Positions 1-64,000 are shown, counted from the stretch's first letter. The stretch is 64,000 bases of DNA from Minisyncoccota bacterium (GCA_028695415.1 JAQVIY010000002.1:4883-68882); one strand, 5' to 3'. The notes: generated from the sequence alone by a model not told the origin. Program-made: numbers and translations.

Positions 1-7633: not shown

Positions 7634-8437
7634 ATGAATAATCCTTTTTCTGAGATATTTGAGAACGGCAGTATACGTCTCGCGATTATCGGTACGCTTT
7701 CTATTCTCTCGCTCTTCTTGCTCGCACAGACGATAACGACCGCGGCAGACTTCGGCAGATCGGGTGTGCCTGCAACCGACACAGTTACGGTACAAGGGTC
7801 CGGTCAAGCGACTATGGCACCGGATGTCGCGCGCATCTCCTTCTCGGTGCAGAATACCGCAGCAACCGTCGCCCTCGCGCAAGAGGCAACAACGAAGCAG
7901 GCAAATGCCGCGCTTGATTTCGTAAAGGCGCAGGGCATTGCAGAGAAGGACGTGAAGACGCTCTCGTACAACATAAGCCCGCAGTATTCGTATCCGAACC
8001 CGTGTCCGCGCGGCGCACTGTGTCCTGACTATAGCGGCACCCCCAAGATTACCGGCTATCAGGTCTCTGAAACGGTACAGATAACAATGCGCGATCTCTC
8101 TGCGGTAGGCGAAATGCTCAGCGGTATCGGAAAGCTCGGCGTGCAGAATGTGAACGGCCCCGACTTTGCGCTTGATGACGCTACTGCCGGCTACAATGCT
8201 GCGCGTGCGGATGCTATCAGCAAGGCGCAGGTGCAGGCGCGACTTCTTGCAAAGCAACTCGGCGTGCGACTCGGTAAGATTGTGAACTTCTCTGAGTCAT
8301 CAGGCGGCTATCCGGTCCCGATGTACGCCTATGGCATGGGCGGCGGCGTTTCTGAAAAAGCGGCGGCCGTACCGAGCGTACCGGCGGGTGAGAATACCTA
8401 TAACGCTTCAGTCTCTATCACCTACGAGATCCGGTAG
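7634..8437 (+). CDS. SIMPL-domain (DUF541) periplasmic protein
   Basis: Signal anchor, then TVTVQGSGQATMAPDVARISFSVQ...ALAQEA pattern of SIMPL/BP26-like proteins. Confidence 0.65.
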   Translation: MNNPFSEIFENGSIRLAIIGTLSILSLFLLAQTITTAADFGRSGVPATDTVTVQGSGQATMAPDVARISFSVQNTAATVALAQEATTKQANAALDFVKAQGIAEKDVKTLSYNISPQYSYPNPCPRGALCPDYSGTPKITGYQVSETVQITMRDLSAVGEMLSGIGKLGVQNVNGPDFALDDATAGYNAARADAISKAQVQARLLAKQLGVRLGKIVNFSESSGGYPVPMYAYGMGGGVSEKAAAVPSVPAGENTYNASVSITYEIR

Positions 8438-8570
8438 AACTTTCCACAAGTCGCATCTGCTTCGTTGCAGACTCCGCTCCTCCCTTACCGTACCGACCAA
8501 GTACGGCTCGGTGCGGTGCTCGCTTGCACCTTGCATCTGCAAGCTTGCGGCGCGTTCTACGATCCGAGGT

Positions 8571-8599
8571 TGACCAGTTTTTGGCCACGTAGTATACTG
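8571..8599 (+). promoter_or_regulatory. sigma70-like promoter upstream of secE-nusG
   Basis: TTGACC - 17 nt - TATACT. Followed at 8612-8636 by hairpin AAAGCCCGCAGGGCTTTTTT inside the leader. Confidence 0.4.
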
Positions 8600-8648
8600 T
8601 CACTGTTGAAAGCCCGCAGGGCTTTTTTATTTACCGAACGCACTACCT

Positions 8649-8834
8649 ATGACCTCACCATTCACCTACCTGAAGCACGTCCGTGAAGAGTTCGCTCATA
8701 TCGTCTGGCCGAGTAATCAGACGGCGCTCGCGCATACGCTCGTCGTCATAGGTATCGCGGTCGCTATCGCGCTCCTTGTCGGCCTCCTCGATTATGTGTT
8801 CGGTCTCGGTGTGAATCGTATTATCGTCGGCTAA
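8649..8834 (+). CDS. secE: preprotein translocase subunit SecE
   Basis: 61 aa with a single C-terminal TM helix. Sits immediately upstream of nusG as in the conserved secE-nusG arrangement. Confidence 0.7.
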   Translation: MTSPFTYLKHVREEFAHIVWPSNQTALAHTLVVIGIAVAIALLVGLLDYVFGLGVNRIIVG

Positions 8835-8845
8835 CTTCTTCATCT

Positions 8846-9481
8846 ATGGACGAACACCTGCACAGCGGAGAGATGGATTTGCCTGAGGAGATTGGTATGG
8901 CAGATATCGCTCCTTCGATGCCGAAGGAGATTCACGATGAAGTGGCTCCGAACAAAGAGGATGCGCGCTGGTACACCATTCATACGTACGCGGGTTATGA
9001 GAACGCTGTCGAGCGCAACTTGAAACAGCGCATCGAATCGCTCGGTATGGAGGGGAAAATATTCGACGTTATCGTGCCGACTGAGAAGAAGATCCGCGTG
9101 AAAGGCGGCAAGCGTATCGTCGAAGAAGAGAAGATTTACCCGGGCTACATCCTCGTGCGTATGATTGTGGACGACGATTCGTGGTTTGTGGTGCGTAATA
9201 CCCCGAGAGTGACCGGCTTCGTTGGCTCTGGTAATACGCCGGTCCCGATGGAGGAAACCGAAGTCGCGACGCTTATGAAGCGTATGACTGCGGAGGCGCC
9301 GAAGCACCGCATCGACCTCGTGAAGGACGACCCTATCGTCATCGCCGACGGCCCGTTCAAGGACTTGGAGGGCAAGGTGGGCGAGATAGACGAAGATCGC
9401 GGAAAGGTGAAGGTGATGGTCTCGATGTTCGGTCGCGAGACGCCGGTCGAGCTCGATTTCCTCCAGATACGGAAACTGTAA
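8846..9481 (+). CDS. nusG: transcription termination/antitermination factor NusG with acidic N-terminal extension
   Basis: NGN domain (WYTIHTYAGYENAV..) and KOW domain (GDGPFKDLEGKVGEIDEDRGKVKVMVSMFGRETPVELDFLQI). About 35 extra N-terminal residues. Confidence 0.9.
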   Translation: MDEHLHSGEMDLPEEIGMADIAPSMPKEIHDEVAPNKEDARWYTIHTYAGYENAVERNLKQRIESLGMEGKIFDVIVPTEKKIRVKGGKRIVEEEKIYPGYILVRMIVDDDSWFVVRNTPRVTGFVGSGNTPVPMEETEVATLMKRMTAEAPKHRIDLVKDDPIVIADGPFKDLEGKVGEIDEDRGKVKVMVSMFGRETPVELDFLQIRKL

Positions 9482-9632
9482 AAAGTCAAAAGCACCAAAC
9501 ATCAAATCGCAAGAACCAAATAAGTACCAAATCAAAATGTTTAAAATTTGGAAATTGGAATTTGAACATTGTTTGGTTCTTGGAGGTTGAGATTTGGAAT
9601 TTTTAAGAACCTAAGGTAAGCTCACACAACAT

Positions 9633-10055
9633 ATGGCAACCGTCGTAAAAAAGATAAAACTCCAGATCCCGGGCGGGAAGGCGACTGCGGCGCCTCCGGT
9701 CGGTACTGCGCTCGGCCCTGCGGGCGTGAATATCGGTCAGTTCGTGACCCAGTTCAACGACGCGACTAAGGACAAGATGGGAACGATTATCCCGGTCGAA
9801 CTCTCGGTCTTCGACGACCGCACGTTCACGTTTATTATGAAGAACCCGCCTGCCTCAAGGCTTATCTTGAAGGCGCTCGGTATCGAGAAGGGTTCGAGCA
9901 AGGCGCGCGAGAAGAAGGCGGGCGTCATCACACAAGCGCAGATTGCTGAAATCGTGAAGGAGAAGAGTCCCGATATGAACGCCATCTCTCCTGAGGCCGC
10001 CGCGCGCACTATCGCCGGCACGGCGCGATCAATGGGCATCGATGTGAAAGGCTAA
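9633..10055 (+). CDS. rplK: 50S ribosomal protein L11
   Basis: [35 protein letters not shown] is a typical L11 N-terminal domain. Confidence 0.9.
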
Positions 10056-10074
10056 TCTCGGACGACAAGACAAG

Positions 10075-10110
10075 AAAAAACGGCACCTTCCTGAGGCGCC
10101 GTTTTTCGTC
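10075..10110. terminator. bidirectional intrinsic terminator between rplK (+) and folA (-)
   Basis: Hairpin AAAAAACGGCACC-TTCCTGA-GGCGCCGTTTTT with T/A runs on both sides. Confidence 0.55.
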
Positions 10111-10121
10111 GATGGTGCGAC

Positions 10122-10664
10122 TTAAGGTACTTGGCGTTTGAATACCGCGAACGTGGATAGGTATTCGTCGCCCACCTCCCACCGTCTTGTGGCTGAACGG
10201 CGGTCACATATCCAGAAGCGGTTATTGAAGGCGGGGAAGTGAGTATCCCCCTCGATCTTGGTCGCGTTCACGAATGTGACATAGAGCGTGTCGGCGCGGG
10301 AGATCAAGGCGCGGTAGAGCATCTCGCCACCGATGCCGCATATCCGCTCGTTTCCCGGGCTGAGCGAAGCGATCTTGAGCGCCTGATCGATGGAGTCGGC
10401 CACGTTTGCTCCAGGAGCATCGTAACCGCGCTGGCTCGTGATGACGATGTTCGTCCTTCCGGGGAGCGGGCGATACCGGTCGGGGAGCGATTCCCATGTC
10501 CTGCGCCCCATGATGCAGGGGTGTTCCATCGTGAGCTCAAGGAAGTGTTTGCGATCGCTCGGGAGGTTCCACGGGATGCGACCTTCTTTGCCGATGACTC
10601 TGTCTGCGGTCGTCATCGCGACGATGATACAAAGACCTGGAATGACCTGAGATTGGTATGACAT
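10122..10664 (-). CDS. folA: dihydrofolate reductase
   Basis: IVAMTTADRVIGKEGRIPW, FLELTMEHPCIMGRRTWES and GRTNIVIT are DHFR motifs. Confidence 0.85.
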   Translation of the reverse strand: MSYQSQVIPGLCIIVAMTTADRVIGKEGRIPWNLPSDRKHFLELTMEHPCIMGRRTWESLPDRYRPLPGRTNIVITSQRGYDAPGANVADSIDQALKIASLSPGNERICGIGGEMLYRALISRADTLYVTFVNATKIEGDTHFPAFNNRFWICDRRSATRRWEVGDEYLSTFAVFKRQVP

Positions 10665-10795
10665 AACTGCCTCCTTTCTGGTGGTTGTCTGCCCGCCATC
10701 TTCCCGCGCTCGAGCCCGGACGTCAATCTTGCGCCCGACCCGCTTGGGGCGTACAGTCGTACTGGGTAATTTTGCTCATTGTATGGAGAAAGGTC

Positions 10796-11440
10796 ATGGA
10801 AACAGGAAATGGCAACGGTGGTAAGAACTCCCTCATGCTCCGGGTCCAGAGGATTCTCCGGGGGTCAGCGACGTTTGAGGATCGGTTCGTTTCCGATCAC
10901 GATGAACTCCTCGAGATGGCACGCATCCTTCGTTCAATGGGGTGCGCAATCGGTTACACCGAGGGGGTATTCGATCTCTTCCACATCGGTCATGCCGACT
11001 ATCTCAAGGTCGGCAAGGACGCGGCAGTAAAGGTGTGCTCATCTGCCGAACAGGTAGTCCTTGTCGTCGGGGCAGATTCCGATGCGCTCACTAAGTCGCG
11101 CAAGGGGCCTGGTCGGCCGATTGCGCCCGAGGGCGAGCGGTGTCAAATCTTGGGGCATCTCCGCTCAGTCGACATCATCACGGTGCTTCATGAGCCGGAA
11201 GTGTTCAATCGGAATTTGCATCCCGAAGTGCGCATCATCTCCGAATCAACCGGGGATAACCCTGACAAGGAGGACATGAAGCGTTATTGCGACGAACTGG
11301 TGTGCCTGCCGCCACAGCGGCCGACTGGCACGACGGCGACTATTCGAACCCTTGCCCTGGAGGGAGGTGTTGCGGCTATCGAGAAGGTGCGTCACAAGTT
11401 GGTGACGGTTCTGGAGGAGACTCTTCATGAACTCGGATAA
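10796..11440 (+). CDS. cytidylyltransferase-like nucleotidyltransferase (RfaE domain II / TagD-like)
   Basis: GGAGAAAGG RBS before the ATG at 10796. HxGH motif GVFDLFHIGHADYLK. VVGADSDALTKSRKGPGRPIAPEGERCQILGHLRSVD parallels ADP-heptose synthase domain II. Confidence 0.65.
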   Translation: METGNGNGGKNSLMLRVQRILRGSATFEDRFVSDHDELLEMARILRSMGCAIGYTEGVFDLFHIGHADYLKVGKDAAVKVCSSAEQVVLVVGADSDALTKSRKGPGRPIAPEGERCQILGHLRSVDIITVLHEPEVFNRNLHPEVRIISESTGDNPDKEDMKRYCDELVCLPPQRPTGTTATIRTLALEGGVAAIEKVRHKLVTVLEETLHELG

Positions 11441-12281
11441 CTCGGCGGTCGTTGCGTACGTGGCCTCGCCGCACGAGGGGTATATGCGCTTCTTCCGCGA
11501 GTATGCCGGCAGTGTCTTGTGGATTCTCGGCGAGGATTTCATCTCCGAAGTCCCCTCGCTCACGAGCCACATGCCGGGCAACCGACCCAGTGATGCGCAG
11601 AAGATGATCGATGCGCTCGGGATATTTCGTGAAGTTCACATCCTCACGAAAGACAATGCCGAGGCAGTCCGGCAATATTCACGCATCATCATGCCGGACG
11701 AAGATGTGTCGCGGGCTATCGCGGGACGCTACTATGCCGATCTCGCAGTGTTCTTCGACGACCGATGGAAACTTCGTTGGTATACGGGAACAGTCGCAAT
11801 TGGGCGGAAGCCCGAAGGAGAGGAGGTCATTTCGGTAGACGAGTTTGACCGGCGATTGCTACTGCAAGCGCAGGAACTCGCAAGGCGAAGTCCCGACTGG
11901 TGGAGGCAGGTGAGCGCGTTCTTGGTTCGCGAGGGTGTAGTGCTTCTCGCGGCCTTCAATGGCCACCATCCCCACGAGCAGAGCTGCTATGTCCTGGGAG
12001 ATCCGCGAAGCTGTTTCGGACCTGGAGAACGTATTGATTTGTCAGCGGCTGGTCACGCAGAGGCGGCATTGGCCTCAGCAGCGCTTAAGCGTGGCATATG
12101 TACTGTCGGCTGCGATCTCTACGTGACTACGTTTCCTTGTCCCGCGTGTGCGTACCTGTGGTCAGAGAGCGGCATTAAGCGTCTTTTCTACGCTGACGGC
12201 TACTCACTTATCGCGGGGGCGGAGGATCTTCAGAGAAACAAGGTCCAGATCATCCGCGTGCTCTTTGACACTCCCCCGTGA
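11427..12281 (+). CDS. CMP/dCMP deaminase-family protein with a roughly 130-aa N-terminal domain of unknown function
   Basis: C-terminal zinc-binding motifs HAE (AAGHAEAALASAA) and PCxxC (VTTFPCPACAYLW). Start overlaps the end of the upstream nucleotidyltransferase gene. A terminator hairpin follows at 12267-12297. Confidence 0.65.
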   Translation: MNSDNSAVVAYVASPHEGYMRFFREYAGSVLWILGEDFISEVPSLTSHMPGNRPSDAQKMIDALGIFREVHILTKDNAEAVRQYSRIIMPDEDVSRAIAGRYYADLAVFFDDRWKLRWYTGTVAIGRKPEGEEVISVDEFDRRLLLQAQELARRSPDWWRQVSAFLVREGVVLLAAFNGHHPHEQSCYVLGDPRSCFGPGERIDLSAAGHAEAALASAALKRGICTVGCDLYVTTFPCPACAYLWSESGIKRLFYADGYSLIAGAEDLQRNKVQIIRVLFDTPP

Positions 12282-12303
12282 TGGGGGAGTTTTATTTTGC
12301 CCG

Positions 12304-12756
12304 CTAGCCGACGGGGAAGGAAACAGTCTTAGATTTTCCACTCTTCTGCAGGGATGGGTAAATCAGGTGCGCGTGGAGATGTGAGACAGTCGCTCCCGTG
12401 AAATTCGTTTCTCCAAAACGCAGGGCAAGGGCGCCTCCTTGTATCTTGTATGTGCGGACGGCCCATCGGCTTAGTCGAAGTATCGCGTCGAAATCTTCGG
12501 CGCTGAGATCGCTGAGTGTCTCTTTGTGCTTTATGGCGATAAGCAAGAAATGTTTTTCCGCATTCTTATACGGCCAGCTATTCTCGGTAAGTATCCACCC
12601 CTTCATTTTCTTCAGGATAGGTTTCTTGTGGTATTTGAAATTTTCTGGGCAAAAAGGACAGTGGCCGATTTTATCTATAGAATCTATGACCTGGCGATAT
12701 TCTTTGCTCTTCGCGAAACGCGGATTTACGACACGAGCTTTCTTTTCCTTCGTCAT
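12304..12756 (-). CDS. HIT-family (histidine triad) nucleotide hydrolase/transferase
   Basis: CxFC (GHCPFCPENF) and the histidine triad VSHLHAHLI. Start assigned to MTKEKK. Noticeably AT-rich compared with its neighbours. Confidence 0.55.
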   Translation of the reverse strand: MTKEKKARVVNPRFAKSKEYRQVIDSIDKIGHCPFCPENFKYHKKPILKKMKGWILTENSWPYKNAEKHFLLIAIKHKETLSDLSAEDFDAILRLSRWAVRTYKIQGGALALRFGETNFTGATVSHLHAHLIYPSLQKSGKSKTVSFPVG

Positions 12757-12835
12757 AGGAATTAACCATATACCAGTGTAGATAATAAAAAAAGCGCCGC
12801 CTCGCAAGGAGGCGGCTTGAGTCCCGAAGGACAAC

Positions 12836-13747
12836 TCAAGGGCTATACGGAATCTTCATGGCCGGACACGGATCGTATTCTTCGATGTTGAAGTGTTCGG
12901 TACGGAAATCGAACAAGTTCGTCACCGAAGGATCGAGCCGCAGAATCGGGAACGGCCGCGGCTTGCGCTCGGCGAGCTCCTTCATTTTCTCGATTTGGTT
13001 CTCGTAGATGTGGACGTCGGCAATGTAGTGAATGTAGTTGCCCGGTTTGAATCCTGTCATCTGACAGATCGCTAGATGAAGCGCGGCATATTGCAACATG
13101 TTGTTGGGGACGCCGAGCGGGAAGTCGCCCGATCGTTGGCTCATCAGCAGGTGCAGTCTGCCGTTGATGACACGCACATGGACCCAGCCGTGGCACGGAG
13201 CAATCTGAACCTTCCGGTTCGGGCCGCAAGCCGTGTAGAACGGAATCCATGGCGTCACCAGGTGAGTGCGGAGCGATGGGTACTGCCGGATCTGATCCAG
13301 TAGCTGTTCAAACTGATTCAGCGTCTTGGGTGCCCAGAACTTCCACCAAGGGCGGGGAACAGGGAAGTCGTGGAATGCCGCTCCATACGAGCCGGGACCG
13401 AGATCATCGGGCGCGAGTCCGAGTACGGTTCCTTTCCCGCGGTACGGACTCCAGAAACCCTTACATCCGTAGGATTCGAGCCCGTCGATTGTGGTCTCCC
13501 CATTGATCATGCCGAAGATCTCGCCGATTGGCTTCCGCCAGAAGGTTTCCATCGAACGTTCGGTGAGCATGGGTATGCCGTTCCGCGGATCGAACACCAT
13601 TGGGGCGAGGGTACCGAAGCATGTGAGTGCGCCGACCCCTTGGGGCGTTTCCTTGATCATCTCCCCGTGTGCGAGGATGTGCTTCACTCGGTCTTGATAC
13701 TGGGTGTCAGGCACCCGATCAGAGAGCGGTTTGTAGAAGGTATTCAT
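12836..13747 (-). CDS. thyA: thymidylate synthase (ThyA family, divergent with insertions)
   Basis: Active-site APCH (IAPCHGWVHVRV). LLMSQRSGDFPLGVPNNMLQYAALHL parallels [26 protein letters not shown]. C-terminus EHFNIEEYDPCPAMKIPY parallels EDFEIEGYDPHPGIKAPV. Start taken at MNTFYKP. Confidence 0.8.
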   Translation of the reverse strand: MNTFYKPLSDRVPDTQYQDRVKHILAHGEMIKETPQGVGALTCFGTLAPMVFDPRNGIPMLTERSMETFWRKPIGEIFGMINGETTIDGLESYGCKGFWSPYRGKGTVLGLAPDDLGPGSYGAAFHDFPVPRPWWKFWAPKTLNQFEQLLDQIRQYPSLRTHLVTPWIPFYTACGPNRKVQIAPCHGWVHVRVINGRLHLLMSQRSGDFPLGVPNNMLQYAALHLAICQMTGFKPGNYIHYIADVHIYENQIEKMKELAERKPRPFPILRLDPSVTNLFDFRTEHFNIEEYDPCPAMKIPYSP

Positions 13748-13842
13748 GCGCGTACTCCTTTTCGGTAGGGTTTTTGGGGAACTGCTATCTTGTCGCATCA
13801 TACGGAACTCTGAAGAATAGTCAAACGTGCTACACTCGCCGT

Positions 13843-15102
13843 ATGTATGAGCACATCGAGAGAGAGGATGCAGAAGTATACGCCGCGCTTATAGGCGAAG
13901 AGAAGCGGCAGGCCGAGGGACTCGAACTTATCCCGAGCGAGAATTATGTCTCGCGTGCGGTGAAGGAAGCGATGGCGTCGTCCTTGACCAATAAATATGC
14001 CGAAGGATATCCGGGGAAGCGTTACTACGGCGGTCAAGAATTCACTGACGCGGTCGAGACGCTCGCGATTGAGCGTGCAAAGAAATTGTTCAAGGCGAAA
14101 TATGTGAACGTCCAACCGCTCGGCGGAGCGAACGCGAACATCGCGATGTATTTCGCGCTCCTTGAGCCGGGCGATACGGTGCTCGGCATGGACCTCTCGC
14201 ACGGCGGACACCTGACTCACGGTCACCCCGTGACCTACCTCACGAAGATTTTCAACTTCGAGCGGTACAAGATGAAGAATGTAGAGACCGGCGAGATAGA
14301 TTATGCCGAGATGCGTAAGGTCGCAAAGAAGATAAAGCCGAAAATTATTCTCGCCGGCTTCTCGGCGTATCCGCGCGAGCTCGACTATAAGAAATTCGTT
14401 TCTATCGCGCGCGAGGTAGGTGCTATTTCGGTCATGGATATCGCGCACATCGCGGGTCTCATCGCGGGGAAAGCGGCGAAAAATCCGTTCGATTACGGCT
14501 TCGACATCATGACGACCACGACGCACAAGACGCTGCGCGGTCCGCGCGGCGGCATGATCCTCATCCGCGAAAGCGAAGAACTCGCGAAGAAGATCAATAA
14601 AGCCGTGTTCCCCGGCTTCCAGGGCGGTCCGCATATGCATCAAATAGCGGCCAAGGCGATTGCGTTTGCTGAGGCGCTTCGCCCGTCGTTCAAGAAGTAT
14701 GCGAAGCAAATCATTTTGAATACGAAGGCGATGGAGAAAGTCTTCAAGAAACACAAAGCGCGCATGCTCACGGGCGGTTCCGATAATCACCTCATCTTGC
14801 TCGACGTATGGACCAGTTTCGGCATCTCAGGCGCCGATGCGGAGGCCTTGCTCGACCGCGCAGGCATCACACTCAATAAGAATGCAATTGCGGACGATAC
14901 GCGAAAGCCGATGGATCCGTCAGGCATACGCTTCGGCACGCCGGCCTTGACCACGCGCGGGTTCAAACAGAGGGAGACGACCCGAGTCGCGGAAATAATG
15001 GTGGAAGTGCTCACCAAACGCGATGATAAAACGGTGAAGCGCGCACGGCAGGAAGTGAAGAGACTTGCGCTCAGTCACCCCATTCCCGAGTCGTTTCTCT
15101 AG
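13843..15102 (+). CDS. glyA: serine hydroxymethyltransferase
   Basis: LELIPSENYVS, SHGGHLTHG and the PLP-lysine region TTTTHKTLRGPRGG. Start at MYEHIERED. Confidence 0.9.
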   Translation: MYEHIEREDAEVYAALIGEEKRQAEGLELIPSENYVSRAVKEAMASSLTNKYAEGYPGKRYYGGQEFTDAVETLAIERAKKLFKAKYVNVQPLGGANANIAMYFALLEPGDTVLGMDLSHGGHLTHGHPVTYLTKIFNFERYKMKNVETGEIDYAEMRKVAKKIKPKIILAGFSAYPRELDYKKFVSIAREVGAISVMDIAHIAGLIAGKAAKNPFDYGFDIMTTTTHKTLRGPRGGMILIRESEELAKKINKAVFPGFQGGPHMHQIAAKAIAFAEALRPSFKKYAKQIILNTKAMEKVFKKHKARMLTGGSDNHLILLDVWTSFGISGADAEALLDRAGITLNKNAIADDTRKPMDPSGIRFGTPALTTRGFKQRETTRVAEIMVEVLTKRDDKTVKRARQEVKRLALSHPIPESFL

Positions 15103-15125
15103 AGAAATCTGATACACTCGCTCGT

Positions 15126-16775
15126 ATGGAAGAGCGAATTAGAAAGGCGGTCGGCGAAGCGCTCAGTGCGGCGGGTGCGGCTGGCACCGTGTTTACCGTC
15201 GAGCGCCCGACTGAGGCCGCGCATGGCGACTATACGACCAACGCCGCGCTCGTGGCGGCGAAGACGCTCGGTAAGAAGCCGCATGAAGTTGCGGATGAGC
15301 TCGCACGCTCGCTTGTCGACTCGCTCGGCGCGAGCGTGAGTCATATCGCGGTGGCGGGTCCAGGATTTGTAAACATTATGCTCGCGCGCGAGGCGATTAC
15401 GTTTGCGGTCGCCGAGGCGGATGCACAGGGCAGCGAATGGGGGAAGGGAACACTCTCGTCTGGACAACGCGTCATGGTCGAATACACTGACCCGAATCCG
15501 TTCAAAGAGATGCATATAGGGCATCTTATGAGCAACACGATCGGCGAAGCACTTTCGCGCCTTATCGAAAGCGAAGGGGCAACAATCATTCGATCGTGTT
15601 ACTCAGGTGATATCGGCCCCCATGTCGCAAAAGCGTTGTGGAGTTTGCGAAAGCAAGGGGTAACAGATCCTGTTTCCGCAACTGAACTCAGTGCCGCATA
15701 TGTGGCAGGCAATCGTGCATATGAAGACTCCCCAGAAGCAAAAGCAGAGATAGATGCACTCAATACCGAAGTCTATAAAGGAGAGGACAAGGCGCTCATG
15801 GAACTTTGGCAAAAAGGTCGCGAGATCGCTCTCGAAGCATTCCGAGGTATTTTCAAAACACTTGGCACGCATTTTGATTACTACTTCTTCGAAAGCGAAA
15901 CCTCGGAGCCGGGCATGCGTATCGTCCGCGACGGCGTGAACAAGGGCGTGTTCGAGGAAAGCGATGGGGCGATTATTTATCGCGGCGAGAAGAAAGGCCT
16001 CCATACGCTCGTGTTCATTACGAGCCGCGGCACGCCGACCTACGAAGCAAAAGACATCGGGCTCGCATTCCTGAAAGAAGAGCGTGTTCAAACCGATCGC
16101 TCGATTATTATGACCGGCACCGAGCAAGTGGGGCATTTCAAAATCGTGCTCGCCGCCCTTTCTGAAATAGCTCCATTACTTGCCAAGAAGACAAGTCATG
16201 TACCGCATGGGCTTTTACGTCTCACCACTGGCAAGATGTCGTCGCGCGAGGGTAATGTCATCACCGCGCTCGAGCTGATCAAAGAAATGATTGCGAAGGC
16301 TTCAGAAAAGAATTCCGACCCACTCATCAGAGAACAAGTCGCTATCGGCGCGATCAAATACATGGTGCTGCGACAAGCGCCGGGTTCGGATATCATCTTC
16401 GACCCCGAGAAGTCGCTCTCGCTCGAGGGCGATTCGGGGCCGTATCTTCAATACGCGCTCGTGCGCGCGAAGTCGGTGCTCGAGAAAGCAACACATGATG
16501 CGCAAGAAAGAAATAGTCCGAACCACCCCTATCTTCTGGAGAGAGTTATTCTGCATTTCCCCGAAGTCGCCGCGCGCGCCGCACACGAGCTCGCGCCAAA
16601 CTTGCTCGTGAATTATCTCACCGAGCTCGCGGGGGAGTGGAACTCTTTCTATGCTGCTGAACGCATTGTCGGCGGCGACTATGAGGCGCATAAGCTCATG
16701 CTCGCGCGCGCGTTTGTGAACACGATGACAAATGGCCTCACGCTTCTTAGTATTCCCACCCCGGAGAAGATGTAA
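15126..16775 (+). CDS. argS: arginine--tRNA ligase
   Basis: Class I HIGH variant (EMHIGHLMSNTIGE) and MSSREG (KMSK-like). 549 aa, with an anticodon-binding C-terminus. Confidence 0.9.
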   Translation: MEERIRKAVGEALSAAGAAGTVFTVERPTEAAHGDYTTNAALVAAKTLGKKPHEVADELARSLVDSLGASVSHIAVAGPGFVNIMLAREAITFAVAEADAQGSEWGKGTLSSGQRVMVEYTDPNPFKEMHIGHLMSNTIGEALSRLIESEGATIIRSCYSGDIGPHVAKALWSLRKQGVTDPVSATELSAAYVAGNRAYEDSPEAKAEIDALNTEVYKGEDKALMELWQKGREIALEAFRGIFKTLGTHFDYYFFESETSEPGMRIVRDGVNKGVFEESDGAIIYRGEKKGLHTLVFITSRGTPTYEAKDIGLAFLKEERVQTDRSIIMTGTEQVGHFKIVLAALSEIAPLLAKKTSHVPHGLLRLTTGKMSSREGNVITALELIKEMIAKASEKNSDPLIREQVAIGAIKYMVLRQAPGSDIIFDPEKSLSLEGDSGPYLQYALVRAKSVLEKATHDAQERNSPNHPYLLERVILHFPEVAARAAHELAPNLLVNYLTELAGEWNSFYAAERIVGGDYEAHKLMLARAFVNTMTNGLTLLSIPTPEKM

Positions 16776-16873
16776 ACTCATATCGGTTGCGCGACTTCGC
16801 TTACTGCGTTAGATTCATCGCAGGATTGCACGTTCGTGCGTCATTTATGTTGTTCAACAAGAGGAGCTTGGAT

Positions 16874-17158
16874 ATGCCGAAAAAGGGAAATGGCTACACC
16901 GCAGCTGCGGCGGTCGCTACCGCTCTGGAAAAAAGCGGGCTGCAACCGAAAACGTTTTTCCAATGTGCAAGCAGGTTCGGGAAGTCGAAACCGCTTGACC
17001 CTTCTGCCGAAGCGGACAGGTTTGTCGCCTGGCAATCAGGCGGGGCCCCCAAAGGCTACACGCCACACCCGATCGCCAGAGCTATGGCCGACTGGATACT
17101 CACTGCCGACCCAAGGAATGTGAGCAGAAGGATTCAGTCTCTCAGCATAGCCCAGTAG
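16874..17158 (+). CDS. hypothetical small protein (weak call)
   Basis: AAGAGGAG RBS before ATG at 16874. No recognisable motifs. Lies in a 470-bp gap between argS and ileS. Confidence 0.25.
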   Translation: MPKKGNGYTAAAAVATALEKSGLQPKTFFQCASRFGKSKPLDPSAEADRFVAWQSGGAPKGYTPHPIARAMADWILTADPRNVSRRIQSLSIAQ

Positions 17159-17251
17159 GGCGTCTATCCTCAGTGTCAGGACCAACAACGGCCGTAGGGA
17201 TTTCCTGCGGCTGTTTCCATTTTCGACCTGCAAACGCTAGACTAAGCGGAT

Positions 17252-20200
17252 ATGGCGGATATGCCCCAGAAGTCAGAAGCGGCGAAACGCGAAGAGGCGA
17301 TACTCACGTTCTGGGAGCGCGAGCGCATATTCGAGAAATCGCTCGAGAAACCGTCTCCGAAAGGCGACTTCGTGTTTTACGAAGGTCCGCCGACAGCAAA
17401 CGGTAAGCCCGGTATCCACCATCTCGAATCGCGCGCATTCAAAGATGCTATCCCGCGGTACAAGACGATGCGTGGGTATCGCGTCAACCGCCGTGCCGGC
17501 TGGGACACGCACGGTCTGCCGGTCGAGCTCCAAGTAGAGAAAGAGCTTGGATTCACCGGGAAGCCCGACATTGAGAAGTACGGCATTGCTGCTTTCAATA
17601 AAAAGTGCCGTGAGAGCGTGTTCGCCTATATCGACGAATGGGCGCGCTTCACGAAGCGCATCGGCTATTGGGTAGACGAGGCTCGGGCTTATTTCACATT
17701 CGACAGTGCGTATATGGAGGTGCTCTGGCACATACTCGCGAAGACTGCAAAAGATGGTCGCCTCTACAAGGATTACCGTATCGTCCCGTGGTGTCCTCGC
17801 TGCGGCACCGCCCTCTCTTCACACGAGCTCGCGCAGGGCTACGCTGAGGTGAAGGATCTCACTATAACCGCGAAGTTCGAATTACTTGATGAACCAGGGA
17901 CGTACATTCTCGCATGGACGACGACACCGTGGACTCTCCCTGGGAATGTCGCACTCGCTATCGGCGGGAATATTTCTTATGGGAAATATGAGAAGGACGG
18001 CACGCGCGTGATTCTCGCTGATGCACGAGCCGGAACTGTGCTCGACAACGCGTGGCGACGCGTGGCCGATGTCCCCGTCATTGCCCTCACAGGGAAGCGA
18101 TATAAGCCGCTCTATGAGTATGCGAAAGCACTTGCGCCGGAGAGCGAGAAGGCGAAGTTCGGAAAAGCATTTCAGGTATACACCGCAGACTTCGTTACCA
18201 CTGAAGATGGCACCGGCGTCGTGCATACGGCAGTGATGTACGGTGCTGACGACTTCGAGCTTGGGAATACGATTGGTCTGCCGAAGGTGCATCTCGTAAA
18301 TCCGGAAGGGAGGTTCATCCCCGGGACAGGATTCCTCGAGGGTCGCGCAGTCGTTGATGAAGAGGTCGCTGTGGATATTGTGAAAGATCTCGCGGGTCGC
18401 GGTCTGCTTTTTGATAAATCGAAGTATGAGCACACGTACCCCTTCTGCTGGCGGTGCAAGACGCGACTCATCTACTATGCGCGTGACTCCTGGTATATCC
18501 GTATGCTCGATTTGCGCGAGAAGCTCGTCGCCGAGAACCAGAAGATTCACTGGGAGCCCGCGTACATACGCGATGGGCGTATGGGTGAGTGGCTCGCTGG
18601 CGCGAAGGAGTGGGCGATAAGCCGTGAACGGTATTGGGGTACGCCGCTCCCCGTCTGGCAGAGTGCTGACAGCTCCGAACAGCTCATTATCGGTTCAGTC
18701 GATGAGCTGAAGAAGTACACGAAGAAATCAGGCAACACCTACTTCGTCATGCGTCACGGCGAAGCGGAGAATAATGTGCAGGAAATATTCGATCCCTCTG
18801 ACGAGAAGAAGTATCCGCTCACCGAGAAGGGTCGATCGTCGGTGCGCGCTACCGCGAAGAAATTAAAAGAGAAGAACGTGACGCGCATCTTTTCTTCGCC
18901 GTTTGCAAGAACGAAGGAGACCGCCGACATCGTTGCGGAGGAGATTGGTCTCAATGCGGAGTCGGTCGTGGTAGACGGGCGGTTGCGCGAGCTTGGTTTC
19001 GGTACGTTCGCGGGGCAGGGGAAGAAACAGGCGTATCTCGCGTACCGCGACACACACGCTTACGACGAACGTCTTCCGGAAGGTGAATCGTATGAGGACA
19101 CGAAACAGCGCCTCGGCGATTTCTTGTACGAGATTGAACGAACATATTCGGGAGAGAATATCCTCATCGTTACGCATGGGCTCGGTTCGGAAGTCTTGCC
19201 GGCAGTTGTTGCAGGCGCAGATAAGGCAGCCTCAAAAGAGATTGCGAAGCAATGTCTGTCATATGGTGACTTCTGTGAACTGCCATTTGTGCCGCTCCCG
19301 CACAACGACAAGTACGAACTTGATCTGCATCGGCCGTACATAGACGATGTTGTGTTGGTCTCAGATAAGGGGACGGAGCTCCGGCGGGTGAAAGAGGTAA
19401 TGGACGTGTGGTTTGACTCCGGTGCGATGCCATTTGCGCAAGCGGCAAATGAGCGCGGGGATGAACCCCTTGAAACATTCATCAAGAACGTGGATTATCC
19501 GGCGGATTTCATTTCTGAGGCCATCGATCAGACGCGCGGCTGGTTCTATACGCTGCTCGCGGTTGGCATACTTATGGGTCGCGGCGCAGCATTCAAGAAT
19601 TGCATCTCACTCGGGCACCTGCTCGACGCGCAGGGACTGAAGATGAGCAAGTCGAAAGGGAACATCGTCGAGCCGTGGGCTGAGATAGAGAAATGGGGCG
19701 TCGACGCGATACGTTTCTGGATGTATAGCGTGACCCAGCCCGGTGACTCTAAGAATTATGACGAGAAGACGGTGAAGGAGGCGGCGAAGGTGCTCTCCTG
19801 GTTCGACAACAGCACCAAGTTCTATAAGCTCTTCAAGGATGCGCCTCAGAAGAAAACAGAACTGACGGTTATGGATCGCTGGATGCAGGCGCGCGTTGCG
19901 GAGACGGTTTCAGCCGTTACGGAATATATGGATGCGTACCGACCATTTGAAGCGACACGCGCCATTACCGGCCTCGCCGAGGATCTCTCGCAGTGGTATG
20001 TGCGCCGTATCCGCGACCGCGTACGCGAAGGGGACTCTGCTGCACTTTCTACGCTCCGCGATACGCTCCGCACTGGAGCGCTGCTCATCGCGCCGTTTGC
20101 GCCGTTCATCGCAGAGGATATGTATGGGAAGGTGAAGAGCGATCGGGATCCGCTTTCTGTACATCTTGCTGAGTGGCCCAAAGATACCAACGTCCTCTGG

Positions 20201-20644
20201 TATCGAATTTTTGGGAGTGGGCGCCGCGAAAGACTCGTTCAAGATATGGCGCGCGTGCGCTCGCTCGCGTCAGAAGCCTTCATGCTTCGGCAGAAAGCGG
20301 GCAGCAGGGTGCGTCAGCCGCTTGCCAGTCTCACGGTCTCCGAACCGCTTTCTGAAGAACTCGCCGCCCTTCTTGCTGACGAGGTGAATGTGAAAAAGAT
20401 ACTCACGGGTAGCGAGCTCGTACTCGATACGGTGCTCACACCCGAGCTCATCAAAGAGGGTGATGAACGCGAAATGGCGAGTGCAGTCGCGCAAGCACGC
20501 AAGGCAGAAGGACTTTCGCCGTCTGATAGCGTAGAGACACGAGTGAATGGAGAAGGGAAGTATGTTGCGGCGCTTTCGACTGGCGAGGTGCGATTCGATC
20601 TGGTTCGCAACCTGTCCCGAGAGGACTCGAGAGATGCGGCATAA
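17252..20644 (+). CDS. ileS: isoleucine--tRNA ligase carrying an inserted histidine-phosphatase (PGM-family) domain
   Basis: HIGH-type motif ([12 protein letters not shown]), editing domain, KMSKS (LKMSKSKGN), DVWFDSG. Inserted block (aa ~495-665) has phosphoglycerate-mutase-family motifs: [28 protein letters not shown]. Confidence 0.9.
18730..19250 (+). other. histidine phosphatase (phosphoglycerate mutase family) domain inserted in-frame within ileS
   Basis: RHG catalytic motif ([11 protein letters not shown]), TKETA, and the second His in VTHGLGSEV. Flanked on both sides by canonical IleS sequence (WGTPLPVWQ ... DLHRPYIDD). Confidence 0.7.
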
Positions 20645-21200
20645 ATACGAAACACGCGGTATTGTCCTCGCACGGACGCCGGTAGGTGAAGCGAGCTCGT
20701 TCATTACCCTTGTCTCATCGGAACTCGGGCTTGTCCGCGTGCTCGCCCAGAGTGTGCGTAAGCCGGGGGCGAAGCTTGCCGCTGCGCTCGCTACATTTGC
20801 AGAGAGCTCGGTCGTACTGGTACATGGCAGAGACGGGTGGCGTCTCGCGGGGGCGGTATTCGAAGAGAGTTGGTTCGCGAGATTGCGAGATGCGGATGCG
20901 CGCAAGAGAGCAGGGCGTGTTTCGGGCCTTCTTCTTCGCCTTGTTGCTGGTGAGGAGCGCGACACGGCACTCTTTCCGGTTATGAAAGGATTTCTTGAGG
21001 CGCTCTCCAATCTTCCGTCGGAGAATCATGAGGACGTCGAGATACTCGCGGTTCTTCGTATTCTCGCGACACTCGGGCTCGACACGAGCGAATCCGACGG
21101 TATCTCGGCATTTACTCCAGACATGCTTGCCGCCATCGCAAAAGACCGCACGAGCTATATCTCCCGCATCAACCGTGGCATTGAAGCCTCCGGTCTTTGA
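20634..21200 (+). CDS. recO: DNA repair protein RecO
   Basis: N-terminal OB-fold pattern ([35 protein letters not shown]) typical of RecO. Start overlaps the ileS stop. Confidence 0.65.
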
Positions 21201-21210
21201 TATACTTTGA

Positions 21211-23109
21211 GTGATGTACCCGCCATTTCCCGAAGATGACACCGGAGCGCTTGAACGCGCTCGCGAGCGGCTCTATGAACCAGACGCGTCTCTACGCGCG
21301 CGCCCGCCGCTTGCTAGAGCGGGCGCGCCAGAGCTGCCGCACGAATGGGAAGAGAAAGAGAGTCCGCTCAAGGTCTACCTCCCCTCGCGAGGCGCTCGGC
21401 ACGTGCGTCTCGCGGGGATATTTTTCATAGCGGCATTTGCTTTCTTCCTCGTCTCGATAAGCGTTGTCGGCTACCTATTTTACTTCGGCGGTAATACCGT
21501 ATCGGTAGACAAGGTGACTATTGCCGTGCAAGGCCCAACGACGGTGTCGGGTGGCGACATAGTCCCTCTTTCGCTCACTATTACGAACAAGAATCCGGTT
21601 GCTCTTGAAAATGCGACGATTGAGATTGATTTCCCGAGCGGCACGCGCAGCGCGAGTGACGTGCTCGTCGCGTATCCGCGCTATGTTGAGAACTTGGGCG
21701 AACTTGCGAGCGGCGCTTCAGTGACGAGGTCTATAAAGGCGGTGATGTTCGGCGGAGCGGGTCAGTCTCTCGCTTTGCCGGTATCGCTTTCGTACGGAAC
21801 TGCTGGCAGCAACGCGGTCTTTGTGAAGAAGTCTTCCTATACGCTTGCCGTTTCCTCAACACCGCTTTCGATAACGGTTGATGCGGTAACCGAGACCGTG
21901 TCCGGTCAGCCGCTCTCGTTCAACCTGAGCGTTCGCAGCAACGCGACCGTGGCGCTGAGCAATGTCGTGCTGACGAGCGTATTGCCGTTCGGCTTCTCGG
22001 TCATATCATCATCAGTGCCGATAAATAACTCAAGCTTCCTGCTCGGGACTATCGCTCCCGGAGCGACCAAGCACGTCACGCTCACCGGAAGGCTCACCGG
22101 ACAAGATAAAGAGCAGCGCGTCTTCCACTTCACGGTCGGTACTGCGAACACAGCTACCGACCAGACTCCTGCCGTCGCGTACATGACCCAAGATGCGTCA
22201 GTTACCATCACGTCTCCGTTCATCAACGCCTCGCTCGCGCTCAATGGCGACACGTCATCAAACAGCGTCATTACCTCTGGGCGTCGGCAGAACGTTACCG
22301 TGTCATATACCAACACGCTCCCAACAAGCATCACGAACGCGACTGTGGCAATCGGGCTTTCCGGATCGGCGATCGATTACAACAGCATCCAAACCTCGAG
22401 CGGGTTCTATCGCTCCTCCGACCACACCATCGTTTTCAGTCGGGATACTGACCCGGCGCTCGCTGCGCTCGCGCCGGGCGCGTCCGGCATAGGCACGTTT
22501 ACCTTCTCAACGCTTCCGCCTGACGCTCTGTCTGCCGCGCCGACGGTAGTCCTCACCACCTCAGTATCCGGCACGCGCGTCGGGCAGACCAACGTACCGG
22601 AAGAAGTGAACTCTTCGTCGACAAAAACGATAAAAGTCGCAACATCGGTCGCGTTCACCGCAGTCGCGCTCCATTCGGCGGGGCTCCTGACCAATAGCGG
22701 CCCTATTCCGCCGAAGGCTGATCAAGCGACGACCTATTCGGTAGTACTGAGCGCTCGGAATAGCGGAAGCGCGGTTGCTGGCGGGACGGCTACGACGATA
22801 CTCCCGAGCTACGTTTCGTATACCGGCATCACGAGCAGTGCGAGCGCGTTCTCCTATAACGAAGCGTCGCGGACGGTCACGTGGAGTTCTGGCGACCTCG
22901 CACAGGGCGGGAGCGCGCAGGGTACGTTCCAGGTATCCCTCACTCCCTCGAGTTCGCAGAAAGGAGATATTCCGAATCTGACCGGCCCGATCTCGTTCTC
23001 GGGATACGACCGCTTCGCGGGGGTGCAGATAACCGCAAACGTCGATCCGGTAACGACCGACACGAAGGACGACCCCGGGTACACGCCTTCAAAAGCACTC
23101 GTGCAATAA
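21211..23109 (+). CDS. large membrane-anchored surface protein with repeated beta-rich (CARDB/DUF11-like) domains
   Basis: N-terminal cytoplasmic segment and one TM helix (IFFIAAFAFFLVSISVVGYLFYF). Then about 530 aa of Ser/Thr/Val-rich repeats (GPTTVSGGDIVPLSLTITNKNPVALENATIEIDF...). Confidence 0.5.
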   Translation: MMYPPFPEDDTGALERARERLYEPDASLRARPPLARAGAPELPHEWEEKESPLKVYLPSRGARHVRLAGIFFIAAFAFFLVSISVVGYLFYFGGNTVSVDKVTIAVQGPTTVSGGDIVPLSLTITNKNPVALENATIEIDFPSGTRSASDVLVAYPRYVENLGELASGASVTRSIKAVMFGGAGQSLALPVSLSYGTAGSNAVFVKKSSYTLAVSSTPLSITVDAVTETVSGQPLSFNLSVRSNATVALSNVVLTSVLPFGFSVISSSVPINNSSFLLGTIAPGATKHVTLTGRLTGQDKEQRVFHFTVGTANTATDQTPAVAYMTQDASVTITSPFINASLALNGDTSSNSVITSGRRQNVTVSYTNTLPTSITNATVAIGLSGSAIDYNSIQTSSGFYRSSDHTIVFSRDTDPALAALAPGASGIGTFTFSTLPPDALSAAPTVVLTTSVSGTRVGQTNVPEEVNSSSTKTIKVATSVAFTAVALHSAGLLTNSGPIPPKADQATTYSVVLSARNSGSAVAGGTATTILPSYVSYTGITSSASAFSYNEASRTVTWSSGDLAQGGSAQGTFQVSLTPSSSQKGDIPNLTGPISFSGYDRFAGVQITANVDPVTTDTKDDPGYTPSKALVQ

Positions 23110-23127
23110 GCTCGCGCGTAGCTTATA

Positions 23128-24462
23128 GTGACCGGTATGCAGGAAGAAAAGGTAATGGAAAAGATTGTCTCGCTCGCGAAACGTCGCGGCTTTGTCTTTC
23201 CCGGCTCTGAGATCTACGGCGGGTTGGCCGGTACGTTCGACTACGGTCCGATGGGCGTTCTTCTCAAGGAGAACGTAGAACGCCTCTGGTTCTCGATGTT
23301 TCGCGATAGTCGTGACGACATGTACGGTGTTGATGCTGCAATATTGATGAATCCGAAGGTGTGGGAGGCGAGCGGTCATGTCGCCGGATTCTCTGACCCG
23401 CTCGTCGAATGTGAGAAATGCAAGAAGCGCTTCCGCGCTGACCAGCTCGATGACCCGAAGAAATGTCCCGAATGCGCTGGCGTTCTCGGCGGGATGCGTC
23501 AGTTCAATATGATGTTCAAAACACATGCGGGCGCGGCGGAGGACGATTCGGCCGCGGTGTACCTGCGCCCGGAGACTGCCGGGGGTATTTTCATGAACTA
23601 CAAGAATGTCGTTGATTCTATCCACCCAAAACTGCCGTTCGGCATCGCTCAGATAGGGAAGGCATTTCGAAACGAGATAGCGCCGCGCGACTTTATATTC
23701 CGCCTGCGGGAGCTCTCGCAGATGGAGGTTGAGTATTTCGTACCGCCCTCCGAATGGGAGCGGGCGTTCGAAGAATGGCGCTCTCTGATGCACCTTTTCG
23801 CGACGGCCATCGGGCTGCCGGAGGCGAGCGTGCACGAACTCGAGGTCGGGGACGGCGACCGCGCACACTACTCTAAGCGCACCATCGATTTCGAATTCGA
23901 TTATCCGTTCGGCCGCAAAGAGCTCTGGGGTCTCGCATATCGTACTGACTTTGACCTCTCGGCACACGAGAAGGGCTCTGGCGTATCGCTCGCGTATCTC
24001 GATGAAGAAACAAAAGAGAAATTCATTCCGCATGTCATCGAACCATCTCTTGGTGTTGATCGCACGATTCTTGCGATACTCGCGAGCGCCTATCGCGAAG
24101 ACGAACTCGGCGGGGAAGTGCGCACGTATCTCGCACTCGCACCAAAGATTGCACCAGTGAAGGCGATGGTATCGCCTCTCTTGAAGAACAAACCGGAGCT
24201 CGTTGCGAAAGCACGCGAGGTGCGCGAGGAACTCAAGAAGGTGCACCCCGCCATCGCCTGGGATGATAACGGCAACATCGGCAAGCGCTATCGTCGCCAG
24301 GACGAGATCGGCACGCCCTTCTGCATCACCATCGACTTCGACACTCTCGGCGAGAATCCGGATTTGAAAGACACCGTCACGCTTCGTCACCGCGACTCGG
24401 GCGAGCAGGAACGCCTCTCTATCTCTGAAGTCGCCTCTCGCATCCGCGAAGCCATCTCATAG
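23128..24462 (+). CDS. glyQS: glycine--tRNA ligase (dimeric alpha2 type)
   Basis: RRGFVFPGSEIYGGLAGTFDYGPMG, class II motifs, anticodon-binding C-terminus. 444 aa. Confidence 0.9.
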   Translation: MTGMQEEKVMEKIVSLAKRRGFVFPGSEIYGGLAGTFDYGPMGVLLKENVERLWFSMFRDSRDDMYGVDAAILMNPKVWEASGHVAGFSDPLVECEKCKKRFRADQLDDPKKCPECAGVLGGMRQFNMMFKTHAGAAEDDSAAVYLRPETAGGIFMNYKNVVDSIHPKLPFGIAQIGKAFRNEIAPRDFIFRLRELSQMEVEYFVPPSEWERAFEEWRSLMHLFATAIGLPEASVHELEVGDGDRAHYSKRTIDFEFDYPFGRKELWGLAYRTDFDLSAHEKGSGVSLAYLDEETKEKFIPHVIEPSLGVDRTILAILASAYREDELGGEVRTYLALAPKIAPVKAMVSPLLKNKPELVAKAREVREELKKVHPAIAWDDNGNIGKRYRRQDEIGTPFCITIDFDTLGENPDLKDTVTLRHRDSGEQERLSISEVASRIREAIS

Positions 24463-24504
24463 CGTCCGCAAACCGCTGGCCGTTTTTGTGCTAGGATTCC
24501 CATA

Positions 24505-25560
24505 ATGAACAAGGAAATCAAGATTTCCATTACCCCGGGGTCTATTTTCACCACCCTCCTTATCCTCGCAGGAGTATATATATTCTGGCTTTTGCGCGAC
24601 CTTGCCCTCCTCGTGGTCACGGCTATCGTTATCGCTTCGGCTATTGAGCCGGGGATAGCGTTCTTTATTCGCCACCGCATCCCGCGCTTCTTCGCGGCCC
24701 TGCTCGTCTATGTGCTCGTGTTCGGCTCCATATTCATTCTGCTTTTCCTCTTCTTCCCGCCGATTATCGCCGATGCGGCCGGCTTTTTGGCGGCGATGCC
24801 GCAGTATCTCGACACTATCAACGCCTCGGCGCCGTTTACGAGTATCACGGCTGCAGGAGGGCAGGGCGGCGTGCAGTCGTTCCTCCAGACACTGCTCTCA
24901 TTCCAATCAGTCTTTACCGCGAGCGGCAGCGGCATCATTCAGCTCTTCATCACTTTCTTCGGCGGGCTTTTCTCGCTCATGCTCGTCATCGTTCTCTCCT
25001 TCTACTTCGCGCTTCAGGATACGGGTGTTGACGACTTTCTTCGTCTCGTGATGCCGATCGAGTATGAGGAATATTCGGTAGATCTGTGGAAGCGTACCCA
25101 GAAGAAGATAGGACTCTGGATGCAGGGTCAGATACTGCTCTCGGTCATCGTCGGCGTCCTCGTGTATCTCGGTCTCCTCATCATTGGCATTCCCTATGCG
25201 CTCCTGCTCTCGGTCTTCACCGCTCTCGCCGAGATTATTCCGATATTCGGTTCGCTTATCGCCGGAGCAGCGGTGGTCGTCGTGGGTTACTCTGACGGCG
25301 GGATGGCGCTCGCGGCTATCGTCGCCGGCCTCTTCATCGTGGTAAATCAGTTTGAGTCCAACCTTATCTATCCGCTCATCGTGAAGAAGATAGTCGGTGT
25401 GCCGCCACTCCTCGTTATCGTGGCCTTGATCGCGGGCGGCACGCTCGCAGGATTCCTCGGCGTCCTGCTCTCGGTGCCGGCCGCTGCCGTACTGCTCGAA
25501 TTCATTTCAGACTTTGATAAGCGCAAGCGCAAAATGCACGCGCATCAGGCGCACACCTAA
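24505..25560 (+). CDS. AI-2E family (PerM/UPF0118) transporter
   Basis: Eight predicted TM segments. Characteristic length and organisation of the AI-2E family. Confidence 0.7.
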   Translation: MNKEIKISITPGSIFTTLLILAGVYIFWLLRDLALLVVTAIVIASAIEPGIAFFIRHRIPRFFAALLVYVLVFGSIFILLFLFFPPIIADAAGFLAAMPQYLDTINASAPFTSITAAGGQGGVQSFLQTLLSFQSVFTASGSGIIQLFITFFGGLFSLMLVIVLSFYFALQDTGVDDFLRLVMPIEYEEYSVDLWKRTQKKIGLWMQGQILLSVIVGVLVYLGLLIIGIPYALLLSVFTALAEIIPIFGSLIAGAAVVVVGYSDGGMALAAIVAGLFIVVNQFESNLIYPLIVKKIVGVPPLLVIVALIAGGTLAGFLGVLLSVPAAAVLLEFISDFDKRKRKMHAHQAHT

Positions 25561-25568
25561 TTGTCTCT

Positions 25569-27002
25569 ATGAGTGCGCGCTACATCACCACCACGCTCCC
25601 GTATGTGAATGCGGACCCGCATTTGGGTCACGCGCTTGAGTTTGTTGAGGCGGATTTCCTCGCGCGCGCGCTTCGGGCGAAGGGCGAAGAGGTGTTCTTC
25701 AATATCGGCACTGACGAACATGGCGCAAAAATAGCGGAAAAGGCTGAAGCGGCGGGGCAGACGCCGCAGGCCTATGCCGACGAGTATGCGGCGCGTTTCA
25801 AGGCATTCGCTGACCGCTTCTTTATTTCGTACGATTCGTTTATCCGCACGACTGATGAAGGGCATACCAAAACCGCACGGGCATTCTGGAAACGTTGCGA
25901 GGCAGCCGGCGATATTTACAAGGCGGTATACAAGATAAAATATTGTATCGGTTGCGAGCTCGAGAAGACCGACTCTGAACTTGTAGACGGTCGGTGCCCG
26001 CTTCATCCGAATACTCCCATAGAACTGCGCGAGGAAGAAAATTATTATTTTAGATTCTCAAAATATCAGGGCGCGCTCTTGAAGCACTTTGCTGAGCAGC
26101 CAGATTTTGTTGTGCCCGAGGAGCGTGTGCGCGAAATCACCTCATTTATCGCCGGCGGGTTGAAGGACTTCAGCATCTCGCGGCGCAGAGAGAAGCTCTC
26201 GTGGGGCATACCGGTGCCTGGCGATGATGAGCACGTGATGTACGTATGGTTCGATGCGCTCGTGAACTATGTGTCTGCGGTCGGTTGGCCCGACGATGAA
26301 GAGAAGTTCAAAAAATGGTGGCCGGTGACGCAATTCGCCGGTAAAGACAATCTTCGCCAACAGGCAGCGATGTGGCAGGCGATGCTTCTCTCAGCCGGGA
26401 TTCCGCTCTCTCAACAAATATTCATACACGGCTTTGTTACTTCGGGCGGCCAGAAGATGAGCAAATCGCTCGGTAATGTCATCAACCCGGTCGAAGTCGC
26501 CGATCGGTATGGCGTCGAAGCGCTCCGGTACGTCCTCCTGCGGCATATGAGCCCGTTCGAAGATTCTGATCTCACCGATGAGTCGATACGTGAACACTAT
26601 ACGGCTCACCTCACGAACGGTCTCGGTAATCTCGTCGCGCGCGTGATGACGCTCGCTCGGGAGCACCTCCCGAGCCCCGTCGCCCTTTCTCCCGACGACC
26701 TGAAGATTGAGGATGCGTTTTTCAAAAAAGCAGAAACGTACCGCTTCAACGAAGCGATGGATATCATTTTCGCAAAGATTACCGCCGCCGATACCTTTAT
26801 GACTGAGCGCGCGCCGTTCAAGAGGATAAAGAGCGAAGTCGCCGGAGAACAGGAAGAGGCACGAAAGGACATCGAATATCTGGTACGAGAGTTGGCGACT
26901 ATTGCTTCCCATCTCGTATCGGCGATGCCAAAAACCAGCGAGAAGATACTCGCCGCTATTCGCGAGAACAAAAAGCCCGACAATCTCTTCCCGCGGATAT
27001 GA
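25569..27002 (+). CDS. metG: methionine--tRNA ligase
   Basis: HLGHALEFVEAD (HIGH-type) and KMSKSLGNVI. Confidence 0.9.
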   Translation: MSARYITTTLPYVNADPHLGHALEFVEADFLARALRAKGEEVFFNIGTDEHGAKIAEKAEAAGQTPQAYADEYAARFKAFADRFFISYDSFIRTTDEGHTKTARAFWKRCEAAGDIYKAVYKIKYCIGCELEKTDSELVDGRCPLHPNTPIELREEENYYFRFSKYQGALLKHFAEQPDFVVPEERVREITSFIAGGLKDFSISRRREKLSWGIPVPGDDEHVMYVWFDALVNYVSAVGWPDDEEKFKKWWPVTQFAGKDNLRQQAAMWQAMLLSAGIPLSQQIFIHGFVTSGGQKMSKSLGNVINPVEVADRYGVEALRYVLLRHMSPFEDSDLTDESIREHYTAHLTNGLGNLVARVMTLAREHLPSPVALSPDDLKIEDAFFKKAETYRFNEAMDIIFAKITAADTFMTERAPFKRIKSEVAGEQEEARKDIEYLVRELATIASHLVSAMPKTSEKILAAIRENKKPDNLFPRI

Positions 27003-27802
27003 CCGTCCGCTATATCGACGCGCATAGCCACCTGCAATTCGAGCAATTCGCTGAGGACAGAGGAGCGCTCATCGAACAGATGCGAGTGCAGGGTATCGCG
27101 GGCGTCGTCGTTGGTGTGGATCTTATTACCTCACGCGGCGCTTTCGCGCTTACCGAAGACGCTGAACATCTCTATGCATCGGTTGGGCTGCACCCGAACC
27201 ATGCAGGGCTTGAATATTTTGACGAGGCGGCGTATCGCGCACTCGCTGCACACCCGAAGGTTGTCGCGATAGGGGAGTGCGGGCTGGACTTCTTCCGCCT
27301 CGATGGAGACAAGCTTGAACAAAAGCAGGTGCAGAAAGAATTGTTGCAAAAGCATATCGAGCTTGCCGTCGGAGCGAATAAGCCGCTTATTATTCACTGT
27401 CGCCCAACCAAGGGTACGACGGATGCGTATCAAGACCTGATAGAGATTCTGAAAGAAGCCAAAGCGACACACCCTACCCTACGGGGGGACATACACTTCT
27501 TTGTCGGCGGTGTTGAGGAGTCAAAAGCGCTCATTGCTCTCAACTTCACCGTGTCGTTCACCGCGGTCATTACCTTCGCTCGCGACTATGATGACGTCAT
27601 ACGATCAGTTCCGCTGAAGTACATTCTCTCAGAAACCGATGCGCCATACCTCGCACCGCTTACGCGGCGCGGAGAGCGTAATGACCCTATTGCCGTCATT
27701 GATGTTGTGGAAAAAATTGCAGAGATTCGAGGCGAAAATACTGAAACCGTCCGCACCGCTCTCCTCGAGAACGCTCGCCGCGTATTCGCGCTCCCAGGCT
27801 GA
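26999..27802 (+). CDS. tatD: TatD-family metal-dependent hydrolase (DNase)
   Basis: IDAHSHLQF start, GECGLDF, IIHCR motifs. Start overlaps the metG stop. Confidence 0.85.
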   Translation: MTVRYIDAHSHLQFEQFAEDRGALIEQMRVQGIAGVVVGVDLITSRGAFALTEDAEHLYASVGLHPNHAGLEYFDEAAYRALAAHPKVVAIGECGLDFFRLDGDKLEQKQVQKELLQKHIELAVGANKPLIIHCRPTKGTTDAYQDLIEILKEAKATHPTLRGDIHFFVGGVEESKALIALNFTVSFTAVITFARDYDDVIRSVPLKYILSETDAPYLAPLTRRGERNDPIAVIDVVEKIAEIRGENTETVRTALLENARRVFALPG

Positions 27803-27848
27803 AGGCCGTCTTGCGGGCAGTAAAATCCCGTGCTAGGATGCGGGAATT

Positions 27849-28334
27849 ATGGCTAAGAACAAAGGCGAGGAGGTAATCGACGAGCTCGAAGATTCGGGCG
27901 CTGAGCCGCGCGTCTACGAGCTCGGCTTCCACCTCGACCCGGAGCTCCCCACCGAGGAGGCGAAGAAGGCGTATCAGGAAATACGGAAATTCATCGGGGA
28001 GATAGGGTCGATTGTCGCTGAGGGCGAACCGCAGAAGATTCAGCTCGCTTACACTATCTCTCGTCAGGAGACGTCCGGTCGCCGCGACTTCGATTCGGCA
28101 TATTTCGCGTGGGTCGCGTATGAGGCCACGCCGCTCAAGCATGCGGAGATTCTGACTTCGGCTGACACCGATAAGCGCATCATTCGCTTCATCGATTTGC
28201 TCACCACTAAGGAGGCCGCTCGCCACGCCGCTGAGATGCTCGAACTCTCGCTCAAGACCCCGGAGCGTACCGAAGGCGAGGAACCGGTGCTTACCGCCGA
28301 ACTTGATGCTGCCCTCGAGAACGTTGCCGTATAA
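27849..28334 (+). CDS. rpsF: 30S ribosomal protein S6 with N-terminal extension
   Basis: YELGFHLDPELPTEE parallels RHYEIVFMVHPDQSEQ. Sits in the conserved rpsF-ssb-rpsR order. Confidence 0.75.
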   Translation: MAKNKGEEVIDELEDSGAEPRVYELGFHLDPELPTEEAKKAYQEIRKFIGEIGSIVAEGEPQKIQLAYTISRQETSGRRDFDSAYFAWVAYEATPLKHAEILTSADTDKRIIRFIDLLTTKEAARHAAEMLELSLKTPERTEGEEPVLTAELDAALENVAV

Positions 28335-28341
28335 TATCGAC

Positions 28342-28791
28342 ATGTACCTCAACAAAGTATTCCTCTACGGTAATCTTACCCGCGATCCGGAGCTGAAGGC
28401 GCTCCCGAGCGGCGGTCAGGTCGCCAACTTCGGCCTTGCCACCAACCGCTCCTATAAGGACAAGAGCGGTGCGAAGCAGGAGTCGACCGAGTTCCACAAC
28501 ATCGTCGCCTTCGGTCGCACGGCTGAAGTAATCGCGCAATACTGTAAGAAGGGTCGCCCGATATTCGTCGAAGGGCGTATCACCACGCGCTCGTGGGACG
28601 ACAAGGAGACCGGCAAGAAGAATTACCGCACCGAAATCATCGTTGAGAACTTCCAGTTTGGTGCTGATGGCGCTCGCACCGGAGGCGAGACAGGCGGCAG
28701 CTCTGCTTCACGCGAAGAGCAGCCGGCTCCGCAAGGGGGTGAGATACAGTATCCGGATGAGGAGATTAACCCGGAGGACATTCCTTTTTAA
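28342..28791 (+). CDS. ssb: single-stranded DNA-binding protein
   Basis: MYLNKVFLYGNLTRDPELKALPSGGQVANFGLATNRSYKD OB-fold. Acidic tail ending DIPF. Confidence 0.85.
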   Translation: MYLNKVFLYGNLTRDPELKALPSGGQVANFGLATNRSYKDKSGAKQESTEFHNIVAFGRTAEVIAQYCKKGRPIFVEGRITTRSWDDKETGKKNYRTEIIVENFQFGADGARTGGETGGSSASREEQPAPQGGEIQYPDEEINPEDIPF

Positions 28792-28802
28792 TTACAACTA
28801 GT

Positions 28803-29009
28803 ATGGCATACCAAGCAGAACGAGAAGAGATAGAGATAAAGAAGTTCATCGATTATAAAGATGTCGCGTATCTGAAACAGTTCACGAATACGCACGCTAA
28901 GATGCTTGCGAAGAAGCGCACTGGCATCCCGTCAAACAAGCAGCGCGATATTATGCAGGCGGTAAAGCGCGCCCGCTACATGGCGCTCATGCCCTACGTC
29001 GCGGCATAG
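28803..29009 (+). CDS. rpsR: 30S ribosomal protein S18
   Basis: IDYKDVAYLKQFTNTHAKMLAKKRTGIPSNKQRDIMQAVKRARYMALMPYV is a canonical S18. Confidence 0.85.
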   Translation: MAYQAEREEIEIKKFIDYKDVAYLKQFTNTHAKMLAKKRTGIPSNKQRDIMQAVKRARYMALMPYVAA

Positions 29010-29012
29010 ACA

Positions 29013-29057
29013 CCCAAAACAGAAAACCGCCCCGAAGGGCGGTTTTCTGTTTTGGGG
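29013..29057. terminator. long perfect palindrome acting as a bidirectional terminator
   Basis: CCCAAAACAGAAAACCGCCCC-GAA-GGGCGGTTTTCTGTTTTGGG. The core AAAACCGCCCC..GGGGCGGTTTT recurs at 46768-46800 and 46909-46935. Confidence 0.6.
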
Positions 29058-29062
29058 TCGCT

Positions 29063-29238
29063 TTAATTAGGGAGGTTAGGGTGGTCGCGTTCTTCGTCGA
29101 GTTCCGCTTCTTTATCGAGGAAGTCGTCGATATCCGCATCAACAAGCTCTGGCGGCATCGTGTCATCGCGATCGACTTCCGGCGTCACCGGCGCCTCTTC
29201 GGGCATCTCGTGTGGAGTATCGGGGAATCGTTCCGGCA
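29063..29238 (-). CDS. small acidic hypothetical protein (58 aa) downstream of efp
   Basis: ATG 4 nt after the efp stop. Product is Pro/Glu/Asp-rich (MPERFPDTPHEMPEEAPVTPEVDRDD...). Weak call. Confidence 0.3.
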
Positions 29239-29240
29239 TA

Positions 29241-29816
29241 CTAGGCTTTCTCCATCCGCTCCGTGTATTCACCGGTGTCGGTATTGATGCGAACGATATC
29301 ACCTGGGTTGATAAAGAGCGGCACATTCGCTTTGGCACCGGTCGAGAGGGTGGCGAGTTTGGTGCCGCCCGAGACCGTATTGCCTTTGACCGCGGGCGGG
29401 GCTTCCGTCACCTCAAGATCCACCTTCACCGGTATTTTTATTGTCATCGGCTTCTCCTCATAGGTCAGCACCTCAACGACGGTGTTCGGGGAGAGCCACT
29501 GCACTTGATCATGCACCGTATCAGCGGGGAAGGAGAAGCGATTCTTCGGATTGCCCTCTTCGGCGAACCAACTCTCTTTGGCGTTGGTATAGAGGAATAC
29601 CGCGTTCATCCGCTCGGTCTCTGCTTCCTGAACCGTCTCGTTGGAGTGAAAGGAGATTTCAAGCACCTGACCGGTCACGAGATTCCGGAGCTTAGTCTGG
29701 TTGACCGGCTTTCTCTTCTGCATACGGAAGATGTGCGCCGACAATACCTCATACGGGGCATCGTTGTAGTCGATAATGCACTTTGGGAGGATTTCGTTAT
29801 ATGAGAGTACCGCCAT
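29241..29816 (-). CDS. efp: elongation factor P
   Basis: Three-domain EF-P (KPGKGQAF-like KRKPVNQTKLRNLVTG, C-terminal OB domains). Confidence 0.9.
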   Translation of the reverse strand: MAVLSYNEILPKCIIDYNDAPYEVLSAHIFRMQKRKPVNQTKLRNLVTGQVLEISFHSNETVQEAETERMNAVFLYTNAKESWFAEEGNPKNRFSFPADTVHDQVQWLSPNTVVEVLTYEEKPMTIKIPVKVDLEVTEAPPAVKGNTVSGGTKLATLSTGAKANVPLFINPGDIVRINTDTGEYTERMEKA

Positions 29817-29983
29817 AGGTCTGAAACTAACAGTGGATAAAAATCGTTATAAAAAGTACCGCCAAGGGCGGATTAGTGTATGCCCCGTATGACTATACTC
29901 TATTTAGTATGCCGCCATATGAGGACTGTACACAGTAATAACTTAACTACCATGCGCCTTAGCGCAAAATAGTCATACGGGGT

Positions 29984-30577
29984 ATGCTAGCAGACATCAT
30001 GAGTTTATCAACTACCGACCCGAGCCAGCTCACGGATGCTGAGGTATTGGCGCGCTCATGGAAGGAGCCAGAACTTTTTGCCGTCCTCGTCCACCGCTAC
30101 GAAGCGCCTCTTCTGCGCCGTGCAAAGACGATACTCCGAAGCCCCGAGGACGCCGAGGAGGCAGTGCAAGACGCCTTCACTAAGATGTATCTCTACGCGG
30201 ACAAATATAAGCCGCAAGAAGGCGCGAGCTTCTCTTCGTGGATGTACACCATTCTCAATCGCGTCGCCTATACTAAGTACACTGCACGGCGCAAAGAGTG
30301 GGAGAAAACAGCCGAGCTCGAGCCCGAACATTACGAAGCGTTGCCGGACGTGCATGCCGAATTCCTCGAAGATCTCTCGATACGTGATGAAGTCATCAGT
30401 GCGCTCTCGAAGCTGCCCGAGACGGCGTCGAAGATATTGCGGATGCAATTTATAGAAGGGAAGACGCAGGAGGAGATAGCCACCGAAGAGCATCTCTCCA
30501 TACCGGCGGTGAAGACGCGGGTACATCGAGCTAAGAAGCTTTTCAAACAATCGTATGATGAACAACACTATGACTAA
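29984..30577 (+). CDS. RNA polymerase ECF-type sigma-70 factor
   Basis: Region 2 (AEEAVQDAFTKMYLYADKY) and region 4 (ASKILRMQFIEGKTQEEIATEEHLSIPAVKTRVHRAKKLFK). Confidence 0.8.
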   Translation: MLADIMSLSTTDPSQLTDAEVLARSWKEPELFAVLVHRYEAPLLRRAKTILRSPEDAEEAVQDAFTKMYLYADKYKPQEGASFSSWMYTILNRVAYTKYTARRKEWEKTAELEPEHYEALPDVHAEFLEDLSIRDEVISALSKLPETASKILRMQFIEGKTQEEIATEEHLSIPAVKTRVHRAKKLFKQSYDEQHYD

Positions 30578-30899
30578 TTCTCACACCGACATAGAACGCA
30601 TTGTGATGCGTCGCGTGCGTCTCATACGCGTACTAAAACTCATCATCTCGACCGTAGTGTTCGCCATCATGACCGCGGTCGCGGCGCTGTGGGGCATTGG
30701 CAAAAAGGTGTGGGTCGCGCGCGTCTTCGAGAACGCCCCGCCCAATCTCGATGACCTGCCGAGATTCTATCTCGCCGCTTTCACGCACACCAACCTTATT
30801 GTGCAGGCGCTCACGCTCCTCACGCTCCTCTCGCTTGTTTATCTGGCGATTGAGATCGCACGACTTATCACGGATGTCGCGAGGTCGCCTCGCCCTTAG
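30555..30899 (+). CDS. putative membrane anti-sigma factor
   Basis: Overlaps the sigma gene stop. Two TM segments. No conserved domain recognised. Confidence 0.4.
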
Positions 30900-31945
30900 C
30901 TCTCTGCGAGCTTCGCTTTTATCTGTTTCAAAAGCTCTTTGGCAATATCTTTATTGGTGTGGAGGAAGGTGCGCGAAGCGTCGTAGCCGACCGCGAGCTT
31001 CTCGCCATTGAACCGGTACGTAGCTCCGGACTTTTCTACGAGCCCGTACTTCTCGCCGAGCGCGAGGAGCTCGCCCTCGCGGCTGATGCCTTCGTTATAG
31101 AGGAGGTCGAACTCAGTCGTCTTGAAAGGCGCGGCGACTTTGTTCTTCACTACCTTCACTCGTACTCTGCCTCCCACGACTTCTTCGCCCTTCTTTATCG
31201 AGGCAATACGGCGGATGTCGAGACGCACTGAGGTATAGAACTTGAGCGCCTTGCCGCCCGGCGTCGTCTCGGGGTTGCCGAACATCACGCCAATCTGCAT
31301 GCGTATCTGATTGATGAAAATAACGATGGTTTTCGAACGTGCGGCGATAGCCGTGAGCTTTCTCAGCGCTTGGCTCATGAGTCGTGCCTGCTTACCGACA
31401 TGCTGCTGGCCCATCTCTCCCTCTATTTCGTCTTTCGGAGTGAGCGCGGCAACCGAATCAACGACGATAATATCTATATTGCCGCTCCGCACGAGCGATT
31501 CGACGATATCAAGCGCCTGTTCGCCCGTATCCGGTTGGGAGATGAGGAGCTCCTGAAGCTTCACGCCGATGCGCCGTGCGTACTCCGGATCAAGCGCATG
31601 TTCGGCATCAACGAATGCGGCAACGCCGCCGGCTTTCTGCGCCTCGGCGATAACGTGAAGCGCAAGGGTCGTCTTACCTGAGGATTCGGGACCGAATATC
31701 TCGATGATACGTCCGCGAGGAACACCGCCAACACCGAGCGCGGCGTCGAGCCCTATGGAGCCGGTCGGTATCACCGGAACCTTTTGCGGTGAACCGGCAC
31801 CGTAGGTCGTGATGGATTCATCGCCGAACTTCGTGCGAATCTCTTTGAGCGCATGTTCGATAGATTTTTGCCGTTCGCTCTTATCTGTACTCGCTACGGA
31901 GACTGTCTTGAGCGTCTTTTCTTTTTTTGGTTTACCGAAAGCCAT
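30896..31945 (-). CDS. recA: recombinase RecA
   Basis: Walker [11 protein letters not shown]1/L2 loops, [14 protein letters not shown]. 349 aa. Confidence 0.95.
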
Positions 31946-31954
31946 AATAAATGA

Positions 31955-32040
31955 GTTCGTTAGGCGCTAGGCTCTAGGCGTTAGCTGATTTGAATAATAG
32001 CATTTTTACTAGATGCTAGTGCCTAAAGCCTATGAGCTAG
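31955..32040. repeat. CTAG-rich intergenic repeat block (copy 1)
   Basis: TTAGGCGCTAGGCTCTAGGCGTTAGC and GCCTAAAGCCTAT. Related blocks at 35505-35600 and 51105-51140. Confidence 0.5.
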
Positions 32041-32041
32041 T

Positions 32042-32365
32042 TCAGGGGACGAAGATGGAACGAGTCGCGGTTACCGTTCTGCCGAAGCGGTCAGCGGCTA
32101 CAAAGGTAAGTATAGAGCCTCCGCGCGGAAAGGTAAGAGTTGACGAGAAGTTACCCTCGGGGTCATGGAGAAGGGGGGCGCCGTTCAATGAGAGCTGTGC
32201 GGCGCGTGCGGCTTGCCCGCGGACACTCACAATGCCATTCGGATACGGGGCGTCCTGTCGCGGAGAAGCGATGAAGAGGGAAGGGCCGGACAATAGAGGC
32301 CACGCCTCAATGAGACCGTATATGAAAATGAGGGAGAGTACGAAGACGATGAAATGCCGGGTCAT
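32042..32365 (-). CDS. hypothetical secreted protein
   Basis: 107 aa. N-terminal signal/TM helix (MTRHFIVFVLSLIFIYGLIEA). Confidence 0.4.
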   Translation of the reverse strand: MTRHFIVFVLSLIFIYGLIEAWPLLSGPSLFIASPRQDAPYPNGIVSVRGQAARAAQLSLNGAPLLHDPEGNFSSTLTFPRGGSILTFVAADRFGRTVTATRSIFVP

Positions 32366-32370
32366 GCGGA

Positions 32371-34623
32371 TCAGAACGAATCATCCCCGCTCTCTTCAGT
32401 AGGGGCGTTTGAGGTGCTGCGCGAGAGTATCTCGCGCGGCTTACTGCCGTCTGCCGCACCGATAACACCATGCTCCTCAAGGACGTCCATCAGCCGTGCG
32501 GCGCGCGAGTAGCCTATCTTGAGCTTGCGCTGCAGGTAGCTGGTGGAGGCGCGTCCGGCCTCCTCGACCGCTTGCTTAGCGTCTTCATAGAGATCATCGT
32601 CAATGTCATCATCAAAACCTCCATTCACGAGTCCGATAACGTCATTCGGCTCCATGTTTTGAACGCCCGTCGTCCCGTTACCGCCGAGGTCGATAGAGGA
32701 AAGATCTCCCGCATTATGACTCTTGATGTAGCTGACGACTTTCTTCACTTCAGCTTCGCTTATGAACGCCGTCTGGATACGCACGGGCTTCTGCATATCG
32801 CTTGAGAGATAGAGCATGTCGCCAGCGCCAAGCAGGGTCTCCGCACCTGAACCGTCGAGGATAGTACGCGAGTCTATCTGCGAGGCGACCTGGAGCGCCA
32901 TACGGGTTGGCACGTTCGCCTTGATGAGGCCGGTGATGACGTTGACTGATGGGCGCTGGGTAGAGAGAACGAGGTGGATACCGACAGCGCGGGACATCTG
33001 CGCGAGGCGGACGATGGAGCTCTCGAGCTCGCGCGGGTACGTGTGCATAATATCAGCGAGCTCATCGATCATAATGACAATGTAGGGAAGGGCCTCGGGC
33101 ATATTCTCCTTACCGGCTTTCTTGGCCGGTTCGTACACATTTGAATGATACGAAGCTATATCGCGCACGTGCTCGGTCTCGAGGATATTGTAACGGCGAT
33201 CCATCTCCTTTGCCGCCCACTTGAGAGACATGATGGTCTTCTTCGGATCGGTGATGACTGGTGTGAGGAGGTGCGGTATGCCGTTGTACGCGGTGAGCTC
33301 GACGCGCTTCGGGTCGATCATGATGAAGCGCAGCTGGTTCGGGCCATTACGATAGAGAAGGGAGGTGATGAGCGCATGAATAGCAACCGACTTACCTGAG
33401 CCGGTGGCGCCCGCGACGAGCGCGTGCGGCATCTTCGCGATATTCACGTAATGCGGGGTACCGGTGATGTCGCGGCCGAGCGCAGCGAGAAGCGGCTTCG
33501 TGCTTTCGGTCCACTCAGGCGCGCTCATAAGGCCGCCAAGCCCGACCATCGCTTTGGTAGTATTCGGCACCTCGATACCGACAAGCGATTTGCCCGGTAT
33601 CGGCGCCTCGATGCGTACCGGGTGTGCAGCAAGCGCGAGCTCAAGATTGTTCGCCAGCGAGACTATCTTAGAGAGGCGGACACCTTCGGCAGGCTTCACT
33701 GCGTAGCGCGTGACGGTCGGCCCGACCGACACCTCGTCCATCTCTAGATTGATGCCAAAGTTTTGGAATGTGCGTTTGATAATATTCGCATTCGCCTTGA
33801 TATCACCGACCCCCGGCTTACCCTTATCGGCGCCGAGTATCGAGAGCGGGGGAGCCTCATATTCGGCGTCGAAGTTCGATATGCCCGAGCCCGAATGCGC
33901 TTCTCCGCGATTGAACACGGTCACGACCGGTTCGTGCTCGGGAGGAGTTTCTTCCTCCTCCTCGGGCTCTTCTTCGTATTCAGGTACGCCAACAACGTCA
34001 TCAAACTCTTCAGAAAGCCCTTCCTCATCCTCTTCTTCCTCCCGTGGGTGGCGCATGCGCCCCCATATAGAAAGAACGTTCTCGGTCATGAGAGCCACGA
34101 GCATCTCAATATCGGTTGCAACAGCGACACCGATCGAGAGCGCCGCGATGAGGAGTACGAAGGCACCCCAGAAACCAAAGAATCCTGATACCGCCCCGCC
34201 GATCCACGAGCCCGCGGCTCCGCCGAACGTCGCGCCAGGGAAGAGTCCTGCGAAGGCTAGTACCGACGCGGCAATAAGAATAAGGCCTGAGGCAGTGAGC
34301 GGAGCAATAGAGGGGCGGCCGAAGCCAGCATAGAGACCTACCGAGATAAGAGCGATAGGCAAGAGGAACGCACCGATGCCGACTATCGCATAGGAGAAAG
34401 AAAAGACAGCGCCTCCAGCCGGACCCGCAGCGCCGAAGACCGCGAGACCAAGGAGTACGCCCGCAGCGAGGAGGACGATAGCAGAGGCGTAGCGGATAAG
34501 CGCATCGTATTCTTTTACCTCCTCCTCGCGCGCGCGCCGGCGTCCCTTACCGTTGCCGTTCTTGCCGTCTTTGCGAGCCATGATGCGTCTATTGTACCAT
34601 TGAGGACGCCTGCCCCGTATCAA
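32371..34623 (-). CDS. ftsK: DNA translocase FtsK/SpoIIIE
   Basis: N-terminal TM helices, acidic linker, motor domain with Walker A (VAGATGSGKS), C-terminal gamma wHTH domain. Confidence 0.9.
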   Translation of the reverse strand: MIRGRRPQWYNRRIMARKDGKNGNGKGRRRAREEEVKEYDALIRYASAIVLLAAGVLLGLAVFGAAGPAGGAVFSFSYAIVGIGAFLLPIALISVGLYAGFGRPSIAPLTASGLILIAASVLAFAGLFPGATFGGAAGSWIGGAVSGFFGFWGAFVLLIAALSIGVAVATDIEMLVALMTENVLSIWGRMRHPREEEEDEEGLSEEFDDVVGVPEYEEEPEEEEETPPEHEPVVTVFNRGEAHSGSGISNFDAEYEAPPLSILGADKGKPGVGDIKANANIIKRTFQNFGINLEMDEVSVGPTVTRYAVKPAEGVRLSKIVSLANNLELALAAHPVRIEAPIPGKSLVGIEVPNTTKAMVGLGGLMSAPEWTESTKPLLAALGRDITGTPHYVNIAKMPHALVAGATGSGKSVAIHALITSLLYRNGPNQLRFIMIDPKRVELTAYNGIPHLLTPVITDPKKTIMSLKWAAKEMDRRYNILETEHVRDIASYHSNVYEPAKKAGKENMPEALPYIVIMIDELADIMHTYPRELESSIVRLAQMSRAVGIHLVLSTQRPSVNVITGLIKANVPTRMALQVASQIDSRTILDGSGAETLLGAGDMLYLSSDMQKPVRIQTAFISEAEVKKVVSYIKSHNAGDLSSIDLGGNGTTGVQNMEPNDVIGLVNGGFDDDIDDDLYEDAKQAVEEAGRASTSYLQRKLKIGYSRAARLMDVLEEHGVIGAADGSKPREILSRSTSNAPTEESGDDSF

Positions 34624-34682
34624 CTCAACTCACATTATGTTTTGTGCATCTCATATCGTGATCGACATTAGTTGCAAGGGAG

Positions 34683-35510
34683 TTGATGCGGGGTATACTG
34701 TCCGATATAACTATGAGACACGGACAATCATATATAGGACAGAGCACTGAAATCCGTAAAATAAAGCCAGACGGGAAACATGCTCGACCGGAAGATTTTG
34801 TCCTAGAAAAAAGCATATTTGCTAACATATTTGAAAAGGACATTCGAAGAGTTTACATATACAAGAAGGCTGAACGCCTTGCCAAAGCTATCCACCTCAT
34901 CGCGCCGGCCTTCGTTGAATCGGTGTCATTGAAGAACCGGATAGACGCTATTGCCGTCGGTCTTATAGACGCGGCGATATTGCCGCCGGGCACCTCTCGT
35001 ACGGCGCTTTCACGCGAGCTCCTGGCGCTCTCAAGTGCGCTTTCTATTGCGCGCACAAGCGGCGTTCTCTCCGCGATGAACGCCGAGCTCATCGTTCGCG
35101 AAGCTCATATGTTGCTTCACGAAGTCGCCGCGTACGAAGAGCCGCGCTTGTCTTTCGACGAGACGCCGACCCTCTCTTCGCTCGCTAAAGATACGTTCTC
35201 GCGAGAAACCCCGAACGAGTATCGCGAGGCGCCGATAAAGCGCGCCGCTGTGCACCCTGCGGGCAAAGAAAGTCATAAAGGACATGTAAAGGACATACCG
35301 CACGCACCGAACAGCTCTGTAAAGGACAGACGCGACGCTATTTTGTCCGTTATAAAAAATAAAGGCACGGCAAGCATAAAAGACATATCGACCCTCGTGC
35401 GAGGCGTCTCGGAGAAGACCATTCAGCGCGAGCTCGCAGCGCTTATAGGCTCGGGAGAGGTTTTGAAGCAGGGAGAGCGCCGCTGGAGCACCTACTCATT
35501 AGCTGGTTAG
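34683..35510 (+). CDS. hypothetical protein with C-terminal DeoR-like winged HTH
   Basis: C-terminus ILSVIKNKGTASIKDISTLVRGVSEKTIQRELAALIGSGEVLK is wHTH-like. N-terminal 200 aa unknown. Confidence 0.4.
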   Translation: MMRGILSDITMRHGQSYIGQSTEIRKIKPDGKHARPEDFVLEKSIFANIFEKDIRRVYIYKKAERLAKAIHLIAPAFVESVSLKNRIDAIAVGLIDAAILPPGTSRTALSRELLALSSALSIARTSGVLSAMNAELIVREAHMLLHEVAAYEEPRLSFDETPTLSSLAKDTFSRETPNEYREAPIKRAAVHPAGKESHKGHVKDIPHAPNSSVKDRRDAILSVIKNKGTASIKDISTLVRGVSEKTIQRELAALIGSGEVLKQGERRWSTYSLAG

Positions 35511-35600
35511 GCTCTAGGCGCTAGGCTCTAGCTAACCATTAAACCCTAACGCCAAGCGCCTAAAGCCTAGCGTCTAGCGCCTAGGTATGCTAGTATCGAC
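35505..35600. repeat. CTAG-rich intergenic repeat block (copy 2)
   Basis: TTAGGCTCTAGGCGCTAGGCTCTAGC and GCCTAAAGCCTAGCGTCTAGCGCCTAGG. Confidence 0.5.
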
Positions 35601-35781
35601 TCGTGGTAGCGACTAGGGCAGAGAAGTAAAAAAAGACCGGGAATCGGTCTCTTTTGCGTTTCTGTCATACGCCAGTTATCCACATACCACACTGTAGGGG
35701 CTGTATATATAGATATATACTAATCCCTAGTCCTTCCGGGGATTTTTGTTCCCGAAGGGGCGTACTTTGATAACTGAATAG

Positions 35782-35884
35782 TCCAGCCCCAGTTTTGTAA
35801 CGGGACTCCATGTGTATATATGGAACTCGCTTAATGAAGCTGGGGAATTGCTTGTGGCGATCGCGCTACAAAACTGGGGCTGGA
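35782..35884. repeat. 18-bp perfect inverted repeats flanking about 67 nt (MITE-like or structured element) upstream of the large surface protein gene
   Basis: TCCAGCCCCAGTTTTGTA (35782-35799) and TACAAAACTGGGGCTGGA (35867-35884). A related hairpin occurs inside 23S intron 2 at 50711-50749. Confidence 0.5.
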
Positions 35885-36028
35885 CATCAACCCTTGCCAA
35901 CTAACCCATGGCGCACTGGTCGATACCGTGCGCTGTGGGGTAGTGTGAAATTGAAAGTGCTCAAGCGTGCTCTCAATGTGCAACTCTTACTTGATTATCA
36001 CGTGCGACTAAAATCATTAATAATCGTT

Positions 36029-39000
36029 ATGAAAACGGTAACTACAAAGGCGATCGCGAAGGTCGCAGCAGTGGCGACCGGACTCGCGATGGCAACATCG
36101 ATGCTCTCTCTCGCGCCTATGGCGCATGCAGCGAGCCTCACTGCCTCGCAGGTCTCGTCGATTCTCTCGCTCCTCTCTTCGTTCGGTGCAGGTGCTGATA
36201 CGATCGCAAACGTCAACGCAGCGCTCACGGGTGCTCCGGTGACGACCACTACCACCACGACGACCGGCTCGTCTTACACCTTTACGCGCGACCTCACGGT
36301 CGGCTCGAAGGGTGCAGACGTGACGGCGCTCCAGAATGCTCTTATTGCTAAGGGCTTCAGCATTGCAGCAGGCGCAACGGGCTACTTCGGTGCCCAGACG
36401 GTCGCTGCAGTGAAGGCGTGGCAGGTGTCAGCAGGCGTCACGCCGGCTGCCGGCTACTTCGGTCCTAAGTCTCGCGCAGCCTTCGGTGGCGGCGTCTCGA
36501 CTGGCGGTACGACTACTACCACGACTGGCGGTACGGTGACTGCCGGCACGGGCAATGGCCTCAAGGTCATGCTCGCAGCTGACTCTCCGAACAACGTCGC
36601 GCTCGTCGCAGGTCAAGCTATCGGCGCAATTGCGAAGTTCACCTTCGCGAACCCGACTTCAGCTGAAATCAAGGTCACAAACCTTGGTCTCAAGCGTACG
36701 GGTATCAGCAATGATGCGACGATCTCAAATGTCTACCTCTACAATGGGGCAACTCGCCTCACTGATGCAGGCGGCGTTTCAAGCGGCGCATTCAGCTTCA
36801 ACGATCCGACCGGTCTCTTCACAGTGCCGGCAGGTCAGACCGTCTCGATCTCTGTTCTTGCAGATATCGCTACGGGCACCTCGGGTCAGCAGGTTGGCGC
36901 GCAGCTCGTCTCGGTCACTTCGACCGGCACGCTCGATTCCTCTGTAGCGTTCCCGATCAACGGGTACACACAGACAGTCTCGTCGGCTACGCTCGCAACG
37001 GTTGACTACGGTGCTACTACGCTTCCGGCAGAGAACACTGCTTTGACCCCGGCAAATGATGTCACGGTCTGGCAGAACACAGTAACTATCGGAACGCGCG
37101 CAGTGACGCTCAAGTCATTCCAGCTTCAGAACATCGGTTCTGTAGCGGCGACAGATGTCAACAATCTTCGCCTCTATGTGGACGGTGTCCAGACTGGCAG
37201 TGCAGCATCAATCAACGCAAACAACATCGTTACCTGGGATCTCTCCGCAGCCCCGCTTCGTCTTGAGACGGGCGGCCGCGTGATCAAGGTCGTCGGTGAT
37301 GTTGTCGGCGGTTCAAGCCTCACATTCAAGCTTGACCTCCGTCGCGCGTCTGATGCACAGATGGTCGACACTGACCTTAATCAGCCGGTGCTCGCGACAG
37401 CGGCCGGTTCCGCGTTCTCTGCTCGCCACGGTGGCGTACAGACGGTCGCTTCAGGAACCGTATCGGTTGTAAAGGCAGCGAACTCGCCTTCAGCGAACGT
37501 CTCCCTTGGTGCGTCGAACGTCAAATGGGCTAGCTACGAGATGCGTGCAGCCGGTGAAGATGTGAAGATTGATAACCTCGATGTTATGGCCATGACCTCA
37601 AATGATCATGGTCTCGACAATGGTAAGATCTTCCTCAACGGCGTACAGGTTGGTTCTACCAAGGACCTTACTGACAGCAACGGCTCAACTGGTGCGGTGA
37701 ACTTCACCTTCGGCTCGTCCTTCATCTTGAAGGCGGGTGCGACGGCTATCGTCGATGTCTACGCTGACGCGAAGACCTCGACCGGTGCCGCGTACACGAG
37801 CGGTGAGACTGCCCAGATCCGCCTCTTCTACACCGCAAGCTCTGCGAACGGTACAGGTCAGGTGTCACTCTCGAGCATCGATGTCCCGGGTTCGAATGTC
37901 GATGGCAACGCCATCACACTCTCGTCCTCGACAGTTACGATGACGAAGTACTCGGGCTATGGCAATCAGACCATGATTGCCGGCACGAGCGGTGCACGCC
38001 TCGGTTCCTTCGTTCTCTCCACCGGTTCTACCGAGGGAGTGAATGTGAACACGATCGCGGTGACGCTCTCGGCTAATGAGGCCGCAACTGTTACGGACCT
38101 CAAGCTCGTCGATAACGCAACGGGTGCACAGATTGGTACGGTGAAGCCGACCCCGGCTTCTGGTGCATCTGGCAACTCGTTCTCGGTGAACCTCAACATT
38201 TCGGCTTCCGGGACGAAGGTCATCGATGTTATCGGCAGCATCAAGTCCAGCAGCAATGTCGGTCCGTGGATTGCCGCGGTTGATGGCTCGGGCACCGGTA
38301 TTTCGACCGGTTCCTCAGTCACCTTCGGCGATTCGACCTCCGGCACGCTCCAGACGATTACTGTCAGCACTGCCGATCTTACCGCAGCAGTCGGCGTATC
38401 GCCGAACAATGCGAATGTGATTGCAGGCGCATCGATGGTGAAGGTCGGCTCGTTCGACTTCACTTCGCGATACTCGTACTGGAACGTGGATAAGATCCGC
38501 GTGACGGTTCCGAGCAATGCCGCAACCTCGGTTGCTTCAGTTGTTCTCGCGTACCCTGATGTCTCTGGCAACACGGTACAGTCGACGGCAGTCCTCGCAT
38601 CCCCTGCTTCTACGGAGGTAAATGCGACGGCTACCTTCACCGGACTCACCTTCTACATCCCGGCAAACACGACGAAGAAGCTTGACGTATACGTCAACCT
38701 CGCTTCGATCCAGAATGACGGTGATACAGGAAAGTCGATCACGGTAACGCTCGACAGCACTGGCGGCTTCAACAAGACCGACTCTGCTGGCACAGTGAAC
38801 ACGACCTTGAATGCAAGCGACCTTGCGTCGAATGCAACGAGCGGAAAGGGTACGATGTACGTAAGGAAGTCGCTCCCGACCATCTCGGCAGTCGCGCTCG
38901 ATTCCACGACGCTTAGCGCAGGAACGAACAAGACCATCGCTCGCTTCAAGGTTACTGCAGATGCAGCTGGCGATATCGCCTGGGCAAAGGTTGCCTTCAA

Positions 39001-39481
39001 GATCCAAAAGACCTTTGGCATCACCCTTGGCGCAACCAGCACGATGCAGCTCTGGCAGGGTTCAAACACCGTTGCCGGTACCTTCGCAACGACGACTGGA
39101 TCTCTGCTCGCGCAGACTCAGGCATTCCCTGTCGCCGATGGCGCAGCTGCTACGACTGACTTGAACCTCGCGTTCATCCCGACTGCGGAACAGACTGTTC
39201 CGGCTGGTACATCGCTCACCTATGAGCTCCGCACCACGGTCGGTGGTCTCGCAACAAATGGGAACTCGCTCGATGTCTCGATCGCAAACAGGCAGACTTC
39301 TGCAAGCACCACTGCGGCTGCTTCAGTAGTCGGCACCGATGCGAACACGACGAACTCGTTCATCTGGTCTGATAAGTCGAGGGTCTCTGAGACGCATGCG
39401 CTCACGACCGCTGACTGGACTGATGACTATCTCGTGAACACCTTGCCGCTTACCGTTGGTAACCTCTCGGTGACGATCTAG
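36029..39481 (+). CDS. very large secreted surface protein: signal peptide, conserved linker motif, peptidoglycan-binding (PG_binding_1-like) domain, then about 1000 aa of Thr/Ser/Ala-rich Ig-like repeats
   Basis: Start taken at MKTVTTKAIAKVAAVATGLAMA (signal peptide). LTASQVSSILSLLSSFGAGADTIANVNAALTG then TRDLTVGSKGADVTALQNALIAKGF...GYFGAQTVAAVKAWQ (PG-binding). Terminator at 39525-39560. Confidence 0.6.
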   Translation: MKTVTTKAIAKVAAVATGLAMATSMLSLAPMAHAASLTASQVSSILSLLSSFGAGADTIANVNAALTGAPVTTTTTTTTGSSYTFTRDLTVGSKGADVTALQNALIAKGFSIAAGATGYFGAQTVAAVKAWQVSAGVTPAAGYFGPKSRAAFGGGVSTGGTTTTTTGGTVTAGTGNGLKVMLAADSPNNVALVAGQAIGAIAKFTFANPTSAEIKVTNLGLKRTGISNDATISNVYLYNGATRLTDAGGVSSGAFSFNDPTGLFTVPAGQTVSISVLADIATGTSGQQVGAQLVSVTSTGTLDSSVAFPINGYTQTVSSATLATVDYGATTLPAENTALTPANDVTVWQNTVTIGTRAVTLKSFQLQNIGSVAATDVNNLRLYVDGVQTGSAASINANNIVTWDLSAAPLRLETGGRVIKVVGDVVGGSSLTFKLDLRRASDAQMVDTDLNQPVLATAAGSAFSARHGGVQTVASGTVSVVKAANSPSANVSLGASNVKWASYEMRAAGEDVKIDNLDVMAMTSNDHGLDNGKIFLNGVQVGSTKDLTDSNGSTGAVNFTFGSSFILKAGATAIVDVYADAKTSTGAAYTSGETAQIRLFYTASSANGTGQVSLSSIDVPGSNVDGNAITLSSSTVTMTKYSGYGNQTMIAGTSGARLGSFVLSTGSTEGVNVNTIAVTLSANEAATVTDLKLVDNATGAQIGTVKPTPASGASGNSFSVNLNISASGTKVIDVIGSIKSSSNVGPWIAAVDGSGTGISTGSSVTFGDSTSGTLQTITVSTADLTAAVGVSPNNANVIAGASMVKVGSFDFTSRYSYWNVDKIRVTVPSNAATSVASVVLAYPDVSGNTVQSTAVLASPASTEVNATATFTGLTFYIPANTTKKLDVYVNLASIQNDGDTGKSITVTLDSTGGFNKTDSAGTVNTTLNASDLASNATSGKGTMYVRKSLPTISAVALDSTTLSAGTNKTIARFKVTADAAGDIAWAKVAFKIQKTFGITLGATSTMQLWQGSNTVAGTFATTTGSLLAQTQAFPVADGAAATTDLNLAFIPTAEQTVPAGTSLTYELRTTVGGLATNGNSLDVSIANRQTSASTTAAASVVGTDANTTNSFIWSDKSRVSETHALTTADWTDDYLVNTLPLTVGNLSVTI

Positions 39482-39702
39482 TCTCATCGGTCAAAGATTC
39501 CAGCTAGAAAATTGGTCTAGCGAAACAAAAAACCACCCTTCGGGGTGGTTTTTTGTTATGTATACTGAAACCTTTTTATTTCTTGGCGGGTTATCCCCAG
39601 GTTTCTCTCTCTAGACATTTATTCTGAGCTTATAGGAGTACACTGAGCTTGAAAGGCTTTCGCGCCTTTTATTATCCGTTTCGTAATAAAGCTAATTCAT
39701 TT

Positions 39703-40176
39703 ATGAATCGCATCACAACGTTTCTGAATTCCCTCGGGAGGAGCGCCCGCGTTTTTGTGCTCTCTCTCGCGGTAGTCTTTGTCGGGGCTGGCATCGCTCA
39801 GGCCGCTACGACTATCAGCACGAATATCGCAACTGCCGGGACGCTCTCGGTGACCGGCCTCTCAACGCTTCTTGGCGGGGCGACGACCACGCAGATTACG
39901 CTCCTTAGCGGCGATCAGATTACAAATGCGGCGGCCAGCACCACCGTTGTTTCTGGCAATCTGACCGTTGGCGATGCAACAGCAGTCACTCCTCGCCTCG
40001 TTGTCACGAATGCGGCAAATGCGACCTCAACCGTTCAGGCGGGGTGCGTACAGACAACCGCGACAAGCTCGGCGACAACGATCAAGCTCATCTTCAACAA
40101 CATCGCGACAAGCACCACCATCAACGGTGCGTCAGTCGCCGGATATGTGTTGTGGGCTTACGGGACCTGCCCATAG
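39703..40176 (+). CDS. secreted Thr/Ala-rich protein with C-terminal Cys pair
   Basis: Start at MNRITTFLNSLGRSARVFVLSLAVVFVGAGIAQA (signal peptide). TT/AT-rich low-complexity sequence. Ends ...GCVQTT...YGTCP. Confidence 0.45.
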   Translation: MNRITTFLNSLGRSARVFVLSLAVVFVGAGIAQAATTISTNIATAGTLSVTGLSTLLGGATTTQITLLSGDQITNAAASTTVVSGNLTVGDATAVTPRLVVTNAANATSTVQAGCVQTTATSSATTIKLIFNNIATSTTINGASVAGYVLWAYGTCP

Positions 40177-40213
40177 CCATAGCGAGTCGTTTACTCACTA
40201 ATTCACACTCACT

Positions 40214-41131
40214 ATGCCACGAATACTTACTGGCGCAGGGATCCTCGTGGCGCTTATCGCACCTGTATCAGCGCTTGCTTCAGATGTGACCCTCACGACC
40301 GATACGGTCCTCAGTGTGAACGGCGTTACGCTGAATGTCTCCGGCTCGAGCGCTTCTGTCGACTCGATAGTCGTGAATGCGACGAACTTCGTTGTCGCAA
40401 TGTCATCAGGATCATCTTTCAAGGTGACGGCTCCCGGTCTCGAGAAGATTACCTCTGACACGAGTTCCGGTCTCACTGGTTTCGTCTGCGACAGTAGCGG
40501 CTCGTCCATTACCTACACGCCGACTTCAGCAGTGACGGCAACCATTGTGCCGCTCTCGACCCTCTGTTCCTCAACGAGCGACACGAGCACGGGAGGGAGC
40601 ACGAGCAGCACGGTTGTGACATCGGGCTCGAGCAGTTCGAGCAGCTCCGGCAGTAGCGCAGCATCTGCTACTCCAGCAGCGTCTGTAACACAGACAACAA
40701 CCACGGCAGCGACCACTGCAGCAGCCACACCCGCGACGCCGGCAATCCCTGCTTCCGGTCTCTCTGTCTCGCAGGTGCAGTCGATTCTCGATGTGCTCGC
40801 CTCGTTTGAAGTCGATGCAGCAACGATGGCAAGCGTGAAGGCAGCACTTGAAGGGACGACGACCGGCTCGATAACGAGCGCGGCGGTGCACACATTCCAA
40901 GCGAATCTCACCGTCGGTTCGCTTGGTAGCGAAGTGAAAGCGCTCCAGCAGTTCCTCAATGCTCACGGCTACCCGGTAGCCTCGAGCGGTGCGGGTTCTC
41001 CGGGAAATGAGACGACCCGATTCGGCGCGGCAACGAAAGCTGCACTCATCAAGTATCAGAAAGCGAAGGGCATTACGCCCGCCGCAGGATACTTTGGCGC
41101 GAAAACTCGTGCAGCCGTCAACGCTGAATAA
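40214..41131 (+). CDS. secreted protein with Ser/Thr-rich linker and C-terminal peptidoglycan-binding domain
   Basis: Signal peptide. LSVSQVQSILDVLASFEVDAATMASVKAAL motif shared with the 36029 protein. C-terminal LTVGSLGSEVKALQQFLNAHGY...TKAALIKYQ (PG_binding_1-like). Terminator 41150-41185. Confidence 0.6.
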   Translation: MPRILTGAGILVALIAPVSALASDVTLTTDTVLSVNGVTLNVSGSSASVDSIVVNATNFVVAMSSGSSFKVTAPGLEKITSDTSSGLTGFVCDSSGSSITYTPTSAVTATIVPLSTLCSSTSDTSTGGSTSSTVVTSGSSSSSSSGSSAASATPAASVTQTTTTAATTAAATPATPAIPASGLSVSQVQSILDVLASFEVDAATMASVKAALEGTTTGSITSAAVHTFQANLTVGSLGSEVKALQQFLNAHGYPVASSGAGSPGNETTRFGAATKAALIKYQKAKGITPAAGYFGAKTRAAVNAE

Positions 41132-41204
41132 CAGAAGACTCCTCGCATGAAAGAAAAACCACCCGCAGTGCGGGTGGTTTTTCTTATGGTATTCTCTTTG
41201 GTGT

Positions 41205-41927
41205 ATGAACATCTCAAAGAAACACTGGGTAGCGGTCGGTCTTGGTCTCGGTCTCATAACGCTTGCGGCTATGGGTGTCGTACAGTTCGCATTTCCGTAT
41301 CGCGCTGTCGCACCGCAAAAGGAGACCGCGGAATCTCCGGTCGCTGACGCTTCCATTGCGACCACAGGCTCGGAGGGCGTACCGGCGGTGACGACGGTGT
41401 CTATAGAGCCGACCCGCCCTGTCGTCACTCCTCCTTCGATCGCGAGAGGCGATACGATAGTCTCTTGGAACTTCACCGGCGCATACGCGCAGGACTCAAC
41501 ACTTCAAGCAAGAGCGAATGCAGAAATAACCCGCCTCTCGGGACTTCTTGAGATGGCGACATCGTCAAAAGTGACTCTTTTAGTCGGTATCGCAAATCAG
41601 TACGAGCTCCTGGGAGACGGCAAACAAGAGTACGAGTATCTTAGCCGCGCCATCGAAGAGGGAGGCGAGACGACCGGTCTCCCTTGGCACAATCTCGGCG
41701 TCCTTATGGAGCGGCTCGGCGCTCTCGAGACCGCGCGTACGGCATACGAGAATGCGACAATCGTACAATCTCAGTACAAGCAGTGGCACTACGCGTTTCT
41801 CGAGTTCCTTACGACGCGAATGAGAGACGAGACAGCTGATATTGAGAAAGCCTTTTCAGCGGCACTGAAAAACCTCGGACAAGATTCCGACATACTTGAT
41901 CTCGAGAGCGCGTGGAAACAGCTATGA
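41205..41927 (+). CDS. membrane-anchored hypothetical protein
   Basis: N-terminal TM helix (HWVAVGLGLGLITLAAMGVV) then a 200-aa periplasmic part. Overlaps the start of the next gene. Confidence 0.4.
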   Translation: MNISKKHWVAVGLGLGLITLAAMGVVQFAFPYRAVAPQKETAESPVADASIATTGSEGVPAVTTVSIEPTRPVVTPPSIARGDTIVSWNFTGAYAQDSTLQARANAEITRLSGLLEMATSSKVTLLVGIANQYELLGDGKQEYEYLSRAIEEGGETTGLPWHNLGVLMERLGALETARTAYENATIVQSQYKQWHYAFLEFLTTRMRDETADIEKAFSAALKNLGQDSDILDLESAWKQL

Positions 41928-44158
41928 AGCGCCTGCGCCAGACATTGTCTATCCTGCTTCTTGTTCCGGCAGTCCTTCCACTCGTGTACATAGGAGGCAT
42001 TCTCTACCCGTACATTGCGCCGAAGACATTTCTCCTTCTTTTTTGTGGTATTGCAGCGCTTGCGCTCTTTGCCTATCTCGCACTGCGCGGCGAGGCGTTC
42101 TTCTATGAACGGTTGCACGAGAAGAAGACTTGGATACCGATACTCCTGCTTATCATCGCGTATCTCGCCTCATATACCGGCATCGATTTTTATCACAGTT
42201 TCTGGGGACTCTTTGAGCGCGGCGATGGGCTCCTGACGCTTACGATTATCACCGGGTACTTCTATCTCTTCGTCCTTTCTGCTACGCATGCCTTTTTGGA
42301 TCGGTTCACCAAAGTCGTTACAGTCGTTGCCGGTATCGTAGCGTCTATCGCGGTGCTCCAATGGGCAACGACGATATTCGGAGAGGGCGCGGCCTTCCTG
42401 CCGCCGGTTACCGGCCGCATCGGGAGCACACTTGGGAACGCTGCTTTTCTTGCGGGGTATCTCGGTATGGCGCTGTTCGTGTCGCTTTTCCTCGCGCGCA
42501 ACACCGATACGATATGGCGGCGAATCGGGAAGATAACCGCAATCCTCTCCGTGTTTGCAATAGTGTTTGCCGCGACGCGCGGTACGATACTCGCGCTTAT
42601 CGCGGCTCTCCTCATTGTGCTTATCTTCACGGCGTGGAAGGGGGAGGGTCAGGCGAAGAAGTTTGCACGGTATGGATGCTTGGCCGTCATTGTTCTCGCC
42701 GGTCTCTTCTTCGCATTCCGCTCTGACCTCGCGCAGAGCTCCTTTGAACCCGTAAAGCGCATCGCATCCATCTCGCTTTCTGACAGCACCACCAGCAATC
42801 GCCTATTCGCATGGTCACAGATAGCTGCCGAAACGCTCCAGCGCCCCTGGAGCGGCTATGGCGCTGAACATATCGCACAACTCTTCGACACGATCTATGA
42901 CCCGAGCAAGATCTCTGAACAGTGGTTCGACCGATCGCACAACGCCTTCCTTGATTATTTCGCGCAGTACGGAGTGTTCGGGCTCGCGCTCTATCTCTCG
43001 CTCATCGGCGCCTTTATGCTCTCCGCTCTCGCATGGTATCGGCGAGAAGCGGGCGGTCTTACGAACCCCGGGCTGCTTTCTCTCCTCCTTATCATCACTT
43101 ATGCCGTACAGAACTTCTTCGTGTTCGACACCTCTTCGTCGCTCTGGCTCTTGTACGCCCTCTTTGCGTTTCTCATTGTCCAGCTCTCGGGAGTATCGGC
43201 GACATCTCGATTCGGACACCTGCCGTCGTTTGTGCCGTGGATTACGTCCGGCATCATCCTCCTTACCAGTATCCCGACCGTGACAGTGCCGCTGTATGCG
43301 AACATCCTCTTGACCAATGGCTACCGCTACCACCTTGTAGACATCAACAAGGCGAATGCATATTTCAAGCAAGGGTTTGCACTTCACACCTATGCTGATA
43401 TGGAGTACGGGTATCAAGCGTATGAGATGTACACCGGACACCAGGCAACAGCGCTTTCAGGAAAGGATCGTGTTGCCGCATATGAGTATGCGCTTTCGGT
43501 GCTCTCGGCGAACTATGTGAAGTATCCGTATGACGCGCGTACCGCGACATACCTCGGACATGTGCTTGATACGACACCACCGGAAGTCGCCGTTGACGAT
43601 GTTTTCGACGAGCGGGTGCTTACGCGAGCTATCGAGCTCTCACCGCTTCGGGCACAGGGATGGTATATGTTGGCGAACGTTTATCTGCGGAAAGCCGATG
43701 CGCTCCCTCGGAATGACCCGAATAGGGAAACCTATTTCCGAGAAGCGATCAAGATACTCGAAGCGTATATAGAAAAAGAGCCGACGCTCCCTGTGCCGCG
43801 ATATACGCTCGTGAATCTCTATTACAACCTTGGCGATACACAAGCGTCGAAGAAATGGGCGGACAGCGCGCTGCCGCTCTATACGACCGCTGATGTCGCG
43901 GCAGCTGCTCCTGCGGTGAAATATTATCTGGCGATAGGGGATTGGCAGCATGCCGTCCCATTCCTCGAAGACCTCGTTCGTGAGAATCCCGCTGACTACA
44001 ACACGCTCTACGACCTCGCAAAGGTGAGCTATCTCGCGGGCGACCCCGCGACTGCCGAGCGTATCGTGCAGAAGCTTCGCATAGAGAATCCGAATATCAT
44101 CCCGACCGATCCCAATTTCCTTTCCGCTATTACCGCCTATGAACAATCCACAAAATAA
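41912..44158 (+). CDS. O-antigen ligase-like (Wzy_C family) polytopic membrane protein with C-terminal TPR repeats
   Basis: About 12 TM helices with a large periplasmic loop, then TPR-like repeats (AYFKQGFAL...YLRKADAL...). Confidence 0.65.
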   Translation: METAMKRLRQTLSILLLVPAVLPLVYIGGILYPYIAPKTFLLLFCGIAALALFAYLALRGEAFFYERLHEKKTWIPILLLIIAYLASYTGIDFYHSFWGLFERGDGLLTLTIITGYFYLFVLSATHAFLDRFTKVVTVVAGIVASIAVLQWATTIFGEGAAFLPPVTGRIGSTLGNAAFLAGYLGMALFVSLFLARNTDTIWRRIGKITAILSVFAIVFAATRGTILALIAALLIVLIFTAWKGEGQAKKFARYGCLAVIVLAGLFFAFRSDLAQSSFEPVKRIASISLSDSTTSNRLFAWSQIAAETLQRPWSGYGAEHIAQLFDTIYDPSKISEQWFDRSHNAFLDYFAQYGVFGLALYLSLIGAFMLSALAWYRREAGGLTNPGLLSLLLIITYAVQNFFVFDTSSSLWLLYALFAFLIVQLSGVSATSRFGHLPSFVPWITSGIILLTSIPTVTVPLYANILLTNGYRYHLVDINKANAYFKQGFALHTYADMEYGYQAYEMYTGHQATALSGKDRVAAYEYALSVLSANYVKYPYDARTATYLGHVLDTTPPEVAVDDVFDERVLTRAIELSPLRAQGWYMLANVYLRKADALPRNDPNRETYFREAIKILEAYIEKEPTLPVPRYTLVNLYYNLGDTQASKKWADSALPLYTTADVAAAAPAVKYYLAIGDWQHAVPFLEDLVRENPADYNTLYDLAKVSYLAGDPATAERIVQKLRIENPNIIPTDPNFLSAITAYEQSTK

Positions 44159-44441
44159 AAAGAGCCTCCGAGAACAAGAGCGGCGAATGTTGCCGTTCTT
44201 CGTCGAGTTCGTGAAGTTCGCCTCCGGCTTTGCAGTCATCATTGCCGCGGCGCTCTTCACTCTCCACGCCGCCTCCGCAGCGATGCGCTGATTGCACTTT
44301 TGTGTCGATCTGGTACAGTACGGCAGTACGAACCGAAGACCACTGGCAACCATAAGTCCGGTGTAGGGAGACCACCCCTCGAATTACTCGGGGCAGGTAA
44401 CTGGTCGAACTCTCCTTTATTTCGTTCGTGCGAAACATCGT

Positions 44442-44933
44442 ATGGCAATATCAAAAGACAAGAAGCGCGAGATAGTCGCGAAGCTCACCGAAGCTTTCAA
44501 GGAAGCGTCGTCGGTAGCGTTTATTGGCTTCACTAAGCTTACCGTCAAGGATTCATCGCGCTTGCGTGACGAGCTCCGGAATGCGGACGTGAAGTACTAC
44601 GTCGCGAAGAAGACCCTTATCAAGAAGGCGCTCGAGGGTCGCGGCTACACCGGCGAGCTCTCCGAGCTTCCGGGTGAAATCGCTGTCGCGTGGACGAGTA
44701 CGGACGTCACCGCGCCGACGCGTGTCGTGCATGAATTCGGCAAGAAGCTGAAGGGTGCGCTCACGCTCCTCGGAGGCGTGTTCGAGAACGCGTTTATTGA
44801 CGCGGCCGCCGCAAAAGCTATCGCAACTATTCCGCCAATGCCGGTTCTGCGCGGTATGTTCGCTAACATTATCAATTCGCCTATACAACGGTTCGCGATT
44901 GCTCTCAGTGAGGTCGCGAAGACGAAAGTATAG
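44442..44933 (+). CDS. rplJ: 50S ribosomal protein L10
   Basis: KKREIVAKLTEAFKEASSVAFIGFTKLTVKDSSRLRDELRNADVKYYVAKKTL is typical of L10. Confidence 0.85.
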   Translation: MAISKDKKREIVAKLTEAFKEASSVAFIGFTKLTVKDSSRLRDELRNADVKYYVAKKTLIKKALEGRGYTGELSELPGEIAVAWTSTDVTAPTRVVHEFGKKLKGALTLLGGVFENAFIDAAAAKAIATIPPMPVLRGMFANIINSPIQRFAIALSEVAKTKV

Positions 44934-44995
44934 GAGGCCTGCCCCGTAGCCAACGCGCAGCGTTGTGGTACTGGGGTAGCTAAGACTAAAACAGC

Positions 44996-45361
44996 ATGAA
45001 TCAGGAACAGATAATCGAGGCGGTCGAGAAGATGACCGTGCTTGAACTCAATACACTCGTGAAGGCAATCGAAGAGAAGTGGGGCGTTTCTGCGACCGCG
45101 GTCGCAGCAGCAGGTCCGGCAGCGGCAGGCGCCGCTGAGGAGGAGGGTAAGTCCACGAATGATGTGGAACTCACCGAAGCCGGCGCGACCAAGATCGCCG
45201 TTATCAAGGTGGTCAAGGAGGCGCTCGCTCTCGGCCTCAAGGAGGCAAAGGATCTCGTTGATGCAGCTCCCTCAATGCTGAAGACGGGCATGAAGAAGGA
45301 GGACGCCGCTGAGCTCGCCAAGAAGCTCACGGATGCCGGAGCAAAGGTTACTCTTAAGTAA
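44996..45361 (+). CDS. rplL: 50S ribosomal protein L7/L12
   Basis: N-terminal dimerisation helix, Ala/Glu hinge, C-terminal domain [31 protein letters not shown]...KVTLK. Terminator 45372-45412. Confidence 0.9.
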
Positions 45362-45443
45362 CCGAAGCCCGCAATAAAACGCGTTTCTGCCAAGAGCGGA
45401 AACGCGTTTTGCGTTTTATCCTCGAAGCCTCTACACTTGCCCT

Positions 45444-46013
45444 ATGGAAAAGCTCGCGAAACTCTTCGGTTCCCCGGCACGGCTCAAGATGCTTCGTCTT
45501 TTTGTGTTCAATCGCGACTCCGCCTTTACACTTGATGATGTGGCACAGAGGACAAAACTCTCAAAAGAGGTTGCGCGTCGAGAGATAGCCGAGCTTCTCG
45601 CTTCCGACCTTCTTAAGAAGAAGGGCGAGCGCGCTGCCGCACGTTTTCAGGTCGATTCTCGCTATGAGCACCTTTCGGCGCTCAATGATTTCATTCTCGA
45701 GACGACCTCGCTGCGTCCGCAGAAAATACTCGCGACACTGAAGCGCGCCGGCGCGCTCAAGCTCGTCGCACTCTCAGGACATTTCACTAGCATTCTCGAA
45801 CCGCAGATAGACCTGCTTGTTGTGGGTGAGAGTCTCGATGAACGCGCGCTCGCGCACGCGGTGCATACCCTCGAGGCGGAGCTCGGACGCGAAATCCGCT
45901 ACGCCTCCTTCTCAACAAAGGATTTCCGTTACCGCCTCGGAGTCTACGATCGCCTCTTACGCGACGTTTTCGACTATCCACACCGCCTCCTAATCGACAA
46001 AATCGGGCTGTAG
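45444..46013 (+). CDS. hypothetical protein with N-terminal winged HTH, possible minimal nucleotidyltransferase fold
   Basis: N-terminus LKMLRLFVFNRDSAFTLDDVAQRTKLSKEVARREIAELL (wHTH-like). SGHFTSILEPQIDLLVVGE loosely resembles the NTase G[GS]x9-13DxD motif. Confidence 0.35.
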   Translation: MEKLAKLFGSPARLKMLRLFVFNRDSAFTLDDVAQRTKLSKEVARREIAELLASDLLKKKGERAAARFQVDSRYEHLSALNDFILETTSLRPQKILATLKRAGALKLVALSGHFTSILEPQIDLLVVGESLDERALAHAVHTLEAELGREIRYASFSTKDFRYRLGVYDRLLRDVFDYPHRLLIDKIGL

Positions 46014-46075
46014 AAATGGTACAATTTCAGAAGGTGCTCGAATATTAGCCGAATAAACAAAGTATTATTTCAACT

Positions 46076-46759
46076 ATGGTTTTCACTACCTGGGCGGATG
46101 TCCTTAGCCAATCTTTCAACAATCTGTTCTACGGATTGGTGGCGTTCATCCCCAACTTAGTCGTTGCGATTGTTATTTTCATCGTCGGCTGGCTCGTCGG
46201 CGTCGGTCTCGGCCGCGTGGTCAAGCAGATTGTCGACGCTCTTCGTGTTGATCAGGCGCTCAAGCCGACCGGCATCGAGCGTGTGCTCGCACGCGCAGGC
46301 TTCGAGCTTTCTTCCGGCAAGTTCCTCGGGATGCTCGTGCAGTGGTTCTTCATTATCGTCTTCCTTGTGGCGGCACTTGATGTGCTTCACCTCTCGACGG
46401 TGAACCTCTTCATCAGCGAAGTCGTCCTCGGGTATCTCCCGCAGGTCATCGTCGCGGTTCTCATCCTCCTCGTTGCGGCAGTAGTCGCAGAGGCGGCAGA
46501 GAGTCTCGTCGCAGGATCGGCGAAGGCGGCCTCAGTACCTTCAGCCGGCTTCCTCGGCAAGGTGGCGAAGTATGCTATCTGGATATTCGCTCTTCTCGCG
46601 GCTACGGCACAGCTTAATGTCGCGACGGCATTTGTTCAGACGCTCTTCACCGGTATCGTTATCGCAGTATCGCTCGCTCTCGGTCTCGCCTTCGGTCTCG
46701 GCGGTCAGGCTTCGGCAGCGCGCTATCTCGAGCATCTGCACACCGAGATAAAGGACTAG
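46076..46759 (+). CDS. membrane protein with repeated conserved-TM-helix modules (MscS-like small channel family)
   Basis: Four hydrophobic helices with an internal repeat. Terminator hairpin AAAACCGCCCCC-TTTCTAGA-GGGGGCGGTTTT at 46768-46800. Confidence 0.45.
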   Translation: MVFTTWADVLSQSFNNLFYGLVAFIPNLVVAIVIFIVGWLVGVGLGRVVKQIVDALRVDQALKPTGIERVLARAGFELSSGKFLGMLVQWFFIIVFLVAALDVLHLSTVNLFISEVVLGYLPQVIVAVLILLVAAVVAEAAESLVAGSAKAASVPSAGFLGKVAKYAIWIFALLAATAQLNVATAFVQTLFTGIVIAVSLALGLAFGLGGQASAARYLEHLHTEIKD

Positions 46760-47727
46760 GTTCCTCCTCCAAAACCGCCCCCTTTCTAGAGGGGGCGGTT
46801 TTGTGTTGACAGGGATTTCTGCGTACCCTATACTCCTTCTACGTGTCTACGAACCGAAAACTTTCTTACTTAGGAGCGGATAGGCCGTAAGGCCGCGCGC
46901 GTTGCAAAACGCACGAAAACCGCCCCGAGGGGCGGTTTTCGTTTCAAAAAGGGACACGGGAATCTTTGACATACGAATACGCATAGGTAATTGAAAGCTC
47001 CGTGGCTCACCGCTACGGAGCATCAAAGTGCAGATAGTAATGGTTGTGGTAACCAGAATTCCGTGCGAGAGACAGTAAGAGTACACGGTGGATGCCTTGG
47101 CCTAGGACGGCGAAGAAGGACGCGACTAACCTGCGATAAGCTTCGGGGAGGCGGTTTGTAGCCTTTGATCCGGAGATGTCCGAATGGGGAAACCCTACAG
47201 TTTTGAACTGTAATCCGCGGGGTAACGCCCGCGCGAAGCGAACCCTGGGAAGTGAAACATCTCAGTACCAGGAGGAAAAGAGAACAATATGAATTGCGTT
47301 CTCTTCAAGCATTATGTTTGTTTGAAGGGAACGCGATTCTCGTGATACCCCGAGTAGCGGCGAGCGAAAAGGGAAAAGCCCAAACCCGCACACTCACTTT
47401 GCCATTGTGCCTAACGTTGTTCAGAAGAATCAACTTCTGGACGCGCGTGGCCCAATGGAACGTTTGAGTATCAACTACGTCAGTTGGCACAAGAACAACG
47501 ATGGCAAAGTGAGTGTGCGGGGGTTGTAAGATGCGAACATTCCGATTTATCGGTAAAGAGTTATCAATCGTCTATATAGCGGAAGCTGCTGGGAAGCAGC
47601 GCCCCAGAGGGTAATGGCCCCGTACGCGAAATGTATGACGACTCTTGTTTGTATTCTTGAGTAGTTCGAGACACGAGTAGCTCGAATGAATCTGCCGGAA
47701 CTAACCGGTAAGGCTAAACACGTCCTA

Positions 47728-47774
<47 letters not shown>

Positions 47775-49389
47775 GAGAGGGGAGTGAAATAGAACTGAAA
47801 CCGTGTACTTACAAGGGGTCGGAGCGGTGCACCATACAGCACTTGTGCTGTCTCGTGCTTGATTAAGCAGGGCGAAACTTGATAAGGACTTAGATTTGGG
47901 CGTGCGTACGGACAACAAACTCCATACGCAGTAAGCCAGGCGTTGAGCCGTCTAAGATAACTGTCAGGTGCCCTCCTTAATCATGTACGAGTGTTGTATG
48001 GTGCACCGTGACGGCATGCCTATTGAAGAATGAGCCGGCGAGTGTATATATCTTGCGTAGCTAAGTCCTTACGGGGCGGAGCTTAAGGGAAACCGAGCGT
48101 GAATAGCGCGATTGTAGGATATATACGACCCGAAGCCAGATGAGCTTGCCATGAGCAGGGTGAAGTTTGTCGAAAGACAGATGGAGGCCCGAACCCGTTG
48201 GTCGTACAACGCCTTGGGATGACTTGTGGCAAGGAGTGAAAAGCTAATCGAATCTGGGAATAGCTGGTTCTCTCCGAAACAGCTTTTGGGCTGGCGTCGC
48301 CATATGTGTGCATGGGGGTAGAGCACTGGAAGGGATCAACAGGGAGAAATCTCGTGATTCCTATCAAACTCCGAATACCATGTACCCGGGCGGCAGTTAG
48401 AAGGTGGGGGCGAAGCTCCATCGATCGAGAGGGGAAGAGCCCTGATCGCAAATTAAGGCCCCTAAATCAACGCTCAGTACATCCACAAGGAAGTGAGGAC
48501 TCATAGACAGTGAGGATGTTGGCTTAGAAGCAGCCACCATTCAAAGAAAGCGTAACAGCTCACTCATCGAGAGTCCTTGCGCCGAAGATGATCGGGGTTA
48601 AGCGTTGTGCCGAAATTGCGGGTTTGTGTTTATTCCGATAAATACAAGCGGTAGGAGAGTGTTCTGTTCGCGATGAAGCTTAAGGGGTAACCCGTGGTGG
48701 AGCGTACAGAAGTAAGAATGCCGGTACAAGTAACCACAACGCGGGTGAGAACCCCGCGCGTCGAAAGATCAAGGTTTCCTCAGCTATGGTGATCAACTGA
48801 GGGTTAGTCGGGCCTAAGGGGATGGCGAGAGCCGCACCCGATGGACACAGGGTTAATATTCCCTGACCGTTTTTAGAGGCTATGGAGTGACGGACTGCTG
48901 TATGTGCTGCCCATTATTGGATTTGGGTCGGCTTGGTGAGGAAGCGCGTTAGGCAAATCCGGCGCGCATTATTCCGAGCTGAGTCGCAATTTCCTCCTAC
49001 GGGGGGAGAGAGGGTGCAAAGCGCGGTTCCAAGAAAATCTTCTACGCATCAACTCTAAAGATGACCGTACCGTAAACCGACACAGGTGATCAGGTCGAGC
49101 AGACCAAGACGAACGAGTAAGAGGTCCTCAAGGAACTCGGCAAACAAGCGGCCGTAAGTTAGCGATAAGGCCTGCCTCCTGCCTGCAAGGGCGGGAGGCC
49201 GCAGCGAAAGTTTTCCTATCAACTGTTTACCAAAAACACAGCTCCCTGCAAACTCGTAAGAGGAAGTATAGGGGGTGACACCTGACCAATGCCGGAAGGT
49301 TAACCACGGTGGGTGGTATGTCGCAAGATGTACTGCTGGACTGTGTAAGCCCCGGTGAATGTCGGCGATAACTATAATCGTCCTAAGGT

Positions 49390-49902
49390 TCCGGGCGCGA
49401 CGAGAGTCGTGCTCGGAAGGACTAGGACGATTGTAGCGGTAAACATACACAAGCTGCCTTGCTGCGCAGTAATGCGCGGATTAGTCCACATGGCTATATG
49501 CTGGGAAGCGCGGAAGCGCGATCAGCAGGGAAGATTCGTGAACTTCACAGAGGAGAATAATCCTCAAAGATATAAGTTGGGTTGGTGTAATAATCAATCA
49601 AAGAGACAGGCATAGACAGCGAGGAGGTGGGCTTAAGAGCAGCCACCCTTTGAAGAGAGCGTTATAGCTCACTCGTCGAGTCGGTCAGACGTGGTTGATA
49701 GCATAAGAAGACATTTGGCCTTGCCTGCGTGCAAGGGACAACCAGTGCCTTCAAGACGTCGGACCAGTTTCGACACCCATCTTATACCCTAGGGAATGAC
49801 TACATTCCCTCTTCTGTGAAGTTCACGAAAACCCTCAGAGACCAAACGCCATACTCCTATTCGTAGGAGCAAGATAGAGTCCAAAGGTTGAAAGGAACCT
49901 AG
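49390..49902 (+). mobile_element. 23S insertion 1: ORF-less group I-like intron after the position equivalent to E. coli U1931 (helix 69/71 region)
   Basis: 5' exon ends CCTAAGGT (U). Insertion ends ...CCTAG (G). Exon resumes AGCGTAATTCCTTGTCGGG. Contains a roughly 20-bp long-range inverted repeat (49536-49557 with 49810-49830) and a roughly 75-nt segment near-identical to 23S 48510-48585. Confidence 0.6.
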
Positions 49903-50810
49903 AGCGTAATTCCTTGTCGGGTAAGTTCCGACGTGCACGAATGGTGTAATGAGTGGGAAACTGTCTCGAGGACTCGCTCGGTGAAAATGCACTTCCGGTG
50001 AAGATGCCGGATACCTGTAGTTAGACGAAAAGACCCCAGGAGCTTTACTATAGCTTCGTATTGGCACTGCGGGATTCATGCGTAGCATAGGTGGGAGGAT
50101 TTGAAGCATTGGTTTCGGCTGGTGTGGATCCGTCAGTGAAATACCACTCTTGAATTTTGCAGTGTCTAACCCCGTGAGCGTAACTCACGGGGGACCGTGC
50201 GTGGCAGGTAGTTTTGGTGGGGCGCTATCCTCCTAAAAAGTAACGGAGGAGTCTATTAAGGTTCTCTAGGCGCGAATGGAAACCGTGCCGATAGTGTAAT
50301 GGCATAAGAGAGCTTAACTGTAAGGGGTACATCCCGAGCAGATGCGAAAGCAGAGCATAGTGAACCGATGGTACGCCTTAGATGCGGCCAGAGATTAACG
50401 GATATAAGTTACCCTGGGGATAACAGGCTAGTTCCGCCCAAGCGTCCATAGCGACGGCGGAGTTCGGCACCTCGATGTCGGCTCACCTTAGCGCGGGGCT
50501 GGAGAAGGTCCCAAGCGTATGGCTGTTCGCCATTTAAAAAGGTACGCGAGCTGGGTTCAAACCGTTCAGCAACTGACTTCGGTCGGTGATTGAACGGTTT
50601 GAACCCCGAGGCAAATGTTAGCTACGTGGAGACGTAGTGTGAATAAACGACAACTCACGGCGGTCTCGACTAGGAATAGTCGAGAAGCAAATCAACTGAT
50701 ATCGGTGGAACCCAGCCCCAGTTTTAAAATGCATAAAACTGGAGCTGGGCAATACCGAGGGAATTTGTCTTATGTGCTTCATTGAGGAATGTTCTTTGAG
50801 AATGTATTGC

Positions 50811-50887
50811 GGAGAAGTCGCCAAGCGGTTAAGGCACCAGACTTTCAAATCTGGCATGCGAAGGTTCGAACCCTTCCTTCTCCTCCA
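50811..50887 (+). ncRNA. tRNA-Gln-like element with 8-nt anticodon loop (CTTTCAAA) and encoded CCA, nested in 23S intron 2 inside a 19-bp inverted repeat
   Basis: Acceptor GGAGAAG/CTTCTCC, D arm GCCAAGCGGTTAAGGC (as in bacterial tRNA-Gln), anticodon stem CCAGA/TCTGG, variable CATGC, T arm GAAGG-TTCGAAC-CCTTC, discriminator T plus CCA. Flanked by CTTATGTGCTTCATTGAGGA (50769-50788) and its complement (50914-50932). Confidence 0.5.
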
Positions 50888-51104
50888 TACATTTTCTGGC
50901 AACTTAGGTTGCCTCCTCAATGAAGCACATAAACGAAGCCCGTAGAGACTGAATGTTGATCATCCCGCCCCACTTTTGTCATTAGGACAGAGGCGGGGAG
51001 GGCTCACATAATTAGATGTACCTCGTTATTCCAATGACGGCGGTGTATCAAAAGTGGAGCTGGATGGTGTTACAGTCCGATCCCGCCAGTAATGGCGGCG
51101 TTAT

Positions 51105-51140
51105 TGGGCAGCTAGAGCCTAAAGCCTAGTGCCCAATAGC
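51105..51140. repeat. CTAG-rich repeat (copy 3) near the 3' end of 23S intron 2
   Basis: GCTAGAGCCTAAAGCCTAGTGCCCAATAGC shares GCCTAAAGCCTAG with the blocks at about 32022 and 35556. Confidence 0.45.
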
Positions 51141-51212
51141 TACGTAATGCGTGAGACAGGTTGGTCTCCTATCTACTACAGGCGTTGATTCTTGAGGGGG
51201 GTTGTCCCTAGT

Positions 51213-52068
51213 AAAATATTGCTACTTCAGAGAGAGATCTCTGATGACAACGCTGCTTATAACGGTGGAGTCTAAGGCGCTTCTGGTTTTAGAGGTCGAT
51301 ATCCGACGGTCCAGTGGATATTGACCTCGCTTGAGGACCAGAATGACGCTATGATAATACCGTGGGAAGTCGATTAAGTATTACCAATGCAGATCTCGCG
51401 TATATCGCGGGCTTCTTGGATGGAGATGGAAGTCTCATGTTCCAATTAAAGAAGCGCGCAGATTCGACCAAAGGAGTGCGTTTTATGGCGACGATATGTC
51501 TTTATCAAGATACTCGCCATGATGCGCCGCTCTCGTGGATTCGAACGCGACTCAAATGCGGCTATGTTTCTAAACGGAACGATGGCATGACAGAATTACG
51601 CATCAATGGCTTCTCTCAAGTGAGGGAGACCGTAGAAGCGCTTCTGCCGTATCTTCGTTTCAAGAAGAAACAAGCAAGACTACTCATTCGGGCATGTAAA
51701 TTGCTCGAACAAGAGACGCTCCGCACCATGAAGTCGAGAGATATACGAAAGATTGTTGATTTGCTGTTGCTCATACAGAATGAAAACTATATGAGCAAAA
51801 AGCGAAAGACGAAAGAAGAACTGCATCACATGCTTGGTTTGACCCCGTAACGACTTACGTTGAAAGATACGTGGACTCATAGGTAGAGGAATCGTTCCGC
51901 AGGCAGCTCGCTAACGCGACTGCACTTGGATTTTCTAAAGCGGAGTACCGCTAAGAAAATCTCGGCGAGAACGACAGCTCCTATGGGTAAGATGCAGCCA
52001 TCCTAACTTCGCACAGGCGGAAAAGGATGAAGATATAGTCTGAGCTCCTGGAAACAGGGGAAGTATCG
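51213..52068 (+). mobile_element. 23S insertion 3: group I intron carrying a LAGLIDADG homing endonuclease ORF, inserted on the 5' side of the sarcin-ricin loop (E. coli about 2656/2657)
   Basis: Joining exons gives CCCTAGT|ACGAGAGGACCGG, matching CCTAGTACGAGAGGACCGG. Intron ends in G. Conserved group I S-element AAGATATAGTC at 52030-52040. Confidence 0.7.
51362..51850 (+). CDS. single-motif LAGLIDADG homing endonuclease (I-CreI-like size, 162 aa) encoded within 23S intron 3
   Basis: LAYIAGFLDGDGSLMF motif. About 160 aa, typical of homodimeric LAGLIDADG enzymes. AT-rich compared with the rRNA exons. Confidence 0.75.
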   Translation: MGSRLSITNADLAYIAGFLDGDGSLMFQLKKRADSTKGVRFMATICLYQDTRHDAPLSWIRTRLKCGYVSKRNDGMTELRINGFSQVRETVEALLPYLRFKKKQARLLIRACKLLEQETLRTMKSRDIRKIVDLLLLIQNENYMSKKRKTKEELHHMLGLTP

Positions 52069-52420
52069 ACGAGAGGACCGGGATGAACTGACCTCTGGTC
52101 TATCGGCTGTCGCGCCAGCGGCACCGCCGAGTAGCTATGTCGGGTGCCGATAACCGCTGAAAGCATATAAGCGGGAAACGGGCCCCAAGATTAGGAATCG
52201 TTATGAGACTCGTAGGAGATGACTACGTTGATAGGCTCTAGATGGAAGCGCAGTAATGCGTTGAGTCGAGGAGTACTAATATGTCCAGTCTCTCGTGCGG
52301 AACTCTGTCTAACACAATCGTTCTGTTTGCGTTTTGATAATTACCTATGCGTTTCGTAGTCACCGACCCTACGTCGCTCGCTTCGCGAGCTATGAAGGGT
52401 AAAAACACTTTCGAGTGTTC

Positions 52421-52539
52421 GGTTCTGGTGGTTCGGCGGCGGGGTCATACCCGTTCTCATTCCGAACACGGCAGTCAAGCCCGCTAGCGGCGATGGTACT
52501 CATCGTTTCAGATGGGGAGAGTAGCTAACCGCCAGAACC
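52421..52539 (+). rRNA. rrf: 5S ribosomal RNA
   Basis: Terminal helix GGTTCTGGTGG / CCGCCAGAACC. Internal CCGAACACGGCAGTCAAGCCC and AGATGGGGAGAGTAGC. Confidence 0.8.
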
Positions 52540-52722
52540 GAGTACTCGATATTTGTTTTTGAGATGTTTGTAATAATTGGATGGGGAGAGTAAGAAAGAA
52601 ACGCCTCGGAAGGCGTTTTTTCTTTCTGCTGCACTTGCTTCAAGAAAGCGAAAGAAGACTCTCGCTTTCTTTCGCTTCGTTTGCAGTAGCTAACCGCCAG
52701 AACCGAGTACTCGATTTTTGTT
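52521..52722. repeat. duplicated 5S 3'-end fragments bracketing an insertion of about 120 nt that contains a terminator hairpin
   Basis: GTAGCTAACCGCCAGAACCGAGTACTCGAT(A)TTTTGTT occurs at 52521-52560 and 52683-52722. GGATGGGGAGAGTA at 52581-52594 repeats 5S AGATGGGGAGAGTA. Hairpin AAACGCCTCGGAAGGCGTTTTTT at 52600-52622. Confidence 0.55.
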
Positions 52723-52735
52723 CCTTCAGATTAAG

Positions 52736-52840
52736 CGGGGTGTAGCTTAGGTAAGTTAAGTGCGGCAAGCACTCTGTCCTGGGTGACAACGTCCGGGAGC
52801 TGTACAGAGGACGCAGGTTCGAATCCTGTCACCCCGACCA
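52736..52840 (+). ncRNA. atypical tRNA-like gene (about 102 nt plus encoded CCA) followed by an intrinsic terminator
   Basis: 7-bp acceptor CGGGGTG/CACCCCG, discriminator A, CCA, canonical T arm GCAGG-TTCGAAT-CCTGT. About 27 extra nt relative to class I tRNAs. A possible CTG (Gln) anticodon-loop parse needs an enlarged D loop and a 21-nt insert. Terminator GCACGCCGCGC-TTGC-GCGCGGCGTTTT at 52842-52868. Confidence 0.45.
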
Positions 52841-52880
52841 TGCACGCCGCGCTTGCGCGGCGTTTTGCTATACTGTTCGC

Positions 52881-53645
52881 ATGGATTGGGCAACGCGACG
52901 GCGGTTCATAATTCTTCTTATTATCGGCGCGATCATGGTCGCGTTCTTCGCGACGGTGCTTATCGCCACATTCTCGAAGACGCCGACCTGCTCCGATGGC
53001 ATACAGAATCAGGATGAGACGGGTGTTGACTGCGGTGGTTCATGCCGGTACCTCTGCATAGCAGAACAGCAGCCGCCGACCGTTCTGTTCACCAAGGCTA
53101 TCGGCAACGGCCTCGGTCGTACGGATGTCGTCGCATCAATCGAGAATAAGAACGCCGCCGCTGCGGCAAAGAATGTCCCGTATCGCATCACGCTCTACGG
53201 TACCGGCCAGTTCCTTATCCAAGAGGTTACCGGCTCGTTCGACCTTCCACCCGGCGCGACGGTGCCGCTCTACATCCCCAACATATCTTCAGGGAAACAA
53301 ACCGACATAAAAGCCTTCCTCACCATTGCGACCTCTTCGCTCCAATGGTTTTCTCTGTCGCCCTCCGCTCTCCGTGCACCGCTCGTATCGAACACGACTC
53401 AGGGAGGTATCTCGAACACACCGCGTATTGAAGCCATTCTCACCAATCCGACCATCATTCCATTCACTGATGTACGAGTCGTGGTCGTCGTTCGCGATAC
53501 GCACGGGGACGTTATAGCCGCGTCAGAGACGATCGTTCCCTCCATTCCAGCACAAGGGCAGGCGAATGCGACCTTTACGTGGAATAGCGCGTTTCCGAGC
53601 GCGCCTGCCGCAATAGAGGTTACCCCGATTGTTTCGCTTCCGTGA
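52881..53645 (+). CDS. hypothetical membrane-anchored protein with Cys-rich segment
   Basis: N-terminal TM helix (FIILLIIGAIMVAFFATVLIATF). TCSDGIQNQDETGVDCGGSCRYLC, then Thr/Pro-rich beta-like sequence. Confidence 0.4.
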   Translation: MDWATRRRFIILLIIGAIMVAFFATVLIATFSKTPTCSDGIQNQDETGVDCGGSCRYLCIAEQQPPTVLFTKAIGNGLGRTDVVASIENKNAAAAAKNVPYRITLYGTGQFLIQEVTGSFDLPPGATVPLYIPNISSGKQTDIKAFLTIATSSLQWFSLSPSALRAPLVSNTTQGGISNTPRIEAILTNPTIIPFTDVRVVVVVRDTHGDVIAASETIVPSIPAQGQANATFTWNSAFPSAPAAIEVTPIVSLP

Positions 53646-54781
53646 ATGCGTTAGGAAAAGCATCCAGGAATTTCTTCAACTCCGGCGGAGATTGGACGCT
53701 GTTTCTGCCAGCGGTCGCCCTCTCGCTTCTTGGTCTGCTTACTATGAGCACCTTCGGGCAAGGGGAATCGCTTGCTCCGCGACAGTTCCTTTGGCTCGCG
53801 GTCGCGACGGTCGCGTATCTCGTCATCTCGACGATTGATATGCGCTTCATTCGTCGGACATCGGTCGTCATGACGCTCTACAGCGCCGCGCTTATCCTTC
53901 TCGCACTCGTGCTTCTCGCGCGCCCGGTGATGGGCGCGCACGCGTGGTTCTCGTTCGGTCCCGTATCGTTTCAGCCGGCAGACTTCGCGAAGTTGGCGCT
54001 CATCGCACTTCTCGCGAAGTATCTTTCGCGTCGGCATGTCGAGATAGGGGACTTCCGCCACATTCTCGTTTCTGGCACATATGCACTCACGGTCACTCTT
54101 CTCATTCTTATCGAGCCGGACATGGGGAACGCCATCATATTCACGACACTCTGGCTCGGCATGATGCTGGTATCCGGCATATCGAAAAAGCACCTTGCTA
54201 TTCTCGGATGCATCGGGCTCGTGCTCGCATCGATTATTTGGTTCGAGGGGTTGAAGCCCTATCAGCGCGCACGCATCGTCTCTTTCGTGAATCCCGCCGC
54301 CGACATACACGGTTCCGGTTACAACGCGTATCAGGCTAAGATTGCGGTCGGCTCGGGAGAGATTTTCGGCAAGGGCATTGGGTACGGGACACAGTCGAAA
54401 TTGCGATTTCTCCCCGAGTATCAGACCGACTTCATCTTTGCCGCATATGCCGAGGAATGGGGTTTCGCAGGGACAGCGCTTTTATTCGCGGTCTACGCGC
54501 TTTTATTTGCGCGACTCGCGCAAATAGCCCGCGCCGCCGCGACTAATTTTGACGCATTCTTCACGCTCGGCGTGCTTCTGCTCCTCGCCGCGCATCTCGC
54601 GATACATGTCGGTATCAGTCTGGGGCTCCTGCCGGTGACCGGCACGACAATACCTTTTATGAGTTCGGGCGGCTCCCATCTCGTACTCGAATTTGCCCTG
54701 CTTGGCATTGTGACATCGCTTGCGCACCATGGTCGCGGCGCGACGAGAGACATAAGCGCACACGAATATCTGGGGGGCTAA
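53642..54781 (+). CDS. SEDS-family peptidoglycan glycosyltransferase (FtsW/RodA)
   Basis: Ten TM helices. Conserved C-terminal PVTGTTIPFMSSGGSHLV. Confidence 0.8.
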   Translation: MNALGKASRNFFNSGGDWTLFLPAVALSLLGLLTMSTFGQGESLAPRQFLWLAVATVAYLVISTIDMRFIRRTSVVMTLYSAALILLALVLLARPVMGAHAWFSFGPVSFQPADFAKLALIALLAKYLSRRHVEIGDFRHILVSGTYALTVTLLILIEPDMGNAIIFTTLWLGMMLVSGISKKHLAILGCIGLVLASIIWFEGLKPYQRARIVSFVNPAADIHGSGYNAYQAKIAVGSGEIFGKGIGYGTQSKLRFLPEYQTDFIFAAYAEEWGFAGTALLFAVYALLFARLAQIARAAATNFDAFFTLGVLLLLAAHLAIHVGISLGLLPVTGTTIPFMSSGGSHLVLEFALLGIVTSLAHHGRGATRDISAHEYLGG

Positions 54782-55764
54782 GCGAGATAGACAGCAATCG
54801 TTCTCTGCACCATCTGTTCAAGCGAGAAATCGCGCATGTCTTTGGCATCTACTATCTCGCCGACGCCGCCTACGCGGTTTGCCTCGATAGGGAGACCCGC
54901 TGCCCTCGCTTCGAGGAGGACATACGGCAGCCCTTCCTTGAGAGAGGGGAGCGCAAACACATCAAACCCTTTCAGTACCTCGCTTGCCGGTAGAAAGCCG
55001 AAAAGTTTTACCCGATCAGAAAGTCCGTATTCTTGTATTTTTGCTTCAAGTTGCTGGCGTTCTTCTCCTTTGCCGACGATAGCAACAAACAGATTCGGGT
55101 TTCTCCGCGCTTGTTCCACGAGTGCAGTCTGGTTTTTATTCCGCGTGAGTTCTCCAATCGTTCCGGTGATATGCGTATGAGGAGGGAAAGCAGAACGAAT
55201 GACCTCTCCTGATCCGAGTGCGATGGCAGGACTTATCCCGTTGTATATGCGCACTGTTTTCTTACCAACAAAAGGCATGTGCCGTGCCACGCGCAAATCA
55301 TAATCAGAAACGACAATGACAGCGTGTGATAGAAGTGCAGTAAGCCACGAAAAGAGATACATAAGCGCGCGGTGCAAAGGACTGCGTTGTTCCCAGAACG
55401 GCCAGCCGTGAGCGGTGAAGATGATGCGGGGCACTCCGGTAAGACGGGCCGCGAGAGCGCCGATACCGGCCGCTTTCGACGAGTTGAGGTGAATGACATC
55501 AGGCTTTTCTTTACGAAATATTCTCCATAGTTCAAAAAAGCTTTTTACATCTGCAGCTATCGAAACATCCCGCTGCAGTGCCCGTATCGGGTGAGTGCGT
55601 ATGCCGACATTCCGCAGTTCATCGGCAAGTCGTCCCGGCTGTCCGAATGCGACGTGTACATCAAAAGCGTCCTTAGGGAGATGGGTCGCCAGGTCATAGA
55701 CATAGCGCTGGGCGCCGCCCCAGTTTGCCTTGGTGATAACAAAGAGTATTTTGCGGGGCTTCAT
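54778..55764 (-). CDS. glycosyltransferase family 1 (GT4-like)
   Basis: ILFVITKANWGGAQRYVYDLA N-terminal motif and the C-terminal EGLPYVLLEARAAGLP sugar-donor binding motif. Confidence 0.8.
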   Translation of the reverse strand: MKPRKILFVITKANWGGAQRYVYDLATHLPKDAFDVHVAFGQPGRLADELRNVGIRTHPIRALQRDVSIAADVKSFFELWRIFRKEKPDVIHLNSSKAAGIGALAARLTGVPRIIFTAHGWPFWEQRSPLHRALMYLFSWLTALLSHAVIVVSDYDLRVARHMPFVGKKTVRIYNGISPAIALGSGEVIRSAFPPHTHITGTIGELTRNKNQTALVEQARRNPNLFVAIVGKGEERQQLEAKIQEYGLSDRVKLFGFLPASEVLKGFDVFALPSLKEGLPYVLLEARAAGLPIEANRVGGVGEIVDAKDMRDFSLEQMVQRTIAVYLA

Positions 55765-55809
55765 AGGTGCAACTGTACAATATATTTCTGCGTTATAGTA
55801 TCCATATCT

Positions 55810-57030
55810 ATGGTATTTAATCGAAGCGAGACAGCGATTCTCCTTGTGGGGGATTTTCTTATATTGGGGGCATCCCTCTGGATTACTCTTGCATTACGGA
55901 ACCTCGCGTTGCCCCCCTTTAGTTACTTTGAGGAGAATATCGTCCCGTTTCTGCCGATGTTCCTTTTGTCGCTTGTCGTGTTCTATATCGCCGGCCTCTA
56001 CGAGAAGCAGACGCGCCCGATTCGGAGTGTGATGGGTATCCGCATATTCGGCGCGCAGGCGGCGACCGTCGCGATTGCGGCGATACTCTTCTTCATACTC
56101 CCGCTTTCGATAGCGCCGAAGACGATCCTCGTGATGTATCTCGCCATATCGGTCGTCGCTGAAAGTGCATGGCGTTTTTATAGAATGAATAAAGAGATCG
56201 GGGAGGGCAGGCGCGTGCCGGTCATCCTCGCGGGTTCCGGTCAGGCGGCTGACGAACTGTATGAGGAAGTGAACAACAATAGCGCCTACATGATCCGATT
56301 CGTTGACCGGATTCAATCGGTTGATTCGTGCACGGACGGCTCGGCTGTGATGGATACCGAAGAACTCTATGAAGAAATCTTCGATCGCGTTCCTCTTGAA
56401 TATCTTGATACGGATGAACTCCTGAAGTCGTTTTCACAGGATAAAGTGTTCTATGATCGGAGTAAGCGTCTCTTCGATGTTCTCCTCGCTCTTCTTCTCT
56501 CGCTCGTTGCTATCCCTATCGTAGCGTTCGCGTCGCTTGCGCTTTTCCTCGAGAGCGGAATGCCTTTTTTCCGCCATGATCGCATCGGCAAGGGAGGGCG
56601 CGTATTTTCTTTATTGAAACTGCGTACGATGCTTCTCAATGATCATGGTGATCCGCAATTACAGAAGAAGAATCGCGTAACGGCGGTCGGACGCTTCCTC
56701 CGGAAGACGCGCATTGATGAACTTCCGCAACTCTGGAACGTGCTCACGGGCGACCTCTCGTTTATTGGGCCGCGCCCCGAACTCCCGAAGATAGCCGAGG
56801 TGTATGAGCGAGAGCTTCCGCATTATCGTATGCGACACCTTATCGCTCCCGGTCTCTCGGGGTGGGCACAGATACACGATTATGATGCTCCGCGCGGCGG
56901 AGCAGACGTGGTGCGTACGAAGCGGAAACTTTCGTACGACCTCTACTATTTGAAGCATCGCTCACTCGGGCTTGATCTCGCCATCGCGATCAAGACACTG
57001 CGGGCGCTCGCTTCTATTTCTGGAACCTAA
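55810..57030 (+). CDS. polyprenyl-phosphate sugar phosphotransferase (bacterial sugar transferase, WbaP-like)
   Basis: N-terminal TM segments, then [18 protein letters not shown]...GPRPELP...GLSGWAQIH motifs of the PF02397 family. Start taken at ATG 55810 (MVFNRSE). Confidence 0.8.
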
Positions 57031-57031
57031 T

Positions 57032-57919
57032 ATGAAAGTCCTTGTTACTGGCGGTGCTGGGTTCATAGGCAGTCACGTGGTGGACCTCCTTCTCAAGGAG
57101 GGTGCCGAGGTTCATGTATTCGATTCGTTCATAACAGGCAAGCGCGAGCGCGTGCCGAAAGGGGTACGGGTTATTGAAGGAGATATTCGTGATCGGTCGG
57201 CACTCGAGGAGGCTATGCAGGGTATGACACACGTGGTGCATCTCGCGGCGCTCGTATCGGTTCCTGAAAGTGTTGAAAACCCAACGCTTACTCACGAGGT
57301 GAACGTTATCGGTACGAGGAACGTATTTGATGCTGCTCGCCGCGCAGGCGTAAGCAAGGTTGTGTATGCATCGTCCGCCGCCGTATATGGAGATCATCCC
57401 GAACTCCCAAAAACGGAAGAAAGCCCGCTGCAGCCGAAGTCTCCCTATGCAACATCAAAGGTTGCGAATGAGGCGGATGCTCTCGCATCGGGTCTCTCTA
57501 CCGTCGGACTCCGCTTCTTCAATGTGTATGGGCCGAGACAGGATGCGAACCACCCCTATGCCTCAGTTATCCCGCGATGGGTCGCAGCAGCGAAAGATAA
57601 TCGGATGATCGAGCTTCACGGTGGTGGTGTACAGACGCGTGATTTCATACACGTGCACGACGTCGCGCGCGCGATACTCCTTGCGCTCAAGTCGGCGTAT
57701 GTCGGCATATGTAATGTTGCTTCAGGCGTTGAGACAGTTCTGCAAGACGTGCTTCAACATATGAGTGAGATGCTCAATAAGGATGTTTTGCATGAACGGA
57801 CGCCCGCCCGCGCAGGAGATATTAGCAGAAGTGTCGCGCGGGTGGATCGAGCTCGAGAGACGCTCGGTTTCGAAGCAGAGATTCCACTCAAAAAAGGTTT
57901 GAAGGATTTGCTCGCATGA
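57032..57919 (+). CDS. NAD-dependent sugar epimerase/dehydratase (GalE-like)
   Basis: VLVTGGAGFIGSH Rossmann motif. SKVANE (YxxxK region). Confidence 0.85.
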   Translation: MKVLVTGGAGFIGSHVVDLLLKEGAEVHVFDSFITGKRERVPKGVRVIEGDIRDRSALEEAMQGMTHVVHLAALVSVPESVENPTLTHEVNVIGTRNVFDAARRAGVSKVVYASSAAVYGDHPELPKTEESPLQPKSPYATSKVANEADALASGLSTVGLRFFNVYGPRQDANHPYASVIPRWVAAAKDNRMIELHGGGVQTRDFIHVHDVARAILLALKSAYVGICNVASGVETVLQDVLQHMSEMLNKDVLHERTPARAGDISRSVARVDRARETLGFEAEIPLKKGLKDLLA

Positions 57920-58719
57920 TTATTGACGGACGAGTGTTAGCGAAAGAGGTGCTCGCGCGCGCGAGGGCGCGCGCTGAAGCATTGCCGCGGCGGCCACGGG
58001 TCGTCGCGTTTGTGGCGCCTAACGAGACTGCCGCGACCCGTTCGTATCTGGCGATAAAAGCGAAAAGCGCGACGCTCGCCGGCTGCGACTTCGAAACTCG
58101 CGATATCCAAATAACAGACCGGCCGTCACAGTATTTTGATATCGATGCTGATGCGATTATTGTGCAACTGCCGTTGCCTGCTGATATCGCTACGAAAGAA
58201 ATTCTCGATGCGATTCCTCTTGAGAAAGACGCCGACGTACTCTCTTCTACTGCCCGTACGCAAAGTATGCTGCTGCCGCCAGTCGTCGGCGCGGTCAAAG
58301 AGATTTTCGACACGTATCATATTGAAACGAAAGGGAAGCACGCGGTTGTCGTCGGAAATGGATACCTTGTTGGCGCACCGGCGGCGACATGGCTTCGTGC
58401 CGAGGGTGCTGAAGTCGAGGTCGTCGAGCGTCCGACGGATAACCTCGCAGAGACGTTACTCACTGCTGACATCATCGTGTCAGGTACCGGCTCACCGCAC
58501 CTCATCAAGCCGGAAATGCTGAAAGAGGGTGTGGTGCTGATTGACGCAGGCACCTCCGAATCCTCGGGGAAAATAGTCGGAGATGCCGACCCGGCTTGTG
58601 CGGCGAAGTGCACGCTCTTTACCCCCGTCCCGGGCGGCGTCGGCCCCCTCGCGGTCGCGAAGCTTTTTGAGAACGTCGTCACCCTCGCTGAACGCGCGAC
58701 CTTGACTAAATTGGATTGA
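57916..58719 (+). CDS. folD: bifunctional methylenetetrahydrofolate dehydrogenase/cyclohydrolase
   Basis: IDGRVLAKEV start, VVVGNGYLVGAP, PVPGGVGPLAVAKLFENV. Confidence 0.85.
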   Translation: MIIDGRVLAKEVLARARARAEALPRRPRVVAFVAPNETAATRSYLAIKAKSATLAGCDFETRDIQITDRPSQYFDIDADAIIVQLPLPADIATKEILDAIPLEKDADVLSSTARTQSMLLPPVVGAVKEIFDTYHIETKGKHAVVVGNGYLVGAPAATWLRAEGAEVEVVERPTDNLAETLLTADIIVSGTGSPHLIKPEMLKEGVVLIDAGTSESSGKIVGDADPACAAKCTLFTPVPGGVGPLAVAKLFENVVTLAERATLTKLD

Positions 58720-58884
58720 CGTTCTACCATTCTCTACTAGAAGCGCGCACTTTGAACCAGGGTTTGCCACAGCAGAAAGCGGCGTAGTATCTGGGCTCTT
58801 TTCTGCTATGGCAAACTCGCGCAGAAGCGATAAGGCCCGCTGGCGATGCTATCCGCAAGGAATGGCGCTTAATAGGAGACTCCT

Positions 58885-59484
58885 ATGAGCAACGATACTG
58901 GCACCCTGCTTCCGTACATTGCCGCTCTCGCTCGGGCTGCAAGGAAGGGTATTCCTCTGCCGACTCTCGCCGACTTTTGCGCATACCTTAACCTGAGCGT
59001 GAAGCCCCTCGCTGCTGCCGTTTTGGCCGCGCTCGACACCATCCATATCGACCGCTCGACTCGTCCAGCCTATCCGTACTTTGTGGACAAGGACTGCATC
59101 AACGACCCGGACTTCATCGCACTTGAACAGACCGGCCCCGCCGACTACGCGCTCGGCAGCCTGGAGCAATATCTCCACGGCGCCCAGAAGACCGGCGGCT
59201 GGGAACGTGGCGAGGCAATCTACGAATATCTCAAGGGCAGCAACACGCTCTCGAGCTGTCTCGGCCTCGCCGATCTCCTCGCCATCCAGAAGCTCGGTAT
59301 CGAAGCCTTCCGCAAGCACTTCGCCAGCAAAGTAGTGTCCGGATGGAAATCGGTCGTCCGGGACCGCGACGGCAACCCGTTCGTTCCGTGCCTTGTCGAG
59401 GGCGATGGCGGGGTTGTACTGTTCTGGACGTGGTTCGAACGCGGCTGGAACAGTCGCAGCCCGGCGCTCCGCTTCGCAAGTTAG
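58885..59484 (+). CDS. hypothetical protein
   Basis: 199 aa, no recognisable motifs. Bracketed by 130-200 nt non-coding gaps. Confidence 0.35.
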   Translation: MSNDTGTLLPYIAALARAARKGIPLPTLADFCAYLNLSVKPLAAAVLAALDTIHIDRSTRPAYPYFVDKDCINDPDFIALEQTGPADYALGSLEQYLHGAQKTGGWERGEAIYEYLKGSNTLSSCLGLADLLAIQKLGIEAFRKHFASKVVSGWKSVVRDRDGNPFVPCLVEGDGGVVLFWTWFERGWNSRSPALRFAS

Positions 59485-59699
59485 ATCTTCGGAATCGGGC
59501 ACTCTGCTCGCACTCTGAACCTCTGACCTTCCCGCCCCGCATGGCAACATGCGGGGTGTCTTCATGTACCATGTGAGATGGCAGCAGGCGTATCGGGGGA
59601 TGCTCAGGTGGGGGAACGCACAAATGGTAATTCAGCAGATAACAGATAAATAAATATAGCAAGACTTCGCTTTTTATATAGATAGTTTATAATCCCCAC

Positions 59700-61013
59700 A
59701 TGACTCGTTTCCGGGTGTCTGCCGTTGTTGCCCTCCTCGTGGGCTTTTTGCTTGCGTATTTCGTCTGGTCTACTGAAGCGAATCCACTCTCCTCATATCG
59801 CTTCAAGCTCGGCCTCGACCTCGCCGGGGGTACTGAGCTCGTCTACAAGGCTGATATGAGCCAGACGGCGACGAGCGAGCGCTCTGACGCTCTCGGAGCT
59901 CTCCAGGGGGTCATTGAGCGCCGTGTGAACATGTTTGGCGTCGCCGAGCCCCTCGTTCAGACCGAAGAGGTGAGCGCGCTCTCGGGCACCACCGAAGATC
60001 GGCTTATCGTCGATCTTCCTGGCGTGACCGATATCAAAGCGGCGGTTACCGCGCTTGGCGCGACACCGACCCTCGATTTTCGCATAGCAACGACCGCTGC
60101 TACCGGCACCTCGACCGAGGCGACGTTCATCCCGACCGGTCTCACCGGCCGCTATCTCGCGAGCGCCTCGCTCCAGTTCGGCTCGGGCGCGACCGCCGGT
60201 CTCGCGGCGCCGCAGGTGCTTCTCAATTTCAACAGCGAAGGTGCGAAACTTTTTGAAAAGATAACGAGTGAAAATATCGGACAGGTGCTCGCCATCTTCC
60301 TCGATGGTCAGCCTATCTCTACACCGGTTATTCAAGAAGCGATTCCGGGCGGACAAGCGACCATTAGCGGTAAGTTCACCGCGCCTGAGGCGCGCGATCT
60401 GGTACGCAATTTGAATTTCGGCGCGCTCCCGGTGCCCATCGAGCTTGAAAGCTCTTCCGCCGTCGGCCCGACTCTTGGCGCCGCGGCTATCAATGCGGGC
60501 GTCGTGGCTGGCATCATCGGCTTCGCTATCATCGCGCTCTTTATGATCGCGTGGTACCGCCTCCCGGGTGTTGTCGCGACGATTGCGCTCGCAGAGTACC
60601 TCGCCTTCATGCTCGCGATTATCAAAGTCATCCCCGTCACCCTTACCGCTTCGGGCATCGCCGGGCTCATCATTTCGGTCGGTATGGCGGTGGATGCAAA
60701 CGTGCTTATATTCGAGCGCACCAAGGAGGAACTCCGGGGCGGGAAGTCGCCGCGCGAAGCGGTGCATATCGGCTTCTCGCGCGCGTGGCCGGCTATCCGC
60801 GACGGCCACCTCACGATGATCATCTCGGGCGTCATCCTCTTCTGGCTCGGGACGAGTATCGTACAGGGCTTCGCGCTCGTATTCGTACTCGGCGTGCTCG
60901 CCTCGTTCGTATCGGCAGTGTCGCTCTCTCGCGTGTATCTCCTCGCTATCGTTCCCGAAGAGGGAGAGGGTGCGTGGAAGTTCCTCTTGAGCTCCGGTTT
61001 TCGTAAACACTAA
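59700..61013 (+). CDS. secD: protein-export membrane protein SecD
   Basis: N-terminal TM, large periplasmic domain, six C-terminal TM helices with SecD/F motifs (LAGIIGFAIIALFMIAWYR). Confidence 0.85.
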   Translation: MTRFRVSAVVALLVGFLLAYFVWSTEANPLSSYRFKLGLDLAGGTELVYKADMSQTATSERSDALGALQGVIERRVNMFGVAEPLVQTEEVSALSGTTEDRLIVDLPGVTDIKAAVTALGATPTLDFRIATTAATGTSTEATFIPTGLTGRYLASASLQFGSGATAGLAAPQVLLNFNSEGAKLFEKITSENIGQVLAIFLDGQPISTPVIQEAIPGGQATISGKFTAPEARDLVRNLNFGALPVPIELESSSAVGPTLGAAAINAGVVAGIIGFAIIALFMIAWYRLPGVVATIALAEYLAFMLAIIKVIPVTLTASGIAGLIISVGMAVDANVLIFERTKEELRGGKSPREAVHIGFSRAWPAIRDGHLTMIISGVILFWLGTSIVQGFALVFVLGVLASFVSAVSLSRVYLLAIVPEEGEGAWKFLLSSGFRKH

Positions 61014-61016
61014 TTT

Positions 61017-61913
61017 ATGTTCATCATCAACCATCGCGGTTTCTTCTTCTGGCTTACGGGGCTTATCCTCGCTGGCGTTATCGGCGCGATAGTCGTCTGG
61101 GGTCTCCCGCTCGGCATTGACTTCACCGGCGGCTCTTTGATGCAGGTGTCGTACGAGAACGGTCGGCCGGCGCTTACGGATATTGAAAAGCAGATTACTC
61201 CTGTGGGACTCGGCACGATCTCGGTGCGCGCATCAGGTGACCGTGCAGTCGCTATACGCACCCGCTCACAGACGCCCGGAGAGCATGAGGCTATCCTCGG
61301 AGCGCTCTCAGCAAACGCATCAACGACTGAAGTTGCGTACACTTCGGTCGGTCCTGCGCTCGGGAGCCAGTTCACTCACAAGGCGGTATGGGCGATTCTC
61401 GCCGTCGTGCTCGTCATCATGCTCTACATCGCGTTCGCCTTCCGTCGTGTATCCGGCCCGGTTCCAGGCTGGGGCTACGGCTTCACGGTCGTCGCGATGC
61501 TCGCTATCGATATCATCGTGCCGACCGGCTTCTATGCCGCATATGCGCATTTCACCGGTGCAGAGGTCGATTCGCTCTTCATTGTCGCCCTCCTCTCGCT
61601 TTTGGGCTACTGTGTGAATGATGTCATTGTCATCTTCGATCGTGTTCGCGAGCACCTTGCGAAGAACGAGCGCGAGAATAATAAAGAACCGTTTGAGGAG
61701 ACGATAGGGAAGTCTATTAGTGAGACGATGACGCGCTCTATAAACACTGCGCTCACCGTCGTGCTCGCGCTCATCGCCCTCATCTATTTCGGCGCAGAGA
61801 CCACACGCAACTTCGCACTCGTGATGCTTGTGGGTATCGTCGCAGGCACCTTCTCCTCGATCGCGCGCTCCGCGCCGCTCCTCATCCCGATTGCAAAGTG
61901 GTTTAAGAAATGA
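61017..61913 (+). CDS. secF: protein-export membrane protein SecF
   Basis: Six TM helices, conserved SecF region (LGYCVNDVIVIFDRVRE). The last 21 codons lie within a 65-bp sequence that is repeated at 62461. Confidence 0.85.
   Translation: MFIINHRGFFFWLTGLILAGVIGAIVVWGLPLGIDFTGGSLMQVSYENGRPALTDIEKQITPVGLGTISVRASGDRAVAIRTRSQTPGEHEAILGALSANASTTEVAYTSVGPALGSQFTHKAVWAILAVVLVIMLYIAFAFRRVSGPVPGWGYGFTVVAMLAIDIIVPTGFYAAYAHFTGAEVDSLFIVALLSLLGYCVNDVIVIFDRVREHLAKNERENNKEPFEETIGKSISETMTRSINTALTVVLALIALIYFGAETTRNFALVMLVGIVAGTFSSIARSAPLLIPIAKWFKK
61847..61911. repeat. 65-bp direct repeat, copy 1 (3' end of secF)
   Basis: CACCTTCTCCTCGATCGCGCGCTCCGCGCCGCTCCTCATCCCGATTGCAAAGTGGTTTAAGAAAT, identical to 62461-62525. 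Confidence 0.85.
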
Positions 61914-62458
61914 ACATGTTTGAGAAATTTCGGAAGGGTACAAAAGAAAGTAGCGAAAATAACGATCCGGAAGCGGTACGCAAAGCAGAAATAGAAAAAA
62001 TATACGGCACGGTCTTTGTCGTGGAGTCCAGTCAAGATATGTCGTTCGAAAATCTTATTTCCTCTGCGGGTGTGACGAATGTCGATTCAAGAATTACAGA
62101 AGAGAAGTTCCCCCGTCTCGAGCGATTGGGCAGTTCCAATATGCAGGTTGTCGCAAGTGCTCGCGACTCTTTTATTGAAGACACGCTTGGGTATTTAGAA
62201 AAAGAGGGGCAACACCCCGCGACAATTCATGATCTTCTCGAGTTCATGCCACAGTGCCCTGAGTTAGTATGGCGACTGTGTGCACTCGGCTCACTTGTAG
62301 ACGAAGATAATAAAAAGTTTTGTGTTGTGGTTGTAAAGAAAGAAGGTAACGTATCATTATCTCTTCAAGAACTCGGTCAAGAAACTTTTCGGGATGGGGT
62401 TACGCATTACTATACTCCATGGCCAGCTTCACTTCTCACGGTGCAGAATGTTCAATGA
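61910..62458 (+). CDS. hypothetical protein (182 aa) on a low-GC insert between the two 65-bp repeats
   Basis: ATG overlaps the secF TGA (AATGAACATG). AT-rich compared with secDF. No recognisable domain. Terminator at 62538-62578. Confidence 0.5.
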   Translation: MNMFEKFRKGTKESSENNDPEAVRKAEIEKIYGTVFVVESSQDMSFENLISSAGVTNVDSRITEEKFPRLERLGSSNMQVVASARDSFIEDTLGYLEKEGQHPATIHDLLEFMPQCPELVWRLCALGSLVDEDNKKFCVVVVKKEGNVSLSLQELGQETFRDGVTHYYTPWPASLLTVQNVQ

Positions 62459-62460
62459 AG

Positions 62461-62525
62461 CACCTTCTCCTCGATCGCGCGCTCCGCGCCGCTCCTCATC
62501 CCGATTGCAAAGTGGTTTAAGAAAT
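62461..62525. repeat. 65-bp direct repeat, copy 2
   Basis: Exact copy of 61847-61911. Would encode the native SecF C-terminus ending KWFKK with a TAA stop. Confidence 0.85.
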
Positions 62526-62795
62526 AAGAAAGTTTTGAAAACAAAAAGCGGACTTCGTAAGTCCGCTTTTTGTTTTCAATAGGAGAGTGTCACTCGACAA
62601 ACACCAAACCGCTCATGCTTCGAGCGCATAAGGAGGCAAGGGGTGACGGCTTCATATATCATACGCTCCTCTATCTCGCGTGCAATCTTGGCAACGCATT
62701 TTTGTGTGTCAGGAATGGATAACCTTGATTTGTTTGCGGGTTGTGGTAATGTCTGTGTTGGATATCCTGTAGTTCAACCGAGAAGGAGATTGGAA

Positions 62796-63047
62796 ATGTC
62801 ACTGAAAACCATCCGCCACAGTCACGCCGGGCAAGCAAGGAGCGCCGAACGCAAGCGCAAGCGGCGATACGTGAACCGTCGGAACCTCAAGCTCAGCGCA
62901 GCGCTCCTCGGCGTGACTCCGTCGCAACTGCAGCAGCAGTATCAACTCGAGATCGACGCCATCGTCTCAACCCATGATTCCAGAGCGGCACATCGGGCGC
63001 AGAGGGCAAAGACTGCTCGAAAGGTTAACTGTGCCCCCTGGGGATGA
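62796..63047 (+). CDS. small basic hypothetical protein (83 aa), possible DNA-binding (weak call)
   Basis: GAGAAGGAG RBS 6 nt before the ATG. Arg/Lys-rich N-terminus. Terminator GTGACCCGTC-AGAATT-GACGGGTCAC + TTTTGTTTT at 63060-63098. Confidence 0.3.
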   Translation: MSLKTIRHSHAGQARSAERKRKRRYVNRRNLKLSAALLGVTPSQLQQQYQLEIDAIVSTHDSRAAHRAQRAKTARKVNCAPWG

Positions 63048-63284
63048 TGTTCCATCTTGTGGGTGACCCGTCAGAATTGACGGGTCACATTTTGTTTTAG
63101 GGTCTATTGACGCCCTTTCGACCTTCCTATACTATGGCCTTACTGTCCCCCTATGGGGGACGGGGTGTTTCTTTGACATCAAAATACGTGAATGCCCGCC
63201 ACGGAGGTGGCGGGCGAAAAGCCCCGACGTTACAGTCGGGGTAAAAGATGTGTGAATTCTTTTGTTCCGCCTATTCTTATTGAG

Positions 63285-64000
63285 AGTTTGATCCTAGCTC
63301 AGGGTGAATGCTGGCGGCGTGGATAAGTCATGCAAGTCAAGGGGGCCCGCAAGGGCAACCGGCAGACGAGGTAGTAACACGTAGGTAGATCCCCCGAAGT
63401 CGGGCATAGCCAGTCGAAAGACTGGGTAATTCCCGATAGTCTCCTTCTTCGCTGTGTATTTCATCACAGCTACGAAGGACGCAGCCGCAAGGCCGTGTCC
63501 TCCGAAGCTCGGAATGGAATGTAGAGCGAAGGAGGAGTAAAGGTTTTTCGCTTCGGGAGTCGCCTGCGCAGTATCAGCTAGTTGGTAGGGTAACGGCCTA
63601 CCAAGGCTACGACGCTTAGGGGAGCTGAGAGGCTGACCCCCACCGATGGAACTGCGACACGGTCCATACTCCTACGGGAGGCTGCAGACGAGAATATTCC
63701 GCAATGGACGAAAGTCTGACGGAGCGACGCCGCGTGATGGATGAAGTGCCTTGGTACGTAAACATCTTTTATCGGGGACGAAGTTTATTGACGGTACCCG
63801 ATGAATAAGGAGCTCCTAACTCTGTGCCAGCAGGAGCGGTAATACAGAGGCTCCAAGCATTACCCGGAATCACTGGGCGTAAAGGGTGTCTAGGCGGCCA
63901 TATTAGTCTTTCGTTAAATCTGCGGGCTCAACCTGCAGGCTGCGAGGGAAACGGTATGGCTCGAGGGCGTGAGAGGTGCACGGAACTCATGGTGGAGGGG
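63285..64000 (+). rRNA. rrs: 16S ribosomal RNA, 5' part (continues beyond the window)
   Basis: AGAGTTTGATCCTAGCTCAG at 63285, ACTCCTACGGGAGGCTGCAG, GTGCCAGCAGGAGCGGTAATAC (mismatch to universal 515F GTGCCAGCMGCCGCGGTAA), GGGCGTAAAGGG. Confidence 0.9.

Follow-up and report, generated by a model that had tools for sequence, protein, structure and literature searches.

How did a gene of foreign composition come to lie between two perfect copies of the end of secF, an essential housekeeping gene that remains intact? The question arises in a 64,000-nt stretch of DNA (hereafter the window) taken from a short-read contig of a Candidatus Pacebacteria MAG (Paceibacteria, CPR). The CPR, or Patescibacteria, have tiny genomes with few recognisable mobile elements, and their gain of accessory genes is poorly documented. 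The initial annotation of this locus read it as a foreign gene cassette whose insertion had duplicated the target site. We favour a recent insertion at the secF stop codon that duplicated the tail of the gene, and that arrived from a related donor by a recombination-type route rather than as a target-duplicating mobile element.

A repeat search of the window returned an exact 66-nt direct repeat (Table 1), the longest in the 64 kb, for which the expected number of chance exact matches is, by simple arithmetic, ~1e-30. Identity stops on the right at the T of the two stop codons (copy 1 continues with GA and copy 2 with AA) and extends leftward beyond the copies by 0 bases. The initial annotation had described a 65-bp repeat around a 549-nt AT-richer segment; the repeat is real and exact with one further base on its left, and the segment is indeed AT-rich (GC 0.44, ORF GC3 0.41) and is 548 nt long. 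It had correctly stated that the copies differ only in their stop context and that the second copy recreates the native SecF C-terminus with a TAA stop; copy 2, this TAA and the hairpin that begins 9 nt past the copy (perfect 21-nt arms and a T-run) together form the end of secF seen in the nearest relatives that lack the ORF. The terminator is of the AAAACAAAA…TTTTGTTTT style, as in L040 and L007 (L-numbers denote the compared loci). We found no inverted repeats at the insert ends in the window repeat search, no transposase or integrase in the only ORF of the insert (Pfam, PHROG and PADLOC scans), and no attC-like or hairpin structure in the repeat, which folds no better than shuffled sequences (z = 0.7 and 1.1). 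Because the direct repeats are perfect over 66 nt, exact loss of the insert with restoration of the native state would be possible.

Table 1. Features of the secDF locus and its insert, in window coordinates.
Feature	Coordinates	Strand	Description	Evidence
secD	59700..61013	+	First gene of the secDF operon	Pfam SecDF_P1_head, SecD_1st, SecD_SecF_C; synteny folD-secD-secF in L001, L034, L040
secF	61017..61913	+	Intact, 298 aa, TGA stop	Pfam SecD_SecF_C, E = 7e-46
Repeat copy 1	61846..61911	+	Last 22 secF codons (…GTFSSIARSAPLLIPIAKWFKK) and T of the stop; joined to the gene body	Exact 66-nt identity with 62460-62525
Inserted segment, 548 nt	61912..62459	+	GAAC, ORF and A; GC 0.44	Missing in nearest relatives, where the terminator directly follows the secF stop
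ORF180 (ORF182 if the start is 61910)	61916..62458	+	Cytoplasmic; C-type-lectin-like predicted fold	
Novel non-homologous joint, ORF end/copy 2	62459..62460	+	No bases in common to its left	Left extension 0; C-terminal comparison
Repeat copy 2, orphan secF 3′ end	62460..62527	+	Native TAA stop	Downstream matches the secF-stop-terminator junction of L040, L006, L007, L029, L032
Native secDF terminator	62535..62579	.	Hairpin, 21-nt arms, T/A runs on its flanks; looks bidirectional	Inverted repeat 100% complementary; terminator scan

The inserted gene is compositionally foreign: its GC3 of 0.41, against 0.69-0.71 in secD and secF, is the lowest among 63 selected non-overlapping window ORFs of at least 100 aa. 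An ATG at 61910 does overlap the TGA of secF, as the initial annotation had proposed for the start of the ORF; all homologues, however, begin MFEK-, which places the conserved start at the ATG at 61916 (MFEKF…), 2 bases after the secF stop, and gives a product of 180 aa as in the NCBI annotation. At the other end, the conserved C-terminus of the family (…TK followed by the stop) is truncated at the joint 62459/62460, and past its TGA the ORF frame runs in frame into copy 2 (…VQNVQ, stop, STFSS…), which may be chance, a one-in-three event. Since the + strand offered no promoter-like site of the ORF's own and the terminator in use is the native secDF one, the ORF probably forms a third secDF cistron, transcribed along with secF and coupled to it in translation. 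No paralogue of the ORF was found within the window, and similarity between ORF182 and the neighbouring orphan ORF199 was not significant.

The closest SecF in the databases (L040/L041) is 86-87% identical to that of the window, and over the whole length of secF the nearest neighbours are lineages without the ORF; no recombinant or imported tract was found in the body of the window secF, and no clear donor signal within the 66-nt repeat. Downstream, a convergent AA_kinase-family gene (gene X), which follows secF or the ORF in ~20 relatives, is missing from the window, and an rRNA leader motif, common to L014, L018 and L031, and a 16S gene stand there instead.

The ORF has orthologues in six other metagenomic contigs from five distinct lineages, at 61-72% identity. 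Among 5.8 billion proteins searched, only four beyond the product of the window itself were close homologues (61-65% identity), and a metagenome scan added one further lineage at 72%, present in two samples (L034 and L035). Wherever upstream sequence exists (L001, L002, L003 and L034/L035), the orthologue shares the strand of secF and comes immediately behind it, at a distance of 8-17 nt, and that of L004 probably does so as well; in L002 and L004 the last 11 nt of the ORF overlap the end of gene X. Its GC3 is 0.35-0.44 in every host against 0.65-0.78 for secF, and in L034/L035 it is a frameshifted pseudogene. More distant family members (35-47% identity) occupy unrelated contexts on low-GC CPR contigs.

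We compared the locus with 29 species-representative secF loci (SecF 60-89% identical) and with the closest database relative, L040/L041 (86%), and found no homologue of the ORF in any of these ~30 relatives. In the nearest of them (L040, L006, L007, L029 and L032), secF, its stop and a AAAACAAAA…TTTTGTTTT-type hairpin follow one another just as they do after copy 2 of the window; copy 2 is therefore best read as the native secF end, and the ORF as extra DNA relative to these genomes. Five lineages without the ORF (L040, L005, L029, L007 and L006) are the closest by SecF. The SecF tree splits the carriers between two separate positions, each next to ORF-less genomes, and pairs the window with the carrier L002. 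No second, orphan secF tail was found in L001-L003 or in 27 ORF-less loci. Since the orthologue adjoins secF without repeats in L001-L004, the adjacency of secF and the ORF predates the event in the window; by these comparisons the ORF is no foreign gene picked up at random. A conserved native neighbour without repeats is what the initial annotation had set against an insertion; L001-L004 do show the neighbour without repeats, but the gene is missing in ~30 relatives, and in L034/L035 it occurs together with a diverged orphan tail of secF. Looked up as exact sequences in a contig index, the ORF, its 180-aa NCBI form and SecF gave no record, and the exact 23-nt repeat pattern gave 0 matches in the JGI metagenomes, with no conspecific empty or filled site.

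The same architecture recurs elsewhere. Self-comparison of ~350 kb of related DNA, taking as the pattern a gene body with its tail, a small cassette, an orphan tail and the native downstream sequence, found it five more times, at the ends of folD, secF and the convergent kinase gene X, and in most cases the cassette was a toxin-antitoxin (TA) pair. In L034/L035, secF is followed by the ORF pseudogene, a short gene X remnant, a DUF4258/DUF2283 pair and an in-frame orphan secF tail of 63 nt, which ends in …STFSSICRSAPLLIPIAKWFVRK before its stop, matches the attached copy at 87% and starts ~5-13 nt from the orphan boundary of the window. A 52-nt folD tail (88%) is duplicated around a Gp49/HigB-like and HTH_3 pair in L001, where the orphan still leads into the start codon of secD; a gene X tail of 72-105 nt (85%) lies around an NTP_transf_2/HepT pair in L032; and in L013 a 43-nt folD tail (100%) brackets two genes, with the native folD-secD spacer after the orphan. 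Short gene X remnants also stand beside ParE cassettes in L001 and L003. L034 has in addition a 38-nt repeat (8483/9181) around a RelE-like pair, for which no gene end matched.

The differences between attached and orphan copies tell how these duplications may have arisen. In the diverged cases (L034, L032 and L001), 22 of the 34 differences fall at third codon positions, an excess with P = 2e-4 if the differences were spread at random and ~0.03 under a rough expectation for a duplicate that subsequently decays, and none of the three orphan tails contains a frameshift or a stop. This bias, together with the open frames, argues that both copies are selected orthologous ends; similarity to relatives singled out neither copy as native in these three loci. 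In the two perfect cases the attached copy leaves the length of the reading frame unchanged and differs in its stop codon (TGA/TAA, the window) or its final codon (ACA-TAA/ATC-TAA, L013), which is as expected of an orthologous donor end and would have a joint chance of ~0.01 under a blind staggered cut. The third-position differences, the variant stops and the existence of lineages that already have the ORF behind secF suggest that the DNA that came in already had an orthologous gene end of its own. We conclude that the window locus is one case of a recurring, recombination-type gain of accessory genes and not a transposon.

We therefore favour, at a probability of roughly 0.55, gain of the ORF from a related donor through a homology-anchored event of the single-crossover type, which displaced the resident secF tail. 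As a single crossover calls for, the duplicated segment is the secF tail, and the adjacency of gene end and cargo exists elsewhere (L001-L004 and L034). The ancestral window lineage would have carried secF, its TAA and the terminator, and the donor would have been a related member of the Paceibacteria with the ORF already directly behind secF, an arrangement that exists in L001, L002, L003, L034/L035 and probably L004. The incoming DNA, comprising the last ~66 nt of secF and the ORF, would most plausibly have entered by natural DNA uptake and recombined through the short gene end, either by a Campbell-type single crossover or by a one-sided homologous event, leaving the one non-homologous joint at 62459/62460; the intermediate may have been a circle, or a linear fragment bridging sister chromosomes. 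The product would be an intact secF whose tail and TGA came from, or were common with, the donor, followed by the ORF as a third cistron, the 66-nt orphan of the resident tail and the native terminator. RecA-type or slippage recombination between the copies could later remove the gene and restore the native junction exactly. The initial annotation had also suggested that the locus might flip between two states: the direct repeats permit loss but not inversion, and for the gene to return, either the excised circle or fresh donor DNA would be required.

Several observations constrain this acquisition from a related donor. The perfect identity of the copies means that the event is recent or that the donor was nearly conspecific, and the absence of an imported tract in secF and of a clear donor signal implies either that the crossover fell within the 66 nt, a short stretch for RecA, or that the donor was nearly identical. 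This donor is hypothetical, the closest sampled SecF being 86-87% identical and the exact-pattern scan empty. The nearly coincident orphan starts of the window and L034 hint at a preferred site, which a model driven purely by homology would not lead one to expect, and transfer among high-GC relatives alone does not explain the low GC3 of the ORF in every host.

We weighed four other explanations against this one. The ORF may be an ancestral neighbour, inherited vertically behind secF and lost repeatedly elsewhere, with the window downstream replaced from an ORF-less relative (from 66 nt inside secF through the terminator and rRNA leader) or with the secF tail copied behind the ORF by a replication template switch. 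Pairwise identities of the ORF (63-74%) scale roughly with those of SecF (70-78%), the SecF tree pairs the window with the carrier L002, the 16S operon in place of gene X indicates a rearranged downstream flank, and the family C-terminus is truncated at the joint, all of which would fit. We nonetheless hold this history to be unlikely, since the lineages closest by SecF (L040, L005, L029, L007 and L006) have no ORF, the gap in GC3 between the ORF (0.35-0.44 in every host) and secF (0.65-0.78) speaks against a long stay, and copy 2 with its TAA and terminator is an intact native junction that is most simply the resident one. Rather less probable, in our judgement, is an integrase-dependent mini-element resembling the CIMEs, with the 66 nt as its att site and the ORF as a non-autonomous cassette moved by a recombinase encoded elsewhere. 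The locus has the direct, att-like repeats at both insert ends that characterize an integrative element, and because they are the 3′ end of a conserved gene that is thereby reconstituted, the picture is that of a classic attL/attR; the orphans of the window and L034 start at nearly the same secF codon, and the gene is always at one site. Against such an element stand a scan of the low-GC3 window ORFs for a recombinase, which returned homing endonucleases only, and an insert likewise free of one; L001-L004, which have the gene without a second att copy; the use of three unrelated gene ends over a variable 43-105 nt, ill suited to one recombinase; the lack of notable structure in the repeat; and the absence of the family from IMG/VR.

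A duplication of the target site itself is very unlikely in the form of a long one, made by nicks 66 nt apart at the secF end and fill-in, with a foreign fragment end-joined between the copies. Perfectly identical copies, a blunt joint at 62459/62460 without microhomology and an insert of almost exactly one ORF are what it would produce, but the insert would by chance have to start with GA to remake a stop at the same codon, and L013 would need the same luck; the diverged cases show orthologous rather than decaying ends, and orthologues already lying behind secF elsewhere would be an unexplained coincidence if the fragment had been captured at random. Duplications made by transposases are short and of fixed length, about 2-14 bp, and we rejected a transposon or IS on the repeat length (66 nt here, 43-105 nt in the related cases) and on the lack of a transposase and of terminal inverted repeats. 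An integron cassette was rejected as well, the repeat being plain secF coding sequence with no attC-like fold (z = 0.7 and 1.1). Of the initial reading as a target-site-duplicating foreign cassette, two parts thus survive, the position of the insertion, which by comparison with the nearest relatives falls precisely on the secF stop codon, and the foreign composition, but no transposase, integrase, terminal inverted repeat or attC accompanies them and 66 nt is too long. Just as improbable as the long duplication is an artefact of assembly or of mixed templates, in which the chromosome would be empty and the repeat-ORF-repeat loop would come from a co-existing strain, a 614-bp circle or a collapsed tandem array. 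Perfect repeats do make a graph loop, the contig is from a short-read MAG and we found no independent assembly of the species; yet the joint of ORF end and copy 2 has no k-mer in common with the body of secF and so must exist in real reads, and other assemblies contain diverged, unambiguous versions of the arrangement, of which one was seen twice, in the samples of L034 and L035.

Known systems resemble the acquisition that we favour to different degrees; in the literature that we searched, the pattern is not described for CPR. Some 3′ ends are targeted by elements that bring a replacement end, as phage 21 and e14 do in icd and ICESt1 and the CIMEs do in fda. They likewise leave direct repeats of the 3′ end, a reconstituted gene and an orphan fragment at the far end; unlike the 548-nt insert described here, which has no integrase and whose counterparts use several target genes, they span kilobases and either encode a dedicated integrase or rely on one. 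Minimal mobile elements of Neisseria are variable genes between conserved flanks that are exchanged by transformation through double crossovers, which leave no duplicated gene ends. The fixed hotspots seen here (between folD and secD, and between secF and the kinase gene) similarly hold differing small cargo in a lineage that is likely competent, but they do have duplicated gene ends.

In E. coli, an insert between duplicated homologous segments of 109-950 bp represents a single crossover with a circular molecule (PMC3240628), and transformation-driven merodiploids are known in S. pneumoniae (PMC3784515). With such Campbell-type integration our locus would share direct copies of one segment common to donor and chromosome, an intact target gene and reversibility; it differs in the shortness of the homology (43-105 nt), in the 0.6-2-kb unit, which has no replicon, and in that the events are natural ones in CPR, read from sequence. 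Homology-facilitated illegitimate recombination (HFIR), a process of naturally transformable bacteria, usually deletes recipient DNA of about the size of the insert and leaves 3-10 bp of microhomology at the joint (PMC3240628). It would have in common with our locus one homologous anchor, one non-homologous joint and foreign DNA gained next to a conserved gene, whereas here there is a duplication instead of a deletion, and no microhomology was seen to the left of the repeat in the window. At rhs, cdiA, mafB and T6SS effector loci, displacement of the 3′ end leaves orphaned ends, for which HFIR has been proposed (PMC5361080). By analogy, 3′-end displacement at rhs, cdi and T6SS loci appears to be the closest described natural counterpart: an incoming end and its cargo would recombine through the conserved upstream part and push the resident end downstream as an orphan. 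The ends at those loci are polymorphic toxin domains with immunity genes, selected for toxin diversity, whereas those in the window and its relatives are near-identical housekeeping tails (secF, folD and the kinase gene), with an unrelated small gene or a TA pair as cargo.

The window and the five parallel cases place small cassettes at the 3′ ends of housekeeping genes, each with a duplicated tail. Such a tail could serve as a readable scar, by which recent gain may be mapped genome-wide and dated from the divergence of the copies, and by which uptake followed by short-homology recombination may be tested as the main route of gain; the perfect 66-nt repeat further predicts measurable presence/absence heterogeneity in the source population. 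We raise, as a tentative and at present doubtful generalization, that in Paceibacteria, and perhaps in CPR generally, small promoterless cassettes (TA pairs, the lectin-fold gene and others) move without an integrase, the last 40-100 nt of an essential gene serving as a portable homology arm: a single crossover would insert the unit, preserve the essential gene and leave an orphan tail, and the unit could loop out again as a small circle. The window would then be a fresh, still excisable case, and the folD-secD and secF-kinase junctions would be preferred docking sites.

As to the cargo itself, the initial annotation had noted a protein with no recognisable domain, and domain searches with the ORF indeed returned nothing in Pfam, PHROGs, PADLOC, NCBIfam or the PDB sequence profiles; an AlphaFold model built on a 25-sequence alignment nevertheless confidently predicts a C-type-lectin-like fold (pLDDT 89.8). 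The family is clearly constrained (82 invariant positions), and the C-terminus of the ORF is invariant across it. We found no relative of the family in IMG/VR, and BFVD fold matches to the model were weak; with no PHROG match either, we rejected a phage or phage-satellite gene. The lectin fold and the repeats could also bring to mind a diversity-generating retroelement (DGR), which we rejected as the copies are identical, lie in secF and not in the ORF, and the C-terminus of the ORF is invariant; the similarity of ORF199 to the target of a DGR in L022 was not significant. As a third secDF cistron in one clade and a member of a predicted lectin-fold family, the ORF offers a starting point for asking what its product might bind. 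The L022 element is a genuine DGR, having copies that differ at adenines, a VR at the 3′ end of its target and an RT nearby.

We found that duplicated gene ends enclosing small cargo recur among the related loci, as three toxin-antitoxin pairs (one each in L032, L001 and L034, all metagenome or genome loci of relatives) each lie between diverged duplicate 3′ ends of a neighbouring housekeeping gene (see the table). A 38-nt direct repeat in L034 (8483-8520 and 9181-9218, 89% identity), which may or may not be a gene end, encloses a RelE/ParE-like toxin and its antitoxin. In the window itself, a repeat unit comprising the final 18 nt of the 5S rRNA and 20 nt beyond is found at 52520-52557 and, 165 nt further on, at 52685-52722 (97% identity), enclosing ~127 nt with a hairpin inside; this gene-end duplication flanking a small insert is reminiscent of the duplicated secF 3′ end.

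Features of the window and of related loci
Feature	Locus	Position	Strand	Remarks
LAGLIDADG_3 ORF	window	2042-2734	-	homing-endonuclease-like; low GC3
HNH_3 ORF	window	6335-6817	+	homing-endonuclease-like; low GC3; match below Pfam cutoff
23S rRNA	window	47063-50606		~600 nt longer than Rfam model
tRNA	window	50811-50884		
LAGLIDADG_1 ORF	window	51362-51847	+	homing-endonuclease-like; low GC3; between 23S and 5S
5S rRNA	window	52424-52537		
tRNA	window	52736-52837		102 nt
199-aa ORF	window	58885-59484	+	between folD and secD
NTP_transf_2/HepT pair	L032	512-1366		bracketed by diverged duplicate gene 3′ ends
Gp49/HTH_3 pair	L001	1525-2325		bracketed by diverged duplicate gene 3′ ends
DUF4258/DUF2283 pair	L034	4912-6144		bracketed by diverged duplicate gene 3′ ends
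Diversity-generating retroelement	L022	2187-4654		at folD-secD hotspot

The folD-secD junction provides a perfect example, as the folD 3′ end of the related locus L013 is duplicated without mismatch over 43 nt (2481-2523 and 4587-4629) on either side of a 2.1-kb insert just upstream of secD, whose two genes encode proteins of 179 and 433 AA, each with a hydrophobic segment at the N-terminus. At the same hotspot, the retroelement of a further relative, L022, combines a 213-aa ORF with a VR (2725-2818) at its 3′ end, a TR (3158-3251) with mismatches to the VR at adenines, and a reverse transcriptase (3644-4654; RVT_1, E = 1e-26). The window's own 199-aa ORF has no match in Pfam or NCBIfam and no flanking repeats around it. 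The nearest relative, L040, lacks this ORF and has a folD-secD gap of 46 nt. The ORF looks like a further insertion, at this second hotspot.

The closest homologue of the window's ORF behind secF (predicted C-type-lectin-like fold), at 5001-5547 of L034 and likewise in L035 (one lineage, two samples), is a pseudogene, broken into two ORFs by a 5-nt deletion near 5326 that was seen in two independent metagenome assemblies; the gene is therefore dispensable in that lineage.

The stretch from the secDF terminator to the 16S gene contains a conserved non-coding motif (CAAGGGGTGACGGCT…CATACGC…TGCAATCTTGGCAAC, 62636-62700) that is common to three related loci (L014, L018 and L031), where it lies downstream of secF. 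This motif is a possible leader or promoter element of an rRNA operon. The rRNA genes across 47063-52837 are themselves unusual: a 70-nt segment of the 23S (48502-48571) is found again at 49611-49680 (83% identity) within an insertion, the longer tRNA possibly contains an intron, and the 16S rRNA (from 63276) is positioned ~10 kb downstream of 23S-5S, not upstream, and seems also to carry an insertion, near 63440-63540.
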